Part shown: in pieces, positions 1 to 64,000 of the stretch
How the letters are laid out: each line of letters begins with the position of its first letter
How positions within the stretch are numbered: the first letter of the stretch is position 1
IMG/VR virus record: IMGVR_UViG_3300012984_000010
Strand: one strand, 5' to 3'
Length of the DNA stretch: 64,000 nt
DNA from: a virus
Taxonomy: Duplodnaviria > Caudoviricetes
Position numbers and translations under genes: made by a program
The notes under the pieces: model-generated
Seen by the model: only the letters and a program-made list of their open reading frames with translations
The model's database searches: none
Told to the model about the DNA's origin: nothing

Positions 1-744
1 TCGAAGCCAGGAGTCTTCACGACGGTTGGACGGAAGTCCTCGGACCTTCGCCCCCTCGTAGAAGAAATGGTTGGCAGTCTGCCACCCGTACCCACGGGAG
101 CCACAGTGAATCATCACGTAGACTTCCCCAGAATCCCGATCAACCTGGACCTCAATGAAGTGGTTGCCCCCTCCAACACTACCCAGCTGGGGAGATGCTT
201 TCTCGTAGGCCCTCTCGATCTTGTTCAGATCGATGTCCTCTGGAATCTCGATGTACTGACGTTCGCAAAGATCCGACCGGATCCCCAGCGCCTTGGCACC
301 GTAACGAAGGATCTCTTCAGTCTTCTTGGCCCCAAACTTGGTCGAAGCGCCCTGACCCTTGCCCATGGCGACCCGCTTCTCAATCTCACGAATCAACCGT
401 TCTCGCTGATACCAGCTCTTCAGGGAACTGGCCTGCAGGTCGACCTTCATGTAGACCACCCCACACGAAATGTCGTACCCAGAACCAGCCTGGATGATTG
501 TGTTGTCGGTCACCACCGCGCAACCGACGGGGATTCCGTAACCGAAATGACAGTCTGGGAGGGCATACACACCCGTCACACCCTCATAGGACGCTGCCAC
601 TCGAAGCTGATCCCACAAGCCTTCCTCAGAGTCCTGGTAGAGGCTCTCAGACAAGAAGGCGTTGGCTTCCACCAACATACCAGAAACCTTTGGTAGAACG
701 TATTGACCTTCAGCGACCTTGATAGCGGCGTACTTGAGAGACAT
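1..744 (-). CDS. rtcB: RtcB-family RNA/tRNA-splicing ligase (N-terminal part; runs off window start)
   Basis: Not in ORF track; manual translation gives PDCHFGYGIPVG, GYDISCG, QLGSVGGGNHFIEVQ and MIHCGSRGYG, the RtcB catalytic motifs. Confidence 0.95.
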   Translation of the reverse strand, partial: MSLKYAAIKVAEGQYVLPKVSGMLVEANAFLSESLYQDSEEGLWDQLRVAASYEGVTGVYALPDCHFGYGIPVGCAVVTDNTIIQAGSGYDISCGVVYMKVDLQASSLKSWYQRERLIREIEKRVAMGKGQGASTKFGAKKTEEILRYGAKALGIRSDLCERQYIEIPEDIDLNKIERAYEKASPQLGSVGGGNHFIEVQVDRDSGEVYVMIHCGSRGYGWQTANHFFYEGAKVRGLPSNRREDSWLR

Positions 745-801
745 GAGTGCCTTTACGGCCATCGAGGATAGCTCAATAAGGGTCTCTTGTCACCTACACC
801 C

Positions 802-1236
802 TCAAGTCAGCAGGCGTATGTAAAAAGTCAGAGCCGCCCCTGAGACATTCGTAATGGAGGTCTGGGTGAAAGTCTCATTGTGGACGATATCCACCGTTCC
901 CGTAGCATCCACCCAGTTGGAACTCACTTTTTTCAACACATACACTGAAGGCGGAAATCCGAATCCGTGATTCAAGACGACCGACGCCCCGTTGTTGATC
1001 AGTTGGGAGTCTTCAAGCTTCAGCTTACCTGCTGCCAAGAAGGCCTTGATGTCTCCCGACAGGACGCTTCGCAACACTTCTGAGGTGTTGGGCAAGTACA
1101 CGCTGTGTCCTGCCCCAAGATAGCGTTCTTCTCCCCTCCGGCCCTCAGTTTGAGAGGCGGGGGTAAACTTCAGATCTCGTAAGTGGAGCGTGCCCTGAGA
1201 GATGTTGGTGACCTTCACATCAGGGCACGGCCACAA
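802..1236 (-). CDS. Hypothetical protein
   Basis: 144-aa ORF packed between rtcB and the vWA gene on the same strand. Confidence 0.6.
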   Translation of the reverse strand: MWPCPDVKVTNISQGTLHLRDLKFTPASQTEGRRGEERYLGAGHSVYLPNTSEVLRSVLSGDIKAFLAAGKLKLEDSQLINNGASVVLNHGFGFPPSVYVLKKVSSNWVDATGTVDIVHNETFTQTSITNVSGAALTFYIRLLT

Positions 1237-1245
1237 GTAGAAGGT

Positions 1246-2790
1246 TTACTTCACTGTTGGGGGAATTTGGTCCGGATCCCCCATAGCGATCACTGCGTCA
1301 ACAGGGATCAATTGAGGAGTCTCAGGAATGATGATCGAGGGTGTTTTGGTGATCTCCACCACAGCAGGTACTTGAGACCACAATCGGGCAGCGACGTCCA
1401 AAGGAACAGCCGCAACCGCCACCTCAGGGGCCTCCACGAAGTTCGATACCGTCTGGGTCATCGAGGCATTCCCTAGACTGACATCGCAAAAACTGAGATC
1501 CTGCAACGCCTCAGCATCCATACTGGAGGCTCCGAACGCCCTCGTACCCCCGACCTTCATGCTGCTCAGATAACCACCACTAGTATCGTACAAGCCCTTT
1601 GACGACACCTTGTGCTGGACTGACGCCGCCACCCTAGCAGTGTTGTGATGACCACGATTCTGAACCAAATTTGCCGTATTGGCCATAATCTGGGCCGCCG
1701 CCTCGAACTGCCCCTTCTTGGCTTGTTCCTCGGCCTCCAGCTGAGCCCGCACCACTTGAGCCAAAGCCACAATGGCATCCAACTCCTTGTTGGGCTCCTT
1801 CTGAGCATCCTCCGCCGAGACAAACTGGGCCTTCACCTTGGCCTCAATCGACTTGGTTTCCCTCTGACCTTCTGAGGTAATGACCTGATAGGTGGTCTTG
1901 ACATCGAAGATGTTGACCGCTCTGGGTCCAGCCTTCCCCTGCTTGAGTTTGACATCAAAGACGAAGTGTCTGGTCTCTTCTGCCAAGATGTCAGGAAACT
2001 GGAACTCTGCCTCTCCCAATACGTTCTTGGTAACCACCACATCCGTCACAGCCTTTTCGACGGGATGTCCCGCCAAAGGATTGATCTCAACCAGGATGTT
2101 CTGAGCGTAGGTGCTCAATAGGCCGCCCAGCTCTCGTCCGAAAGCCGTCAAGGCGTCGTCAGGATCCTGCACGTAGGCGTAGTTACCACTTCCTTCTTGG
2201 GCAAAGTTGGTCAAGAAGTCCTGATCGCAGGAACCGTTCACCGTCCCCGTCGACCCATATCCGAAGGCGCTAACGGTGGTGGAGCCTAGGCTGCTTTTCA
2301 GCAATTTGAGGATTTGAGACTTGTCTGTAACCCCCACATTCGGCTCCCCGTCCGTAAACAGGATGATTCGCTTGATGTACTTGGGGCTCAGATCCAACCC
2401 CTCCACCATCTTGAGCGCCTCAAGAAATCCGTCAGTCAGGTTAGTGCTACCCATGGGTCTGAGTTTACTCACCAGGTTCTTGAACTGGGTTTTCACCTCG
2501 GCTGTCACCTGTTGAGGTTTCATCAGTTTGTGGATGCTGCTTTCAAAGCCTATCAGGCCAACAATATCCCCAGGCTGGAGCTGATCGATCAGCTTAAGCA
2601 GACTCTTCTTAGCGTATTCGAGCTTAGCTCCTGACATCGAGCCTGAGAGGTCAATGACCGGCAACACGCAGATAGAGGGCCTCTTGGTCGCCCAATCGGA
2701 TGCAGGGGCAGTGATGGACACCACCAAATGGGTTTGGTTGTCCTTGGAATGATCGTATTTTTGGTTGGTTAGTCGCGCTTGAATTTCCAC
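1246..2790 (-). CDS. von Willebrand factor A (vWA) domain protein, YfbK-like
   Basis: MIDAS motif VIDLSGSM, GSTN and ILFTDGEPN; GTG start at 2790 chosen for upstream GGAG. Confidence 0.88.
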   Translation of the reverse strand: MEIQARLTNQKYDHSKDNQTHLVVSITAPASDWATKRPSICVLPVIDLSGSMSGAKLEYAKKSLLKLIDQLQPGDIVGLIGFESSIHKLMKPQQVTAEVKTQFKNLVSKLRPMGSTNLTDGFLEALKMVEGLDLSPKYIKRIILFTDGEPNVGVTDKSQILKLLKSSLGSTTVSAFGYGSTGTVNGSCDQDFLTNFAQEGSGNYAYVQDPDDALTAFGRELGGLLSTYAQNILVEINPLAGHPVEKAVTDVVVTKNVLGEAEFQFPDILAEETRHFVFDVKLKQGKAGPRAVNIFDVKTTYQVITSEGQRETKSIEAKVKAQFVSAEDAQKEPNKELDAIVALAQVVRAQLEAEEQAKKGQFEAAAQIMANTANLVQNRGHHNTARVAASVQHKVSSKGLYDTSGGYLSSMKVGGTRAFGASSMDAEALQDLSFCDVSLGNASMTQTVSNFVEAPEVAVAAVPLDVAARLWSQVPAVVEITKTPSIIIPETPQLIPVDAVIAMGDPDQIPPTVK

Positions 2791-3031
2791 GGGAAATGCT
2801 CCGTTACTGGGATGATACCCAAAATCGAAGATCAGCAGAGCCCGGAAACATTCCAGGGTCAGAAGTTCTTCGTAAACAGTCGAGGAATCACCTTTTGATG
2901 TAGGCCTAAGCCTCAAATCGAGGGTATTCCAGAGTCGGTTGCTATCGGCCTTCCCAAACCCGAAGGTGCGGACTGCCTACACGAAGAACCCAAGCCCTAG
3001 GGCGCGGTCCATCTAATGGTCATATACACCA

Positions 3032-3322
3032 TTGCGAAAAGGATCGCAACATCTTTTTTACACCCACTCTTATGTGGGAACCCGACGGACAGAATCGAAG
3101 AGCAAGCTGATTCTCCGTATCACCAAAGCATTGGAAGATCGGGACACCCTCATCCCCTGTAAAGCCTGCAATGGGGATGGAAAACGTCTCATGGAATACC
3201 CCAAAGGGGGTTACCGGATGATCCAGTGCAAATGGTGCGATGCTGGATTCACCGATAAAACCACGGCAGCCATGTTCCGAAGATGGCTCAACATTGTGAG
3301 GATAAATGACCCCTCTAAGTGA
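3032..3322 (+). CDS. Small CxxC zinc-finger protein
   Basis: CKACNGDG...CKWCDAG repeats; start uncertain. Confidence 0.5.
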   Translation: MRKGSQHLFYTHSYVGTRRTESKSKLILRITKALEDRDTLIPCKACNGDGKRLMEYPKGGYRMIQCKWCDAGFTDKTTAAMFRRWLNIVRINDPSK

Positions 3323-3635
3323 ATTGGATGCGGTGTTCGTGACCCATACTCCGACCGGTTTCTATTGCGATCGGTCTTTTGGCGAAGCCCAGGGGATCCT
3401 ATTCCTCTGTCCTAGCTGCTACCGTAAGAACGGAAACTCCGACATTGGAGTACATAGTGTTCTGGTTTGGTTCAAAGACAGAGGAGTGCCGGACACTGCC
3501 GAGCCTTTGGCTCGTTGGCAGCTATCCGGCACCTCTATGGCGGACGTCACCATCACACCCAGCATCAACCTGGCGACCGACGAACATAGCCGTGATGAGT
3601 GGCACGGCTATGTTACGAACGGGCACGCTACCTGA
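3306..3635 (+). CDS. DUF6527-like small Cys/His protein
   Basis: FLCPSC...H...W...TITPSI...WHGYVTNG pattern; family name from memory. Confidence 0.55.
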   Translation: MTPLSELDAVFVTHTPTGFYCDRSFGEAQGILFLCPSCYRKNGNSDIGVHSVLVWFKDRGVPDTAEPLARWQLSGTSMADVTITPSINLATDEHSRDEWHGYVTNGHAT

Positions 3636-4229
3636 TCAAGCCACTTTGGCTTTGGTGATGTACGGATCCCACTCAGGCGGAGCTTTCCGCGCATCAATGT
3701 AGGGCTCGTTCATCGGCAGCACAGCGGGCTTGACCGGCACTTTCAGGAGGTGCATTCCGCTGTCTGCGAGCAGCAGATTACCCTTCCGATCATTACACGG
3801 GTAGCAAGCCATCACGATATTCGGCCAATCGGTCTTTCCACCTTTTGAACGAGGGAGAACGTGATCGTAGTTGAGCTGAGACATCGGGAGCTTGGTCCCG
3901 CAGTATTGGCAGGTGAAATCGTCTCGAAGACACACGTTGATCTTTGAGAACTTGATCCCACTCTTAACCTTGTTCAACTTGCGACGCAGAACCGCCACCG
4001 CCGGAACCTTCATATCGAAGGACTCCATGTCGGTCCCAATCACCTGGCGCAAAGCTGTACGCAGCTCTTTGAAGGTACTCAGGGTCTGACGATCGATATG
4101 AGCGATCACCTCATCGTACTGGACAATGACTTCCAGTTTTCCTGCAAACATGCGGGTCACTGCGTCTTTCCAGTCAACGATTTCGTGCGGCCTGTAGTGC
4201 TGGTTGAGTATAAGCGTCTGCGTGAACAT
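3636..4229 (-). CDS. HNH endonuclease
   Basis: RDDFTCQYCG, DHVLPRSKGG, NIVMACYPCNDRKGN. Confidence 0.92.
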   Translation of the reverse strand: MFTQTLILNQHYRPHEIVDWKDAVTRMFAGKLEVIVQYDEVIAHIDRQTLSTFKELRTALRQVIGTDMESFDMKVPAVAVLRRKLNKVKSGIKFSKINVCLRDDFTCQYCGTKLPMSQLNYDHVLPRSKGGKTDWPNIVMACYPCNDRKGNLLLADSGMHLLKVPVKPAVLPMNEPYIDARKAPPEWDPYITKAKVA

Positions 4230-4335
4230 CTGTACCTACTTCACTTTACGTCCTCTTTGGGCTCAAATATAACCCATTGGATCCTGATTTGCATCCAAAT
4301 TGTGGGCCTACTACCGTAGTAGACCCACAATTGGT

Positions 4336-4998
4336 TTACCGACTACGCTGATTCTGATTCAGGGGGATGTTGGCCAAAGTAGGCAAAATAGCCTGATTGG
4401 CTTCCTTCTGGGCAGGCGTCAGATTGGCCGACACCTTCAGGTAGTGATGGCTTTCCAACCATTTATCGTACGGAAGATTGCCACGGGTCTTGTTGCATTT
4501 ACGGCAGGCCGACAAGAGATTGGCCTCGATACTAGGACCTCCCACCTCCCAAAGGACCAAGTGGTCAACCGTCAGGGGGATGCCTTCCTTCCCGCCTTTA
4601 CCGCAATAACGGCAAGTGTAGCCGTCCCTAGCAAAGACCTTCCAAGCAATCGAAGACTCGATATTTCGCTGGCTCTTCCTAGTAATGATCTTGGCTAAGG
4701 TTCCGTCGGAAGCCTTGGAAAGGATCTCGGTCTCCAACAGGTCGGTCTGGCGGAGGAAAGTCTCCCATTCGGACGAGCCCATGTTCAGGGTATGGACTTC
4801 CAGCTCATCAGTGCCGTTGAAGCTCACGTCATCCCATTCCTTTTGACTGAAGAAGACTCGGTGCTGGCCAGAAAAGATTCTCCCATGGTCCTCAGGGAAC
4901 AGGGCCAGGTACACCTTGCCATTACCAATCCAGACAGAGCCAGCCAACTGAATGGTGTGGCCGACGTCCAATAGATTAAGATCGTTTAGCTTTGCCAT
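4336..4998 (-). CDS. HNH endonuclease with N-terminal extension
   Basis: RDGYTCRYCG, LTVDH, NLLSACRKCNKTRGN. Confidence 0.88.
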   Translation of the reverse strand: MAKLNDLNLLDVGHTIQLAGSVWIGNGKVYLALFPEDHGRIFSGQHRVFFSQKEWDDVSFNGTDELEVHTLNMGSSEWETFLRQTDLLETEILSKASDGTLAKIITRKSQRNIESSIAWKVFARDGYTCRYCGKGGKEGIPLTVDHLVLWEVGGPSIEANLLSACRKCNKTRGNLPYDKWLESHHYLKVSANLTPAQKEANQAILPTLANIPLNQNQRSR

Positions 4999-5239
4999 GA
5001 TGGTTCTCTACACCTGAAAGTGAAACGGCATCCCATCCCATTTTGAGATAGATGCCGTCATTTTGGAAAGATTGCCGCTAAAGGTCTCATCTGGAGTCGG
5101 AGTAGGGCCCGTCTCTCAAACCTTACCGCAACCATAGAGCTACCTAGGTTCACGCCACCGCTTTCCGTCGGGGACGTGATAGCAGGGCAGAAGGTACCTT
5201 CTGCCTCGTGACTTCATCGAGAGTTCTGAAGTCACTTAG

Positions 5240-5701
5240 TGTAGGTGCGCGGAGTTGAACCGCGGTCCTCGATTTCTACAGAGAGATCTTGTTCATGTGC
5301 GTAGCCTACTAAGCATTCCAACTAGTGGACCCTAAGGAGCCGTAGGCTTCTACCTCAGGGCTTTGACGGAATCTCGTCCGTCAACCAGCCATTCTACAAT
5401 CTCACCACCCAGTGGTTAGGCAATCCTGGTAGGCCAGCCTTATCTCGAATGTCTCGTATATCCAGGCCGTAGCTTAGGACTCGTTGACATGGGAGACTTC
5501 GTTTTGGTTTCACTCCTCGGGTACCAAGACAATCTACCGAGGTAATGGCTACGTGCTCCCGTCAAGGGAGCGGCTACCCTTTCAGGCAGCAGCAGCGAGT
5601 GCGTTGTCGTTCGCAGTTATAACGGCCTGTTTTTAATGGGACAGACTCCCATTGCACAATCGATCTACTCCTTCGTCACCAAGTCGAAACCCGTCACCCA
5701 C
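5240..5701 (-). ncRNA. ssrA: tmRNA
   Basis: 5' GUGGGUG-AC-GGGUUUCGAC; 3' T arm and CACCUAC-A; acceptor has G3:U70; tag ORF ANDNALAAAA* at 5614-5582 preceded by AUAACU. Confidence 0.95.
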
Positions 5702-5900
5702 ATAGGGTCCGTTGGCCATCAACGCTTCTACGGCTTTGGTTGCCCTCTGCCTCTGCTCCGACCAACGGCACCACACTAGCTATGCAGCGAAACGTTAAAG
5801 CTAGTGTGGCAATTATACTACATCAGAGCTGTCCCTTGCGGAACCACCTTGCTCCTATCGTTGGCGAATCCGAAGATTCCCAGGCCGAAGGTACGGCCAG

Positions 5901-5985
5901 TGCTGAGAGCGGGATTCGAACCCGCACACCCTTTGAGGGCTGTAGTTTTTGATACTACCGTGACTGCCAATTCCACCATCTCAGC
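5901..5985 (-). tRNA. tRNA-Leu(CAA)
   Basis: Cloverleaf; anticodon arm GTAGT-ATCAAAA-ACTAC; long variable arm. Confidence 0.85.
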
Positions 5986-6339
5986 AATACCCTGGAACCC
6001 CCGCATGGGGCTCCAGGTTCTGTAACACTGGTTTTCAACGTGTACCACACACCTCAGAATTATCCAAACTAGCCCATATTGAAAGGGGCAACCTGAGTAT
6101 CGACCCAAGTACCTAGCCTAGTTGTTTGAATCCTTCTGCCCGGCTTCTAACGGGGACTTCTAGAACCAGTTGGGGCGATAGGTTCCCCTACCGTCCTCCA
6201 CCACCTAAACCGACTTTCGTCGGTCCAAGACTTTTGCTGTTGTCAGCTTCATACACCCTAACGGTCACCAGTTGGGGTACCTTAAGGGCGGGATAGATGA
6301 AAAAGTTCATTTGTCCGTGGGCTGACAGGGGTCAATGTG

Positions 6340-6408
6340 TGCACCAGACAGGATTCGAACCTGCTCACCTCGGGTTAGCGAGATGTGGCGCCATTCCACC
6401 ACCAGTAC
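6340..6408 (-). tRNA. Pseudo-tRNA (irregular anticodon loop)
   Basis: T arm GCAGG-TTCGAAT-CCTGT; 6-nt loop CTAACC; GU-rich acceptor. Confidence 0.5.
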
Positions 6409-6610
6409 ATTCGAGAAAGAGCAAACAGGAGCAAGGAAGGTAACAATTCCGCGTCGCTACCGGTACCGGCCATCTGCTGCTACCTTAATGGTCGACAAGT
6501 ATCGAAAGCCTATATTGGTGCGAAGGGGATAGTTAGGCGACTCACTGACTTTCGTCAATGTCTTTTTACGTGCTCTTTCTCCAGACGGGTTGCCCCGCCT
6601 GCTCGATCCC

Positions 6611-7138
6611 TCACTCAATCAAGAGTGTTGGATCTAAGTCTACCATCTGGGACGTGGCATTTGCCGTAGCAATTACGGAACGCAACGCTCCCGCTCGCCG
6701 GCTTGCTAGCCCTGTCACGGCCAACAGCTCTTCCGAGCTCAATACTTCCACAGCTCGTTCTTGGTTAGGATTGTTATCCCTAACGGTGGGGTCCTCATAG
6801 CTGTACTTGGATTTCTCCTTACCAGTAACAGCGGCCTTCCACATTTTTTCAATCTTGCCAGCCGATCCGACATGCTTGATCGCCTCAGCTAAGGTCATGC
6901 TCTCACCCTGAACATTCACCCCAACCAAGAGGTTGTATTGCATCTGGGCAACCTGCAACTCTACGATCGCCCGCTCGGCAGTACTGATGTCTAGCGCCAC
7001 ATCGTGTGGGGATTTCTTGTTCTCCTCACCCTTAAAACGGTAGAGAGATCCATTGAACGACTTGTTGGCCGCCGCCAGGCGAAGTTCCCATTGTTTGAGA
7101 GCGTCTCTCAGAGCGTATCCTGTGACTGCAATTGGCAT
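6611..7138 (-). CDS. Helical/coiled-coil hypothetical protein (DIP1984-like)
   Basis: 175-aa ORF from ATG 7138; LQVAQMQYNL and MTLAEAI resemble the family from memory. Confidence 0.55.
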   Translation of the reverse strand: MPIAVTGYALRDALKQWELRLAAANKSFNGSLYRFKGEENKKSPHDVALDISTAERAIVELQVAQMQYNLLVGVNVQGESMTLAEAIKHVGSAGKIEKMWKAAVTGKEKSKYSYEDPTVRDNNPNQERAVEVLSSEELLAVTGLASRRAGALRSVIATANATSQMVDLDPTLLIE

Positions 7139-7159
7139 CTTTGATCCTACACCGATTCG

Positions 7160-7233
7160 TGGGCCCGGTCGGGTTCGAACCGACAACCGCCGAGTTATGA
7201 GCTCGGAATTCTCACCGATTGAATTACAGGCCC
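7160..7233 (-). tRNA. tRNA-Ile2/Met(CAU)
   Basis: CCGAG-CTCATAA-CTCGG; GGGCCTG acceptor is Ile2-like. Confidence 0.85.
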
Positions 7234-7253
7234 GTTGAGAGTCCTAGACTTTG

Positions 7254-7332
7254 TAGACCGTGGAGGGATCGAGCCTCTAACCACCTGCATATAAGACGGG
7301 CGCCGGACACCTTCCAGCTTAGGTCACGGTCC
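7254..7332 (-). tRNA. tRNA-Ile(UAU), atypical D arm
   Basis: Loop CTTATAT; acceptor GGACCGT/ACGGTCT. Confidence 0.65.
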
Positions 7333-7476
7333 GTAATCTTGAGTTCTAACGGACTTTAACGAGGATTCTGCCATTACCTGTGCATCTAGAGCATATGGTC
7401 CAGTGCGGGGTACTGAGAACCCTGACATAACTGGTTCCTTTACAGGTAGGGCAAATAATCAGAGCGTTCATTTTCT

Positions 7477-7563
7477 TGGTAGTCCCTACCGGATTCGAAC
7501 CGGTACGCCCTTTCGGGCAGCCTATTTTAAGTAGGCCGTGTATGCCTTTCCAACCAAGGGACC
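7477..7563 (-). tRNA. tRNA-Leu(UAA)
   Basis: GCCTA-CTTAAAA-TAGGC; CCA encoded. Confidence 0.92.
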
Positions 7564-7642
7564 GTACTAACCAATCATCGTATCAAAGGATTTCCGACCT
7601 TTCAAGGGGTGATTTCTTCTTTGTTTCACCACCTAGATTGCC

Positions 7643-8548
7643 ATGCGGATTCTTATCGTAGAAGACAGTGCCACCGACCGCCAATTGCTCCGTTACTTGC
7701 TTGAGGACAAATTTATGTCCGAGGCAAAGTTTCGGGAGGCTAGCAATCTTGCCACAGCCGTCAAGTACCTGGATGCGGGCAATATCGACTGCGTTCTGTT
7801 GGACCTTCAATTACCTGATTCCGCTGGGAAAGAAACTTTTGAGAAGCTGATTAGTCGCTTCCCCGATGTGCCGATCATCGTGATGACCAACAACAAGGAC
7901 CGTGACCTGGCGGTCAACATGATCAAGCTGGGGGCAGCCGACTACATCCTCAAGTCCTACACCGACGAGGAGGAGCTTTTTCGTCGAATCGTGTTCGCAA
8001 TCGAGAAACATCGGAGGACCGTTCGCATGCCGATCGACAATGCCTCCAGTATCCACAAGCTGGAACGAGCTCAAGCCAACCTCGCCTCGGCCCACAAGAG
8101 TGGCGAACATGGGGCGATCCGCTCGACAACGATGGAGACCACCACCGCCATTGCGGACCTGTCCAAGAGTCTGTTCACCGAGCTACAAGCGATCTCTGGC
8201 AAGCTGACCCAGCAGGACACACGGGTCGGCCACATGGAGGATATTGTTCGCACCTTGGAACAGGAGCTGCTGAAAGGGCACCCTACCCGTGCCTCAATGC
8301 GTTCTCAGGTGGATCTGATCGATCACCGGCTCACCCAAAACGAGCAAGGACTGAAGTCGGTCAGAGACGGGTTGAAACACGATGACGAGACTCAACGAAT
8401 GAGCGCGGTGTCGTTGCATCAAACCCGCATGACCAACAAGACCAAGCTATTGCTGGGAGTGTTGACCCTAATTGGAGCTATCGCCACAGCAGTGGCTTCC
8501 TACGAGGCCTCCAATGGAGGGAAGGCCGACACAGGGCATCACCCGTGA
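7643..8548 (+). CDS. Response regulator (REC) fused to coiled coil and C-terminal transmembrane segment
   Basis: ILIVEDS, LLDLQLPD, PIIVMT, GAADYILK; hydrophobic LLLGVLTLIGAIATAVA near C-terminus. Confidence 0.9.
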   Translation: MRILIVEDSATDRQLLRYLLEDKFMSEAKFREASNLATAVKYLDAGNIDCVLLDLQLPDSAGKETFEKLISRFPDVPIIVMTNNKDRDLAVNMIKLGAADYILKSYTDEEELFRRIVFAIEKHRRTVRMPIDNASSIHKLERAQANLASAHKSGEHGAIRSTTMETTTAIADLSKSLFTELQAISGKLTQQDTRVGHMEDIVRTLEQELLKGHPTRASMRSQVDLIDHRLTQNEQGLKSVRDGLKHDDETQRMSAVSLHQTRMTNKTKLLLGVLTLIGAIATAVASYEASNGGKADTGHHP

Positions 8549-9612
8549 ATGCGGTGGACCATTTGAAAGCTGCCTTCGACGATTCTTGTGTTCCACAGAT
8601 CGTGATAGGTTTAGACGGGGGGATCCTGACCGCTAATGAACCAGCGTGGGAATTACTGGGAGAAACCAAAGAAGGGTTGCTTCAGAAGCGGCACCACGAA
8701 TTGATATCAGGGGATCCTCTTCCCTTGGAGGAATTGTTACAGAAGTTCGACAGCGACAACTATTTGCAGAACTGGCAACACGAATTTCAATATTTGCGTA
8801 AAGACAACCCAATGGTTTGGGTTCGTGTCAGTATATCTGCAATCCGTCAGAACGGAAAGGCGGCTGCTCTATTGGCCCAACTACAAGATATAACGGATCA
8901 AAAACAGATTGAAGTAGACCTGCATCGAAATAGCGACGACCTGGATCAGTTCGCCTATATCGCAAGTCATGACTTGAGGGAACCTTTGACCGTCATGGCA
9001 GGTTACGCCACCCTTCTGAAGAAGCGTTGCTATGAGTCTTTGGATGAGAAGGGTAAACATTTCCTTGAAGAAGTGATTGACAGTACGGTGCGAATGGAAC
9101 GCAAGATCGACGACCTGTTGGCTTTCTCAAGGGCTGGCCGAACGACTCCAAAAGCCGTCTTCCAGTTGGAAACAGCGATCGAGGAAGCAAGGCGCTCAGT
9201 GGGCCGAAGTATTGAGGAGTCGGGGGCCGTCTTCATCATCCCAGAGGGGTTACCGTTCGTAAGCGGTGACCGCAGCATGATCGCTCAGGTGTTTCAGAAC
9301 CTGTTCTCCAATTCAATCAAGTACAGGAATCCGGATAGCCCCCCAATCATCACAGTAGCAGTCACGCCTCATGACGACATTTTCCTCCGAGTGTCGGTGT
9401 CCGACAACGGTTTGGGGTTTGATATGGAACACAAAGATCGTATCTTCGGAGTGTTCCAGAGGCTCTACACGGAAGAGCAGTACCCAGGAACCGGTATCGG
9501 GCTAGCGATCGTCAAACGAATTGTAGAGCGGCACCGAGGCGCCATCTGGACCACCTCTGAGCCCAATCATGGAGCCACGTTCTTCTTTACCATACCTAGG
9601 GCCGATGCCTGA
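8545..9612 (+). CDS. PAS-domain sensor histidine kinase
   Basis: H-box FAYIASHDLREPL, N-box QVFQNLFSNSIKY, G-boxes DNGLGF and GTGIGLAIV. Confidence 0.95.
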   Translation: MNAVDHLKAAFDDSCVPQIVIGLDGGILTANEPAWELLGETKEGLLQKRHHELISGDPLPLEELLQKFDSDNYLQNWQHEFQYLRKDNPMVWVRVSISAIRQNGKAAALLAQLQDITDQKQIEVDLHRNSDDLDQFAYIASHDLREPLTVMAGYATLLKKRCYESLDEKGKHFLEEVIDSTVRMERKIDDLLAFSRAGRTTPKAVFQLETAIEEARRSVGRSIEESGAVFIIPEGLPFVSGDRSMIAQVFQNLFSNSIKYRNPDSPPIITVAVTPHDDIFLRVSVSDNGLGFDMEHKDRIFGVFQRLYTEEQYPGTGIGLAIVKRIVERHRGAIWTTSEPNHGATFFFTIPRADA

Positions 9613-10024
9613 ATTTCATATTTTGATCATAGAAGATAGTCCTCAGGATATCGAACTTCTGATGGAAGCGGTCGAAATCGTATCGGACCGTATCGTGGTC
9701 GAATCCGCTTCTAGTGGAGATGCGGGGCTACAGCTGCTGTATCAGGCTGAGAATCAACCCAGTCTGATCCTGTTGGACCTGAACCTCCCCAAGAAGAGTG
9801 GTTTGGAGGTGCTGAGAGAGATCAAACGGGACCCTACCCTGAAGACCATCCCCGTCATCATCCTCACCAACTCGATGTCCCAAGACGATGTGGTGTCGGC
9901 CTATGCCAGCCACTGCAACGCCTACGTGCGCAAAGGATTGGGGATTGACTTCCTAACCCAACTGATAACCAGCTTGGAACAATTCTGGTTCCAACTAGCA
10001 TCCCTCCCCAAGTTGGCCGACTGA
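9605..10024 (+). CDS. Single-domain response regulator (Rcp1-like)
   Basis: ILIIEDS, ILLDLNLPKKSGLEVL, IPVIILTNS. Confidence 0.93.
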   Translation: MPEFHILIIEDSPQDIELLMEAVEIVSDRIVVESASSGDAGLQLLYQAENQPSLILLDLNLPKKSGLEVLREIKRDPTLKTIPVIILTNSMSQDDVVSAYASHCNAYVRKGLGIDFLTQLITSLEQFWFQLASLPKLAD

Positions 10025-10050
10025 TCTGACCTGTTTCATGCTACAATGGC

Positions 10051-10527
10051 ATGAAGATGTGGAATCAAATAGTAGATCACACCTGTAGGTGGTTGTGCCG
10101 CACTTTCCCAAGCCGTACTAGAGTGGTGCCAAGGGCAGACAGTCCTGAAATAGGCATGCTGACTCAGTTCAAGCTCGTTCCAAAAATACTCTATTTGCAG
10201 CATTTTGAGGAGCCTGAATCCAAGGACTACTTCCACCGTCATCGATGGCACTACATGAGGTCCTGGGTCTTATCAGGACACTACGTAGAAGAGCGTCCTG
10301 GGATGTTGATCACCCGCCGAGCCGGCACCACCTACTCGATGAACCACCAAACGGTCCATCGAGTCGATAGTTGGAGCAAGGACTGCTGGACCTTATTCCT
10401 GATGCTCAAGCCTGACGACGACTGGGGCTACTACGAGCGCTCTGGAACCCGTTTAGGAAAGTTCACCCACTGGCGTCAATTCCTCAAGGCTAGGGTGCCT
10501 AGCCTTGAGACAGGGAAAATAACCTGA
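10051..10527 (+). CDS. Cupin-like protein
   Basis: FHRHRW...VLSGHYVEE...HRVD metal-binding pattern. Confidence 0.6.
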   Translation: MKMWNQIVDHTCRWLCRTFPSRTRVVPRADSPEIGMLTQFKLVPKILYLQHFEEPESKDYFHRHRWHYMRSWVLSGHYVEERPGMLITRRAGTTYSMNHQTVHRVDSWSKDCWTLFLMLKPDDDWGYYERSGTRLGKFTHWRQFLKARVPSLETGKIT

Positions 10528-10531
10528 CGGT

Positions 10532-10930
10532 CTACCGAACCTTACTTCTAGCGTAAGCCAGGGCGTCAGCCCACCCATCAGCAGTGCCTGGGAATCTTGC
10601 AGCAGGGCTAGGGGCATGGTGCTTAGTGACCTTCAGCTTAGGGTCTCTGAAGTGGGGATCGATGTTTCGCCAATGGATGACTTGTAGTTCAGTCACATTG
10701 AGGAACACCATGACTTTCAGCCCTTCGTAGGCACAACTGCGACAGTTTGGGTATTTGACCTTTAGGACCAGATGCTGTCCAACCCTCTCGGCTTCTTCAA
10801 TCGAGTAATTCGAGGCGTCAGGAGTGACGGGAGTAGGGGCACGATATGGCTCAACATACCTGGGATGAGAGCTACAACTAGTATCGTCAGCGCTGTGTCG
10901 ACAGACCATGATGTTACTCACGTACACCAA
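10532..10930 (-). CDS. Hypothetical protein
   Basis: 132-aa ORF. Confidence 0.55.
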   Translation of the reverse strand: MVYVSNIMVCRHSADDTSCSSHPRYVEPYRAPTPVTPDASNYSIEEAERVGQHLVLKVKYPNCRSCAYEGLKVMVFLNVTELQVIHWRNIDPHFRDPKLKVTKHHAPSPAARFPGTADGWADALAYARSKVR

Positions 10931-11012
10931 AAACGAGCTGTCTCCTTGGCATCGGAGACTTATTCGGCCTACTCTAGCCGGTGCTTGCGCACTACCTGGA
11001 CGCCAGCCAGGT

Positions 11013-11086
11013 TGGAGCGAGTAGCGGGGATCGAACCCGCCTAATTGCGTTGGGAACGCAGTGCCTGACCACTAGGCTATACTCGC
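11013..11086 (-). tRNA. tRNA-Gly(CCC)
   Basis: Loop TTCCCAA; U73; CCA encoded. Confidence 0.92.
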
Positions 11087-11252
11087 AAAACTTTCAGAAT
11101 CATCAGGTCAACCAACGGACCTTGTGGAGTGCATCGACGACGGTATGTCCCTGGTTGAGAGGTCTCCAGACTCACTTCCTGACTATCTGAAAGCCGGCCC
11201 TGGGAGCTTACTCCAGAGCCTTCGAGGCCCCTTCATTGGGGGTTGCTCGTAG

Positions 11253-11292
11253 GGTGGGTGGCAGGACTCGAACCCGCGAAACCTTTACCCAC
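11253..11292 (-). ncRNA. tRNA minihelix-like element (acceptor plus T arm only)
   Basis: GTGGGT-AAAGGTTTC-GCGGG-TTCGAGT-CCTGC-CACCCAC. Confidence 0.45.
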
Positions 11293-11298
11293 ATTGTG

Positions 11299-11952
11299 TT
11301 AGTAGGCCCAGACAATCTCGACGTCATCCATGACAGACGCTATCGAGCTAGATGTACGGTTGAGACCTACTCTAACGATCATGGCGTCCTGACAGGCTGT
11401 AGTGCTGGTAATTGTAACCTGCTGCCATTGGCCCGTAGAAGATGCTGGGAAGTTGAAGTCCGACACAGCAAGATAGAAGTAGTCGGGAGACAGCAATTGG
11501 AACGATCCATTGGCCCCGTTACGAGCGGAAGGTTTGACCCAGATGGAGGCCGAGCAGAAACGCAATGGCGTTGAATCTGTCGGCTTTGGAACGGTGCAAC
11601 CGGCCTTCATGGTCTTGGATTTGACCAGATCGTTCCTAGTGATGTACCGGTCCGCCACCAAGTAGCTGTCATTCGGCTCAGTGGTAGAAAAAGACATGAG
11701 GGCCGCCCCAGTTCCAGAATGAGCTGTCCCTGTACTGACAGTTTTGATCTCCGCCACTCCTGTGTTGCTGTTCCCCCATGTCCACCAATCCTCTGCAGTG
11801 TTGGATTCGAAGCCATCTTGCGACGTGTACTTCCAACACCATGCAAAAGGGTTAGGAGTTGTGGCTGCTTGGACTGGAGAGCAAGAGAACAAGGAGGCAA
11901 GGAGAGCGACAAGAAGGCTGAGCGAAATCAGGGAACGAAATAGCTTGGGCAT
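11299..11952 (-). CDS. Secreted protein with carbohydrate-binding-like beta-sandwich domain
   Basis: Hydrophobic signal peptide; FES...W, AHSG, SASIWVK, WQQVT, MDDVEI (CBM4/9-like). Confidence 0.6.
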   Translation of the reverse strand: MPKLFRSLISLSLLVALLASLFSCSPVQAATTPNPFAWCWKYTSQDGFESNTAEDWWTWGNSNTGVAEIKTVSTGTAHSGTGAALMSFSTTEPNDSYLVADRYITRNDLVKSKTMKAGCTVPKPTDSTPLRFCSASIWVKPSARNGANGSFQLLSPDYFYLAVSDFNFPASSTGQWQQVTITSTTACQDAMIVRVGLNRTSSSIASVMDDVEIVWAY

Positions 11953-11998
11953 AGGGTCTCCTGTTTTGAGTCGAGCGAGCGGGGATCGAACCCACTCG

Positions 11999-12072
11999 TG
12001 GAGCCCCCAGTCAGAATCGAACTGACCTATCCGTCTTACAAGGGCGGTGCATCACCACAATGCTTTGGGGGC
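11999..12072 (-). tRNA. tRNA-Thr(UGU)
   Basis: Loop CTTGTAA; CCA encoded. Confidence 0.9.
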
Positions 12073-12098
12073 GTTAGTATGTCTGACCGTTACGGTAT

Positions 12099-12347
12099 CT
12101 AGGACACGAATTGATTGAACGTTCCGATCAACGGTTCCAACGGCTTGTGAAACTCATATTCCTTACAGGAACCGTATCGAAAGATACTGAGCTGTCTAGG
12201 TTCTCCCGTGTGCTTGAGGTGATCGTACTGATGCTTCTGGCACGTCCCCCAATCGTTCTGAGGGAACAGCCCGTGAACACACAGACCGCAAGCGGGACGA
12301 ATCTCGTAAGAGAGGTCCTGCAGCACTTTGAGCTTATTGGCGTCCAT
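12099..12347 (-). CDS. Hypothetical Cys-rich protein
   Basis: 82-aa ORF, CGLC. Confidence 0.55.
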   Translation of the reverse strand: MDANKLKVLQDLSYEIRPACGLCVHGLFPQNDWGTCQKHQYDHLKHTGEPRQLSIFRYGSCKEYEFHKPLEPLIGTFNQFVS

Positions 12348-12783
12348 TGTCTATACCCAGATAGGTGTGGAGAGCGCCCAAAACTGAGGCCCTCAGGGCT
12401 TCCCTAGAATGAGTTTCAAGAGTTTCTGGCCCACCGTAACTAACCCAACCTAGAGACGAAATACAGTAAGCTAGTCTACGCTGCACAACACCCTGACCGA
12501 CAGGTTCGAAGCGAATCGAAACTCTACTCTTAGGTCCTGTGATTAACAGTACAGGCTCTCCCCCAGTAATAGTTTGGGCCAAATCAAGACCATAAAACAG
12601 ATCTCGATGCTGTTGGATACACTCAGTCAACTCGGGAGCCAATTCATCGAGCCAGGTACGGAGATCCTGGATCCTGGATACGGCTTCCTCCTCAGCTTTC
12701 TTGAGGAGATTTGCTTTACGCAGCTTCTCCTCAAGCTCTTGCTGTAAGGTCGCCACTAGGTCACTGGTATTGACGAGAGCCAT
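12334..12783 (-). CDS. Hypothetical protein
   Basis: 149-aa ORF with GGAGG-like RBS. Confidence 0.6.
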   Translation of the reverse strand: MALVNTSDLVATLQQELEEKLRKANLLKKAEEEAVSRIQDLRTWLDELAPELTECIQQHRDLFYGLDLAQTITGGEPVLLITGPKSRVSIRFEPVGQGVVQRRLAYCISSLGWVSYGGPETLETHSREALRASVLGALHTYLGIDNGRQ

Positions 12784-13285
12784 ACCCCCTCTACACCGGA
12801 ATCACGTAACCCTCTTCCTCGGCCTTATGATCGGCCGTCTCCTTGTCTTCTTCAGACAGGGCGTAGACGACTTCGTTACCTTCGTCGTCAGGGCGGAAGT
12901 ACCAGGTGCCTCCCAAGCCTGAACTAGGAGGGTAGGTGGCACATTCGCAGTTGTAGGTATGTCGGTGTTTTTCCCAGGGGCCAAGAGTTCTGTTGGGCAC
13001 TACTTAGGAAGGTCAATAACTCAATTAGGAGCCGCAGCAGCCCCCATCACGACGGGTGTCCCAGAGGTCCAATCTGCCTCTGTATTACATGCACGGACCG
13101 AACAAATCTTCACCACCATCCCAGCCATCCGCTGTTCATATGTGCGATTGTCCCCCATTTCCTTACCACAACGGGGGCACGGAAAATCGGGTGGAACTAC
13201 CTCGGTGGAGAGGCCGGCTTCAACATAATCAGTGGCTGAGGTGTTGTCTTTCATGGGATCCCAATACATGAGTCCATAATAGGAT

Positions 13286-13657
13286 TCACAGGCCTGGGAT
13301 GGTGACTTGCCGGGGTTTTGGAGGAGCAGGTGGTTCGGGCGTACGGGCTATCCCATATTCCAGCTCGCCAGCCCTGAGCTCTTGAAGCAACTGTTTGCGA
13401 CCAACCGCATTAGCCAATAGCTCGGCGATCCGCACCCCTTCCTTGGTACCCCTCGCCCTAGCAGAGCTTTTGGCAACCTTGGTAGAGATGGTCCATTCGA
13501 TCGACGTATGTTCCAGGTGAGCAGTACAGTATCCCATCACCGAACCATTGACCGAATTCAGGGAAATGAGTGTCTCCTTGGGGCGTAGGCTGTACTGCCT
13601 GACCGTCTCCAACATCTCAAAAATATCGTCGAATTCCACCATCGCCTCAGACGTCAT
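13286..13657 (-). CDS. Hypothetical protein
   Basis: 123-aa ORF in a tightly packed run. Confidence 0.55.
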   Translation of the reverse strand: MTSEAMVEFDDIFEMLETVRQYSLRPKETLISLNSVNGSVMGYCTAHLEHTSIEWTISTKVAKSSARARGTKEGVRIAELLANAVGRKQLLQELRAGELEYGIARTPEPPAPPKPRQVTIPGL

Positions 13658-14027
13658 CGAGCAAATGTTCCCATGCAGAGCGGGGGGTTCCTGGCTCCAA
13701 ATCTTTAGGAATGGCGTTCAGAGCGTCCACCAATTTGGTGCGATCTGAAATCCTAGTGAAGCAGTTCTTGATGCCTTTGATCTTCAGGTAAGTCTTGGGC
13801 CAATCGACGTGCTTCAAATGGGCTTGTTCATAGCAAAACAGGGTGAATGTCTTCGACACCCCCATACTGAAGATCAGATTCTTGGCGTCATTGGACACCA
13901 CGACAATCCAGCCTGTTTTCCGTCGAAGGCGTTGAATGTCCTCCAACATGGCGAACAGATTGATGTATTGGTAAGTCTTACCCAACACCTCTTCCGGAAC
14001 GATGTTCTCTGGCAGCTCTTCTTCCAC
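13647..14027 (-). CDS. Hypothetical protein
   Basis: 126-aa ORF, GTG start. Confidence 0.55.
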   Translation of the reverse strand: MEEELPENIVPEEVLGKTYQYINLFAMLEDIQRLRRKTGWIVVVSNDAKNLIFSMGVSKTFTLFCYEQAHLKHVDWPKTYLKIKGIKNCFTRISDRTKLVDALNAIPKDLEPGTPRSAWEHLLDDV

Positions 14028-14030
14028 CCG

Positions 14031-14195
14031 CTACCTTACACCGGCATCTCGACGCTGCTCCGCCTCAGAAAGACGTGCCTTACGTTCTTGCCAAGTTTGG
14101 CTAGCTAGCCGATCTTTGCGGTAATTGGCCTTATGCGGTTTGCACATCAAACAGCCTGCCCTAGATGTCTTCGGTTTCCTACGCTTATGATGCAT
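14031..14195 (-). CDS. Small basic protein (54 aa)
   Basis: Manual translation MHHKRRKPKTSRAGCLMCKPHK...; ends in TAG in frame with the next ORF. Confidence 0.55.
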   Translation of the reverse strand: MHHKRRKPKTSRAGCLMCKPHKANYRKDRLASQTWQERKARLSEAEQRRDAGVR

Positions 14196-14714
14196 GAGAT
14201 CTCCCTGGCCGGCGTCACCGGCACGGTTGTGATCTCAGGGGCGTAGAGACGTTTGGACATTGGTCAGAGAAGGTGATCGGTAACGTCGACCGATTCCACC
14301 TGGTCGGTCAACAGCAAGTAGGCTTGCTTGGCAAGCTCCTCCACTGTCGTTCCCTCGGGAACGTCTCCAACACAGAACTTCACATCAACAAGTCCGTGGT
14401 TGGCTACCTGGTCTTGTTCCCAAGCTTTCAGCTTGTTGGTGTATTCGGTGGACATCGATAAGCTGCTCCGATAGGATGATTTTCAATCTCCTCACCCAAT
14501 GCCTGATACCTGCAATTCTCGCAGGGCAACGGGTCGGAGGTCAACAGTTGTTCGCCCTCAGCAGGCTGACCGCAACGGCTGCATTTCTTGGGCTGGAAGA
14601 AGTCCTTGAACAGGTCAGGATTGTCCAGCAGGTCTTTTAGAGTGTAGGCCATCGTATCGTCTACACCAAGAGGAAAAGGATTAAGGGCACCCGAGGCGGA
14701 AAGCAGATTGTTGA

Positions 14715-14787
14715 TGCAAGATACAGGAATCGAACCTGTTACTTTCGGTTTTTAGGACCAACGCTCTACCAAGTGAGCTAATTTTGC
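14715..14787 (-). tRNA. Atypical tRNA (class I scaffold, loop CCUAAAA)
   Basis: Cloverleaf intact but C33 and UAA anticodon without a variable arm. Confidence 0.55.
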
Positions 14788-14814
14788 GTGTATGCTTTCC
14801 AGGGTGGGTACCCT

Positions 14815-14942
14815 TGGCGCCGCTTCCAGGAGTCGAACCTGGCGAAGCTTGTAAGCTCTACTTTGGAACCCCTTTCAGGGTCGAGATAGAGAGCGGGGGA
14901 TTGGTTTCCTTAACAGGGAAATTGGACCCACGTCCAAGCGGC
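14815..14942 (-). ncRNA. Five-arm tRNA-like RNA, member 1 (unpermuted; Asn GUU loop, G73, CCA)
   Basis: GCCGCTT/AAGCGGC acceptor; TTTCC-CTGTTAA-GGAAA; extra arm with CCGCTCT, CTC-G and TACAAGC; T arm. Confidence 0.8.
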
Positions 14943-14948
14943 ATATTC

Positions 14949-15088
14949 AGTTACAATCGAGTGCGTCAACCAGTTTTGCTGTTTTTCTTGATAGGAAAAT
15001 GTCCTGCCACTAGACGATATTCCCCGAAGGGAGTAACGGGAATCGAACCCGTGCATTGCGTGTATGGTTGATGCTGGTGACTGTAACC
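14949..15088 (-). ncRNA. Five-arm tRNA-like RNA, member 2 (circularly permuted)
   Basis: Order T arm, acceptor 3' strand, UUCG, acceptor 5' strand, D arm, anticodon arm; ends pair GGTTACAGTC/GATTGTAACT; TACACGC. Confidence 0.8.
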
Positions 15089-15091
15089 TAG

Positions 15092-15220
15092 TGGGGGATC
15101 TGGGAATCGAACCCAGGCTTGTATGACCTGCCTAGTGTCCCATTGCTGGGACGAGGAGCAGAGCGGTGTTTTTTCCAAAACCAAAATTTGGATGAGGGAA
15201 CCTACCCTCTGTGATCCCCC
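15092..15220 (-). ncRNA. Five-arm tRNA-like RNA, member 3 (unpermuted)
   Basis: GGGGGAT/ATCCCCC acceptor; CCGCTCT, CTC-G and TACAAGC; T arm CTGGG-TTCGATT-CCCAG. Confidence 0.8.
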
Positions 15221-15277
15221 GAAAGGATCGTGACAATGTGTATGTACACCGAGAAGGCGTGAGCCGTCAAGCGAAAA

Positions 15278-15853
15278 TCAGACGGCGAACACTCCCTGTG
15301 GGTTGATTTGGTAACCCGTCTGCTTCCCATTGCTGAGAAACAGTCGTGCCGAGTGGGCCAAGAAGCTGGCCGTGATGCTGATGAAGGGAAGGTGTTCTCC
15401 ATCTTCACACGTGGCCGCCCCACCAGCCCCCTCATCATCGATTTCGAAGCCGGCGTCCCAAACGACTCGGCCGAAGCCGCCATTGGCCGCCAGGGCCCCA
15501 TGCAGGCATGGAGTTTTGGTCTTGCGAGCGAAGGCTTGCACGATCCGCCTCGCCTGACCGTTGTCCAGGCAATCGATGATCAGGTCCGATCGGCCCAGCA
15601 ACTGAGTATCGTTTTCCGATGTCAGCTTGTGGGGGATCGTCTCAATCTTGGTGCCAAAGAGGAAATTCATCGTCTGTTGGATCGATTGGGTCTTACTCTT
15701 GCCCACATGCGTCTTCGAGTGGAACTGCGAACTGACGTTCTTTTGCTCCACCCGATCGTAGTCGATGATGCGAAGCGTCGCCTCGACGTTTCGAAGCAAC
15801 ATGACAACGTGGGAACCCAGGGCTCCCACACCCACGATGGTGACGATCTTCAT
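15278..15853 (-). CDS. ThiF/MoeB/E1-like adenylyltransferase
   Basis: IVGVGALGSH, IDYDRVEQKNV, IIDCLDN; single Cys in ATCEDG. Confidence 0.92.
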   Translation of the reverse strand: MKIVTIVGVGALGSHVVMLLRNVEATLRIIDYDRVEQKNVSSQFHSKTHVGKSKTQSIQQTMNFLFGTKIETIPHKLTSENDTQLLGRSDLIIDCLDNGQARRIVQAFARKTKTPCLHGALAANGGFGRVVWDAGFEIDDEGAGGAATCEDGEHLPFISITASFLAHSARLFLSNGKQTGYQINPQGVFAV

Positions 15854-15879
15854 GTTGTCTCTATACGGTTTTAGTGCGG

Positions 15880-16080
15880 TCAGGTTAAGGGTGTTTGAGC
15901 ACAAGCGTAGTACTGTTCTTCAGCTTCTCTCAACTTAACCTTGAGCCATCGGTCTTTACGGATCCATGTCAGATCCTGGGAAATCTCTCCCCTGGATTCA
16001 TGAAAAGACACCTGACGACGGAGACGTGCAATGCGTTGATCAAGCAACACTAATGCACGCTCCTGTTCATCAAACGTCAA
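15880..16080 (-). CDS. Small hypothetical protein
   Basis: 66-aa helical ORF within the operon. Confidence 0.5.
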   Translation of the reverse strand: MTFDEQERALVLLDQRIARLRRQVSFHESRGEISQDLTWIRKDRWLKVKLREAEEQYYACAQTPLT

Positions 16081-16081
16081 T

Positions 16082-16339
16082 TCAGGCTCCGAACGGAACC
16101 TTTGGACGCAGCATGAGACGGTTGTACGGGATGTCGTCAGTGGCCGGATAGCGGTCCACTACGAAATCGGTGAAGTTGGCGGTCGGATCAGCCGTGATAC
16201 CTGGGATGCCAGAATGCACTGCCTCAGTGGCCCACGTCTGAATGGACGCAAGACCTGCGTCATAGTTGACCGGATCCGGCAACTCGCCCAGCTGGGCATT
16301 GTACGAGATGATCAGTTTCGCTTGGTTAGTTTCCATCAT
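16082..16339 (-). CDS. Ubiquitin-like (beta-grasp) protein, predicted
   Basis: 85 aa ending RPKVPFG-A, between JAB and E1 genes. Confidence 0.7.
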   Translation of the reverse strand: MMETNQAKLIISYNAQLGELPDPVNYDAGLASIQTWATEAVHSGIPGITADPTANFTDFVVDRYPATDDIPYNRLMLRPKVPFGA

Positions 16340-16351
16340 AATCTCCGTTAT

Positions 16352-16780
16352 TTAGAGTCCTTGCTGACTCTCGATGGAGACAGCAATCAAGTTTGAAAGT
16401 TCGCGTAGCTTGATGAGCCAATCGGGAATCTCCCAATCTTCCTCACCATCTTCGAATTGACCGCCATGAGCGTAGTCGTACAAGCCTGGGCCTTTCCAGG
16501 TAAAGAACGCCACATGGTCTGATGAGGTGATGGGCCACACCAATCGGCGACCCAACCCTCTCTCAACGGCCGAAAAAGTAGTCAGATCTTCGTGAGAAGG
16601 GGCGACTGGTCCTGATCCAGGATGACTGTGGGCAAAACCATATAGGTTTTGATGGTTGTTCAGCAACACCTCCCACAAGTCTCTGCTGTCAGGCAGATAA
16701 CCAACCGACCGTCCAGGAGGTAGGTGCCAGTAAATAACACTCTCATCCTTCGCCAACACCACTCCTGTTTCAATCGACAT
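16352..16780 (-). CDS. JAB/MPN+ metallopeptidase
   Basis: JAMM motif FAHSHPGSGPVAPSHEDL. Confidence 0.88.
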   Translation of the reverse strand: MSIETGVVLAKDESVIYWHLPPGRSVGYLPDSRDLWEVLLNNHQNLYGFAHSHPGSGPVAPSHEDLTTFSAVERGLGRRLVWPITSSDHVAFFTWKGPGLYDYAHGGQFEDGEEDWEIPDWLIKLRELSNLIAVSIESQQGL

Positions 16781-17729
16781 GTCTAAAAACCACCAGTTTC
16801 CTTTCACGCTGTGCTTCCCGAATTACACCAGGGAGAGTCTCCAGCGTGAGCCAAGTATCTCCTTTGGTGCCTTCTTCAAAGGCTTCGTCATCGTAATGGG
16901 CCGTCAAACAGATACCGGCGTCAATGATCTGCAGTGTATGTTGGTGGCACACACATTCAAAACGCTGACCATCTAGTCTGAATCGAATCACCATCTCGTT
17001 CCGGTGAGGTGCTTGACGAGTGTCAAGAAGCTGGGCGCCGCCTACCGACAGGGCTGCCCGAGCGGCCTGTTGGAAGTCTACTCGTGCCATCGCCCTACGG
17101 CCGGCACTATCGCCAAGTTGCTCAACAAGACGGCGGCGGTTTTCCTCGCGCTGCCGTGCCTCTTCAGCCTCCTGTCTGACACGTTCGGCTTCTACCCGCC
17201 TTCTTTCCGCTTCAACCCTCTGCAGGGTCTCCATCCGGAAAGCGGCATCTAGGGCCGGTGTGACGCCAAGAATGTGGTCCAAGGAGTCTTTCTCATCCAG
17301 GAAGGCATCAAGAACCTGTTGTTCAGGTCCCAGCGGCATTTCCTGGTTCATGAAAATCAGTGGTCCGTCATCAAAGACTCGGCCCACTGCAATCCGTGAA
17401 AATCGATCGACACCTGCTTCGATCAAGAACACTTCTGGGTGTTGTGCCGCGATATCCCGTAGGTTGATCGCCCTGACCAGATTGTCCGCAACGAATCTAT
17501 TTCCCACAAGATAACCGCATTCCTTGTGGAGCAGCATCTCAGGGTCTGGGTCAGACTCAGACCTGAGGGTCAATTTCTGACCCTTAGCGTTGAAAACATA
17601 CCAACCATGTTCCTGGGGAGTCTTGCCTTCGAGGCGGTATTCAGTGTAATCCGCGCCCAAAAGGGTGCGGCCACCTGTCCAAGGGAATACCTTGGATTGT
17701 TCTACCTCAAGCAAGTCTCTCCAGGACAT
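16770..17729 (-). CDS. Hypothetical protein in Ro/Ubl operon (coiled coil plus IDAGICL domain)
   Basis: 319-aa ORF overlapping the JAB start. Confidence 0.75.
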   Translation of the reverse strand: MSWRDLLEVEQSKVFPWTGGRTLLGADYTEYRLEGKTPQEHGWYVFNAKGQKLTLRSESDPDPEMLLHKECGYLVGNRFVADNLVRAINLRDIAAQHPEVFLIEAGVDRFSRIAVGRVFDDGPLIFMNQEMPLGPEQQVLDAFLDEKDSLDHILGVTPALDAAFRMETLQRVEAERRRVEAERVRQEAEEARQREENRRRLVEQLGDSAGRRAMARVDFQQAARAALSVGGAQLLDTRQAPHRNEMVIRFRLDGQRFECVCHQHTLQIIDAGICLTAHYDDEAFEEGTKGDTWLTLETLPGVIREAQRERKLVVFRHVD

Positions 17730-17782
17730 GATACTATCTAACGGTCACCTGGAGGAGAGGTTTAGTCTCCTCCAGGCTCTTT

Positions 17783-19639
17783 TCAGGCTGCCCAAGCAGG
17801 CTTCTGTAGCAGGTCGGTCGCCAAGATGGTGTCCACAAGGGACAGACGAGGCTTGACCTGCGCCCTGGTTGCTGCGGCCGTTACCGGCGTAGCAGCGATC
17901 AGGTTACGAAGCACGCGAGGCACAGCGTACGGGTCGGTGAACGTCTTCTCATCGATCTCGAAGCACGGGATATTCAAACGAACAGCCGTTTCCTTGACCG
18001 CAGTACCTTGACCGTATTGACGGGAAGGAGTGGGGATGAGACCGAATGCGACCGGATTGAGGTCAGATTCCTGAACAGCTCGGCTGAATTGGGGGGCACC
18101 CTCATCACCAACGAAGATGAATAGGACATCCCTACCTGCAACAGGCCTGTACTTCTTGAGAGCAAGTACACCAGCACCGTAATCCGTACCACCACCTGCC
18201 TTGATACCTGAGAAGGCGTTGGTGACACCTGCTGCTGAAGCGTGAGGGATTCTTACTTCACGTCCCGCTGTGTTGAACACCGAAACGTGAAGATTATCCA
18301 GCGGGAAAGCTGGAACCATCTGAGAGATATATCGCTTAGCCTTCTCGATCGCCTCATCCATCGAACCAGAGATGTCGACAATGACGTAGACTTCCAGGTC
18401 CTTGGCCACTTCCTCGACAGCCTTTTGGACTGCCGTATCCGCCGCCTCCTGCAAGGCTTCCTTGACTTCCTTGGACTTGACCCGCAAAGCGACGTTAGCC
18501 GCCCGCTGGTCTTCCGCCTTCCTGAGGGCCGCCTGCCAACGCCCCTGAATGTCAGGAACCTTGAGCAAACCGTGCGATTCAAGGGTCTCGCTGTAGATGA
18601 TTAGGTCCTTGTCGGAAAGGGATCCCGATTCGATCGAGGCCGCCAATACAGCTCGGGTGAGACCAATCTGATCTGGCAACATACCGACGATTCGCTTGAA
18701 ATCGGGCTTTTGGGCCACGATCCGTTCGCAAATCTGTTCCTCAGTGAGACCTGCCCACGACTCAGCTGCCTTGACGGCCTTACCGATGGCGATCGTACGG
18801 TGACCGTCCTTCGCCTGGTCCTGCTTCCAACGAAGCAATTGGAAGAACTTCTCCGTTGTCGGCTTGTACCCGATCGCTCGTGCCAAACGAATGAGCGAGG
18901 TCCGGAAACCCTTCTTGATCAGACCCTTGAGCAGTTGCTGGTTGACCTCACGGTAACGCAACCACTTCTCGATCACTCGGGGGAGACGACCCAAGAAGGC
19001 GTTGCGCTGGCTCTGGCCGAAACCCAACTCACGGTTGACGGCCGCGACCTCGTCCAACTCCAAGAAATCCAGAAGGCGCAAGATCATCTTGACGTCCAGG
19101 AACTTCTTCCCGTCGCAAAGTACCATCGCCTCACCGATGTCTCGGAAGTCCTCATCGTAGAACGCCACCTTACCAGCATCCAAGACCGGATCGCCCTTAC
19201 GGGTCTGAACCAACATGAATGCCGCCAAAGCTACCTTCAAGTCACGGTGATCTTCACCGTAGGCGTAGCTAGCCCAACGAGCTGCAAACTCGTTGTCGAG
19301 CCGCCATACTTCGGCGATCTGGCGGTACATCCACTCAGCCACCTCAGGGAATAGGCCTGGCTTCATGTAGCGACCGACAATCGTACGACCGTCCAACACC
19401 TTACCGTCGGCACTCAAGGTGCCAAGACGAATCAGGTTCGTCTTCTTGCCCGCCTTTTCCTTGCGGTAGACGACCTTCTGGCCGGCCTCTTCCTTGTAGG
19501 TAACTGGAGACCACTTCACCTTGGTGACGGAAGTAGGGTCCGGCTGGACGATTCCTGGCCTATTGTGTACAGCATGATCGGAATAGGCCAAAAGCGTGTT
19601 GATGATGCGCTCTGCAGGGCCCAGGTTTTCATTTGCCAT
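17783..19639 (-). CDS. Ro60/TROVE-like helical domain plus C-terminal vWA protein
   Basis: vWA: VIVDISGSM, GGGTDY, FVGDE; helical N-terminus with KKGFRTSLIRLARAIGYKP resembling the TROVE signature. Confidence 0.72.
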   Translation of the reverse strand: MANENLGPAERIINTLLAYSDHAVHNRPGIVQPDPTSVTKVKWSPVTYKEEAGQKVVYRKEKAGKKTNLIRLGTLSADGKVLDGRTIVGRYMKPGLFPEVAEWMYRQIAEVWRLDNEFAARWASYAYGEDHRDLKVALAAFMLVQTRKGDPVLDAGKVAFYDEDFRDIGEAMVLCDGKKFLDVKMILRLLDFLELDEVAAVNRELGFGQSQRNAFLGRLPRVIEKWLRYREVNQQLLKGLIKKGFRTSLIRLARAIGYKPTTEKFFQLLRWKQDQAKDGHRTIAIGKAVKAAESWAGLTEEQICERIVAQKPDFKRIVGMLPDQIGLTRAVLAASIESGSLSDKDLIIYSETLESHGLLKVPDIQGRWQAALRKAEDQRAANVALRVKSKEVKEALQEAADTAVQKAVEEVAKDLEVYVIVDISGSMDEAIEKAKRYISQMVPAFPLDNLHVSVFNTAGREVRIPHASAAGVTNAFSGIKAGGGTDYGAGVLALKKYRPVAGRDVLFIFVGDEGAPQFSRAVQESDLNPVAFGLIPTPSRQYGQGTAVKETAVRLNIPCFEIDEKTFTDPYAVPRVLRNLIAATPVTAAATRAQVKPRLSLVDTILATDLLQKPAWAA

Positions 19640-19976
19640 TTTGTTTTTCTCCTAGAGATCGCTTTGATGTGCCGCATGATACGGCCCGAGTTGCGAACTC
19701 TTTAGTCCTTAGGGGTAGTTACACCGTCAGTCGCACAAGGTTCGGGCAACTTAGGCTCGTCAGCAGGGATCCAACCATCGTTGGTAATGGTTCTGCGTTT
19801 ACAGCGAGCACATTTCCACCCAGTTAGGAACGGATGGTCAGTCTGTTCGACATACCAATCATGGCCTTGAGCGTCTTTCATGAATCTGTAGACACCGATA
19901 GCTCCGGACGAGGGACTCGCACCCCCATTTTCCTCGTTCAAAGCGAGGTTGTCCTTCTTTAGACGATTCCGGAATG

Positions 19977-20053
19977 TGGTTCGGGAGGAGGGATTCGAAC
20001 CCAAGTCATTCTGTGGGTCAAAGCCACATGTCCTGCCTTTAGACGACTCCCGA
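19977..20053 (-). tRNA. tRNA-Gln(UUG)
   Basis: TGTGG-CTTTGAC-CCACA; CCA encoded. Confidence 0.9.
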
Positions 20054-20054
20054 G

Positions 20055-20124
20055 TGGTGGTAAGAGGACATCGAACCTCAGCCCTAGTCCTTATGAGAGA
20101 CCGGTCCCGCCTTGGGATACCACC
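20055..20124 (-). tRNA. tRNA-Met(CAU), atypical
   Basis: Loop CTCATAA; short D arm; 8-nt T loop. Confidence 0.6.
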
Positions 20125-20144
20125 GTTTTGGTGTAACTTACACC

Positions 20145-20513
20145 ATGTTTTCCTACGATCATGAGAATCTGCAATGGACTCTGGAACGAGCTTCAGAGCT
20201 CGCCAGGCTGTCTCAAATCATCAGTCGACTTCGGACATCCGAAGATCTGAATGTCAATGAGTGCAACTGGTTTGCAGAGTACCTGCATCCTTGGTATCTG
20301 ATGTTGGGGCGACGACAGAACGTGATCAACACGCTCCATGAAAATCCACTATGGGATCTGTTGACCTCTGACGGTTATCTGACCGCCAACAAGGACCGTC
20401 TTGACGCCCTATGTCTCCAGCTAGACGATCGTGAGCTCGATCAGGCTTCCAGGCAATACATGCTTGAGCTGGCGACCTACTTCCGTCACGAGTATTTGTG
20501 GCAGCGACCCTGA
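20145..20513 (+). CDS. Hypothetical protein
   Basis: 122-aa ORF between tRNAs. Confidence 0.5.
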   Translation: MFSYDHENLQWTLERASELARLSQIISRLRTSEDLNVNECNWFAEYLHPWYLMLGRRQNVINTLHENPLWDLLTSDGYLTANKDRLDALCLQLDDRELDQASRQYMLELATYFRHEYLWQRP

Positions 20514-20583
20514 TGGGATTCGAACCCATGTCGACCGACCTAAGAACCTTCTTGGAAACGCGCTTTCCTAGCGACCTGGGGTC
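20505..20583 (-). pseudogene. Degenerate tRNA
   Basis: T arm intact; acceptor mismatched; no clear anticodon arm. Confidence 0.4.
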
Positions 20584-20729
20584 TCCATGCCATTCGGGGC
20601 AATCTGCAACCATGGTTCAGATATCTTCCGTGTAGAGGTCAACCCGAGCGACGCCCTGTTGACGTGTGCACGTGATTATCGTCGATCCCTCTTTCGAGTA
20701 CAGTCTTCGTTTTTGGCTGTGCCTTTCCA

Positions 20730-21071
20730 CTAGGCTACAGGGTCAAGATTACCTACAATCAAACACTCCTCAATCCACCAATCAGGAGGTGCAGCCGCCT
20801 TCCCAGTTTTAAGAATTGAGATCAAGATCTCTCGTACATCAGACGGTTTTACTGCAGCCTTGTGTGGAGGCAACATCCAACCTTCCTCATGGTCTTGCTG
20901 CCAGTACTTGGACACCAAGACCACCGATATATAGGCGTTTCTTGGGGCCTGTATGGTGATTCGGCATCCAGCAGGAGACTGTCCTTTGAACCGATTCTTT
21001 GGGAATTTGAGTGTGTACGGATACGTAACTCCGTCCACATCTATTTTTCTTCTAGGTCGAGGGAGGGTCAT
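20730..21071 (-). CDS. Hypothetical protein
   Basis: 113-aa ORF. Confidence 0.55.
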   Translation of the reverse strand: MTLPRPRRKIDVDGVTYPYTLKFPKNRFKGQSPAGCRITIQAPRNAYISVVLVSKYWQQDHEEGWMLPPHKAAVKPSDVREILISILKTGKAAAPPDWWIEECLIVGNLDPVA

Positions 21072-21072
21072 T

Positions 21073-21150
21073 TGGTAGCGGAAACAGGGAATCGAACCCT
21101 ATTGTTATACGGGTATGAGCCGTACGTGTAAGCCATTCTACTCTTCCGCA
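21073..21150 (-). tRNA. tRNA-Met(CAU)
   Basis: TACGG-CTCATAC-CCGTA; CCA encoded. Confidence 0.8.
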
Positions 21151-21151
21151 G

Positions 21152-21224
21152 CGCCCTCGGCAGGAATCGAACCTGCATCATCGACTTCGGAAATCGGTAC
21201 CTTATCCAATTAGGCAACAAGGGC
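21152..21224 (-). tRNA. tRNA-Arg(CCG)
   Basis: Loop TTCCGAA. Confidence 0.88.
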
Positions 21225-21405
21225 ATTCAGTACCCTTTCTGGGCCCACCCAAGTAGCTACTCCTGGGAACCTCCCCTTTATTGGAGGGGTGCTCTGAGAT
21301 GTCAGTGGGCTGATTGATCAGAAAAGTCCTGGAAGTGGATTCGGCGCCGAATCTTCATCCCGTTTCTGACGGCAATTGAGCTATGGGTCCAGAAAAGATA
21401 CTGGG

Positions 21406-21489
21406 CGGAAGCCAACCGAATCGAACGGTATGCTGTTACACACGCACTCCTTAGCAGGGAGGCCTCACACCACTGTGAGTTTAGCTTCC
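21406..21489 (-). tRNA. tRNA-Ser(GCU)
   Basis: Loop CTGCTAA; G73; long variable arm. Confidence 0.85.
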
Positions 21490-21563
21490 ATAGGTGTCCG
21501 AGGAGCATAGCCGGCTCCCCGGACGGGTTTGTGAAACTGCATAGGGCCCATCACGGCATTTAA

Positions 21564-21697
21564 GATCACCGATTAGCTCTAAAGCCCGTACGGCTTGCCA
21601 TTAGTCGACCCCCCAGCTCTGCTGATTAACCTGTGTTGATCAACACAGCTGGGGAGGCGGGATTCGAACCCACATGTACGGAGAATTGCCGATGACC
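21564..21697 (-). ncRNA. Circularly permuted tRNA-like RNA opened at the anticodon arm (copy B)
   Basis: 3' half (T arm, CTCCCCA-G) precedes 5' half (TGGGGGG, D arm); TACGG/CCGTA stem; terminal GGTCATCG/CGGTGATC. Confidence 0.75.
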
Positions 21698-21725
21698 GTT
21701 TGAAAGATGGGACGCAGTATCGTAA

Positions 21726-21909
21726 CAAGCTTGTACCCAAACCTCAGCTTTACGGATGCATGGTGTGTCTCTTGCCAATTTGGACTACCTCCCAGTATTG
21801 CTAGCTAACCTTAGCTAGTTAGCAGTGGCTGGGAGGGTAGGAATCGAACCTACACAGGGCTTTCGCCCACACCTAAGCACATTTCAAAATGAGTCTCAGA
21901 TTCAGCTTG
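21726..21909 (-). ncRNA. Circularly permuted tRNA-like RNA opened at the anticodon arm (copy A, CCA encoded)
   Basis: Variable arm, T arm, CCTCCCA-G-CCA, hairpin linker, TGGGAGG, D arm; ACACC/GGTGT stem extended by long terminal pairing. Confidence 0.78.
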
Positions 21910-21919
21910 GGGGTTCCTT

Positions 21920-22660
21920 TCAGGGGGCGAACAAGAAGTCAAACACGGCTTGGCCGGCGACTACCTTGGGCACCTCCACGAGATTTGCTTGCTCACGAGC
22001 AGTCTTGACTGCGGCCATGAGGCTTTCGATTCGAGCACGAAGTTTTTGAGCTCGGTCACGAGACACAGCTCCTGAGAATTTGGTGGTTGACCAGTAACCC
22101 ACCAGCTTGTCCTCTTGAAGAGTCTCTACTTGAGCAGGGTGCTCCTTCGTTGCGTCGTACTTGACGAACGCTCGGGGCAGCTTCTTGGTCCTGCTGGTCT
22201 CCACCACAGCCGTCTTGAAGGCGGAGGTAGCGGAATCGTACGTCCAAGTGTCGGTCTGCGGCAAGACCGGAAGCTTGACGATGTAGGTATGGAGATCAGT
22301 GAGTTGCTTCTCCAACCAGAGCAGATAGGTGGCCGGAACATCTTTGAGAAGCGTGACCCCATCAACCACCACATCAGCCTTGGCCAGTGTGTTGGCCGCG
22401 TCACGTCCCAAGGTGATGTCGAACAAGGCGGTGAACTGTCGACCTACTTCCTTCAACGTCTCCTCAACACGAACCTGAACCTGAGTGTTCTCTGGCGGCA
22501 GTTTCTCACCATCTTCCTCGATCGGTCGATAGGTACGAGCGATACCACTCAACAACGGGTCCTTCTGCAGAAGGTGATAAAGGGCCGTCACCTGTTCATG
22601 TGTGTTGGTCTTGATCTGCTTCTCTACAGCCAAGATCTGATTCAACTTCTGTGCCATCAT
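21920..22660 (-). CDS. Conserved coiled-coil hypothetical protein
   Basis: 246-aa ORF with AGGAGA RBS; KLNQILAVEK...SGIARTYRP. Confidence 0.75.
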   Translation of the reverse strand: MMAQKLNQILAVEKQIKTNTHEQVTALYHLLQKDPLLSGIARTYRPIEEDGEKLPPENTQVQVRVEETLKEVGRQFTALFDITLGRDAANTLAKADVVVDGVTLLKDVPATYLLWLEKQLTDLHTYIVKLPVLPQTDTWTYDSATSAFKTAVVETSRTKKLPRAFVKYDATKEHPAQVETLQEDKLVGYWSTTKFSGAVSRDRAQKLRARIESLMAAVKTAREQANLVEVPKVVAGQAVFDFLFAP

Positions 22661-22721
22661 ATCTCCTAGTCTGATCTTAATTTGGTCAGTGTGTGGCCGT
22701 CCATACACCGAACTTCTTAAG

Positions 22722-22806
22722 CGGAAGGCAGAGTACTCGAAACTCAGCCAAATTAATGGCCCATCGGTATTCGAAGCCGTGTTCGCCCCTGGCGAATTTA
22801 CCTTCC
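22722..22806 (-). tRNA. tRNA-Ser(CGA)
   Basis: Loop TTCGAAT; G73; long variable arm. Confidence 0.78.
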
Positions 22807-22849
22807 ATTAGCGATCTCATCATGTGTTGGCCAACACCGGATAAGATCT

Positions 22850-22910
22850 AGATCCGGTTGTGGACTCGAACCACTTTCGGCGCCGTACCCCTCCCAGGGG
22901 ATCCGGATCT
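22850..22910 (-). ncRNA. Miniaturised tRNA-like RNA lacking a normal anticodon arm
   Basis: AGATCCGG/CCGGATCT; CCCC-TGGGA-GGGG; GTGG-TTCGAGT-CCAC. Confidence 0.55.
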
Positions 22911-22912
22911 TG

Positions 22913-22999
22913 TGGAAGGTGAGGGAGTCGAACCCAAACGGTCCCAATTGTCGGTAATTCACCTCAACAATTGGTCAAGATCCAGCTTGATTTACCTCC
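22913..22999 (-). ncRNA. tRNA-like RNA with enlarged anticodon loop
   Basis: Ser-like acceptor; CCAATTGT/ACAATTGG stem around a 15-nt loop; T arm. Confidence 0.5.
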
Positions 23000-23024
23000 A
23001 TAAAACACTTGTGCAGAGCCGTAG

Positions 23025-23786
23025 GTGATGGAATCGAAGTCACACTCAAAACTGATAAGTATGTCTAGCATGGCAGGGAAAGCCAACGGCATTCTGAGTC
23101 GACAACACGCCATAGATGCGTACCACACCAATCCAAATATCTGCGAGGAATGTGGCAACCCCATTCTAGTGAAAGGAGTTGCCACAGTTGCATCTGTTCG
23201 TAAAAAACGATATTGTACCAGGAGTTGCTCAACCAAGGCTAACAACCGCCTACACCCAAAGAGGGGTTTTGAGGGGAAATGCAAGTGTTGTGCTATCCCC
23301 ATACCTTCAATTTGGACTTACTGTAGTGGGTGCCGTGTCCCAGGTGGTCCAGGGAGAAAACACACAACCAAGCCTTGTCCTACATGTCAAGCAGACTTCA
23401 AAGGGGCTAACAAGTATTGTTCCAAAGCGTGCATACCAGAGCAGGATTATGGTTACACAGAGTACATACGACGCTGGAAACAAGGCTTGGAGGATGGGTC
23501 CAATGGGACTCCAGGACAATTGTCCAACCACATTAGGAGGTACATATTCCTAAAATTTGGCAGCAAGTGTGTCGAATGTGGTTGGGCTAAAGTTAACGTG
23601 TCAACAGGCAAAGTACCTCTTCAAATAGACCATATCGATGGGAACTGGTCCAATAATTCAGAGAGTAACCTTCGACTTGTATGCCCTAATTGCCATTCTC
23701 TGACTGCCACTTACGGTGTCCTCAACAGAGGCAAAGGACGCCCTAGAAAAGCTTCTAGTGGAAGGAATTTTACAGCGGAGAGTTGA
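23025..23786 (+). CDS. HNH endonuclease with zinc-finger repeats
   Basis: CxxC repeats; LQIDHIDGNWSNNSESNLRLVCPNCH; start may be 23061. Confidence 0.92.
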   Translation: MMESKSHSKLISMSSMAGKANGILSRQHAIDAYHTNPNICEECGNPILVKGVATVASVRKKRYCTRSCSTKANNRLHPKRGFEGKCKCCAIPIPSIWTYCSGCRVPGGPGRKHTTKPCPTCQADFKGANKYCSKACIPEQDYGYTEYIRRWKQGLEDGSNGTPGQLSNHIRRYIFLKFGSKCVECGWAKVNVSTGKVPLQIDHIDGNWSNNSESNLRLVCPNCHSLTATYGVLNRGKGRPRKASSGRNFTAES

Positions 23787-23858
23787 ATACTCGAAATTCA
23801 AACCTTTCGGTTCCAACCGATTTCCAATCGGTGCTAAGCCCTGCCTAGTTAACTCTCC
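23776..23858 (-). tRNA. tRNA-Ser(GGA)
   Basis: ACCGA-TTGGAAA-TCGGT. Confidence 0.88.
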
Positions 23859-23869
23859 AACAATGTTAG

Positions 23870-23943
23870 TCAGGGTAGCCGGACTCGAACCGGCAGTCCC
23901 TCCGCCCCGAACGGAGTGCTCTACCAGATTGAGCCATACCCTG
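23870..23943 (-). tRNA. tRNA-Pro(CGG)
   Basis: CTCCG-TTCGGGG-CGGAG. Confidence 0.92.
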
Positions 23944-24152
23944 ATTAAATCTTGATCCGGCCCGTCGGCCTGCTACGCTAGAACCATGCGGCTCTGGCTG
24001 CTGTTTCCGGTCCTTCTAATCGGTTGTGTCCAACCTTACAGGAACCTACACCCTCTCGTACCGCCTGCTGAAAAGCCAGTCCTAGCCCCTCCTCCGAAGT
24101 ACGGGAACAAGGTCGTTTATAGTGTATCGAGGTACTATAAACGAAACATAAG

Positions 24153-24224
24153 TCAGGGTAGCGGGGATCGAACCCGCCAGCGCTTGTCCCCCAGACAAGT
24201 GGCCCACCTTGAGCCTTTACCCTG
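24153..24224 (-). tRNA. tRNA-Pro(GGG)
   Basis: CTTGT-CTGGGGG-ACAAG. Confidence 0.85.
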
Positions 24225-24337
24225 ATTGATGATCGGTACAAGGGAGAGCTGCCGATCAACTCTTCCAAACACCCACACTGACCTACGACCTCACCAGTTT
24301 GGCTGGGTATTCGTAATGAGATGCGGGATGGCCCTAG

Positions 24338-24412
24338 TAGGCGATGAGGGGATCGAACCCGTCCTAAGCTGCCTTGTAAGAGCAGTGTCTTCACCAGAAG
24401 AACTAATCGCCC
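24338..24412 (-). tRNA. tRNA-Val(UAC)
   Basis: CTGCT-CTTACAA-GGCAG. Confidence 0.88.
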
Positions 24413-24561
24413 ATTTCTGTTTTTGAAACATCCAAGACATGGTAGCGGTAGCCACAACCATCGAAGTGTTGTTGACCCTTGTCAGCCTGGCCCTCTGGGC
24501 GGCAAGCGAACTTGGGTACAAGCTCGTCAACCTGGCCCTCGCTCCAGTATCTTAGATATAG

Positions 24562-24633
24562 CGCCCCTGGGTGGAGTCGAGCCACCGCAAAATTGGTTTA
24601 GAAGGCCAAGTGCCGCAATCCCTCGGCAGGGGC
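24562..24633 (-). tRNA. tRNA-Arg(UCU)
   Basis: Loop CTTCTAA. Confidence 0.82.
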
Positions 24634-24637
24634 GTAG

Positions 24638-24709
24638 CGTCTCCACCAGGATTTGAACCTGGAACGCGACTTTCGTAGAGTCGAGTGATATCCGTTTCAC
24701 CATGGAGAC
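24638..24709 (-). tRNA. tRNA-Arg(ACG)
   Basis: CGACT-CTACGAA-AGTCG. Confidence 0.9.
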
Positions 24710-24710
24710 A

Positions 24711-24780
24711 TGGCACCCCTGCTAGGAATCGCACCTAGTCTAGCTACTTCGTAGGCAGCCGCCCATCTATTGGCAAGGGT
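24711..24780 (-). tRNA. tRNA-Arg(ACG), divergent second copy
   Basis: GCTGC-CTACGAA-GTAGC; short D arm; CCA encoded. Confidence 0.65.
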
Positions 24781-24788
24781 AAAAAGAG

Positions 24789-25079
24789 TCAAGCCGAAAC
24801 CCACAAGCCGTCACGGATGAAACCATGATGGCCGCAAAACGGGCACAGGAGCGAAGGACTGAGAGTCAACGGTTCTTCGGAATGTAGCCTCCAATGCACC
24901 TCAGCAATCAAGCCATCTCTGGCGCACGGAATGTACGATTCATGACCGGCCTCTATCGAACAGTTATGCCGGTAATCTACACCGTTAAGTTCATCGTCAA
25001 TGTACGCTCGACGAATACTGACATCGTTTCCGATATCAACCCACTCTCCACGATGACATCTAACGGTTCCTTGGCTCAT
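24789..25079 (-). CDS. DUF6527-like small Cys/His protein (second copy)
   Basis: LTLSPSLLCPFCGHHGFIRDGLW; family name from memory. Confidence 0.6.
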   Translation of the reverse strand: MSQGTVRCHRGEWVDIGNDVSIRRAYIDDELNGVDYRHNCSIEAGHESYIPCARDGLIAEVHWRLHSEEPLTLSPSLLCPFCGHHGFIRDGLWVSA

Positions 25080-25629
25080 GATGATCCACCTGCTTGGAAC
25101 CTCTGGGTTCCATATACTGGAGGATCTCAGTCAAAGAATATGGCCGGTACTCATGGGAGATTTCTTTCGAATCTACCCCCACATCCACCGACTTGCCCCA
25201 AGGCGGGAGAGAGCCGTGCGAGTGGCCGTACAGCATGATGCTACCGTGGTGAGACTTGTTCCACACCCGCATCCCGTAGTGGAATAGACAGATGAACGGA
25301 TGTTCGTCCGAACGGAGCTCAGCGTAAGACTGGATGCTGTCTACCAAGCCGCTACTCAGCAGGCGATCTCGGTTTTGCTCAACCACCCTATCGTGATTGC
25401 CTAACACCAGGTTCTTCCTGCCGTTGAGTTGTTTGAGGATCTGGACCAGCTGAGGGTATTGGCAAAAAGCCAGATCACCTAGATGCCAAACCGTGTCGGC
25501 CGGGTCCACCTGCCGATTCCAGTTTTGGATCAGAGCCTTGTTCATCTCTTCCACCGAACTGTAGGGGCGGTCGCTGTAACGAATCACATTGGCATGGTGC
25601 CAGTGTGTGTCTGAAGTAAAGTGTATCAA
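25060..25629 (-). CDS. Calcineurin-like metallophosphoesterase
   Basis: SDTH, LGD, GNHD, HGHSH motifs. Confidence 0.93.
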   Translation of the reverse strand: MIHFTSDTHWHHANVIRYSDRPYSSVEEMNKALIQNWNRQVDPADTVWHLGDLAFCQYPQLVQILKQLNGRKNLVLGNHDRVVEQNRDRLLSSGLVDSIQSYAELRSDEHPFICLFHYGMRVWNKSHHGSIMLYGHSHGSLPPWGKSVDVGVDSKEISHEYRPYSLTEILQYMEPRGSKQVDHHEPRNR

Positions 25630-25645
25630 TCTATGTTCCTTTCAG

Positions 25646-25717
25646 TACCAGGTGAGGGAATCGAACCCTCCTGAGCTGCCTTGTCGAGGCAGTGCCCTCC
25701 CAGAAGACGAACCTGGC
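25646..25717 (-). tRNA. tRNA-Val(GAC)
   Basis: CTGCC-TCGACAA-GGCAG (C33). Confidence 0.8.
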
Positions 25718-25722
25718 ATTAG

Positions 25723-25795
25723 AGGCGTGGGTGGGAATCGAACCCACGAAAGCCGGACTTGCAAACCGGCGCCTTACCATTCAGACCACCACGCC
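25723..25795 (-). tRNA. tRNA-Cys(GCA)
   Basis: Loop TTGCAAG; U73. Confidence 0.9.
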
Positions 25796-25851
25796 AAAAA
25801 TACTCTTGACAACCTATACGGCATGTTTACTTGCTTGGGTAAGGAGGCAAC

Positions 25852-26184
25852 ATGCTACTAAGCAAAAATCTGATCCAAACCCTCAACTGGGCCTACGAAT
25901 CCACCGGCTATACCTCAAGGCGGCAAACCTTCCGACCCTTGGAATCAGGAGATATTGAAGTTTCTCTGGAAATCCCAGGAATCGACCCTGCCACGATTGA
26001 GCTGGAGTCCACCACCGAAGTACTGACCGTCAAGACTGGAAGCAAGACCCTCAGGTCTTACCAACTAGCTGACACTATCGATTCAGGCAGCATCTCGGCC
26101 AGCGCTGAGTTTGGGATTCTGAAGATCCTGGTGCCGCTGAAGGCCAAGGAAACACCCAGAAAGATCCCTGTGCTGGTGAGTTGA
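25852..26184 (+). CDS. Hsp20/alpha-crystallin small heat-shock protein
   Basis: LEIPGID...ISASAEFGILKILVP; AAGGAGG RBS; TTGACA at 25806. Confidence 0.85.
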   Translation: MLLSKNLIQTLNWAYESTGYTSRRQTFRPLESGDIEVSLEIPGIDPATIELESTTEVLTVKTGSKTLRSYQLADTIDSGSISASAEFGILKILVPLKAKETPRKIPVLVS

Positions 26185-26186
26185 CG

Positions 26187-26217
26187 ATAGAGCGGGAGTG
26201 TTTCCCGCTCTATTTTT
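26187..26217. terminator. Probable intrinsic terminator between convergent genes
   Basis: ATAGAGCGGGA/TCCCGCTCTAT 11-bp stem followed by a T run. Confidence 0.7.
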
Positions 26218-26834
26218 ATAGAGCCAACAGCAACCGATCTAAACCGATTGCCCAACCAACACCTTCAGCATACCGACCGCCTCCGGCGATCTGCTTCTGA
26301 GCGCCAAGTTTTGGGCAAGAGGCTTCGAAGCCGTCTTCTGTGTAGTACCCTAACCCACGCTTCACGTTTGAATCAAAAACGTAGGTAACACCCAACCTGT
26401 CTAAGCAACTACGGAGCAGGTCTTCTACTTCTAGGCGATCAGATGATCGATCCCCATTCAACAATTCTACCCCTACCTGGGTGAATTCTCGATATCGGCC
26501 CGCCTGTGGACGTTCGTACCGATAACACCTAGAAACGTAGAACACGCGCATAGGCCCACGCTGAGACTTGCTCCATTCGTTGTTCCACATCTCTTGGATA
26601 AGAGCCGTCACCTCAGGGATGAGGCATATGGGACGTGCCTTCTTGTCAGGGAAGCAATACATCTGCTGGAGGATTTCTTCTCCAGCTTTCGCTATGAAGG
26701 TATCCTGTCCCCAGATGACTGGGACGATCACTTCACTGAATTGAGCGTCCGTGAAGCAACCTCCGCAAATCCTCCGTTACACGGGAGAAACGGGCGGCAT
26801 CTTCACCTACAATCAATCGTGTTCCACGTAACAT
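26216..26834 (-). CDS. Minimal HisRS-like class II synthetase core, split by a +1 frameshift near 26753
   Basis: MLRGT...LRRLL in one frame continues as FSEVIVP...LIPEVTA, RCYRYERPQAGRYREFTQ, GGGRY, GWAIGLDRL in the +1 frame. Confidence 0.8.
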
Positions 26835-26851
26835 GATGGTCTCCATTCGGT

Positions 26852-26924
26852 TGGTGGAGCCGTCGGGAGTTGAACCCGAAAAAATTGCTTGCAAAGCAAT
26901 CCTGTAGACCCGCTACACGACCCC
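26852..26924 (-). tRNA. tRNA-Ala(UGC)
   Basis: ATTGC-TTTGCAA-GCAAT; G3:U70; CCA. Confidence 0.88.
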
Positions 26925-26925
26925 A

Positions 26926-27010
26926 TGGTGCTCCAGGAGGGACTTGCACCCCCACGTCACTAGGACATTGGCTTCTAAGACCAACACGGCTGCTATTACG
27001 TCACTGGAGC
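26926..27010 (-). tRNA. tRNA-Leu(UAG)
   Basis: TTGGT-CTTAGAA-GCCAA; CCA. Confidence 0.85.
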
Positions 27011-27135
27011 AATTTAGAGCGTTCGAGTGGATGGTTCGGAGATTTTGCAACGGGAGTTGAACCCGTACCGTTTGATTTCAATTCAAATGCTCTACCATTG
27101 AGCGATGCTTGTGTGAACCAGCTTAGTGAACGCTC

Positions 27136-27210
27136 TGGTGGAGTCAACCGGAATCGAACCGGTTTCTGCTGCGTGCGAGGCAGCCGCTCTCCCAATTGAG
27201 CTATGACCCC
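27136..27210 (-). tRNA. tRNA-Ala(CGC)
   Basis: GCTGC-CTCGCAC-GCAGC; G3:U70; CCA. Confidence 0.92.
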
Positions 27211-27214
27211 ATTC

Positions 27215-27307
27215 TGGTGCTGTTGAGAGGATTCGAACCTCCACGGGAACAAGTAAGTCCCTCTTGCTTCTGAGGCAAGCGTGTCTACCAGGTTTCACCA
27301 CAACAGC
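27215..27307 (-). tRNA. tRNA-Leu(CAG)
   Basis: CTTGC-CTCAGAA-GCAAG; CCA. Confidence 0.92.
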
Positions 27308-27484
27308 GTATCGGTTATCGTTCCACACAGCGGGAATGGTGTTGTTTGAACCACTTCCACCAGCGCCAGTAAGTTAGTTGGCCCCTAGCTAGATACAACC
27401 CAGGGACCCACGTCGAAGTAGCCTGACAACGGCTGCAATGAGCCGTATTGTGAGGACCTAGGGTGGTCCACTCTTTTCTGCTAG

Positions 27485-28474
27485 TCATAGTCTATTGAGA
27501 CGATCGATCGCTTTGGTCAATTCGTTTCGTGTGACGGCTAAGCTTAGCCTTACCATCTGAGGGTCTCCGAAAGGAGCGCCATCCATCACATTGACCTTAA
27601 CTCGTTTGGCGTCGAACCTAGGGCCTTTCTGACACCAGCCGAACATGCCAACGGAAGGTTTCGGGATCAACACATCTGGGTTAAGGTCTCGTAACTTCTC
27701 ATGAGCCCAAGCCAGATGATGATACATTTCTCTTGAGAAGGCTTTGCGAAGCTCTGGGTTACGTTTCTCAGCCTCAACGATCGCCAACAAGACTCGTTGC
27801 GAGGCGGTCGAGATCCCAGCAGTGGTGGCTTCTACGAATGAAGTAAGATCGTCATAGTAGACAGGGTTGTGACAAACCACCCACCCTAATCGTAACCCTG
27901 ATAGCCCGTACATCTTAGATGCGCTGAAGACCTGTATATCCCCAAGTGCAGTTAGACGGTAATCGTCTGGCAGGTAACTCTCTGTGTAGTAGGCCGCATC
28001 ATGAATGATTGGCACCACATCTTTGCAGAAAGTTGCTGCTTTGGCTTCTGACAGAACGAACCCGTCAGGATTGTTAGGCATCACCAGCAAGTTGGCGTCT
28101 GCCTTGGTACCGTCAGTCACCGACTTCAATCCGGCCCTGGCCATCATGAACGGGAAAGAGGCCCAATAGGGTTTGCGGTAAGCAACAGATCTTGCCCCAT
28201 GCTGACGGACCGCATGCAGGGCGGCGAAGATGCCGTGCTTTGCTCCTACCGTCATCACCACGGGGGCTTGGTGCCTTTCCTCCAAAAGCTTCACCAAAGG
28301 GCCGTAACCGTTCGGAGGGGCATATTCCCAAATCTTAGGCAAACTCTCAAACGACAATTCATCTAGATCGAAAGTCTGGAGCACCAGCTCGCGGAGTTGG
28401 TGCGGTTCACCTATCCCCAGATCGATATGGTCGGCTGGCAGATGGGTTCGGGCCATCAACACATCGTTGGACAT
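27485..28474 (-). CDS. PLP-dependent aminotransferase (class I/II fold)
   Basis: PNNPDG, HDAAY, SASKMYGLSGLRLGW (PLP lysine). Confidence 0.92.
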   Translation of the reverse strand: MSNDVLMARTHLPADHIDLGIGEPHQLRELVLQTFDLDELSFESLPKIWEYAPPNGYGPLVKLLEERHQAPVVMTVGAKHGIFAALHAVRQHGARSVAYRKPYWASFPFMMARAGLKSVTDGTKADANLLVMPNNPDGFVLSEAKAATFCKDVVPIIHDAAYYTESYLPDDYRLTALGDIQVFSASKMYGLSGLRLGWVVCHNPVYYDDLTSFVEATTAGISTASQRVLLAIVEAEKRNPELRKAFSREMYHHLAWAHEKLRDLNPDVLIPKPSVGMFGWCQKGPRFDAKRVKVNVMDGAPFGDPQMVRLSLAVTRNELTKAIDRLNRL

Positions 28475-28537
28475 ACCTTGGAGGATCCAAAATAGGGAAA
28501 ACCGACATTTCTACCGATTAACCCGTGTATAAAGATC

Positions 28538-29008
28538 ATGCGCAAATCTCGCACCCTAAAGGGTGGTTGGGTCTCTCCCGCCGATCTGCCGAAAGGTCCT
28601 AACGGTAGAGCCTTATGTCGGTATTGTTCCACCGAAGTACCGTCCAATCGACGCACCTTCTGTTCCGAAACATGTGTCTCAGAGTGGAAAATACGATCTC
28701 AACCAGGCTACGCCAAACAGCTGGTCAAGCAGCGTGATGATGGGATTTGCCAAATATGTCGCAAGGATTGCTTCGAAGGGTATCGAGGCTCCAGAGCTCA
28801 TAAGAGAATCAAAGGCCTGTTGAGATTGTTCGACATGGATCACACCATCCCAGTTGTGGAAGGTGGGGGATCCTGTGGCCTGGACAATCTGCGTACCTTG
28901 TGTCGTCCCTGTCACCTGATTGTGACTGCTCAGCTGGCCGCTAGGCGAGCTTTCAGACGGAAGAGTCTCAAGTGGTTCGTTGGTGTACGAAAACGAACTA
29001 AACGATAA
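28538..29008 (+). CDS. HNH endonuclease
   Basis: RDDGICQIC, DMDHTIPVVEGGG, NLRTLCRPCH. Confidence 0.92.
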   Translation: MRKSRTLKGGWVSPADLPKGPNGRALCRYCSTEVPSNRRTFCSETCVSEWKIRSQPGYAKQLVKQRDDGICQICRKDCFEGYRGSRAHKRIKGLLRLFDMDHTIPVVEGGGSCGLDNLRTLCRPCHLIVTAQLAARRAFRRKSLKWFVGVRKRTKR

Positions 29009-29012
29009 ATTT

Positions 29013-29161
29013 TGAAGGCGTTCGAGAAAAGAGAGCGGTATGTCTGTTAGGACGGTCTATTGAACCGGTGCGTCTGCCATTCCGCCACCCCTTCATAAAG
29101 TGAAGGGGGCAGGATTCGAACCTGCAAAAGCTTGTGAGCTCTCTCGAAGTGAATGCCTTCA
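29013..29161 (-). ncRNA. Five-arm tRNA-like RNA, member 4 (circularly permuted)
   Basis: CACAAGC, T arm, CCCCTTC-ACTTTAT-GAAGGGG, D arm, hairpin, CCGCTCT, CTC-G; terminal stem TGAAGGCATTC/GAACGCCTTCA. Confidence 0.8.
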
Positions 29162-29162
29162 G

Positions 29163-29261
29163 TGGACGTAACCGGATTCGAACCGGCGTTTAGGGCTTTC
29201 GGCCCTTGTTCTACCTTCTCTCATTGGCTGCGCAACCGCCGAGAAATTGAACTACACGCCC
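29163..29261 (-). ncRNA. tRNA-Phe-like RNA with a roughly 30-nt hairpin inserted in the D loop
   Basis: GGGCGTG/TACGTCC; GTTC...GAAC D stem enclosing the insert; loop CCGAAAG. Confidence 0.6.
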
Positions 29262-29301
29262 AATTGATTCAATGAACGGATCGTGATTGGAGAAGTTAAG
29301 G

Positions 29302-29373
29302 TCGGGGTGAGAGGAATCGAACCTCCACATTCTTGTACCCAAAACAAGCCGGCCACCATTGCCGAACACCCCG
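29302..29373 (-). tRNA. tRNA-Pro(UGG)
   Basis: CTTGT-TTTGGGT-ACAAG. Confidence 0.87.
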
Positions 29374-29489
29374 AGATTCGCCCTACCGCCCGCTTCGCAG
29401 CCTTTCGGCTCAGCTACTAGGTAGGACTTCTTGTGAGGTAGGCAAGGTTCGCTCCGGAACGTTGACCCTGATGACCATCTCACAAGCAG

Positions 29490-29560
29490 CACGGTAGGAG
29501 GGAATCGAACCCATCTCTGGAAGTTTTGGAGGCTTCTTGGTCGCCATGACTCTCTACCGT
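29490..29560 (-). tRNA. tRNA-Trp(CCA)
   Basis: Loop CTCCAAA; G73. Confidence 0.8.
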
Positions 29561-29678
29561 ATAGGTGGCCTTAAGTATCATGCTCTCCAGGTTCGGCTGA
29601 GATAGATTGAGGGCGGGCCACGCAGCCTCTTCACCAGCTTCAGCTATCCTTGGAAAGCAACTCTGAGCAGTCAGAGGG

Positions 29679-29756
29679 TGGAGCGTACGGGGATCGAACC
29701 CGTTCATATTTGGGACCATTTAGGCTTTACCAATATGCGTCGCCAGATCACGCCCC
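29679..29756 (-). ncRNA. tRNA-like RNA, Ala-type acceptor, roughly 20-nt anticodon loop
   Basis: GGGGCGT/ACGCTCC (G3:U70); ATATT/AATAT stem. Confidence 0.55.
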
Positions 29757-29758
29757 GG

Positions 29759-29831
29759 TGGAGCACCTGAGAATCGAACTCAGCAACAGGACTGTATCAG
29801 AGTCCTTCGGCTACCTTGCCTGTCGTGCTCC
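29759..29831 (-). tRNA. tRNA-Ile(GAU)
   Basis: GGACT-CTGATAC-AGTCC. Confidence 0.82.
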
Positions 29832-29997
29832 ATTAACTATGTCGGGAATTGAACCCGACCACTTTGCGTCCACAGATCCCCTATTTAGGCTTAACTTGTC
29901 GTACGCACAAGTCTGTTTCTGACGGGAGGGCTTGCAAGTCCCAGATCACGATCCTGCGATCATTGCGACCTTCAAAGTGTGTGCACCAGCAACCATA

Positions 29998-30072
29998 TGG
30001 TGGACCTGAGAGGACTCGAACCTCCAACACCATCGCTGCCAGCGATGTGAACTCCCATTGTTCTACAGGCCC
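29998..30072 (-). tRNA. tRNA-Ala(GGC)
   Basis: CATCG-CTGGCAG-CGATG; G3:U70; CCA. Confidence 0.9.
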
Positions 30073-30132
30073 ATTGGCGCCCCGCGACAACCGAAATTGA
30101 TCGTGAGACTTCTTGCTTAACCTTGCAAGCAG

Positions 30133-30205
30133 CAGACGCCCAGAGAATCGAACTCTGCCAGTCGGATTTGGAGTCCAACTCGCCAGCCTTGGAACATTGG
30201 CGCCT
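30133..30205 (-). tRNA. tRNA-Trp(CCA), second copy
   Basis: TTGGA-CTCCAAA-TCCGA. Confidence 0.85.
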
Positions 30206-30367
30206 AAGTGTCAGTACGGGTACGGCCCTGACAGCCGGTTGACTTCTCGACACCCGTTGTGAGTCAACAGACCTTCTGTGGACTCACGTCAACTAATGAT
30301 TCGATCTCTCTCGAACTGTCGCACCACTCGCAGCAGGTGTCGCTCTCCCTTAAACCCGGGACGGTAG

Positions 30368-30441
30368 CGCCTCGTAGGGGTAACGCTCCCCTTTCGACAT
30401 AGCGTGACAAGCTACCGGCGATACTTATCGCCTCACGAGGC
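30368..30441 (-). tRNA. tRNA-Asp(GUC)
   Basis: GTAGC-TTGTCAC-GCTAT; non-canonical T loop AGCGTTA. Confidence 0.8.
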
Positions 30442-30596
30442 ATTGTTACTGTTTGATACTCTGCCAGTCGAGGGAACTAGTCTCGACTGCTCCCAATCTT
30501 TCGATTGAAGCAGAAGGCCCCGAAGGGCTCTCGAATCTCGAAGGTGCTTTTCCCCACCACAAAGGTAAGGTCTACACGGATTTCTCAAACAATAAG

Positions 30597-30670
30597 GGTG
30601 ACTAACGGGGATCGAACCCGCCTAAGACAGATTCACAGTCTGCCACAATCACCAGATTGCTATAGCCACC
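30597..30670 (-). tRNA. tRNA-His(GUG)
   Basis: GCAGA-CTGTGAA-TCTGT; G-1:C73. Confidence 0.92.
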
Positions 30671-30806
30671 ATAGATTTCGAGATTGGGCCAGACAGTTCA
30701 CGCCATCTGATCGTCTCGACAGGACACCGCGGCAGACCGCCTACATCCTGCTTTTACAGCACTAAGGACACATCCCGTGAAAGAGGTGTTCCCGTAACTC
30801 CGGTAG

Positions 30807-30877
30807 CGTCCCTGGAAGGAGTCGAACCTTTCACAAGCTGATTTAGGAAATCTGCTGCCAGTTCCGCTGGCAAGGAC
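30807..30877 (-). tRNA. tRNA-Arg(CCU)
   Basis: Loop TTCCTAA. Confidence 0.78.
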
Positions 30878-30882
30878 ATTCG

Positions 30883-30972
30883 TGCAGTCGAGAGGATTCG
30901 AACCTCCACGCCCATTTTTCAGAGCGACACCTTCTCAGGGTGTTGTGTCTACCATGGTTTCACCACGACTGC
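30883..30972 (-). tRNA. tRNA-Leu(GAG)
   Basis: ACACC-CTGAGAA-GGTGT. Confidence 0.92.
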
Positions 30973-30976
30973 ATAG

Positions 30977-31061
30977 TGGACGTCACGGGAATCGAACCCG
31001 CCTGAGATTCAGCGTTCCTCCAGCACGGAGGCTTTCAAAGAAGCTCTCACCAGTAACGCCC
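30977..31061 (-). ncRNA. Atypical tRNA-like RNA (Ala-type acceptor, reduced D arm)
   Basis: GGGCGTT/GACGTCC; T arm; internal hairpin CCTCC-GTGCT-GGAGG. Confidence 0.5.
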
Positions 31062-31066
31062 ATTCG

Positions 31067-31150
31067 TGCCGATAGAGGGAGTCGAACCCCCATGCCCCTA
31101 AGGGCGGTTGATTTTGAGTCAACTGTGTCTGCCAGTTCCACCATATCGGC
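31067..31150 (-). tRNA. tRNA-Leu(CAA), second copy
   Basis: GTTGA-CTCAAAA-TCAAC. Confidence 0.92.
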
Positions 31151-31157
31151 ATATGGG

Positions 31158-31230
31158 TGGGTACCCTCGGTTACGCTCCGAGCCCTTCTGTTCTTCAGAC
31201 AGACGCTTCCACTAGGTTAGCTTGGTACCC
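31158..31230 (-). tRNA. tRNA-Phe(GAA)
   Basis: TCTGT-CTGAAGA-ACAGA; T loop AGCGTAA. Confidence 0.85.
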
Positions 31231-31276
31231 ATTAGCCTCTCATCAGGACCAGTCTAGACCAGACCTGATGAGTAAG

Positions 31277-31349
31277 TGACGCAAGCCGGTTACGATCCGA
31301 GCCAAAATCAGATTGAAAGTCTGACCACCTCACCAGAGGAGATTGCGCC
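31277..31349 (-). tRNA. tRNA-Glu(UUC)
   Basis: TCAGA-CTTTCAA-TCTGA; T loop ATCGTAA. Confidence 0.8.
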
Positions 31350-31351
31350 AT

Positions 31352-31429
31352 TGGTTGCGGGAACGGGATTTGAACCACGTGACCTTCAGCTTATGAGGCT
31401 GACGAGCTACCTGACTGCTCTATCCCGCA
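31352..31429 (-). tRNA. tRNA-Met(CAU), initiator-like scaffold
   Basis: GCGGGATAGAGCAG...CTCATAA...CCCGCAACCA; lacks the three GC pairs in the anticodon stem. Confidence 0.88.
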
Positions 31430-31471
31430 ATAATTGTAGTAAGCTACTTCTTTCGCCCCGCTTACAATGGG

Positions 31472-31546
31472 TGGAGCCTACGGTTGGAATCGAACCAACT
31501 TCTCCACGTTACAAATGTGGCACCTCACCATGTAGGCGTCGTAGGC
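31472..31546 (-). tRNA. tRNA-Thr(UGU), second copy
   Basis: Loop TTTGTAA; CCA. Confidence 0.85.
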
Positions 31547-31549
31547 AAA

Positions 31550-31954
31550 TCACCAAACCGAGTAATCAGAGGCCCAGAGTATGCCTTTCTGCTGATTACT
31601 GAGAGGGGTTGTTAATCTGAGGTGTATTGTAGCTCGCCCTTTTACCCCTAACATTGTTGAAGGTATGTAGTAACATTTGTCAGAGGTAAGGTCGTAAACC
31701 GAAATCCAATCCAGCTCATCTTCTGTGTACTTATGAACTGAATGTTGATTAGCAGACCTACAAGGGACTTGAATCACCTTCCCATCAGATTCTACGTACT
31801 TACACTGCACACGTTCTAAACGTCCTAGTCTCAAAACAACCAAGTCGTAACGCCAATCCTCCCCTACCGGAAGGGCTACCTTGTAGCCTCGCTTCAGGAC
31901 GTCAGCCATAATCATGGCTTCGCCTATATCACCTTTTCGCTTCGTTTCAGCCAT
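31550..31954 (-). CDS. PD-(D/E)XK homing-type endonuclease (PDDEXK_5-like)
   Basis: KGDIGEA, YDLVV, VQCKY. Confidence 0.88.
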   Translation of the reverse strand: MAETKRKGDIGEAMIMADVLKRGYKVALPVGEDWRYDLVVLRLGRLERVQCKYVESDGKVIQVPCRSANQHSVHKYTEDELDWISVYDLTSDKCYYIPSTMLGVKGRATIHLRLTTPLSNQQKGILWASDYSVW

Positions 31955-32155
31955 AAGGCCTCCTGTTTCAGAAACAGGAGGTCAATAAAGGCATTATTGT
32001 GTTAGGGTCATTGGTAGGCGCGAAGGGTGTCGGAGTCCTACCGACTCAATGCAGCGAAAGTCTGTCTAGAATGACTCTCACCAGCTGTCATGCGGCACAG
32101 CTACGGCCCTCCGTTCTTGTGGTCCTCTGAAAGGTTGCCCAGTCAGAACGCCCAG

Positions 32156-32226
32156 AGCCTCCAACAGGAATCGGACCTGTGTCTGTCCCATACCAAAGGA
32201 CGGTACTACCATTGTACTATGGAGGC
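32156..32226 (-). tRNA. tRNA-Thr(GGU)
   Basis: GTCCT-TTGGTAT-GGGAC. Confidence 0.82.
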
Positions 32227-32230
32227 ATTT

Positions 32231-32392
32231 TCAGACATCCGAGATATGGAGCAGGAAAGCTCTTGCGAGCCAGATTTACCGTCTGGTGCCCGGCCATTGG
32301 GCGTCTCCCTCATGTTTCGGCCAAAGGCCTAGTGAAGGAGGCTGGATTCGAACCAACTATTTGCGTGTATGATCCACTGGATGGATGTCTGA
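32231..32392 (-). ncRNA. Five-arm tRNA-like RNA, member 5 (permuted, Tyr-like)
   Basis: Perfect terminal stem TCAGACATCC/GGATGTCTGA; TACACGC; CTCCTTC/GAGGGAG acceptor; loop CGGTAAA; CTC-G. Confidence 0.8.
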
Positions 32393-32393
32393 G

Positions 32394-32466
32394 AGCTGGT
32401 GACTGGATTTGAACCAGCCTAAACCTGATTACGAAACAGGTGCCATCCCAAGATGACTACACCAGC
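32394..32466 (-). tRNA. tRNA-Thr(CGU)
   Basis: Loop TTCGTAA. Confidence 0.85.
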
Positions 32467-32622
32467 ATAGGCACTGTCGTCACGCCAAACTGTCGCCGTA
32501 GCTAAACAGCTCAGAAGCAGGAAGTTGCCGATGTTCTCGGTCGACCTACTGGCCGCGACCTCTTACGAGGCGATGATTGCCCAACTGAGCGGAATGCTCA
32601 GCCAATGCGATGGACAAGAAGT

Positions 32623-32768
32623 TGGTCCAAGGTGCAGGATTCGAACCCGCACTAGAGAAGCTGGGAGCTACCCAGGGTCAAACTTCTTGCAGAGGCTCTT
32701 ATTCCTCTGGGCTTAGCTTGACGCTCTCCACCATTCCCGTTGGTCCGTCGGTCTAGCTAGAACCTAAG
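32623..32768 (-). ncRNA. Enlarged (146-nt) tRNA-like RNA with CCA
   Basis: T arm GCGGG-TTCGAAT-CCTGC, ACCTTGG-A-CCA; inserted hairpin CAGAGG/CCTCTG in the anticodon region. Confidence 0.45.
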
Positions 32769-32782
32769 GCGGGTATCTTGGG

Positions 32783-32853
32783 AGCGACCACCGAGATTCG
32801 AACTCGGCTGGCACGGCTTGGAAGGCCGGCTTCTCGCCTAGAGAAATGGTCGC
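32783..32853 (-). tRNA. tRNA-Gly(UCC)
   Basis: Loop CTTCCAA; U73. Confidence 0.85.
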
Positions 32854-32995
32854 ATTGTGATGGTTTCTGGGTCGACTCCAGTTCACGTGTGGGCTTGAAC
32901 CATCAACCCGTATGCCTCACTTCGGCAGTTAGCCGCCTAGAGACAGTCACGCTGTATCTCAGCACACCGAATGATCAGTGGAACTGAGTTAGGGG

Positions 32996-33067
32996 CTCCT
33001 GGAGAAGGGGTCGAACCTTCGATAGGGTGATTAACAGTCACCTGCCTTACCGCTTGGCTACCCAGGA
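32996..33067 (-). tRNA. tRNA-Asn(GUU)
   Basis: GGTGA-CTGTTAA-TCACC; G73. Confidence 0.93.
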
Positions 33068-33148
33068 ATGGCCCTGAACAACGGAATCGAACCGCTCTAT
33101 TCGTCTCGCGAAAAACGAACCCTCCCACTGAGGAACAGGATGATTTAA

Positions 33149-33289
33149 CAGAGCCCCGAGGCAGAAGAGCGGGGATATGACGATTTTTCTGATCGTTGCC
33201 TATTCCATTTCGGCTACATCCCCATAGGTTGGAGGGGATGGTTGGATTCGAACCAACATTGCTTGTAGGCTCCTCAAAGAGAGGCTCTG
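33149..33289 (-). ncRNA. Five-arm tRNA-like RNA, member 6 (permuted, internal CCA)
   Basis: TACAAGC, T arm, CATCCCC-TCCAACCTAT-GGGGATG, D arm, ACGAT-CAGAAAA-ATCGT, CCGCTCT, CTC-G; CAGAGCCTC/GGGGCTCTG. Confidence 0.82.
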
Positions 33290-33292
33290 TAG

Positions 33293-33364
33293 CTCCAGGG
33301 GCAGGACTCGCACCCACACTTTTCGAGTTAACAGCTCGACGTGCTACTTTAACACTACCCTGGA
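33293..33364 (-). tRNA. tRNA-Asn(GUU), second copy
   Basis: TCGAG-CTGTTAA-CTCGA. Confidence 0.82.
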
Positions 33365-33367
33365 ATG

Positions 33368-33509
33368 CACGATGCTTCGAGAATTGGAGAGCGGGAAATT
33401 GACAGTTGGATATACTGTTGCCTTACCATTAGGCTATTTCCCCATATTAGAGGGGAAACCGGGAATCGAACCCAGATAGCTTGTAGGCACTCCTTAGTGA
33501 AACATCGTG
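33368..33509 (-). ncRNA. Five-arm tRNA-like RNA, member 7 (permuted)
   Basis: 11-bp terminal stem CACGATGTTTC/GAAGCATCGTG; TACAAGC; TTTCCCC-TCTAATAT-GGGGAAA; CCGCTCT; CTC-G. Confidence 0.82.
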
Positions 33510-33582
33510 GAGCGGGTGACCGGAATCGAACCGGCCGAGTTTTCGTTGGCAACGAACTACTCCACCTTGGAGTAACACCCGC
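33508..33582 (-). tRNA. tRNA-Gly(GCC)
   Basis: Loop TTGCCAA; U73; CCA. Confidence 0.88.
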
Positions 33583-33595
33583 ATCTAACTAACAG

Positions 33596-33667
33596 CACTC
33601 CTGGTTGGACTCGAACCAACATGTTTCCGCTTCGAAGGCGGATGCCCATCCTTTGGACCACAAGAGT
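33596..33667 (-). tRNA. tRNA-Arg(UCG)
   Basis: TCCGC-CTTCGAA-GCGGA. Confidence 0.9.
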
Positions 33668-33876
33668 ATGGTTGAGTGAAAGGAGTACGGATCGGCCGAC
33701 CCGTAACCCTCTGACGGAACAACACCCGAGTTGTTTCACTCATCGTCTCTCACTACCTGAGATCCGGAAGGCCCTGGGATCTCTTAACCACTTTGGGCAG
33801 TGGTGGCAATGTTTATCCACAGACTCAGAAACACAGCGTTCCCAACGTCATACTGCATGTCCTTACCACGGAGGGG

Positions 33877-33961
33877 CGGAAGCGGAGGGAGTCGAACCCC
33901 CAAGGGTGTTATCCTCGACTGTTTTCAAGACAGGTTCCATCGCCAATTGGATTGCGCTTCC
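33877..33961 (-). tRNA. tRNA-Ser(UGA)
   Basis: Loop CTTGAAA; G73; long variable arm. Confidence 0.9.
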
Positions 33962-33979
33962 ATTAGTTTCCCACACATC

Positions 33980-34070
33980 CTGATCAATCTGAAGGGCTCG
34001 AACCTCCATCTCCGGCTCCAACTCGCTTACGCTTTGCCGGCGCTCTGCCCGTTGAGCTATCGTCGATCAG
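33980..34070 (-). ncRNA. tRNA-like RNA with enlarged anticodon loop
   Basis: Canonical D arm GCTC/GAGC and T arm; CCGG/CCGG anticodon stem around a roughly 20-nt loop. Confidence 0.55.
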
Positions 34071-34230
34071 TTGTTTGTGGGCGTCACCACAGTCGTCACA
34101 ACGTTTGGAAATTCGCTTGAGTTGGCCTGTTCGGGCCCTTCCCCCGACTCACGGTTTTTAATGCGTAATGCGAGTGTTACCAATCCCAAGCGGCCTCTCC
34201 ACAGAGGTTGTACGTGCCGTGGTTACTTAG

Positions 34231-34302
34231 CACCCCCAAGGAGAGTTGAACTCCTATTTTCTGGTTGAGAACCAGACGTCCTAACCATTAGACGATGGGG
34301 GC
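34231..34302 (-). tRNA. tRNA-Glu(CUC)
   Basis: TCTGG-TTCTCAA-CCAGA. Confidence 0.92.
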
Positions 34303-34595
34303 AAAAGTTGGGGACAGGGGCCGGCTAACCCTCGGAAGAGCTTCGCTGTACCCTGTCGCCCACGGACAAATCCAGGAGAGAATTCCTTGATACCTTCCGA
34401 GGATGGTGCCTCGCTGCCTTTCCGTACCTATCCTTGTGAGGCTAGATCCTACTCGACAGACCATCTGCTCAGCGCCGGCTTCCTTCCGGATGAGTAGATG
34501 ACGTTTTTCCATGCCCTGAAGGAGCCTGGTGGAAACGAACTCAATGTGTCCTGGCTAGATTGTCAGAGAACAGGCCCTTTTTAGGGGGCGTGTAG

Positions 34596-34666
34596 TTCCG
34601 GGAGCTGGGGTCGAACCAACGTTTGCTGAGTCAGAGTCAGCCGTCCTGCCATTAGACGATCCCGGA
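34596..34666 (-). tRNA. tRNA-Gln(CUG)
   Basis: GCTGA-CTCTGAC-TCAGC. Confidence 0.92.
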
Positions 34667-34819
34667 ATGGTTTATGTTTCTTCGTTGTATCTCTCGCTCA
34701 ATCACTACTCGTCGCCACTCCTCACAGCTCTGAAATTTGAGGAGCATTGCTAAAGTCTTCTTGTCTGCTTCACGTACTTCTTTCAGGAAATCTCGATCGC
34801 TTTCGTGGAGATCCATGAG

Positions 34820-34894
34820 TGGGTGTAGGGGGAATCGAACCCGACCAACTAACCGCTTAAGAGGCGGCTACTCTACCAATTGAGTTATACACCC
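34820..34894 (-). tRNA. tRNA-Lys(CUU)
   Basis: GCCGC-CTCTTAA-GCGGT. Confidence 0.9.
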
Positions 34895-34916
34895 GTTATT
34901 TGCCAAAAACCTTAAG

Positions 34917-34988
34917 TGGGTCAGACTGGGTTCGAACCAGCGATCGTTCGCTTAAAAGGCGAGTGCTTTACCACTTAGCTACTGACCC
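34917..34988 (-). tRNA. tRNA-Lys(UUU)
   Basis: Loop CTTTTAA. Confidence 0.92.
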
Positions 34989-35054
34989 GAGGCGTCAGCA
35001 ACTACGTTTCAATCTCCTTCCTGTGTTTAGGTTTGACACTGTTGTTTTCCTGAG

Positions 35055-35140
35055 TGCGCCCGTCTGGAATCGAACCAGCCCGCCACTTAAGGCCAGAGTT
35101 TTACAGACTCTTGTCGGCACCAGCCAACTATTCCGAGCGC
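35055..35140 (-). tRNA. tRNA-Tyr(GUA)
   Basis: AGAGT-CTGTAAA-ACTCT; variable arm. Confidence 0.85.
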
Positions 35141-35643
35141 GTTGTTTTGTGATCTATCTAACGGTCTCTATCTCGAATTCTTAACCCCAAAAACGACTAA
35201 GGCCGCCTGGAGTCTTTCTCCGGCGGCCCTACTGATCCTTCTCTTGGTAGAGTTTTAGATCCCTGGGCCGCCTCTAACTTCCTCCAAATTCCTGGCGAAC
35301 GAAATGGAGGCTGGTTGGGCATACTTCTGGCTATCCTGGCGGAGGGTGGTCCCACGACCGCTCAAGACTGGCATGCCCAGCTTGACTCCACACCACAGCA
35401 CTGAAGCTGTTAGCTCCGGTTTGCTGGTATGTAGGATGACGGTTTGAGTAGACATGGCCTTTTGCTTCGGATGGGTGCCGGTCGTTTCGACCGACGTCTC
35501 GTATTAACTACAGCTTATAAACGGATCATGCAAGGAGAAAGTTTCGGTCGGCGTCTTTTTTCTTTTCCAGGTTGGCTGCCTGGAGGGGTCTTACACCGAG
35601 AAGGGTGGGGCGATCGGACTAAACCCTACCGCCCCACCATTTT

Positions 35644-36051
35644 TCACGCGAGCACCAGGTCAGGAACCTTGGCGATTTGGAGCTCGTAATGAGCCGCCAT
35701 GCCGACGGTTACCACGATGAGCAAGTGGTCCTTCATCCGTTGGACGATGGGCAGCTTGTCGTAGTCAATCATTTGAGGGTTGGTGAGAGGACCTGCATCC
35801 TTGTCGTCATTCTTGACAGGACCCCACACGTATCCTTGGTCAATCTTACCTTGCAGCCAGCGATCGTGCTCTCCCCGAGGGCTGTAATTGCCGGCGAGGA
35901 CGGATTTCACCATCGCCACCGTGCTGTCCCGTTGCCACTGCTGAGCATCGTCCCACTCCTTGATGGAGTGGTCACCGTGCATCTTGCAGTAGGTTACCAC
36001 TGTGTTGTGAGCTGCCCTGGCGCATTTTTCGATCTTCTCTTCATTTTTCAC
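35644..36051 (-). CDS. RyR-domain phage protein
   Basis: EHDRWLQGKIDQGYVWGPVKND...MIDYDKLP...KD. Confidence 0.8.
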   Translation of the reverse strand: MKNEEKIEKCARAAHNTVVTYCKMHGDHSIKEWDDAQQWQRDSTVAMVKSVLAGNYSPRGEHDRWLQGKIDQGYVWGPVKNDDKDAGPLTNPQMIDYDKLPIVQRMKDHLLIVVTVGMAAHYELQIAKVPDLVLA

Positions 36052-36077
36052 GTGATCATGAGAACCTTGCCTTTCGT

Positions 36078-36779
36078 TTGTTCGGGTTCGAGGCAGTCTT
36101 ACACCGTAAGGGAGGCCATCACAAAAAGTCCTTTTGCACCCGCTATAAGGAGATGCCCCATTTCCCAGCAGAAATTCATCAGAATTTGAGAACAGCTTCT
36201 ACAGCTGCACTGAAAAAACGTGCTCAGAAGAGATTCTCGACCAGTATCTGCAGTCCTGAATGGAACCACTTCATCGAGGAATGGGCCCCTAAGTGCTACA
36301 ATTTCGTCGCTCAAGCGCTGGGACCGTACCAACAAGAGCCCATGCAGGAGATCCTTGCCATCCATGATGGGGCTCACTCGGGCGGGGCCAATGCTTCATT
36401 CCAGCCCGACAATGGACAGGTTCGGCTCAGCCCATCTATTGTTGAAGGCAAGCCAGGGACGACGCTTGAGAAGCTGACACACGAGTTCATGCACGCCTCT
36501 TTGGCTGGCTTCCCTGAAGGGGATCCGTTCACCGAGGAGGGTGCGGTCGACTACTCGGTATGGGTTATGGCTCACGCCCCCTTCTGGGGACAATACCAAC
36601 AAGAAATGATCGATGCAGCGGCCTACAACATTGAGTGTCGCCGAGATCGAGCGATGAAGGATCTGTCGGAGTACGATCGTAAGCGTTGGGCGGGAGGCTT
36701 GTTCTACAGTTTGGCGTATGGTCCGTGGATTGTGACTCGACTCAAGCTACGCAAAGCAGAAGGTAACTTCACTTGGTGA
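36078..36779 (+). CDS. Zincin-like metallopeptidase (HExxH)
   Basis: LTHEFMHASL...EEG; start uncertain. Confidence 0.65.
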   Translation: MFGFEAVLHRKGGHHKKSFCTRYKEMPHFPAEIHQNLRTASTAALKKRAQKRFSTSICSPEWNHFIEEWAPKCYNFVAQALGPYQQEPMQEILAIHDGAHSGGANASFQPDNGQVRLSPSIVEGKPGTTLEKLTHEFMHASLAGFPEGDPFTEEGAVDYSVWVMAHAPFWGQYQQEMIDAAAYNIECRRDRAMKDLSEYDRKRWAGGLFYSLAYGPWIVTRLKLRKAEGNFTW

Positions 36780-36780
36780 A

Positions 36781-37833
36781 TCAAGGTAACGGTCTTGGTT
36801 CCCAACCTACCAGTTGACGTTCACAGGTCTTCAACATGAACTCCAGATTTGACAACAGGGCTTCGGTCTGACCTATTGCCAGTTTCAGGACCTTTTCCCA
36901 ATTAGTGTCACCAGGCGAGTAAGCTTTACCTCGCTGATCGTAGACCACCAATACTTGACCCGATTTCAAGTCTTTGAGGTGGTCCTCCTGATTCGCGATT
37001 TTCTTTTTCAAGTCCGAGACAAAAGCGTCAGCCCCCTCACGAGAAAGCTCAAACGGTGGCCAACCTTGGCCGAAGCAGTTGCCATAGATGGTTCCTGTGC
37101 CAGGTCGCTTGTAACCATGAAGCACCATCCCTGGTCTGGATTTGTCGTGCCCGTGATTACTCCGAGGAACTAGTTTGAAACCACCGAAGCAACATGGGCA
37201 GGTGCCCATATTTTCGGTCATTCTATTCTTCAGGTTCTCCTTGACCTTACGAGCCTTCTCAACCTCTAAAGGCTCCACTCCTAGCTTCTCGTCGACCTGA
37301 GACAGATAGGGTGTCTCAGTCCTAAGCCACTTGATCAGCTCCCCTTGAGGGTAGGATCTGAGGAAAGCATCGTGATCTAGAGTTGTCTGATAGACCTTAT
37401 GGTTGGGAGCTGTGATCCGCACACCAGGAACAGCTTGCCAAGCGAAAGCTTGAAAGTAGGGCTTCCCACTAGGATTCTCAAGGATGGGGCCAATATCCTG
37501 ATAGTATGTTTTGTACTTCTGTAGATTGGTTGGGAGAGAGGTGTGTTCATCAGCCTTGGCTTTCTCCCACATAGCCTCTACGGTCGCCTTAGAGTCAGCC
37601 GAATAGGTTTTCTTTTCTGGTTTGCCGGCATCTTCCCAATGCTCTGGCCGCAGAGTCAGGACCTCTTCGAGCTTGTACCCTCCCAGGTAATCCATAACCT
37701 GAACTAATTCAGGCATTTTCATACCGCTTGAATTACCTTTGCGGATCTTGAGCAGCAAGGCCTGCATCTTTTCCGGCTTCATGGGCCTAGAGGCAGCGTA
37801 CCTGAGGGCTACTCTTGTGGCTTGTTCCGACAT
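36781..37833 (-). CDS. Hypothetical protein with N-terminal RVALRY motif
   Basis: 350-aa ORF; CPCC...HGY zinc-binding-like segment. Confidence 0.7.
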   Translation of the reverse strand: MSEQATRVALRYAASRPMKPEKMQALLLKIRKGNSSGMKMPELVQVMDYLGGYKLEEVLTLRPEHWEDAGKPEKKTYSADSKATVEAMWEKAKADEHTSLPTNLQKYKTYYQDIGPILENPSGKPYFQAFAWQAVPGVRITAPNHKVYQTTLDHDAFLRSYPQGELIKWLRTETPYLSQVDEKLGVEPLEVEKARKVKENLKNRMTENMGTCPCCFGGFKLVPRSNHGHDKSRPGMVLHGYKRPGTGTIYGNCFGQGWPPFELSREGADAFVSDLKKKIANQEDHLKDLKSGQVLVVYDQRGKAYSPGDTNWEKVLKLAIGQTEALLSNLEFMLKTCERQLVGWEPRPLP

Positions 37834-37859
37834 ATCGAAACAGGCAGCCCAAAAGGACT

Positions 37860-38357
37860 TTATAGGCTCATCGCCAAATCGAACAGGGACCGTTCGTCCT
37901 CAACCCTTAGGCTGGATACAGGCACTTCCCCAATCACATTCTCATATCCCATCAGATAAGCCCGCCATTCCTTGGAATAGAACCCCAAGCTGGGAACACC
38001 TAGATACTGAGTCGAGTTCCACATCCGCACATTACAGGGACAGGCTTGCACCAGGCAATTGATTCTATCCTGGCTGACCGGAACCCCAAGAATCATGACT
38101 ATGGGGGATTCTCTCTCCGATCTGCCGGCAGGCGTCACCTCCACGTACTCGGCCGGTTCTGCCTTGAGTAGTTTGAGGACCGAGGTCAAAGCTGTGATCG
38201 AGCCTTTAAATCGGGGGAACTGCTTCCCCTTACAGGCCACGAACCAAATCTTATCCGAAGCAATCCCCCAAGCTGTGCCTTGAGGGTCAATGACGGTGAA
38301 GGGTTGATTGAACACAGGATCCTCCGATCCTACGAATCTAAAAAGAGAGTCAGTCAT
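37860..38357 (-). CDS. Hypothetical protein
   Basis: ORF; start placed at ATG overlapping the methyltransferase stop. Confidence 0.55.
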   Translation of the reverse strand: MTDSLFRFVGSEDPVFNQPFTVIDPQGTAWGIASDKIWFVACKGKQFPRFKGSITALTSVLKLLKAEPAEYVEVTPAGRSERESPIVMILGVPVSQDRINCLVQACPCNVRMWNSTQYLGVPSLGFYSKEWRAYLMGYENVIGEVPVSSLRVEDERSLFDLAMSL

Positions 38358-39624
38358 TCGACATAGCCAGATCAAAGAGATCTTTTTCAGCGTGCGCTTC
38401 AGCATGGTCTGCCCGCACCAGCTCAACCCGCTTGAGGGAGGTCTCATAAGATGGTCGATACCGTTCAATTCCAGTGAAGCTGCAACCTTCCTCAATAGCG
38501 GCATGCAAAGTAGAACCACTGCCACAATAAGGGTCCAGGGTCAGGCCTCCCTTGGGAGTCACCATCCGGACCAACCACCGCATGACCGCCAGCGGTTTCT
38601 TGGTGTTATGTTGGTTCTCGATCCGCCCATCAAGGGTCGCCTCTTTGGTGGAGGTCTTGGGGCAATACATGAACGGTACAGGGAAGACGTTGAAGTACCG
38701 GATCGTGTTGGCCTTCTGGTCTTCCAGCTCAGCTACAGGGCAGCCCAACGCCCCATTGGCATCAACGAACACCAGGTTGGCTGGAACTCGTCCCAATGGA
38801 TGACACACAATCCCATTGCCTGGAGGAGCAGCGATCTTCTTCGCGTCAGGCTTGTGGGTGTTGCCGCTACGCTTCCAGCCGTCAGAACGATCTGGTTCCT
38901 GCCAATCCGTGTAGACACGGCAGCCGTCGATATTGATACCCCCACAACCCCATTTCCTGATGTTCTCCACCACTGTTCCATCCAATGGTTTGCGGAACAT
39001 CATGACAGGCTCCCAAGCGGGCTTGAGATTGGTGTGCCAGCCATCCCACTGTTTGGCTTCCTCGGAAGCAGGAGCAGTGATGGTCAGTTCACCCGTAGGA
39101 CTGTTAGGCGCTCCCGTCGTGTAGGTGCCACCTTTGAGCTTGGTGGACGTCATCGCATTCCCACCGGCCTTGTAGCGATGAATCACCTCACGCTCTAATC
39201 CTAACTCCTTGTCGATCTGCTTCGAGATGTTGAGACCATGGTTCATCCCCATCCCTTGGATCCATTGTAGGGCAGGGTATTCCTCCGACAGGGTGTCCCG
39301 TAGTTCAAAGCCCGCCATTCTGATCCCCATTGAGATCAAGTCCCATGTGCGGGTCCCACCAAAGCTCAGCAGATACCCACCTGGACGAAGGACTCGATAG
39401 GCTTCTTTCCAGACCGCCACTGACGGGATATCCCAATCTGCCTTCATGAAGTCACCCGTCTTCAATGCGGCACCCCCCAAGAAGGCAAGTATTTCTTCAG
39501 GGGTCGGGTCCTTATCACCTAGACCGTACGGTACATCGGTAACAATCGAGTGGTAGGTATTGTCTGGTATTTGTTTGAGTATTTCGAGACAATCACCCAA
39601 CAGAACTTGATTCTCAAACTCCAT
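38350..39624 (-). CDS. N6A/N4C DNA methyltransferase (beta class)
   Basis: Catalytic VTDVPYG (DPPY variant) precedes SAM-binding LDPYCGSGST; HNTKKP. Confidence 0.92.
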   Translation of the reverse strand: MEFENQVLLGDCLEILKQIPDNTYHSIVTDVPYGLGDKDPTPEEILAFLGGAALKTGDFMKADWDIPSVAVWKEAYRVLRPGGYLLSFGGTRTWDLISMGIRMAGFELRDTLSEEYPALQWIQGMGMNHGLNISKQIDKELGLEREVIHRYKAGGNAMTSTKLKGGTYTTGAPNSPTGELTITAPASEEAKQWDGWHTNLKPAWEPVMMFRKPLDGTVVENIRKWGCGGINIDGCRVYTDWQEPDRSDGWKRSGNTHKPDAKKIAAPPGNGIVCHPLGRVPANLVFVDANGALGCPVAELEDQKANTIRYFNVFPVPFMYCPKTSTKEATLDGRIENQHNTKKPLAVMRWLVRMVTPKGGLTLDPYCGSGSTLHAAIEEGCSFTGIERYRPSYETSLKRVELVRADHAEAHAEKDLFDLAMSND

Positions 39625-39855
39625 GATTGGAGCCTATACACCAGGTTTTGGCCAAACGCCGTATTCTGTAGCCATCTTTGGCTGTGCCGCCATGAAGGCC
39701 TCCGCACAAGGCAAACAGGGGTGCTGCCAGTAACCATTGAAATCAAGCTTACCAGAGCCGAACGTCAACTCTTCAGCAATACCACTGCTGACCCCACATT
39801 CAAGATTTCCGCATGCTTTAGGTCTGCGCTTGGACATCACCGTCCTAACACCAGA

Positions 39856-40341
39856 TCAATCGTATTCCCCACTCAGTGCCCTGTGTAGGTTTCCGATCGC
39901 ATCCTCAATCGACTTGGCGAAGGCCCAGCTCTCCTCAGCTTGGCGAAGCTTGCCGGCTGTGAAATCAGCCGAGCCTTTGTGATGACGGAACCGATTGTAG
40001 TTCCAATCATCCATCGCCTTCCCCAGCAATTTGGCCGCATCGGCCGCGTCAGTCCCATGGGGAGTACTTACCCGCTTGAGTATCCGATCAGCGTGCTTGT
40101 AGGCCGCCTCACCCTGTTCAAAGATCTTGTCGTAGGCAGTATTGAAGCGCCGCTTGGCAGTCTGGTCGGCATTGTCGACCTTCGACTTGAGCTGCTTCAT
40201 ACCCTCAAAAGTTTTGGTCAGCTGTTTCTCACGTGACTGGGATCGTGCCAAATCTGGGCCGATCCCAGTTTGAGCAGCAAAGCGGTCCACTACTCTTCTA
40301 GAGGCTTTTAGCTGACGGTACCGTCGGACCAGATTTTTCAC
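39856..40341 (-). CDS. Hypothetical helical protein
   Basis: 161-aa ORF with RRVVDRFAA motif. Confidence 0.6.
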   Translation of the reverse strand: MKNLVRRYRQLKASRRVVDRFAAQTGIGPDLARSQSREKQLTKTFEGMKQLKSKVDNADQTAKRRFNTAYDKIFEQGEAAYKHADRILKRVSTPHGTDAADAAKLLGKAMDDWNYNRFRHHKGSADFTAGKLRQAEESWAFAKSIEDAIGNLHRALSGEYD

Positions 40342-41129
40342 GCAGCATCTCTCAAGTACTTCTGGAGCACTTTCTTGACGCCTGGGATGATGACCGCCTC
40401 AAGTTGATTCACACGAGGAGCCGACACTCCCCACTGGGTCGCAATATCCGAGCCCTTCAATCCTTCCAGCTTGGCCTCAAACCATTCGACCGCCTTGGGG
40501 TGCACTTTCTGAATATCGTCCATGATCCGACCCATCTCCGAATGAGGCAACATATTGTCCAGATGGCGGAATGAGCTGGGATCTGCCAGGTCTATCTGAT
40601 CTCCCATATCATCGGTCAACGAGTTCGGATTACCACGACTCTTCTGCTCACGCTTGATGTCGATCAAGACTCGAAGGGCCGACTGGAACATCATCGATTC
40701 CGATTGCTTGAGATCGTAACCTTCCTTGAAGGTTAGCTTGTGGCGAGCGATGTTCATCATCAACCTACTCAATACTTCCTCAGTAGTGTCCAGGTTGCGA
40801 GTCTTGCTAAGCAGGAAAGCATAGATCTTTTTGCCAAATTCATGCCCATACCCCTTGGGGAGACGATCAGGACCCTTGGGACCTTGGATCTTGTCTTTCC
40901 AAGTCTCGGCCGGTTCCCCATTGATGGGGGGCATGCCCGTCACTCCAGCTTTGATCATCTCAGCGTACACGAGACGTCCAAAGACATCGATGTACGCTGA
41001 AGCAAGCTTGAGGACGACGGTCGCTACCCTGTAACCCCAGGGTAGCGAGGCGTAGATACGACGGCTTAATTGCTGGGCTCTGGCCAGTACGGGGGAGTGC
41101 ATGGGAAGACCTCGAAAAGGTCTTCCCAT
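40338..41129 (-). CDS. Sigma-70/ECF-like protein
   Basis: C-terminal region-4-like HTH GLKGSDIATQWGVSAPRVNQL. Confidence 0.65.
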   Translation of the reverse strand: MGRPFRGLPMHSPVLARAQQLSRRIYASLPWGYRVATVVLKLASAYIDVFGRLVYAEMIKAGVTGMPPINGEPAETWKDKIQGPKGPDRLPKGYGHEFGKKIYAFLLSKTRNLDTTEEVLSRLMMNIARHKLTFKEGYDLKQSESMMFQSALRVLIDIKREQKSRGNPNSLTDDMGDQIDLADPSSFRHLDNMLPHSEMGRIMDDIQKVHPKAVEWFEAKLEGLKGSDIATQWGVSAPRVNQLEAVIIPGVKKVLQKYLRDAA

Positions 41130-41136
41130 AGAACAA

Positions 41137-42720
41137 TTAGTGGCGGGCCCGCACCTGCTGCTTGGTTTTGGTAACGCTTTCCAAGGCTTCCCTCAGCGTC
41201 ATCCCTTTCTTGGTATTGGCAATCACTTGGTCCAAAACCGCCATCCCAAGTTCCGAGGTTACGTCCAACCCATGACGGCGGATCTCGCTAACCAGGTCAC
41301 ACATGGCTTCCATGGGCATTTCCGAAAGGTCGGCCACACTGTCCTCCCAGGACCCAGATTCCTCCAACACAGCCGCTTTCGTGTAGACCCCCGAACTATC
41401 GGCCGCCAACAAGGTGCTACCATCCAAACCACGCTCCTTGTGTTTTCGGCCTCGGTACCGAAGGATGTTCTTGAAATGGTTCTTGACTGCTCGGGTCAAG
41501 TAGGTCTTAAAGCCACGTTCTGTTGCCTCTGGCCTACAGCGATCGAGGTCTCTGACCTCTGGTAGCAGACCACTAATGTCAAGAGTTTGGAGCTGGGCCG
41601 TGCTGTAGAGTGAAGCCTCATCCATCTCAACGCCTTGGACCGGCTTCAAAGCGAAAGGGGCGGCCAAGACAGCGGCTTGGAAGTCCTGATGGGTGACACC
41701 CAAGAAGCGGAGTGCTTGGGGGTAGGTCATTGTTGAAGGCAATTTGGAAAGGGCCGTGGAGGCAAACTTTTCCAGTACCTTCGCATTCATAAGTTTGAGC
41801 CAGATCTCCTGACAAACGTCATCCAATTCGTCAGAGGTCTTGATCGGCGAGATCCTCTTTACCTGATCAAACAGGTAGGCACCGTACTGGCTCGTCATCC
41901 CTTCGAATGTTCGAGGCAGACCTCGGGGCCACGCTTCCTGCTTCTCTGGGACGATTGCAGGCTGAGGGATCGGCCTCTCCACAACCTCCAGCTTTTCTAC
42001 CATCTGGGGAACCACTGTGACGACGGGCTTGGCCACCTCCTTGGTGGCTTTCAGACCGGCAAGGACCTTGCAGACGTGCTTCTTAAAGGCTTGCGTACGT
42101 CGAGCACACGTAGGCTTTCGAACCAACGCTACTTGAGCCCAATCCATCCTCAACGCAATTTCGAAAATGCTGGGTCCGAATAGGTAGACATCTTCAGAGA
42201 AAAGGTCGTCCCCACCACTCACCACCCATGGCACCAAACTGCTGGCTTGATTGGTCCAGGGAGTAGTTCGGCGTTCACCGTAGCGAGGAGCGTCAATACC
42301 GCCCCATGGCAGATTGCCACCAGCAGCCTTCAAGACGGCCTTCAGGACCTTCTTCCAGCCCGTCAGGTCGGTTCCCAGGGCATTACATACTTCCTTCTGA
42401 GACATGTCGTTCGGCATCGTCTTATCGACGGCGAATCGCTGGATAACGTCCCGTTTCTTCAACTCAAAAATGACGGCCGAGTTAGGTACGCCAAGTCGCT
42501 TGGCGGTTGCCTGAATGTCTTTTCGAAACATCGACCACAGGCCTCGATAGTCAGCAGGCAAGCCTACATGAGCCCTGGGCCCCGTAGCAATCTGCCACTC
42601 ATCGCACAATGTGCGTGACGCAGATGCACTGGTGTTTTGTACCTGTGTCAGCAATAAACCCCTTGTATTCTCACAATTCGCTTTTGGCGCATTAGTTGCA
42701 AAACCAGTAGTCCTACGCAT
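41137..42720 (-). CDS. Large sigma-region-2-like protein
   Basis: DELDDVCQEIWLKL and FKTYLTRAVKNHFKNILRY separated by an insertion; start uncertain. Confidence 0.6.
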   Translation of the reverse strand: MRRTTGFATNAPKANCENTRGLLLTQVQNTSASASRTLCDEWQIATGPRAHVGLPADYRGLWSMFRKDIQATAKRLGVPNSAVIFELKKRDVIQRFAVDKTMPNDMSQKEVCNALGTDLTGWKKVLKAVLKAAGGNLPWGGIDAPRYGERRTTPWTNQASSLVPWVVSGGDDLFSEDVYLFGPSIFEIALRMDWAQVALVRKPTCARRTQAFKKHVCKVLAGLKATKEVAKPVVTVVPQMVEKLEVVERPIPQPAIVPEKQEAWPRGLPRTFEGMTSQYGAYLFDQVKRISPIKTSDELDDVCQEIWLKLMNAKVLEKFASTALSKLPSTMTYPQALRFLGVTHQDFQAAVLAAPFALKPVQGVEMDEASLYSTAQLQTLDISGLLPEVRDLDRCRPEATERGFKTYLTRAVKNHFKNILRYRGRKHKERGLDGSTLLAADSSGVYTKAAVLEESGSWEDSVADLSEMPMEAMCDLVSEIRRHGLDVTSELGMAVLDQVIANTKKGMTLREALESVTKTKQQVRARH

Positions 42721-42874
42721 CGACCCTCGATTTCATTTGATGTTGGACCCAACGGCCATGGGTCCGTGAGACTTAAGACCTACCTGACATCCCCCGGAGA
42801 CACAAAAATGTCGCGAAGAAGGTAGCATCGGTCCTACTGAACGGATTGGAGCGAGTCAAGAACGAAAAATAAGT

Positions 42875-43489
42875 GTGAAGGATTCGACACCTTCACCTCA
42901 AGCGGCCGATTGGTTGACCAACAACCAATCAAGCCCTATATTCATGTGTAATATCAGACAGATCAGACCAATGATTGAAGCTAACCTCAGAACTTCGGTG
43001 CCCCAAATTGGGAAGAGCCGAAAGGCCATCGATCTCGCCACCCTCTATTTGGAAAATCCCGAGCCAAAGCTTCGTCAAGAAGCCCTGTTCTGGATCACCA
43101 GATCGTACGAGAAGCAACGAGACCCAATCATTCGTCTGGCCCATCAACAGGTACTGGGCTTGCCCTTGACGGCTGCGAAGCTTTCCGTAGAGGGCCCCTC
43201 TGTTGCTCGTCGGTTCACCTATTTGGCTCAAGCTTGGATGGCTTGGATCAACGGTGAGGATCCCCTCATCAGCTTGGAAGCTGCTCCTAAGAAGCCTGAG
43301 GAGTTTGGAGGAGCTCTTCAATGGATGAGCCTTGATCCCTGGGAACAAGCCATCCGAGCTTTGGTTGACCAAAATACCGTTGAGGCCAAGCGTTTCTTCC
43401 GACGATCCATTCAGCTCGGAACCCAATGTCAAACTGACGGTAACCATGCCATTAGATGGACCTATGTTGCATCTTTCTTCCATTCCTGA
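42875..43489 (+). CDS. Hypothetical protein
   Basis: 204-aa ORF. Confidence 0.55.
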   Translation: MKDSTPSPQAADWLTNNQSSPIFMCNIRQIRPMIEANLRTSVPQIGKSRKAIDLATLYLENPEPKLRQEALFWITRSYEKQRDPIIRLAHQQVLGLPLTAAKLSVEGPSVARRFTYLAQAWMAWINGEDPLISLEAAPKKPEEFGGALQWMSLDPWEQAIRALVDQNTVEAKRFFRRSIQLGTQCQTDGNHAIRWTYVASFFHS

Positions 43490-44199
43490 CCCAAACCTCA
43501 GGTGAGGCTCCGCTCTCTTCAAGAAGCATCGATCTTTCGACGATCCTTCCACCCAACATACTGCTAAACCCGAAGGGTTCATCGTATTAGCTGCTTGACC
43601 ATCATCACTTGCTGCTCTTCCTACTGCTGTTGCTCTATCTGGAGTATTTGGAGGACTTGTTGTAAAAGTAGCTAGAATGATACCTATCAAATGTGTTGTA
43701 AGTAGGTTGAAAGATTGAGGTTTGTTGAGTTTGATGATGGGTTCTCAGACTTCGAAGAGGTCTCAAGATCCAGTGTAGAGAGAAATGGATCTTGTTTGCA
43801 AGAGATGAGGACCGAAGGTCCTTGGATCACTCCTGTTAGGTCTTCTACTTGGCCTTCAGAAGAAAGAGAGACATCCGTCATCTCTCGATGCTTCCTAGCT
43901 AGGGGGTCTGTTTGAATCAGTGACTCCGACTGACAAACATTTTGACTGGGCCCTAGGTCGAGCGATCCTTCCTCATTGGAAAATGAGAGAAGGTCTGAGC
44001 ACTTGGTTTTTGTTGTCACAGGAGAAGACAGCTTCGGAGTAAGCTGCTCCTGTCCTTCCGAAGAAGACACAGAACCTGGTAACTGTGGTGAAAAGTGATT
44101 CATCCTAATTCCGGCCAACCGGTTGGCTAGTCGGAATTTTTAGCTATACATCAGGTGAGGCAGGGTTGCCAAGGCCTTTTAGCAAACAGGTGAGACAAA

Positions 44200-44520
44200 A
44201 TGCTCAGTGTGTTGAAAATTGACGATGTTCACGGAGAACCGAAGGTAAGACTGGAGCTCCCTAGTCTTCTCAGGAAGGGTGATCCGATCGCTCTCCGGTT
44301 TAGACTTGAGAGAGCAAATGGTGGTCGGCATGAGGTGCTCAACGTGAACGGACGCTTCCGCGTCACAGCTGTTGGCCTCGATGCTAGCTTCACGCCACAC
44401 AGGCAGCTCCTGACTGTTGAAGCGTTGGAGGTGGCGCCCATCTGGGTGGCGGTCAAAAAGTCCTCTACGGTGCCTCGTAGGCTCGCCCCAGCGGTCTCGC
44501 CGCGTACCCCTGTCCGTTAA
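44200..44520 (+). CDS. Hypothetical beta-rich protein
   Basis: 106-aa ORF. Confidence 0.5.
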   Translation: MLSVLKIDDVHGEPKVRLELPSLLRKGDPIALRFRLERANGGRHEVLNVNGRFRVTAVGLDASFTPHRQLLTVEALEVAPIWVAVKKSSTVPRRLAPAVSPRTPVR

Positions 44521-44849
44521 AGACCCAACGCTGCTGCGGCTTCGATCGCTTCCGAGAGAACTTCTTCAAAAGAGGTCTCTAGCTCGGAGAACGGGATGCC
44601 CAGGCTGAGCCGTGCACCTACCAACAAGCGTCCCACCTCTGGCTCCGAATATGCTGCAAGCAGACTTTTGTGGCTGATGTGCGTCTTACGGAGCAGTTGT
44701 TCGATCGGACCCATCTTGCGAGCTTTGAACTGTCGCATCAACGCCGCTTCATCTGCAGCCCAAGTGCTTGGGTCCCCCAGTTCGGTCAACGCCTCTTGTC
44801 GCGTGATCCGTCGTCCGGTCATCTTCTGCTTGCGGAAACTGTTGGTCAT
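44517..44849 (-). CDS. Hypothetical protein
   Basis: 110-aa ORF. Confidence 0.5.
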   Translation of the reverse strand: MTNSFRKQKMTGRRITRQEALTELGDPSTWAADEAALMRQFKARKMGPIEQLLRKTHISHKSLLAAYSEPEVGRLLVGARLSLGIPFSELETSFEEVLSEAIEAAAALGL

Positions 44850-45431
44850 CGATCAGCCCTCACTCGTCAATGGTCGTCTGTGCCACCACGATCGCTTTTA
44901 CGGCGTCTTCAACGGTTGGGTTAAGTGATAGGCCGTCGACGTTCTCACGGGTCGTGCGGGGGCAGCTGGGTGCGTAGCCAACAACCTCCGCCCTTGGCAT
45001 CAGTCAGGCCCGCTCTGTACAGGTCTAGCTCTCGCTGTCCTTGTCGTTTACCCGCCAACCAACCGATGCTGATCCCTAACAGGAAAAACACGACGGCTCC
45101 AAGGGCTGAAAGGACAGGCAACATTCACCAGTCCTTTACACCGAATACTCAACCTGGTACTTAACCATCCAACTTCCTATCCGTTAGGGAAGAGGATGGC
45201 GAACCAGAAACTAAAAACTGAGATGAAGGGTCAAACCAGTCGCTGGTGTTGTCGGGCGGAAGCCAAGAAGGCTTCGAAGAAAGCTCGACGCATGAACGAC
45301 AAGCAGGCCGTCAGTTGGTCCAATTCTTGAATGTCTCGGTCAGCTGATCGCCCTGATAGGTTTCCAGCTGACCGCACCAGCGATGTTGTTTGGTGAAACA
45401 GTCCAGATCTTCCTCTGAACCTATTTCCTCT

Positions 45432-45869
45432 TCAGCTGCATGCTTGGGGCACCGAAGTTTGATCGGCTGATCCTTCGACTCGCTCATATCGGTTAAACCT
45501 TGCCAGTTGGATGGATCGCCCATCGTCGGTTTTGACGAGACCGTCTTCAACAGCAAGTACAATAAAAGAGGCTTTACGCCGAGGGTCTTTGGGCCGCCAG
45601 GTTTCTCCCACTGCTGGCGTCAGGCCTCCTTCCTGAACCTCTTGAGCTTCACTCTTTTGGTGAAGTTTTTTCAGCCGGAACGGATTTTCACTAGTAACCT
45701 CGTATTTGGTACCGGTTACGTTGAACCTGGTGCCAACCCTAGTTGAGATCCGTTTAAGAACGTCTTCATCGCTATCTAGCGCCCCAACCCTAACGACCGC
45801 CATGTGGCGGGTACCGTCCGGAAGTCTAACGCCAATTGTTTCTTCAAAGCCTTGATTCTGTGTCTGCAT
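45432..45869 (-). CDS. Hypothetical protein
   Basis: 145-aa ORF. Confidence 0.55.
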   Translation of the reverse strand: MQTQNQGFEETIGVRLPDGTRHMAVVRVGALDSDEDVLKRISTRVGTRFNVTGTKYEVTSENPFRLKKLHQKSEAQEVQEGGLTPAVGETWRPKDPRRKASFIVLAVEDGLVKTDDGRSIQLARFNRYERVEGSADQTSVPQACS

Positions 45870-46132
45870 TGCGGCGCAGCATAGACACCACCTACGCAGA
45901 AGTCGAGCGTTTGCTCAGGGGTAGTAGATTTTTGAGAACCCACTCGTAGTAGTTGCTGAAACCTATGGTGCCAAAGCGACGGACGTCGTGTAGTTCTTTG
46001 GCTTCCCCACACAACCGTTCGAAATTCTGGTCAGCCTCAGCAGAGCTGACTATTTCGCCTGGGTTCATCACTCCTGTAGGGGTCTCAGCCTTCATGGTAC
46101 ATCTAACGGATCTAACTCAAGTGAGTTAAGAG

Positions 46133-46516
46133 TTACACCGGAGGGGTTGCACGAACAATCTCGTGTCTGGTGACGTCTAGCTCTGGCGTGATGGCGTATA
46201 GGTAGGTGCCCGTGTTGTTGATGGGATCTAGATAGTCGGAGGCGTTGAAGGCGGACCGCCACACAGCGTGGCCGAACGAATTACCTGAGTAGACGAAGTA
46301 GGTCTTCCCATTCTTCTTGGCTGCATAAGCGGCAGCGATCGTCGCACTCTGAAGGTCTCCTTGGCTCTTGGCCGTCAGCTTGATTCGCTTGAGGCCTTCA
46401 GACGCCTTGAGTTCAGGGTGGGCGGGACCCAATGTAAGTTTGGTCCTTGCGGTTCTGTCGTAGGGCCGATCTTGACTAGCCGTCCAATCATAGGAGTACT
46501 TGTCAGTGGTAGTCAT
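46133..46516 (-). CDS. Hypothetical protein
   Basis: 127-aa ORF. Confidence 0.55.
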   Translation of the reverse strand: MTTTDKYSYDWTASQDRPYDRTARTKLTLGPAHPELKASEGLKRIKLTAKSQGDLQSATIAAAYAAKKNGKTYFVYSGNSFGHAVWRSAFNASDYLDPINNTGTYLYAITPELDVTRHEIVRATPPV

Positions 46517-47429
46517 ATTTGACGCCTAGTTCGTTCCAGATTTTTTGCATCTGACTAATGTCCATCTTGGCCGCCACGCTGAGGTTGGCCTTGAGCCAGT
46601 TGTAGAACAGCGGTGCAGTCTTCTTGTCCCTGGAGTGGTAGGCCGTGTCTTGCTTGAACTTGTTCACCTGACCGTCCTCATTCTTGCGTCCCTCAAATTC
46701 CACCGTACTGATTACAGTGAAGTCGGTCAGCTCCGCTTCGATCCGGAGGGTTGGGCTGGTGATTGAGATCTTGGTGGGGGCGCCAGCGGGAGTCACATCG
46801 ATCCCTCTCAGCTCGTTCTGGTTGATCTCGATCTCACCTGGGAAGTCGACCAGCAGATCCTTGAACAAGGACAGCATTTTATCATAGGTCTTGTAGTCCA
46901 TGAGCACTTTGCTCATGTTTTCCAACCACTCTTCCTTATTGCCTGGGTAGCGATGTGTGGGCGAAACACTCATCACACGGACCTTCTTCCCCCGCTTACC
47001 GGCGTTAGTGAGGTCCCAGATCTTGAAGAAATCGGCGAACCGGTGAACACGGGCTGAACCTATTTCGAAGGTCTTCCCAAGCGGAATGTTGGCCTTCTTG
47101 GTGTAACGGGCCACCACTCGTTTCGACATATTCGCTGCCATCTTGTTACCTTCCTGTAAAGCCTTCATCGCATTTTCCTTAACGTCAGCTCGCCAAATCT
47201 TGAACAGTCCCATCACCTTGTTCTGCTTGCGTCCTTTGGGGATAGGCTCGATTTCGATTGTCGGGTTGCCCCAGTGATCTTGAGAGAACGAGACGACTTT
47301 TCCACGGTGGTTCTTGTACTTACCATACAATATTACGTCACCAATACTGAAATAACTGGCGTAGAACCGACGGGCTACTTTGAGAACAAGACTCACGGCT
47401 TGAAGCCCATCCCCAACGTTGGGACCCAC
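46503..47429 (-). CDS. Hypothetical protein with KOW/SH3-like N-terminus
   Basis: FSIGDVILYGKYKNHRGKVV; two V-x-x-R-F/Y motifs. Confidence 0.65.
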   Translation of the reverse strand: MGPNVGDGLQAVSLVLKVARRFYASYFSIGDVILYGKYKNHRGKVVSFSQDHWGNPTIEIEPIPKGRKQNKVMGLFKIWRADVKENAMKALQEGNKMAANMSKRVVARYTKKANIPLGKTFEIGSARVHRFADFFKIWDLTNAGKRGKKVRVMSVSPTHRYPGNKEEWLENMSKVLMDYKTYDKMLSLFKDLLVDFPGEIEINQNELRGIDVTPAGAPTKISITSPTLRIEAELTDFTVISTVEFEGRKNEDGQVNKFKQDTAYHSRDKKTAPLFYNWLKANLSVAAKMDISQMQKIWNELGVKYDYH

Positions 47430-48181
47430 AAATCATGAGTCATCTCCCACAAGAAAATCTCCTCATCCATCACACAGAAACCACCCTCACCCCACTCCGG
47501 TCCCCAAGAGTTCTTGACCAGAAACCCCAAGCCTTGGATGTGCCCCACCACCACCATCGCGTGCCCACCCAACAGGGTGTCGGTTGGCACCTTCCATGGT
47601 GTCAGGTCTGAGATTTTTTTGAACGCTCGGTTGATCTGGGTTCCGAATGCGATCGGGTGTTTGGACAGTAGAGCCTGCTTCATCGCCTCTATGCGGGCCT
47701 GACCCTCTTCAGTGATTCGGTAATAACTGTGAATCCGATGACCGGTGGCTGCCCGCATGGCCATCATATCGGGTAGAACATCTACCTTCGAAGTATCGTA
47801 GGGCCACCCTCCCGCCCCCATGGCCAAGTCCTCACGACATATCCCAAGGGTGGATAGAATCTGAAAACAGGTCCTCAGATGGGTCCCATCATCACGCGGA
47901 AACGTCTGTTCCAGATTTCTAGCCATACTGTAAACGAACAGTCTGGATAGTTGGACTGGTGGTAGCCCTTGAACAGCGTTCAGAATCTCTACCGAGTCGG
48001 CGGTGGCGTTTCCGGCACAAGACCCTATATCGTACTGATCCTGAACCGTACAGAATGGGCGTAGATCTGAGTCACCTACCCCAATTGTCAATCTAGGAGC
48101 TAGATCGAGGGAAAAACTGCGGTCAGGCTTTTCGCCTGGTACTTTGGGAGGATCGGGACGGTAGCCGTATTGAGGGGCCAT
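47393..48181 (-). CDS. Papain-like (C1) cysteine peptidase
   Basis: QDQYDIGSCAGNA, GGHAMVVVG, KNSWGPEWGEGG. Confidence 0.93.
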   Translation of the reverse strand: MAPQYGYRPDPPKVPGEKPDRSFSLDLAPRLTIGVGDSDLRPFCTVQDQYDIGSCAGNATADSVEILNAVQGLPPVQLSRLFVYSMARNLEQTFPRDDGTHLRTCFQILSTLGICREDLAMGAGGWPYDTSKVDVLPDMMAMRAATGHRIHSYYRITEEGQARIEAMKQALLSKHPIAFGTQINRAFKKISDLTPWKVPTDTLLGGHAMVVVGHIQGLGFLVKNSWGPEWGEGGFCVMDEEIFLWEMTHDLWVPTLGMGFKP

Positions 48182-48244
48182 GCCTATCGGATGGGAAAAA
48201 AGGAATCACCATTCTATCGATGGACCGCCGAGGGTGGGTCCCCA

Positions 48245-48580
48245 ATGAAAAGTCTAGTCCTTCTGGTCTCGTTTTGGATGCTTTCGGCTTGTGTCACCAC
48301 TCCTCCAGCGGATTCGATCCCTGAACCGAAAGTCCTACCTGACAGTGAATTGTGTGAGCCTATGTGTGCCCACCTGGCGGAGCTCAAATGCCCTCAGGCT
48401 GAGACCCTTTACAACAATGACCTGCCAGGACCGCCAGATGTCCCTAACCAGACCTGTGGGATGTTCTGCCGTGAGATGCTTAGCAATGGGGTGCCGATGA
48501 ACCCCAAGTGTGTTATGTTGGTCAAATCTTGTGAGGAAATTGAGCCAGCTCGCACCAAAGACCCTACTACTTGTGGGTGA
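48245..48580 (+). CDS. Cys-rich lipoprotein
   Basis: Lipobox LSAC after a hydrophobic signal. Confidence 0.7.
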   Translation: MKSLVLLVSFWMLSACVTTPPADSIPEPKVLPDSELCEPMCAHLAELKCPQAETLYNNDLPGPPDVPNQTCGMFCREMLSNGVPMNPKCVMLVKSCEEIEPARTKDPTTCG

Positions 48581-48603
48581 ATAGTTCGGTGTAAAGTTGG
48601 TTC

Positions 48604-49428
48604 ATGGATATTGAACTAACGGCTAGGGTTGGAGGCATCTTTGCCTTGTTGGTATTGGTGCACTTTATCGCCGACTGGGTGTTCCAGTCACACGCTGAGG
48701 CGATGGCCAAACCTAGGGATTGGAAAGTTCGAGCCAAACACTGTTTGATCTATACGGTGCTCTGCTGTGCGATCATCTATCCTTTCAGGGGAGATTGGCT
48801 GATCTTAGCCGTATCAGCCGTACTGTTGTTCTTCAGTCACTTCCTAGAGGACACCTACATCCCTGTTTTCATCTGGGCTCGCCTGATCAGGAAGCCTGGA
48901 CCGATGGACAACCTGGATGACTTCGTGACGTTTGCTGAGACCTCATTGGGTAAGATCTTGCTGATCGTGATCGATCAGCTGGTACATTTGGTTTTCCTTC
49001 TTCCAGTGGCAGTCATGATTGTGTGTCCCCACACCATCTACCTGTGTGGATGGATCGGACTGGTGGGTATTTACGGACTTTGGTCATTGGTTGATGTGGG
49101 GGCACCTTTCCTCAAACCTACCTGGAAGCTTTGGGTAGACGACCAGTTGGATGAAGGGCTACCGGCTCGTCAAACCCCTTCTGGATATCTGGGCGCCAAA
49201 TCTTCTTTGGACGCTGTCAACTTGGTGCGGGCGAAGGGCTTACCGAAATACATGGACTTGGATTTCGACCTAGGAGGAGACGACACAGTGATGATCTTTC
49301 TCAAATGGTTGGAGTCAAATCACCCAGACGGACCTGTCCCTGAATACCGGATTCATTCTGAGAACGTAGAAGGCAGGAAGACTATCGAATCTTTCCTCAA
49401 TAGCTGGAAACGGAGTCTAACCCTCTAA
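48604..49428 (+). CDS. DUF3307 membrane domain fused to a cyclic-phosphate-processing receiver-like domain
   Basis: HFIADWVFQ, H, HFLED, DQLVH; C-terminus LWVDD...LDFDLG...IHSENVEGRKTI; family names from memory. Confidence 0.7.
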   Translation: MDIELTARVGGIFALLVLVHFIADWVFQSHAEAMAKPRDWKVRAKHCLIYTVLCCAIIYPFRGDWLILAVSAVLLFFSHFLEDTYIPVFIWARLIRKPGPMDNLDDFVTFAETSLGKILLIVIDQLVHLVFLLPVAVMIVCPHTIYLCGWIGLVGIYGLWSLVDVGAPFLKPTWKLWVDDQLDEGLPARQTPSGYLGAKSSLDAVNLVRAKGLPKYMDLDFDLGGDDTVMIFLKWLESNHPDGPVPEYRIHSENVEGRKTIESFLNSWKRSLTL

Positions 49429-49685
49429 TGCTGGTCATTCAGATCCAGATGTGGCCTAAGGGCGACAAGTCGAAAGCCTATTCGCTTGGGACGTTGACGG
49501 TGGCGTTGAGCAAGGTGTTGACCAAGAACTTCTCCAACCGAGGTTACGATTGGGCGATCACCAAGAAAGGGGATCGCCAGACCTGGAAAACTGGCGAGAT
49601 TACTGGACACAATCCTCGAACCAGGGCACAGTGGGACCTCGTTTACCGAATTCTCAAGCAAGCGGTTGGAGATAGAAACCTGTGA
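49428..49685 (+). CDS. Hypothetical protein
   Basis: 85-aa ORF, translationally coupled. Confidence 0.55.
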   Translation: MLVIQIQMWPKGDKSKAYSLGTLTVALSKVLTKNFSNRGYDWAITKKGDRQTWKTGEITGHNPRTRAQWDLVYRILKQAVGDRNL

Positions 49686-50458
49686 CACGGACGATATTCA
49701 TTGGAGATGTACATGGTTGTCTGACAGAATTCTTGGAACTCATATGGCTCCTTGATCTGCAACCGGAAGACCAGGTGGTGTGCCTGGGGGATATGATGGA
49801 TAAGGGACCGTGTCCAGCGCCTTGCCTGTCGTTCGTCTACGCAGCGGCTTTCCACAACCCTAACTTCCGATCCATCAAGGGCAACCATGAGGAGCGTCAT
49901 GTCAGATGGCGTCGACATTGGGAGCGTGCTCAGACAGATTCCAAGTATGTTATACCGATGACTCGACCTATGACACCTCAAGATCAGGCAGCCAACTTGG
50001 AACTGGATCTTGGAGTCATCAATTGGGCGGCCAACCTACCTATCACATTGGAGCCAGTCAGCGGATGGTTGGCGGTTCATGGGGGATTACGACCCAACCT
50101 ACCATTGAGAAATCAACCAGAGGATGAGATCATTCGGCTTCGGTTGGTTGACAAGATTACAGGCAAGCACATTCCTACCGACTACGAGAAAGGTACGCCT
50201 CCACCAGAAGGTGCGGTCCATTGGACTGAACTCTATGATGGTTCATACAATGTAGTGTATGGCCACGAAGCCCATAGTCTATCCAAGCCTCGTGTGGATC
50301 ATCGCCCCCAGGGAGTTACCTGTTATGGGATCGATACGGGAGTGGTGCACGGCGGACATCTGACCGCTTTGGTGCTGGAGGGGTCAGATGTGAATTTCGT
50401 TCAGGTCAAGGCCAAAGCCGTGTACATGGAACCGCCACATGGACCGATCCCCGACTGA
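49682..50458 (+). CDS. Metallophosphoesterase (ApaH/PrpE/lambda-phosphatase-like)
   Basis: GDVHG, GDMMDKGP, GNHE, HGG, YGHE, IDTGVVHGGHLTA. Confidence 0.92.
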   Translation: MTRTIFIGDVHGCLTEFLELIWLLDLQPEDQVVCLGDMMDKGPCPAPCLSFVYAAAFHNPNFRSIKGNHEERHVRWRRHWERAQTDSKYVIPMTRPMTPQDQAANLELDLGVINWAANLPITLEPVSGWLAVHGGLRPNLPLRNQPEDEIIRLRLVDKITGKHIPTDYEKGTPPPEGAVHWTELYDGSYNVVYGHEAHSLSKPRVDHRPQGVTCYGIDTGVVHGGHLTALVLEGSDVNFVQVKAKAVYMEPPHGPIPD

Positions 50459-50460
50459 TG

Positions 50461-51027
50461 TTAGTCCTGATCCAGCTGATTAGTCGGGTCGAAATCTTTC
50501 AGCAATTTATTCTTCCGTAGCTTGAGCAGACAGTTTCTGAATTGAGGGTTATCCAGAGCCACCATACGGTATTTCTGGCTGACCCTCTTTTGCTGCACCC
50601 TGTTGATACATTCGGCACCACTCCAACCGTAGAGGAAATGCAGTGCTAGTGCCGAGACCAATCCAGAACGGTTGATGCCAGCAGCACACGTTACTAGTAC
50701 TTTCTGCCCTTGGTTGACTGCTTCCGCCACTTGTCGCCCCGCATCTACGGCTATTTGCAGCAAGTCTCGTGGGATCTTTTGAGTGTAATCGTCGCTGTTG
50801 GGGGCGTACAGGATCCGGACTCCAGGGTACTCCTCGGCCGGATCTTGCAATTCTTCTGCACAGAACACCAGCATATTGAAGCCAGCCTTCGCTACACTAG
50901 CTTGGACCTTTGGATAAGGACCTTGCCAGAGGTTGGGGACTATTTCGTCTGCCCCCAACCTCTGTAACTCAAGCTCGAAAGCTTTGATCTCAGTCTCCGC
51001 TACCTCTATCAATTTCTTGACGCTCAT
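50461..51027 (-). CDS. Dual-specificity/tyrosine phosphatase-like protein
   Basis: CX5R loop TCAAGINRSG. Confidence 0.88.
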   Translation of the reverse strand: MSVKKLIEVAETEIKAFELELQRLGADEIVPNLWQGPYPKVQASVAKAGFNMLVFCAEELQDPAEEYPGVRILYAPNSDDYTQKIPRDLLQIAVDAGRQVAEAVNQGQKVLVTCAAGINRSGLVSALALHFLYGWSGAECINRVQQKRVSQKYRMVALDNPQFRNCLLKLRKNKLLKDFDPTNQLDQD

Positions 51028-53005
51028 CTTTGATGTTCTCTTCCCTCAACGACTCAAGTTCAGCCTTGAAGCCACCTGAGAGGATGGGGAACCTACACCA
51101 GGAACGTGGGTCTAGATTCTTGCGGTCGACGTTGAATGCAGGAGCGTACCGCTCCCTCTTCCACTGATTCCGATACCAGAGTGTGAAGAACTTCTCGATG
51201 TGTCGAGCGATAGTCGGCTTGCTACCTTGGCTCTTCAGCGTTCTGTAGACTTCCAGCGGGCTCTTCTTTTCCAGAATCGCCAGGTCCTCAATCTGCTCCA
51301 GGACATCGTACGGCATCAAGTCCGTCTCGTCCGTTTGATTGCTTCCTGGGCGCAGTTCGGCGGTCGGCTGTTGGTTGACCACATGCTTCAAGCAGGGGTA
51401 GTCAAAGAAGGATTGGGTTCTCAACCACTTGAGGAGGAAAGCCTTTCCGATCCCTCCAATGGGGGCGATGCTACCAGAAGTGTCTCCATCCATGGTGCAA
51501 TAGCCAACCGCCGCCTCGGAACGATTGCTGGTTGTGATCAACAACTTCTGCTCGATGTTGGCCACCATCCAAATGCTAGGGGAACGCACTCGGGCCTGGA
51601 TGTTCTGAAGCGCCAAGTCGTCAGTCTCCCAGGACAGGTCTCTTCCCAACGCATGGGCGATCTTTTGCGTGTATTGGTCCACCAGCCCGTCTACGTCGAT
51701 GGCGAGGAACTTGGCCTCAATCCCCTCAGCCACCTTCCTGGCAGCCGTATAGGTCACCTCAGAGCTGTTCTTGGTGCTCTGATACATGCAGGTCAGGATC
51801 TGATTGAATTCGGTATCTGGAGGCAACCTTAAGTGCTTGAGTAATCCTTCTTGGCCGAAAGTATCACACCCTGTATTCCACATCATCTTCACCAAAACCG
51901 CACAAGCAGCGGAATCGGCGCCACCACTGAGAGAGATGACGAACCCTTTGGAATAGGCCTTCCGCATGTAGTCACATAGGGCCAGCGGAATCGCTAATGA
52001 GAAATCTTCAGCGTCCTCTGTGTCGGCTACTCCCAAATCACGGGTAGAAACACTTCCACTGAATTCAGGGATCTCTACAACACCGCGAACAGCCTGGATT
52101 TCGGACACATCTGGCATGAAACTAGCGGTGCTGGATTGTTTGGTCCTAGTAGCGTCGATATCAACCACGGCCGTCGTCAGAGTGACAGGCTTGAAGGAGA
52201 ACCGTTCCCCTCTGGCCACCATACTGCCGTTCGTAGCAATCAGGTTGCCCCCATCGTAGATGGCTCGGCCCGCCTCGTTACCTAGGAGATTGGCGTACAC
52301 GTACGTAACTCCAAAGGCCCTGGAACCCTCCAAGATGAAGCGTTGCCGTACCTGATATTTTCCGAAAGCAAAATGGCTGGCCGACGGGTTGAGGATCAGG
52401 TCCACCCCATGTTGAGAGAGTTTGACCCCAGGACGATTGGCCACCCAAGCATCTTCACAGATCTCGAAGCCAACACGGAAGGCCCTTCTATTTGTATCTT
52501 GTAGGTCAAAGTCGAACAGCAGGTCTCCGATTGGAATAGGGTGTTCAGCATCATCCTGAGATGAGTCGATTCTGCAGAAACCTGAAAGTACCTTCACGCC
52601 CGCCGGCCAGGGTTTGAACCAACGAGGTTCGTAGTGCAGACCGTCGCCCGCCAGATGTTGCTTGGCCACGAACCCCAGCACTTCTCCTGAATCAATCATG
52701 GCTGAGACGTTGTATAGGGCGTTCTGAAACAGGAAAGGGAGACCCACACAGACCTTCATCGAGATGTTGTGTGAATCCATGTATTCGGCAATCTCACGTA
52801 ATGTTTCCAGGGCCCTCTCTTGTACATCGTGTGAATGGAAGTGATCTTCACAACCATATCCAGTGATGCAGAGTTCCGGCAAACAGAGAATGTTGACGCC
52901 GGCCTCCTTTGCGGCATCGATGGCAGAGATGATGTTCTGGTAGTTACCTTCCCAATCGAGAGGGGTTTGATTTAGCGAAGCGGCGCCGACTTTGATGAGT
53001 TGCAT
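50990..53005 (-). CDS. nadE: Glutamine-dependent NAD+ synthetase
   Basis: Nitrilase domain LPELCITGY and EICED; synthetase SLSGGADS, NIQARVR, TSNRSE, PTAEL. Confidence 0.96.
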   Translation of the reverse strand: MQLIKVGAASLNQTPLDWEGNYQNIISAIDAAKEAGVNILCLPELCITGYGCEDHFHSHDVQERALETLREIAEYMDSHNISMKVCVGLPFLFQNALYNVSAMIDSGEVLGFVAKQHLAGDGLHYEPRWFKPWPAGVKVLSGFCRIDSSQDDAEHPIPIGDLLFDFDLQDTNRRAFRVGFEICEDAWVANRPGVKLSQHGVDLILNPSASHFAFGKYQVRQRFILEGSRAFGVTYVYANLLGNEAGRAIYDGGNLIATNGSMVARGERFSFKPVTLTTAVVDIDATRTKQSSTASFMPDVSEIQAVRGVVEIPEFSGSVSTRDLGVADTEDAEDFSLAIPLALCDYMRKAYSKGFVISLSGGADSAACAVLVKMMWNTGCDTFGQEGLLKHLRLPPDTEFNQILTCMYQSTKNSSEVTYTAARKVAEGIEAKFLAIDVDGLVDQYTQKIAHALGRDLSWETDDLALQNIQARVRSPSIWMVANIEQKLLITTSNRSEAAVGYCTMDGDTSGSIAPIGGIGKAFLLKWLRTQSFFDYPCLKHVVNQQPTAELRPGSNQTDETDLMPYDVLEQIEDLAILEKKSPLEVYRTLKSQGSKPTIARHIEKFFTLWYRNQWKRERYAPAFNVDRKNLDPRSWCRFPILSGGFKAELESLREENIKDERQEIDRGSGD

Positions 53006-53008
53006 CGT

Positions 53009-54526
53009 TCAACCTTTCAAACACGCTTGAGCCAGCACTTCTTGCTTGCGTGCTCGGCATTGATTGATCAGACGTTGAGTTTCAGCAGAGAAGACTGGGG
53101 GTTCTCTTCTGATGCTACCTTGGTTCGGCGGCAGCACGTCGTCCGATTCCTTGTCGGTGAGAAGGTAGTAGGAATCGAGGGAGATCTGTTCTCCCTCTTG
53201 AGCGATGATGCTGGCCGGCATCCGATGAGCATCCACACCAGGGCGGATGCGCCAAATCACCGGCATGCCTGGAATTGATTCTTTGGCACTCTTGGGTTCA
53301 TCTCCGAACTTCATTGTTGAGAGACTACCACTCTGAGAAAGCTTCCACACCGCCGCCACATCGTCCCGTGAGAAAGTGGGCCACTCTGGCTTGGTGAAGT
53401 AGCCCCCATATCCGTACGCTTGTCGATCCATCGGCCATCGAACCTGCTTACGCAATTCTTCGAATTCGACCGTCAGTTCCTTGTTCCAACCGCTCTCAAG
53501 AGCTAGACGAGGCTCCAACCCTTTCTCCCTCGCCAACGCGACCGTGTAGGTGTAATGACTGCGGACGTTGGCTTCCGAGTCGAACCGGATCCCCGCATCA
53601 CGTCCGGGGTCTTCCGCGATCACCCGCAACGCACTGGGAACGCCAGACATGAGGGTACTGGTGGTGTCGGGCAGGTAGAAGAGAAAGCCTGGAAACCGGT
53701 CTTTCATCGCCGTATAGGCGGCGTAATCGTCGAGATTGAACCGCTGTGGGTGTTCGTGACCCATCGTTCCGACTGGGATCATGTTGAGTTTTTGAGCCAA
53801 CTCAACGTTAGAGGTACGCAGCACACCCGCGTCCTTGATGGCCTTGAGCACAATCTCATGTTGCTCTGAACACGAGACTCCTCGCATTCCGACCTCGAAC
53901 AAGCGATCAGGGTTTTCCACGATACCTACCAGTTCTTTGGCACGTCGGTAAACCCACTCGTAATAAGCCTGCTCACGAACCTCGATATTGAATTGAGGTA
54001 GGAGTTTGATCTTGGATCCTAGGTCGATTGCTAGAGAATCCAGCGTTTCCAGGATGATGTCCTTTTCTCGCTGACAGGTGGCGAATCGAATACGCTCAGC
54101 CAGCTCGGCAGTCTTCCCCGCCTTGTAGAGTGTCGCGAGCTGGATTCGAAAGTTTAGCTGGAGAGCGGTAGGTTCCAACCAGCTTGAAACCGCACTAGGG
54201 CCCTTGGCGAAAAAAGCTGGCTCCCGATTGTAGAACCAGGAACCCTTCGGGACTGAACTGATGCGTAGATTGTCCTTGAGGGAGAAAGCCTTACGAAAAC
54301 CAGCACCTACCTCATAGTTGTGTTGGCTCAAGTAATCGTAATCGGTAGGATCGTTGATCACGTCAGGTAGGAGGTCTTTCACGAACTTCTTGACATCTAC
54401 CGGCATGTAGTGCCAACCATTGACCCCGCCCTTGCGGTGTGAGTAGCCGAAAGTCTCCTCGCGAAGGGCAAAGCCCGCCTCAGCCATCGAAATCTTGTAT
54501 GCGTCTGTACGTAGCAATTTGGTCAT
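53009..54526 (-). CDS. pncB: Nicotinate phosphoribosyltransferase (PncB-like)
   Basis: LLRTDAYKISM, EVGMR, PVGTMGHE, PDTTSTLMSGVP, GIRFDS. Confidence 0.82.
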   Translation of the reverse strand: MTKLLRTDAYKISMAEAGFALREETFGYSHRKGGVNGWHYMPVDVKKFVKDLLPDVINDPTDYDYLSQHNYEVGAGFRKAFSLKDNLRISSVPKGSWFYNREPAFFAKGPSAVSSWLEPTALQLNFRIQLATLYKAGKTAELAERIRFATCQREKDIILETLDSLAIDLGSKIKLLPQFNIEVREQAYYEWVYRRAKELVGIVENPDRLFEVGMRGVSCSEQHEIVLKAIKDAGVLRTSNVELAQKLNMIPVGTMGHEHPQRFNLDDYAAYTAMKDRFPGFLFYLPDTTSTLMSGVPSALRVIAEDPGRDAGIRFDSEANVRSHYTYTVALAREKGLEPRLALESGWNKELTVEFEELRKQVRWPMDRQAYGYGGYFTKPEWPTFSRDDVAAVWKLSQSGSLSTMKFGDEPKSAKESIPGMPVIWRIRPGVDAHRMPASIIAQEGEQISLDSYYLLTDKESDDVLPPNQGSIRREPPVFSAETQRLINQCRARKQEVLAQACLKG

Positions 54527-54649
54527 GACCAACATTACACCAAATAATCTGATTTTCCGGCAGGAATCTGCTCTTAAGATCCTGATCCCTATGACCGTAG
54601 GTACATGTGACGGCACTGAAATGCCGTCCACAACAGAAAGAAGATACCG

Positions 54650-54862
54650 TTGTCACATAGAGTTGAATCAAATAGCGACTTTCGTAAGATACTAGACGCC
54701 GCCAAGGCTCAAGGTTGGGTGACCGAACACACCAAGAAAGGACATTGGAAGTTCATGGCTCCCAACGGCAAGGACATGGTTCACACTGCCGGTTCGCCCA
54801 GCGACATGCGGGCCATCCGGAACTTCACGGCCCGTTTGCGTCAACGAGGATTGCGGATATGA
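54650..54862 (+). CDS. HicA-like small RNA-binding/nuclease-fold protein
   Basis: QGW...KKGHWKF...P. Confidence 0.55.
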   Translation: MSHRVESNSDFRKILDAAKAQGWVTEHTKKGHWKFMAPNGKDMVHTAGSPSDMRAIRNFTARLRQRGLRI

Positions 54863-55233
54863 AATGGGATATCGACAAGGCTTTGAAGGCCTTGGAAGAC
54901 GGCAGCCGTATCTCAGGTACGACCGTCAGCAGAATTCAGATCTCAGGAGAAGACCACGCTCTAAAGTTCGGGATCCGTTTCACGGCGGCCGAACGGGAGA
55001 GAGGGTGCGCTTTCGTGTGGTGTTTGGCGTTAGGCATCATACAGCTACCGAAGCTGTTCTTCTACGACCGTGAGATCCACGGCGCATACATCAAGGCCAA
55101 GAAGGCTATCAAGAATCTCTCCGACGATGAACTGCTGTACTACGCCCTCCGAAAGCCCAGGCGGAGCAACAGCTTCATGGCGGCCAAAAGCCTGAAGAAA
55201 CGAAAGCCAAAGGCTCCGTCCGCTTCGGTGTAA
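54859..55233 (+). CDS. Hypothetical protein
   Basis: ORF from ATG 54859. Confidence 0.5.
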   Translation: MKWDIDKALKALEDGSRISGTTVSRIQISGEDHALKFGIRFTAAERERGCAFVWCLALGIIQLPKLFFYDREIHGAYIKAKKAIKNLSDDELLYYALRKPRRSNSFMAAKSLKKRKPKAPSASV

Positions 55234-55242
55234 TACCGGAGC

Positions 55243-56202
55243 ATGAGACCAGCAACGCTTACAGGATTGGCTGTGGGGGATTCATTAGGAATGCCCTTTG
55301 AGACACACCACTTCACTTCTGAGGCGTTGCTGGCTTGGGACGGAACCTTCCAGTCGGGCGCCACCAACACCATCCAGCCCAATCTTCGGCCAGGTCAGTG
55401 GACCGATGATACCAAGATGGCGTTGGCGTTGGCCAACAGCCTGATCAGCAGTGAGACCTATGACCCTATCGGGGCTACTCAACACTACATCGAGTGGTAC
55501 GACTCTAACGACCACCGAGGGATGGGTAAAGCTACCAAAGAAGCTTTAGAACGAATCATCCAAGGTCATCATTGGATGAACTCTGGTGTCAAATCACAGG
55601 GTAACGGAACGGCTATGAGGGTGGCCCCTTTGGGGTTGTTCTACCATCATAGCCCAGAGGCTGCTGCTGCTGCTGCTCGTATTGATGCCAGAATCACCCA
55701 CAACTCCCAGCTTTCAATTGAGGGTTCGGTCATTGTGGCGGTGGCGGTGGCGATTTTGGCCAGTGGTGCTCCTAAGGTGGTTGATTCTGCAGATGGGGAT
55801 CATGACTTGATTCGCCGAGTCTTGTATTACTCAGAAACCTGTGCTCTGTGGGATCGACTGGTAGACGTCAGGGAATGTGTTGAAGAACTCCCCGCAGATC
55901 CTACCGATAGACTCAAAGCTTCAATGAAAACCCTTTTGGAGATGGGGACTGGAGCACACGTATTGCAGACCGTGCCCGCCGCTTTTCTCTGCTTCCTGGC
56001 TACCAGTAGCTTTGCAGAAGCGGTCGATTTGGCGGTCCGAGTAGGCGGAGATACCGACACCACCGCCGCCATCACAGGAGCGTTGGCAGGGACGTTTTAC
56101 GGTACTGAACAGGTCAAACCCTATTTGGGTGTGTTGGAAGAAGCTGCTCTGTTGAGCCATTTGGAGAACAGGCTTTTTCTATCCGCTCCCAGAATCCCCT
56201 GA
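55243..56202 (+). CDS. ADP-ribosylglycohydrolase (DraG/ARH family)
   Basis: AVGDSLG, WTDDT, GNGTAMR, GGDTDTTAAITG. Confidence 0.95.
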   Translation: MRPATLTGLAVGDSLGMPFETHHFTSEALLAWDGTFQSGATNTIQPNLRPGQWTDDTKMALALANSLISSETYDPIGATQHYIEWYDSNDHRGMGKATKEALERIIQGHHWMNSGVKSQGNGTAMRVAPLGLFYHHSPEAAAAAARIDARITHNSQLSIEGSVIVAVAVAILASGAPKVVDSADGDHDLIRRVLYYSETCALWDRLVDVRECVEELPADPTDRLKASMKTLLEMGTGAHVLQTVPAAFLCFLATSSFAEAVDLAVRVGGDTDTTAAITGALAGTFYGTEQVKPYLGVLEEAALLSHLENRLFLSAPRIP

Positions 56203-56230
56203 CCACGGACCTCGGTGTATAAGCTTGGAT

Positions 56231-64000: not shown

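What the first reader, a model, noticed from the sequence alone, without database searches (positions are those of the whole stretch)
21564..21909. Two tandem permuted tRNA-like RNAs split at the anticodon arm
Seen: each locus has the 3' half (T arm plus 7-bp acceptor strand, G73) upstream of the 5' half, joined by a hairpin linker of about 30 nt; the anticodon stem forms between the ends and extends into a long bulged helix. Copy A encodes CCA and a long variable arm and has a 3-nt bulge (UUA) next to the anticodon stem. They lack the motifs of the seven-member family. Inference: Deinococcus-type Y RNAs, two-piece tRNAs matured like permuted tmRNA, or permuted tRNA precursors joined by the phage RtcB.
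Basis: partly seen in the sequence, partly recalled or inferred. Interest (0 to 1): 0.8.

Follow-up and report, generated by a model that had tools for sequence, protein, structure and literature searches.

The report
Double tRNA-mimic RNA beside DUF7873
The two back-to-front tRNA look-alikes are real, and they form a conserved RNA cassette that always follows one protein gene of unknown function (DUF7873) in many phages and bacteria, so they look like an undescribed cousin of bacterial Y RNAs rather than genes for working tRNAs.

Summary
On the minus strand, copy A (21908-21727) and copy B (about 21702-21553) each read: 5' stem strand, (V arm), T arm, 7-nt acceptor 3' strand, G73, hairpin linker, acceptor 5' strand, D arm, 3' stem strand. 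Each folds this way on its own, and covariation supports the fold: 28 of 31 pairs in the B family show double changes, and window-versus-relative comparisons give 11 and 15 double changes. The read-through tRNA (21649-21795) is refuted.

This is the layout of YrlA-type Y RNAs. Rfam's YrlA model aligns full-length to relatives but scores below threshold (24-38 bits against a cut-off of 69).

The constant neighbour is not Ro60. It is the gene that ends 11 nt upstream, DUF7873. A B-type RNA lies just downstream in 19 of 21 assessable DUF7873 loci. These include cultured phages with complete genomes that lack any TROVE or Ro-like gene, and bacterial chromosomes. Only 4 of 61 loci with the Ro60-like gene carry the cassette.

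Best reading: a non-decoding double tRNA mimic that works with DUF7873. Binding, processing and expression are untested. Maturation into a true permuted tRNA is unlikely.

This scan reached the same reading earlier on at least 23 other genomes. I found no publication on it.

The parts
21920..22708 (-). DUF7873 protein gene. The listed ORF is 262 aa from GTG. The likely product is 245 aa from the internal ATG, ending at the same stop 11 nt before copy A.
   Evidence: Pfam PF25283 E 2.4e-95. The 245-aa form is in the protein collection (P0121). Homologues sit immediately upstream of the A-B pair in every relative found.
21727..21908 (-). Copy A: a permuted tRNA-like domain with a class II-like D arm (3-bp stem), a V hairpin, G73-CCA, and a 35-nt linker counted from G73.
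   Evidence: MFE -66 kcal/mol with the permuted fold. Compensatory changes against L083 and L003 in the T stem, acceptor, D stem, AC-like stem and linker.
21857..21868 (-). Variable-arm hairpin of A (GGGC GAAA GCCC).
   Evidence: Sequence. Relatives keep a hairpin with different loops: GAAA, GCAA, GUA.
21837..21853 (-). T arm of A (GUAGG UUCGAUU CCUAC).
   Evidence: Sequence. The pair 21851:21839 changes A-U to U-A in L083 and L003.
21826..21836 (-). Acceptor 3' strand CCUCCCA, G73 and CCA of A.
   Evidence: 7/7 pairing with 21794-21788. Three double changes against L003.
21795..21825 (-). Linker hairpin that closes the acceptor stem of A.
   Evidence: Folds at -11 kcal/mol. Strain variants at 21818/21819 keep or improve the pairing. 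The sequence is replaced in L083 and L003 but a hairpin is kept.
21767..21794 (-). Acceptor 5' strand UGGGAGG, U8 A9, and the D arm of A (GUC CAAAUUGGCAAGA GAC).
   Evidence: Sequence. The D stem changes U-A to C-G in L083.
21553..21702 (-). Copy B: a permuted tRNA-like domain with a class I-like D arm (4-bp stem), a short variable region, G73, and a 34-nt linker counted from G73.
   Evidence: Covariance model R1 and alignment A5: 95% of cells paired, 16 of 31 pairs with double changes. Extended set: 28 of 31. Full-length R1 hits in 15 other loci.
21616..21673 (-). T arm, acceptor 3' strand CUCCCCA, G73 and linker hairpin of B.
   Evidence: Variants at 21633, 21634 and 21636 fall in the loop or change A-U to G.U.
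21578..21584 (-). Anticodon-loop-like heptamer CUUUAGA, lying just after the AC-like stem of B on the 3' side of a large internal loop.
   Evidence: U at the second and a purine at the sixth position in 9 of 9 family members, with varying middle triplets.
21553..21571 (-). 3' strand of B's terminal helix, with the invariant bulge CUUAAA (21564-21559) and the outer stem GCCGU.
   Evidence: CUUAAA is invariant in the four huge-phage members and present in the actinophage and bacterial copies. All 6 pairs of helix 1 covary.
17783..19639 (-). Ro60-like protein (helical N domain plus C-terminal vWA), 1.9 kb downstream on the same strand. It is a possible partner but not a required one.
   Evidence: vWA by Pfam. 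The N domain's three best matches among 48,161 PDB chains are all Ro60 (Z 9.3, 8.9, 8.3; the next is 6.5). The full-length Foldseek top hits are TROVE/Ro60. There is no sequence-level TROVE match.

Best explanation
The locus is one member of a widespread, unpublished cassette: a DUF7873 protein gene followed on the same strand by two tandem tRNA-mimic domains.

Each domain is a circularly permuted tRNA shape of the YrlA (bacterial Y RNA) type:
- T and D arms able to form the tRNA elbow
- an acceptor stem closed by a hairpin
- the RNA's own 5' and 3' ends paired into a bulged helix where the anticodon loop would be.

Domain A is class II-like and often keeps N73-CCA in the acceptor loop. Domain B is class I-like, shows an anticodon-loop-like heptamer in an internal loop, and has a conserved CUUAAA bulge.

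Shown here: the fold, its conservation, and the gene-RNA linkage.

Inferred: the RNA is a non-decoding scaffold or decoy that is transcribed with, and bound by, DUF7873. It would form a Ro60-independent particle acting on tRNA-directed processes, for example sensing, decoying or repairing damage by tRNA-cutting defence nucleases. That would fit its place inside phage tRNA arrays.

In this phage the Ro60-like protein 1.9 kb downstream may also bind it. Domain A may be nicked by RNase P in the acceptor loop, as M. smegmatis YrlA is.
For: Fold:
- The MFE of the whole stretch and of each copy gives the permuted fold.
- B family: 95% of cells paired, 16/31 pairs with double changes, 0/500 shuffles, slid controls 34-51%. 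Extended alignment: 94% paired, 28/31.
- Window MFE pairs mapped on relatives: 11 double changes and 5 broken of 106 pairs in L083; 15 double changes in L003.
- 10 of the 11 base substitutions seen in close strain variants lie in loops or spacers or keep the pair; one (21587) breaks a pair.

Linkage:
- DUF7873 ends 11 nt before A.
- Among 61 huge-phage loci, DUF7873 occurs only in the 4 that have A-B, each time directly upstream.
- 10 cultured phages, 4 bacterial chromosomes and 3 further contigs with DUF7873 all have an unannotated 340-700-nt gap downstream.
- A B-type RNA lies in that gap in 19 of 21 assessable loci, with R1 scores of 23-148 bits, usually preceded by an A-type module.

Ro independence:
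- The complete genomes of phages Mimi, Phendrix, Keelan and NiceHouse have no TROVE and no Ro-like protein.
- The bacterial loci have none within 3-6 kb.

Kinship to YrlA:
- Same order of elements as described in PMC4201824 and 10.1101/312249.
- RF02553 aligns full-length to relatives at 24-38 bits, E down to 1e-6 in a local search.
Against: - There are no data on transcripts, ends, binding or processing.
- DUF7873 has no recognisable RNA-binding or catalytic domain and a near-neutral pI. Adjacency alone does not show binding.
- An earlier audit of the same claim in this scan (note e1-2703945) priced the 'protein binds the RNA, no Ro60 needed' reading at 22/100. It also reported one pattern-based test in which only 17.8% of DUF7873 genes had the RNA, although a later fold test gave 20 of 21.
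- The window itself does carry a Ro60-like gene nearby, so Ro-type binding here is not excluded.
- The plus strand folds about as stably (z = -4.9). Strand assignment therefore rests on tRNA motifs, neighbours and covariation, not on energy.
Confidence: 0.6

Rival explanations
1. Classical Y RNAs. Both RNAs are bound by the phage's own Ro60-like protein (17783-19639) and tether or gate it (for example with host PNPase), as YrlA does with Rsr and as Yrl1/Yrl2 do with the Ro60 of Thermus phage phiLo. This is not exclusive of the best explanation.
For: - YrlA topology.
- The Ro60-like gene lies 1.9 kb downstream on the same strand here, and likewise in L003 and L083.
- Its N domain's three best PDB matches are Ro60 proteins, and it carries the C-terminal vWA of Ro60.
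- phiLo encodes two Y-like RNAs upstream of its Ro60 (PMC12135203).
- Chen 2014 found YrlA within 4 kb of Ro60 on the same strand.
Against: - Only 4 of 61 loci with this Ro-like gene carry the A-B cassette.
- The cassette is present in complete phage genomes and bacterial loci without any TROVE or Ro-like gene.
- In L005 it lies 8 kb on the other side of the gene.
- The GNCGAA(N)G Ro-binding motif is not conserved. In A it sits in the V hairpin and is lost in L083 and L005. In B it is UCAAACGG.
- The Ro-like protein has no sequence-level TROVE match.
Confidence: 0.2
2. True permuted tRNA genes, or two-piece tRNAs. The end helix is cut and the ends are ligated (for example by a phage RtcB), and the linker is removed by RNase P and 3' trimming. 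This would yield a decoding or at least chargeable tRNA, with B's heptamer as the anticodon loop (UUA here).
For: - Exact 7-bp acceptor stems followed by N73.
- CCA at 74-76 in 21 of 52 unique permuted modules, about the same share as in 1002 canonical tRNAs of the same loci (37%). CCA is kept in 7 of 11 A-type copies.
- B's heptamer has U33 and R37 in 9 of 9 members.
- M. smegmatis YrlA is cut by RNase P and receives CCA (PMC4201824).
Against: - A has no anticodon-loop-like segment.
- No bulge-helix-bulge geometry is conserved.
- The end helices and their bulges (CUUAAA) are conserved and covary, which is not expected of a discarded leader and trailer.
- Many B copies close the acceptor with a 6-7-nt loop lacking CCA.
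- The window's CCA is CAA in L083 and CUC in L003.
- The middle triplets vary (UUA, CAG, CAA, GUU, GAA, AUA) without matching changes of discriminator.
- No splicing-type endonuclease is known in bacteria or phages.
Confidence: 0.07
3. A cis-acting 3' element of the DUF7873 mRNA. The tRNA-like folds would serve only as RNase P/RNase Z processing signals or 3' stabilisers for the message, with no function of their own.
For: - The RNA always lies directly 3' of the gene on the same strand, 11-350 nt after the stop.
- No promoter-like site lies between gene and RNA in the window.
- The bacterial copies end at a strong terminator-like hairpin after B.
Against: - Two distinct domain types (A and B) are kept in the same order from Pseudomonadota phages to Actinomycetota and Chloroflexota chromosomes.
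- Single-stranded motifs are conserved (CUUAAA, UCRAMYG, the heptamer) and the end helices covary. That is far more than a processing signal needs.
Confidence: 0.08
4. One ordinary tRNA with a large insert (read-through pairing 21649-21795), or a permuted tmRNA.
For: A's 5' acceptor strand can pair 6/7 with B's 3' acceptor strand. The T arm-acceptor-linker-acceptor order is also that of permuted tmRNA genes.
Against: - The read-through stretch does not fold as a tRNA (-37 kcal/mol, no cloverleaf).
- Its acceptor has an A.C mismatch here and two mismatches in L003, whereas the permuted pairings covary.
- ARAGORN and Rfam call nothing there.
- For tmRNA: no G3:U70, no room for a tag frame or pseudoknots, and permuted-tmRNA models match only the T arm at 8-25 bits.
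Confidence: 0.01

Closest known systems
YrlA (Y RNA-like A; Rfam RF02553), the Ro60/Rsr-bound bacterial and mycobacteriophage Y RNA (Chen et al. 2014, PMC4201824; Wang et al. 2018, 10.1101/312249)
   Same: - Circularly permuted tRNA shape: V, T arm, closed acceptor stem-loop of variable length, D arm.
- The 5' and 3' ends pair into a long bulged stem in place of the anticodon loop.
- tRNA elbow nucleotides are kept, and some members have class II-like long variable arms.
- The M. smegmatis member has a 7-bp acceptor stem, is cut by RNase P and gains CCA.
- The Rfam model aligns over its full length to relatives of A and B.
   Different: - Scores are far below Rfam's cut-off (none in the window; 24-38 bits in relatives against 69).
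- The Ro-binding motif GNCGAA(N)G is not conserved.
- Two distinct domains always come in tandem.
- The constant neighbour is DUF7873, and the cassette occurs in genomes with no TROVE protein.
- B keeps an anticodon-loop-like heptamer, which YrlA lacks.
Yrl1/Yrl2 of Thermus phage phiLo with phage Ro60 (PMC12135203)
   Same: Two Y-like RNAs encoded in tandem upstream of a phage Ro60-type gene. In this window A and B also lie upstream of a Ro60-like gene on the same strand.
   Different: The phiLo RNAs were picked by a CGAA motif and shown to bind a bona fide Ro60. Here the Ro-like protein is only a structural look-alike, binding is untested, and the RNAs travel with DUF7873 instead.
Permuted tRNA genes of Cyanidioschyzon merolae and other algae (from my own knowledge: Soma et al. 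2007)
   Same: The 3' half (T arm, acceptor 3' strand) is encoded upstream of the 5' half, joined by a linker. The termini pair next to the anticodon stem.
   Different: Those precursors carry a bulge-helix-bulge cut by the splicing endonuclease, are circularised and become decoding tRNAs. Here there is no conserved BHB, A has no anticodon loop, the end helices are conserved, and no such endonuclease is known in bacteria or phages.
The same DUF7873 + double tRNA-mimic RNA noted earlier by this scan on other genomes (for example e1-2703945, e1-4274050, e1-3598349; unpublished AI notes)
   Same: Same protein family, same A-then-B tandem, same YrlA-like reading, also inside phage tRNA clusters.
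   Different: This copy has unusually long acceptor linkers (34-35 nt), G73-CCA and a GNRA V hairpin in A. It lies in a roughly 475-kb phage that also encodes a Ro60-like protein 1.9 kb away and several other permuted tRNA-like RNAs.

Membership tests
YrlA (Rfam RF02553) | Element order V - T arm - closed acceptor stem-loop - D arm, with the 5' and 3' ends paired in place of the anticodon loop | tested here: met
   MFE folds. Covariation in the B family and in A against L083 and L003.
YrlA (Rfam RF02553) | tRNA elbow nucleotides (T loop UUCRANY, GG in the D loop, U8) that allow the L shape | tested here: met
   A has UUCGAUU, AAAUUGGCAAGA and U8 A9. B has UUCGAAU, AAUGGCA and U8. The 3D fold itself was not tested.
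YrlA (Rfam RF02553) | Score at or above Rfam's gathering cut-off (69 bits) | tested here: not met
   No YrlA match at E<=10 on 21200-22300. Relatives of B and A score 24-38 bits over the full model.
YrlA (Rfam RF02553) | GNCGAA(N0-1)G motif near the 5' end (proposed Ro60 contact) | tested here: not met
   A has GGCGAAAG, but as the V-hairpin loop, and it is lost in L083 (CGUAG) and L005 (GCAA). B has UCAAACGG. Relatives have AUCGAACGG or AUCGACCG, which lack the first G.
YrlA (Rfam RF02553) | Encoded within about 4 kb of a Ro60/TROVE gene on the same strand | tested here: inconclusive
   In the window a Ro60-like gene (structural similarity only) lies 1.9 kb downstream on the same strand. Most family members have no TROVE or Ro-like gene at all.
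YrlA (Rfam RF02553) | Bound by Ro60/Rsr | not testable with these tools
   Needs immunoprecipitation or a gel shift.
DUF7873-linked double tRNA-mimic RNA (unpublished; defined here and in earlier notes of this scan) | Lies directly downstream of a DUF7873 gene on the same strand | tested here: met
   The gene at 21920-22708 (PF25283, E 2.4e-95) ends 11 nt before A. The same holds in 19 of 21 assessable loci.
DUF7873-linked double tRNA-mimic RNA (unpublished; defined here and in earlier notes of this scan) | Two permuted domains in fixed order: A with a class II-like 3-bp D stem, then B with a 4-bp D stem, a short variable region and a 3' CUUAAA bulge | tested here: met
   Window, L003, L040, L005, L083, Mimi, Phendrix, NiceHouse, KpLz-2_45, phiRSL1 and Actinomadura.
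Permuted tRNA genes (algal type) | Bulge-helix-bulge motif at the paired termini | tested here: not met
   Loop and helix geometry next to the AC-like stem differs between the window, L003, L040 and L005, with no 3-4-3 pattern.
Permuted tRNA genes (algal type) | A complete 7-nt anticodon loop is restored when the ends are joined | tested here: inconclusive
   A has no candidate. B has a heptamer with U33 and R37 in 9/9 members, but it is followed by conserved, paired sequence rather than a discardable trailer.
Two-piece (permuted) tmRNA | G3:U70 alanine identity pair, a tag reading frame, pseudoknots, and a match to the permuted tmRNA models | tested here: not met
   Pair 3:70 is G-C in both copies. 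Only about 50 nt follow the D arm. The models match only the T arm/acceptor core at 8-25 bits against cut-offs of 47-84.

The most novel reading that the evidence does not exclude
DUF7873 and the two-headed RNA form a Ro60-independent ribonucleoprotein, found in phages and bacteria, that uses two different tRNA decoys. One is an acceptor/CCA-type head that RNase P can open and that might even be charged. The other is an anticodon-type head that displays a variable triplet. The particle would sense, absorb or repair attack by tRNA-cutting defence nucleases. The variable triplet would track the tRNA species targeted in each host.
Probability: 0.2. Interest if true: 0.85.

Novelty: new variant of a known kind. 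Interest (0 to 1): 0.68.

Why it matters
tRNA mimics are rare and informative: tmRNA, viral tRNA-like structures and YrlA. This one is common. The DUF7873 family has at least 3,796 proteins in the collection searched. It occurs from cultured Klebsiella, Ralstonia, Vibrio, Rhizobium and actinobacterial phages to Actinomycetota and Chloroflexota chromosomes. It is absent from Rfam and from the papers I could search, and it gives a first functional handle on a domain of unknown function.

If DUF7873 binds the RNA, Y-RNA-like particles are not tied to Ro60. The question of what the tRNA-like head of YrlA is for, left open by its discoverers, would then become testable in easy phage-host pairs. The cassette's position inside phage tRNA arrays points to the conflict over tRNA cleavage between phages and hosts.

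For this window in particular, a Ro60-like gene, the DUF7873 cassette and several other permuted tRNA-like RNAs occur together in one 475-kb phage. That makes it a natural place to ask which protein takes which RNA.

Tried and rejected
- Expression: no RNA holder was listed for the stretch. The four DNA runs I laid gave only contigs of strain variants.
- Exact-pattern scans of viral and metagenome contigs with conserved A and B words found only the L003 phage again. blastn against cultured phages with the RNA found nothing. Relatives were reached only through the proteins.
- DUF7873: no hit in PDB sequences, NCBIfam or PHROGs, and no secondary Pfam family. The ESM Atlas returned only DUF7873 and unnamed viral clusters. 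No paper holds the word. Both structure-prediction jobs had gone to the Ro-like protein, so DUF7873 was not folded or fold-searched.
- Ro-like protein: no TROVE match from a single sequence or a profile. Foldseek with the N domain alone was weak (E 0.04). The second look at the full model was swamped by vWA domains.
- The closest protein relatives L064 and L065 (77% and 75% identity in the Ro-like protein) have no A/B within 10 kb.
- Folding energy does not tell the strand: the plus strand has z = -4.9.
- GNCGAA in A's V hairpin was considered as a Ro site and dropped, because it is not kept in relatives.
- An origin of A and B from three tandem tRNAs (the dimeric-tRNA model of Sim and Wolin) was considered. 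A's class II D arm and B's short variable region do not fit one ancestral middle tRNA, so I left it as speculation.
Full report
WHAT IS THERE

The window comes from a huge soil phage. The contig is 475,623 bp, and the nearest named relative is Virus Rctr197k. It has about 44 tRNA genes and a tmRNA, nearly all on the minus strand. ARAGORN and Rfam call nothing at 21553-21908.

Read on the minus strand, the stretch holds two units of the same plan.

Copy A (21908-21727):
- a 5' strand
- a V hairpin GGGC-GAAA-GCCC
- a T arm GUAGG-UUCGAUU-CCUAC
- the acceptor 3' strand CCUCCCA, then G73 and CCA
- a hairpin linker
- the acceptor 5' strand UGGGAGG
- U8 A9 and a D arm with a 3-bp stem and a GG-containing loop
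- a 3' strand that pairs back to the 5' strand (GGUGU/ACACC, internal loop UUA/AU, GUGC/GCAU, and further stems).

Copy B (about 21702-21553) has the same order, with a short variable region, acceptor CUCCCCA/UGGGGGG (one G.U pair), G73, a 34-nt hairpin linker counted from G73, and a 4-bp D stem.

An unconstrained MFE fold of the whole 391 nt, and of each copy alone, returns exactly this architecture.

IS IT MORE THAN CHANCE?

I reached relatives through the neighbouring proteins. The tandem pair is present in:
- L003 (the same phage as L066)
- L040
- L005
- L053
- L083, the closest relative: 80% identity in the upstream protein, and the same synteny down to the Ro-like gene.

I mapped the window's own MFE pairs (106 pairs) onto an alignment:
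- L083: 79 pairs unchanged, 10 changed on one side, 11 changed on both sides with pairing retained, 5 broken.
- L003: 15 double changes.

The double changes fall in the T stems, both acceptor stems, the D stem, the AC-like stems, the terminal helix of B and the linker hairpins.

For B, a four-sequence alignment gives 95% of cells paired and 16 of 31 pairs with double changes. No shuffle out of 500 reaches this, and slid controls give 34-51% paired. A model-fitted alignment of 16 hits gives 94% paired and 28 of 31 pairs, including all six pairs of the terminal helix. That alignment leans towards the structure by construction.

The acceptor pairing that covaries is the permuted one. The read-through pairing loses a second base pair in L003.

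Strain variants in soil metagenomes carry 11 base substitutions and one 1-nt deletion within or between the RNAs. Ten substitutions lie in loops or spacers or preserve pairs (A-U to G.U, C-G to U.G, A.C to G-C). One, at 21587, breaks a pair.

A simple scanner for T arm + 7 nt + linker + complementary 7 nt + D arm finds 73 hits on the gene strand of 63 related sequences. It finds 6 on the other strand and 1 in reversed controls.

WHAT KIND OF RNA IS IT?

The element order is that of YrlA, the tRNA-mimicking bacterial Y RNA: V, T, closed acceptor, D, with the ends paired where the anticodon loop would be. Its authors describe YrlA as resembling a circularly permuted tRNA with a loop-closed acceptor stem of variable length. 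Some members have long variable arms. One member (M. smegmatis) has a 7-bp stem that RNase P cuts, followed by CCA addition (PMC4201824; 10.1101/312249).

Rfam's YrlA model does not reach the window's copies, probably because of the 34-35-nt linkers. It does align over its full length to B, and more weakly to A, in relatives. Scores are 24-38 bits, with E down to 1e-6 in a local search, against a cut-off of 69 bits. The RNAs are therefore YrlA-like in architecture and perhaps in ancestry, but not members by Rfam's criterion.

The proposed Ro-binding motif GNCGAA(N)G is not conserved. A's GGCGAAAG is the loop of the V hairpin and becomes CGUAG in L083 and GCAA in L005. B has UCAAACGG where relatives have AUCGAACGG or AUCGACCG.

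WHICH PROTEIN GOES WITH IT?

My first lead was Ro60. The 618-aa protein at 17783-19639, 1.9 kb downstream on the same strand, has a C-terminal vWA domain and a helical N domain. In an exhaustive comparison of a predicted model (pLDDT 82) with 48,161 PDB chains, its three best matches are all Ro60 proteins:
- D. radiodurans Rsr, Z 9.3
- Thermus phage phiLo Ro60, Z 8.9
- Xenopus Ro, Z 8.3.

The next match scores 6.5. Full-length Foldseek also ranks TROVE/Ro60 first. There is no sequence-level TROVE signal, and the first 95 residues are a beta domain that Ro60 lacks. I therefore call the protein Ro60-like, not Ro60.

The comparative data then pointed elsewhere.
- The gene that ends 11 nt before copy A is a DUF7873 protein.
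- Among the 61 huge-phage loci collected through the Ro-like protein, DUF7873 occurs in only four. Those are exactly the four that have A and B, each time immediately upstream of A.
- DUF7873 is present in 74 cultured phage records. In ten that I fetched it is followed by an unannotated gap of 340-700 nt, often inside a tRNA array.
- The B model finds full-length matches in that gap in NiceHouse, Phendrix, Mimi, Keelan, KpLz-2_45 and Vibrio K479. It finds core matches in phiRSL1 and Rhizobium Y65.
- An A-type module precedes B in six of them.
- Four bacterial chromosomes (Streptosporangium, Ktedonobacter, Actinomadura and one more) and three further contigs show the same pattern: DUF7873, then A, then B at 46-148 bits. 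In the three bacterial loci folded, a terminator-like hairpin follows.
- Overall, 19 of 21 assessable DUF7873 loci carry a B-type RNA just downstream.
- The complete genomes of Mimi, Phendrix, Keelan and NiceHouse contain no TROVE domain and no relative of the Ro-like protein. The bacterial loci have none nearby.

The constant partner gene of this RNA is therefore DUF7873.

FEATURES THAT MAY BEAR ON MECHANISM

A and B are two distinct, ordered domain types. A has a class II-like D arm (3-bp stem, loop of the AAUUGGUAGA kind). It keeps N73-CCA in the acceptor loop in 7 of 11 copies, even when that loop is only 7-10 nt. In the window's nearest relatives, however, the CCA is CAA or CUC.

Across all permuted modules of these loci, 21 of 52 encode CCA, about the share seen in 1002 canonical tRNA genes (37%).

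B has an invariant 3' bulge CUUAAA. Directly after its AC-like stem it has a heptamer that obeys anticodon-loop rules, with U at position 2 and a purine at position 6 in 9 of 9 members. The middle triplet differs between members: UUA, CAG, CAA, GUU, GAA, AUA. In B this heptamer is one side of a large internal loop, not a closed loop.

DUF7873 itself gave no clue:
- about 244 aa, single domain, near-neutral pI
- conserved motifs such as TN..AKADV, LPTLD...W, ATDKHPAQV and AVK.AREEAN
- no hit in PDB, NCBIfam or PHROGs.

MECHANISM

Shown: the fold, its conservation, and the gene-RNA linkage in phages and bacteria without Ro60.

Inferred, at about 0.6 for the overall reading and lower for each step: the RNA is a non-decoding tRNA mimic transcribed with the DUF7873 message and bound by that protein. 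Its role would lie in tRNA-directed conflict or repair, given its place in phage tRNA arrays and, in one bacterium, next to an RNA ligase gene.

Domain A may be opened by RNase P, as M. smegmatis YrlA is. In this phage the Ro60-like protein may bind as well.

The true permuted-tRNA reading gets about 0.07, for these reasons:
- there is no conserved bulge-helix-bulge
- A has no anticodon loop
- many relatives have short closed acceptor loops
- the end helices are conserved.

PRIOR KNOWLEDGE

Known in print:
- phage-encoded YrlA with Ro60 in 22 phages (PMC4201824)
- two Y-like RNAs upstream of a phage Ro60 (PMC12135203)
- TROVE proteins with a tRNA-like partner in a few jumbo phages (PMC7824862).

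I found no paper mentioning DUF7873 and no Rfam family for this RNA.

After I had reached the DUF7873 link myself, I searched this scan's earlier notes. At least 26 findings in 23 or more other genomes describe the same 'double tRNA-mimic RNA beside DUF7873', usually as one RNA of about 360-400 nt with two heads. A later audit of one of them let the observation stand but priced the 'DUF7873 binds it, Ro60 not needed' claim at 22/100. I did not test whether A and B are one molecule or two. In the window each domain closes on itself, and 24 nt separate them.

VERDICT

The permuted-precursor option is unlikely, and the read-through tRNA is refuted. The locus is a new variant of a known kind (YrlA-like tRNA mimics) with a new, conserved protein neighbour. 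Interest 0.68.

Noticed in passing
window 15278-19639 (-): The Ro60-like vWA protein (17783-19639) heads a tight same-strand gene row that includes a JAB/MPN peptidase (16352-16807, Prok-JAB E 2.7e-5) and a ThiF/E1-like protein (15278-15904, E 1.2e-24). The Ro-like family has more than 1,400 members at about 60% identity, mostly on contigs of 100-600 kb.
   Followed up: partly
window 33475-33437, 33257-33217, 32357-32305, 29125-29088, 14998-15057 (-): Further permuted tRNA-like modules (T arm, acceptor 3' strand, 7-22-nt linker, acceptor 5' strand, D arm) are scattered in the tRNA array. One (33420-33476) gives a weak Rfam YrlA hit of 24.5 bits. They are a different family from A/B, and similar modules cluster 3-7 kb downstream of the Ro-like gene in many of the 61 related loci.
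   Followed up: partly
window 14845-14852, 21727-21734, 29128-29135 (-): All three minus-strand copies of ACAAGCTT lie at the edge of tRNA-like RNAs (one is A's 3' end). This may be a shared processing or transcription signal. The total count in the window (4) is not above chance.
   Followed up: partly
window 57093-57262 (+): Two adjacent tRNAs with anticodon CUA (amber suppressors; ARAGORN labels them Pyl). B's heptamer here would read UUA, the ochre-type triplet. I made no link between the two.
   Followed up: no
window 21578-21584 (-) and relatives: B's anticodon-loop-like heptamer keeps U33 and R37 while its middle triplet changes between phages and bacteria. I did not test whether the triplet tracks the host or its defence nucleases.
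   Followed up: partly
L079:7168-8232 (Actinomadura terrae): An RNA ligase gene (Pfam RNA_ligase plus PHA02142) converges on the DUF7873-A-B cassette. In phage NiceHouse a band-7-like membrane protein gene follows the cassette after one tRNA.
   Followed up: no
L068:563-1091 (Gordonia phage Phendrix): Rfam finds a tmRNA (89 bits) in a stretch of the tRNA array where the record's feature table lists nothing.
   Followed up: no
L069:3490-3612 (Gordonia phage Keelan): An unannotated tRNA-like element in normal order (acceptor GCAACGG/CCGUUGC, T arm GAGGG-UUCAAGU-CCCUC) lies between the DUF7873 gene and tRNA-Thr. Here the A-B pair lies beyond that tRNA.
   Followed up: no
window 7643-9612 (+): The phage encodes a response regulator (7643-8548) and a PAS histidine kinase (8545-9612). 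The same pair is seen in the relative L064.
   Followed up: no

Follow-up and report, generated by a model that had tools for sequence, protein, structure and literature searches.

A putative minimal histidyl-tRNA synthetase gene in a huge soil phage carries a prfB-like +1 frameshift site with a conserved histidine codon

Introduction

To our knowledge, prfB is essentially the only known case of autoregulatory +1 frameshifting in bacteria, and there it is a stop codon that is sensed. Leader peptides with His codons sense His-tRNAHis, as in attenuation of the his operon, and the G-1:C73 identity elements of tRNA-His are read by the catalytic domain of histidyl-tRNA synthetase (HisRS). Engineered minimal class II cores of HisRS, the urzymes of the Carter and Francklyn laboratories, reportedly still activate histidine. 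The prfB motif of E. coli, as quoted in PMC3711429, is AGG GGG TAT CTT TGA C. A 2016 review of frameshifting (PMC5009743), in the part of its text that was available, leaves open whether the shifting that occurs at "hungry codons" has a useful role and does not mention HisRS; histidyl enzymes also go unmentioned in the GeneTack survey. Full-text searches of open-access papers and preprints retrieved no description of programmed frameshifting in a HisRS gene.

Here we analyze a HisRS-like gene that is split between two reading frames in the DNA of a phage. The window, by which we mean the whole 64,000-nucleotide stretch that was analyzed (viral record IMGVR_UViG_3300012984_000010; Duplodnaviria, Caudoviricetes), is part of a huge soil phage. 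The element that would be new here is prfB-type +1 frameshifting in which the sensor is a sense codon, cognate to the enzyme being made.

Results

On the minus strand of the window, the 0 frame opens at an ATG (26834-26832), encodes MLRGTRLIVGEDAARFSRVTEDLRRLL followed by HGRSIQ, and stops at TGA (26735-26733); ribosomes that do not shift would yield a peptide of 33 aa. After a TAA at 26779-26777, the +1 frame stays open from 26776 to the TAA at 26218-26216; the gene uses TGA as its stop in the 0 frame and TAA in the +1 frame. When TTG CTT is read, the C at 26753 is skipped and ACG is read next, the two frames join into one product of 205 aa (...LRRLL-TDAQFSEVIVP...; P0002). The sequence-only reading of this DNA had proposed the same two frames, a break at about 26753 and the same junction, and these are exact. 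The gene's own cluster lies on a contig of 475,623 bp, and the features of the locus are collected in Table 1.

Table 1. Coordinates of the mini-HisRS gene, its proposed shift site and associated features in the window
Feature	Position	Strand	Remark
Ribosome-binding site GGAG	26841..26844	-	6 nt before the start codon; read from the sequence
0-frame part, codons 1-27 (MLRGTR...EDLRRLL)	26754..26834	-	N-terminal strand and helix of the HisRS core
Internal Shine-Dalgarno-like GGAGG	26760..26764	-	Exactly 3 nt (TTG, 26759-26757) from the shift codon
Shift codon CTT (Leu27)	26754..26756	-	Proposed P-site codon; would re-pair with TTC in the +1 frame
0-frame His codon CAC	26751..26753	-	Proposed "hungry" A-site sensor; its first base, C 26753, is the skipped base
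0-frame tail after the His codon (GRSIQ) and TGA stop	26733..26750	-	Sequence
+1-frame part, codons 28-205 (TDAQFSEV...LLLAL), and TAA stop	26216..26752	-	Motif 2, HisA loop, HisB loop, motif 3
GC-rich hairpin	26195..26211	.	Between the convergent mini-HisRS (-) and Hsp20 (+) genes; scores as a plus-strand terminator
tRNA-Ala(tgc) and tRNA-Leu(tag)	26852-26924 and 26926-27010	-	Directly upstream of mini-HisRS
tRNA-His(GTG)	30596..30670	-	G-1 (30670) and C73 (30597) encoded; likely substrate; decodes the sensor codon
tRNA-Leu(GAG)	30882..30972	-	Reads the CUU shift codon; re-pairing with UUC predicted from the anticodon

The Leu and Ala tRNA genes that adjoin the gene, which the sequence-only reading had pointed out, turn out to be members of an array (44 tRNA genes in the window) and have no specific link to the site. 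Within the same array lie genes for a calcineurin-like phosphoesterase (25060-25629, minus strand), an Hsp20-family protein (25852-26184, plus strand), a class I/II aminotransferase with an alliinase-like C-terminus (27485-28474, minus strand) and an HNH endonuclease (28538-29008, plus strand). Two tandem tRNAs with the anticodon CTA (57093-57262, plus strand), one of them 93 nt long, carry the ARAGORN label tRNA-Pyl and are possible amber suppressors, and a tRNA-like gene at 6339-6408 (minus strand) has a two-base "anticodon" (aa) in the ARAGORN output. A metallophosphoesterase lies downstream of the gene in the window and in Pseudomonas cerasi, but as a conserved neighbor it was discarded, having been found in only 3 of 50 loci, all of them from Pseudomonas.

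The joined product matches the Pfam family tRNA-synt_His (PF13393) with 81.6 bits, over a cut-off of 25, and the class II core family PF00587 with 52 bits. With the NCBIfam model hisS (TIGR00442) it scores 157 bits, below the cut-off of 286.75, and with hisZ (TIGR00443) 91 bits, which is below both the cut-off of 271.65 and the hisS score. P0002 aligns to residues 6-149 and 236-317 of the HisRS of S. aureus (1qe0) with no gap over the junction; since residues 150-235 are skipped and the alignment ends at residue 317, the insertion domain and the anticodon-binding domain are absent. The earlier proposal that the shifted product is a HisRS catalytic core alone is supported. Motif 2 reads RYERPQAGRYREFTQ, and its residues R105-Y-E-R-P-Q...R113-Y-R-E-F are invariant in the family, as is the GLDR of motif 3 (G197-L-D-R200). 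The HisA loop KRGLGYY (158-164) and the HisB loop GGGRY (184-188) align with those of S. aureus and T. thermophilus, and all four elements are invariant or nearly so across the family. An AlphaFold2 model of P0002 has a mean pLDDT of 91.5 and places the junction within a predicted helix (residues 11-29, pLDDT 96-98); its best Foldseek hits are the HisRS of E. coli (2el9/1kmm) and Thermus, with TMq values of 0.84-0.88. More than 2,200 related proteins were found, of 112-359 aa, and the sizes of the 120 matches listed (169-281 aa) also indicate that the gene belongs to a family of small enzymes rather than being truncated. The gene probably encodes a minimal HisRS (mini-HisRS), a class II catalytic core of 205 aa that would charge tRNA-His; such an activity is supported indirectly by the retained motifs, by the G-1:C73 of the phage tRNA-His and by the proposed His-codon gate of the gene.

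An identity as HisZ was considered and rejected, as the hisS model scores above hisZ, bacterial carriers of the gene have a separate and longer HisZ-like gene, and no hisG is adjacent in the window. These bacteria also encode a full-length HisS, which makes the mini gene a third paralogue, an extra copy; canonical HisS was absent from both of the phage records searched. This distribution would suit a role of mini-HisRS as a backup in bacteria and as a private charging enzyme in phages. A clade of Pseudomonas, Paraburkholderia, Burkholderia and Chromobacterium sequences (L039-L061), on a long branch, has GGG[AT]Y in the HisB loop in place of GGGRY, and its chemistry may differ on that account. 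This clade retains the proposed His-gated frameshift, and 29 of its 30 members are free of histidine.

To follow the frame break across the family, loci were collected from metagenomes, viral contigs and a single genome of each species, and were classified with a motif-based script; 27 fetched loci for which classification failed (truncated contigs or divergent motifs) were excluded. Among the 105 distinct classified loci, 85 require a +1 shift at codon 27/28, three require one at codon 71/72 and 17 are uninterrupted. The three loci with the later shift (L027, at 1500-2113; L174; L179) are unshifted at the first site and carry GGTG TGT CTT CAT CCC TGA within the conserved VCL|IPE motif; the site at codon 71/72 is an independent origin of the same cassette. 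The 88 shifted loci are related and do not stand for 88 independent events, so that the strength of the comparison lies in the two independent positions and in the long retention of the break. A family tree built by a quick method on 129 columns is poorly resolved, with shifted and unshifted rows interleaved; only two of the 11 changes of shift state on the best tree are required by branches with good support.

Among the carriers are metagenome-assembled genomes of Myxococcota and Acidobacteriota, phage contigs that measure 250-607 kb, and isolates of Pseudomonas viridiflava, P. fragi, P. cerasi, P. syringae, P. amygdali and other Pseudomonas, Burkholderia orbicola, several Paraburkholderia, Chromobacterium vaccinii, Azospirillum lipoferum and Thalassospira xianhensis. 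The cultured Sinorhizobium phage Phosso is shifted too (CGA GGT TGT CTT CAT CGA AGC TGA). Its annotated "histidyl-tRNA synthetase" CDS begins at an ATG of the +1 frame, that is, in the wrong frame; the true start, ATG CTA CGC GGA, is in the 0 frame, 51 nt upstream of the annotated one. In the 469-kb genome of Phosso the gene occupies 4045-4686 of PV764938.1 (2399-3040 of our locus L192), and a tRNA-His gene lies about 225 nt upstream of the true mini-HisRS start. The closest relatives retrieved in the protein search likewise cover only residues ~27-205, or begin with N-termini of the type ...CGG[RCLYF]F[IT]xAGYEE, which are an out-of-frame reading of the same upstream DNA.

The sequence-only reading had left the choice between a programmed +1 shift and a simple indel, to be settled by a search of reads and homologues for the extra base. 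Contigs from three soil DNA runs, possibly the source samples, carry this stretch of the window without an indel, and the same +1 break is present in 88 distinct loci. Moreover, selection acts on both frames. Over codons 2-22, pN/pS is 0.58 in the 0 frame and 0.99 and 1.2 in the others, and over codons 29-49 it is 0.31 in the +1 frame and 1.6 in the 0 frame. All 88 shifted loci have an ATG start, and the consensus of the N-terminal part, M-l-R-G-T-R...G-e-A...lR, is identical in shifted and unshifted relatives. These values indicate that each part is under purifying selection in its own frame, 0 before the site and +1 after it. The idea of a simple indel is therefore refuted by the retention of the break and by the selection on the two frames, and that of a programmed +1 shift at CUU-C gains support.

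The break always falls at the same kind of sequence. In the window the site is CGG AGG TTG CTT CAC GGA, with GGAGG-TTG-CTT-C at 26764-26753, and in the family the cassette begins with an SD-like GGAGG or GGGGG, followed after 3 nt by CTT or GTT and then by CAY. [CG]TT CAY stands at the break in all 88 shifted loci. The P site would hold CTT in 66 loci and GTT in 22; the A-site codon of the 0 frame is CAT in 73 and CAC in 15, and hence His in every one. That the shift might be tied to the supply of Leu-tRNA, as the sequence-only reading had suggested, is not supported, given that 22 of the 88 loci have a Val codon in the P site and the constant features are the His codon that follows and, in most loci, the SD-like element 3 nt upstream, neither of which that reading had pointed out. 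The hexamer ending 3 nt before the P-site codon is CGGAGC in 30 loci, CGGAGG in 27, AGGGGG in six, CGGGGG in five and AGGAGG in three; these five hexamers account for 71 of the 88 shifted loci and occur in none of the 17 unshifted relatives, in which the same Arg is encoded by CGT or AGA and CTT-CAY is lacking. The commonest E-site codon is TAT (23 of 88). A stop directly follows the His codon in 40 loci, and a sense codon does so in 48, including the window (CAC GGA).

In two loci (L006 and L015) the codon that precedes GTT is overlapped by a TAG of the +1 frame, and a stop in the 0 frame comes soon after. These +1-frame stops upstream, together with the 0-frame stops downstream, leave the [CG]TT/CAY pair as the only place for the shift. 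They also rule out CGG AGG, the tandem "rare Arg" codons, as the point of slippage, as the +1-frame stops of the same two loci lie between those codons and the shift codon. No conserved RNA structure was found around the site (consensus energy -0.18 kcal/mol). GGRGGNNNSTTCAY matches the window at just one further position, 53394-53407 on the minus strand, where it is out of register within an intact ORF of 540 aa and was dismissed as chance.

Residue 28 of the genes shifted at the first site is only ever Ile (ATY, 70 loci) or Thr (ACN, 15 loci), a toggle of the +1 codon that is synonymous for His in the 0 frame; at this residue unshifted genes admit V, K, Q, A, R, L and M as well. A T in place of the skipped C, which would give TAY, is found in none of the 88 loci, even though prfB works with U. 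The loci with the second site also carry CAT as the 0-frame codon. In addition, the enzyme itself is nearly devoid of histidine: 80 of 87 joined products have none, and the overall content is 0.04%, as compared with 0.5% in the unshifted relatives and 1.43% in a set of 38 canonical HisRS. In the window, the 43 ORFs that reach 150 aa or more have a content of 2.66%, and each of them contains His. Since the product is His-free, the sensor codon is the only His codon met on the message, and the enzyme could be completed when His-tRNAHis is short.

Discussion

We consider it likely that a prfB-like programmed +1 frameshift, triggered by slow decoding of a His codon, makes the minimal HisRS when His-tRNAHis is short. 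According to the mechanism that we propose, ribosomes would translate 27 codons in the 0 frame, leaving Leu-tRNA (or Val-tRNA at GTT) in the P site, while the GGAGG that lies 3 nt upstream would pair with 16S rRNA and so put strain on the codon-anticodon contact in the P site. With plentiful His-tRNAHis, CAC would be decoded and translation would terminate a few codons on, releasing a short peptide. With scarce His-tRNAHis, the A site would stay empty, the P-site tRNA would slip from CUU to UUC, ACG would be read and the full enzyme would be produced. The enzyme would recharge tRNA-His, presumably via G-1:C73, in a negative feedback of the kind that operates for RF2. The SD-like element would act as the frameshift stimulator, and the rate of shifting would respond to His-tRNAHis. 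With GTT in the P site, the re-pairing to UUC has a mismatch in the first position.

A programmed +1 shift could also take place without any sensing of histidine, at a rate that is constitutive or tuned by the SD-like element, CAY being then a by-product of re-pairing with UUC and of an Ile or Thr codon at position 28. After the slip, C would indeed pair with G34 of tRNA-Leu(GAG), and at position 28 the unshifted relatives, too, have Ile or Thr more often than other residues (7 of 17). In this weaker way the presence of a His codon in the 0 frame could be explained in part, with C serving re-pairing and AY the Ile/Thr preference. However, the U that suffices for prfB is never used here (no TAY in 88 loci), and residue 28 is free in unshifted relatives but limited to His-preserving codons in shifted ones. 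Moreover, the independent second site has also made CAT, and a constitutive shift leaves the near absence of His from the product unexplained. For these reasons we regard a shift that does not sense histidine as unlikely. Much less probable is a shift one codon later, with His-tRNA on CAY in the P site and a stop or slow codon in the A site as in prfB, which would sense release-factor activity and put His at residue 28. Such a shift would leave the length of the +1 product unchanged, and a stop does come right after CAY in 40 of the 88 loci, but the other 48, the window among them, have a sense codon there. Nor could tRNA-His(GUG) re-pair with AUU or ACG, and His is found at residue 28 in no unshifted relative, in a family that avoids His.

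The two frames might instead be two products, with a short His-containing leader peptide controlling a downstream ORF (e.g., from GTG 26731) by coupling or re-initiation. Database gene callers annotate the locus in this manner (a 171-aa ORF), and leader peptides of the his type are a known means of sensing His-tRNAHis. Yet the 27 upstream codons are the homologous N-terminus of HisRS and complete a helix of the fold, the unshifted relatives encode both parts as a single protein, no conserved start codon of the +1 frame lies at RBS distance from GGAGG, and 15 loci have ACN as their first +1 codon; we find separate products highly improbable. As to an error of sequencing or assembly, or a decaying pseudogene, one extra base is the commonest kind of error, but the contigs of three runs show no indel, the same break recurs in 88 distinct loci that include finished isolates and a cultured phage, and both parts are under purifying selection, so that this last explanation has next to no chance of being correct.

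If the His-gated shift is real, it would represent a new kind of regulation, with a sense codon that reports how far one tRNA is charged and thereby governs the synthetase for that tRNA, and it would explain why hundreds of database entries for mini-HisRS are truncated or wrongly started. On balance, we favor the broader view that the cassette is a natural gauge of His-tRNAHis charging, in which one A-site sense codon in a prfB-like site switches on a histidine-free, minimal and anticodon-blind HisRS that restores charging; no natural aminoacyl-tRNA synthetase would be smaller than those of this family. Since the family acquired the cassette on two occasions, +1 shifting gated by a cognate codon may be a general, overlooked means of regulating backup genes of translation and amino acid metabolism. 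A natural class II synthetase of ~205 residues lacking an anticodon-binding domain, as predicted here, would also be relevant to ideas on ancestral and minimal synthetases and to the construction of orthogonal tRNA/synthetase pairs. The system is accessible in culturable organisms, namely Pseudomonas, Burkholderia, and S. meliloti with phage Phosso.

Compared with canonical HisRS (E. coli, 1KMM/2EL9; T. thermophilus, 1ADJ/4RDX), mini-HisRS has the same core fold, motifs 1-3, and the HisA (RGLxYY) and HisB (GGGRY) loops, but it is about half the size, lacks both the ~85-residue insertion domain and the anticodon-binding domain, and is almost free of His. Like HisZ, the regulatory subunit of ATP phosphoribosyltransferase, it is a HisRS paralogue with no anticodon-binding domain, and NCBI names some of its members HisZ; unlike HisZ, it is far shorter and keeps the residues of the catalytic motifs. 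The HisRS urzymes are laboratory constructs, whereas mini-HisRS is a natural and widespread family.

With attenuation at his leader peptides and with the T-box riboswitches of aminoacyl-tRNA synthetase genes, the proposed switch shares the sensing of charged or uncharged tRNA so as to raise the expression of a histidine or synthetase gene. Those systems act on transcription termination or on initiation, through leader peptides with runs of His codons or through direct binding of the tRNA; in contrast, mini-HisRS would rely on a single His codon inside the coding sequence and on a change of reading frame. Also comparable are the CUU AGG C site of yeast Ty1 and "hungry codon" shifting (Gallant; PMC5009743), where a P-site tRNA slips on CUU at a slow A-site sense codon and efficiency varies with the amount of cognate aminoacyl-tRNA available, as it would in mini-HisRS. 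Ty1, however, depends on a constitutively rare tRNA and has no feedback, eukaryotes have no SD stimulator, and only in mini-HisRS is the sensor codon cognate to the enzyme being made.

The proposed site is built like that of prfB. In both, an SD-like element lies exactly 3 nt before the shift codon, the P-site tRNA on CUU slips to a +1 triplet that overlaps it, UAU is frequent as the E-site codon, the site does without downstream RNA structure, and the shift comes early in the gene (codon 27/28 in mini-HisRS, 25/26 in E. coli prfB). In both, too, decoding of the slow A-site codon would depend on the product of the gene itself, which provides the feedback in prfB and is proposed to do so in mini-HisRS. 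The differences are that GUU can replace CUU in mini-HisRS, that the skipped base is C and not U, and that a second site exists elsewhere in the family; the A-site codon is not UGA but a sense codon for His, and it would sense not a release factor but His-tRNAHis.
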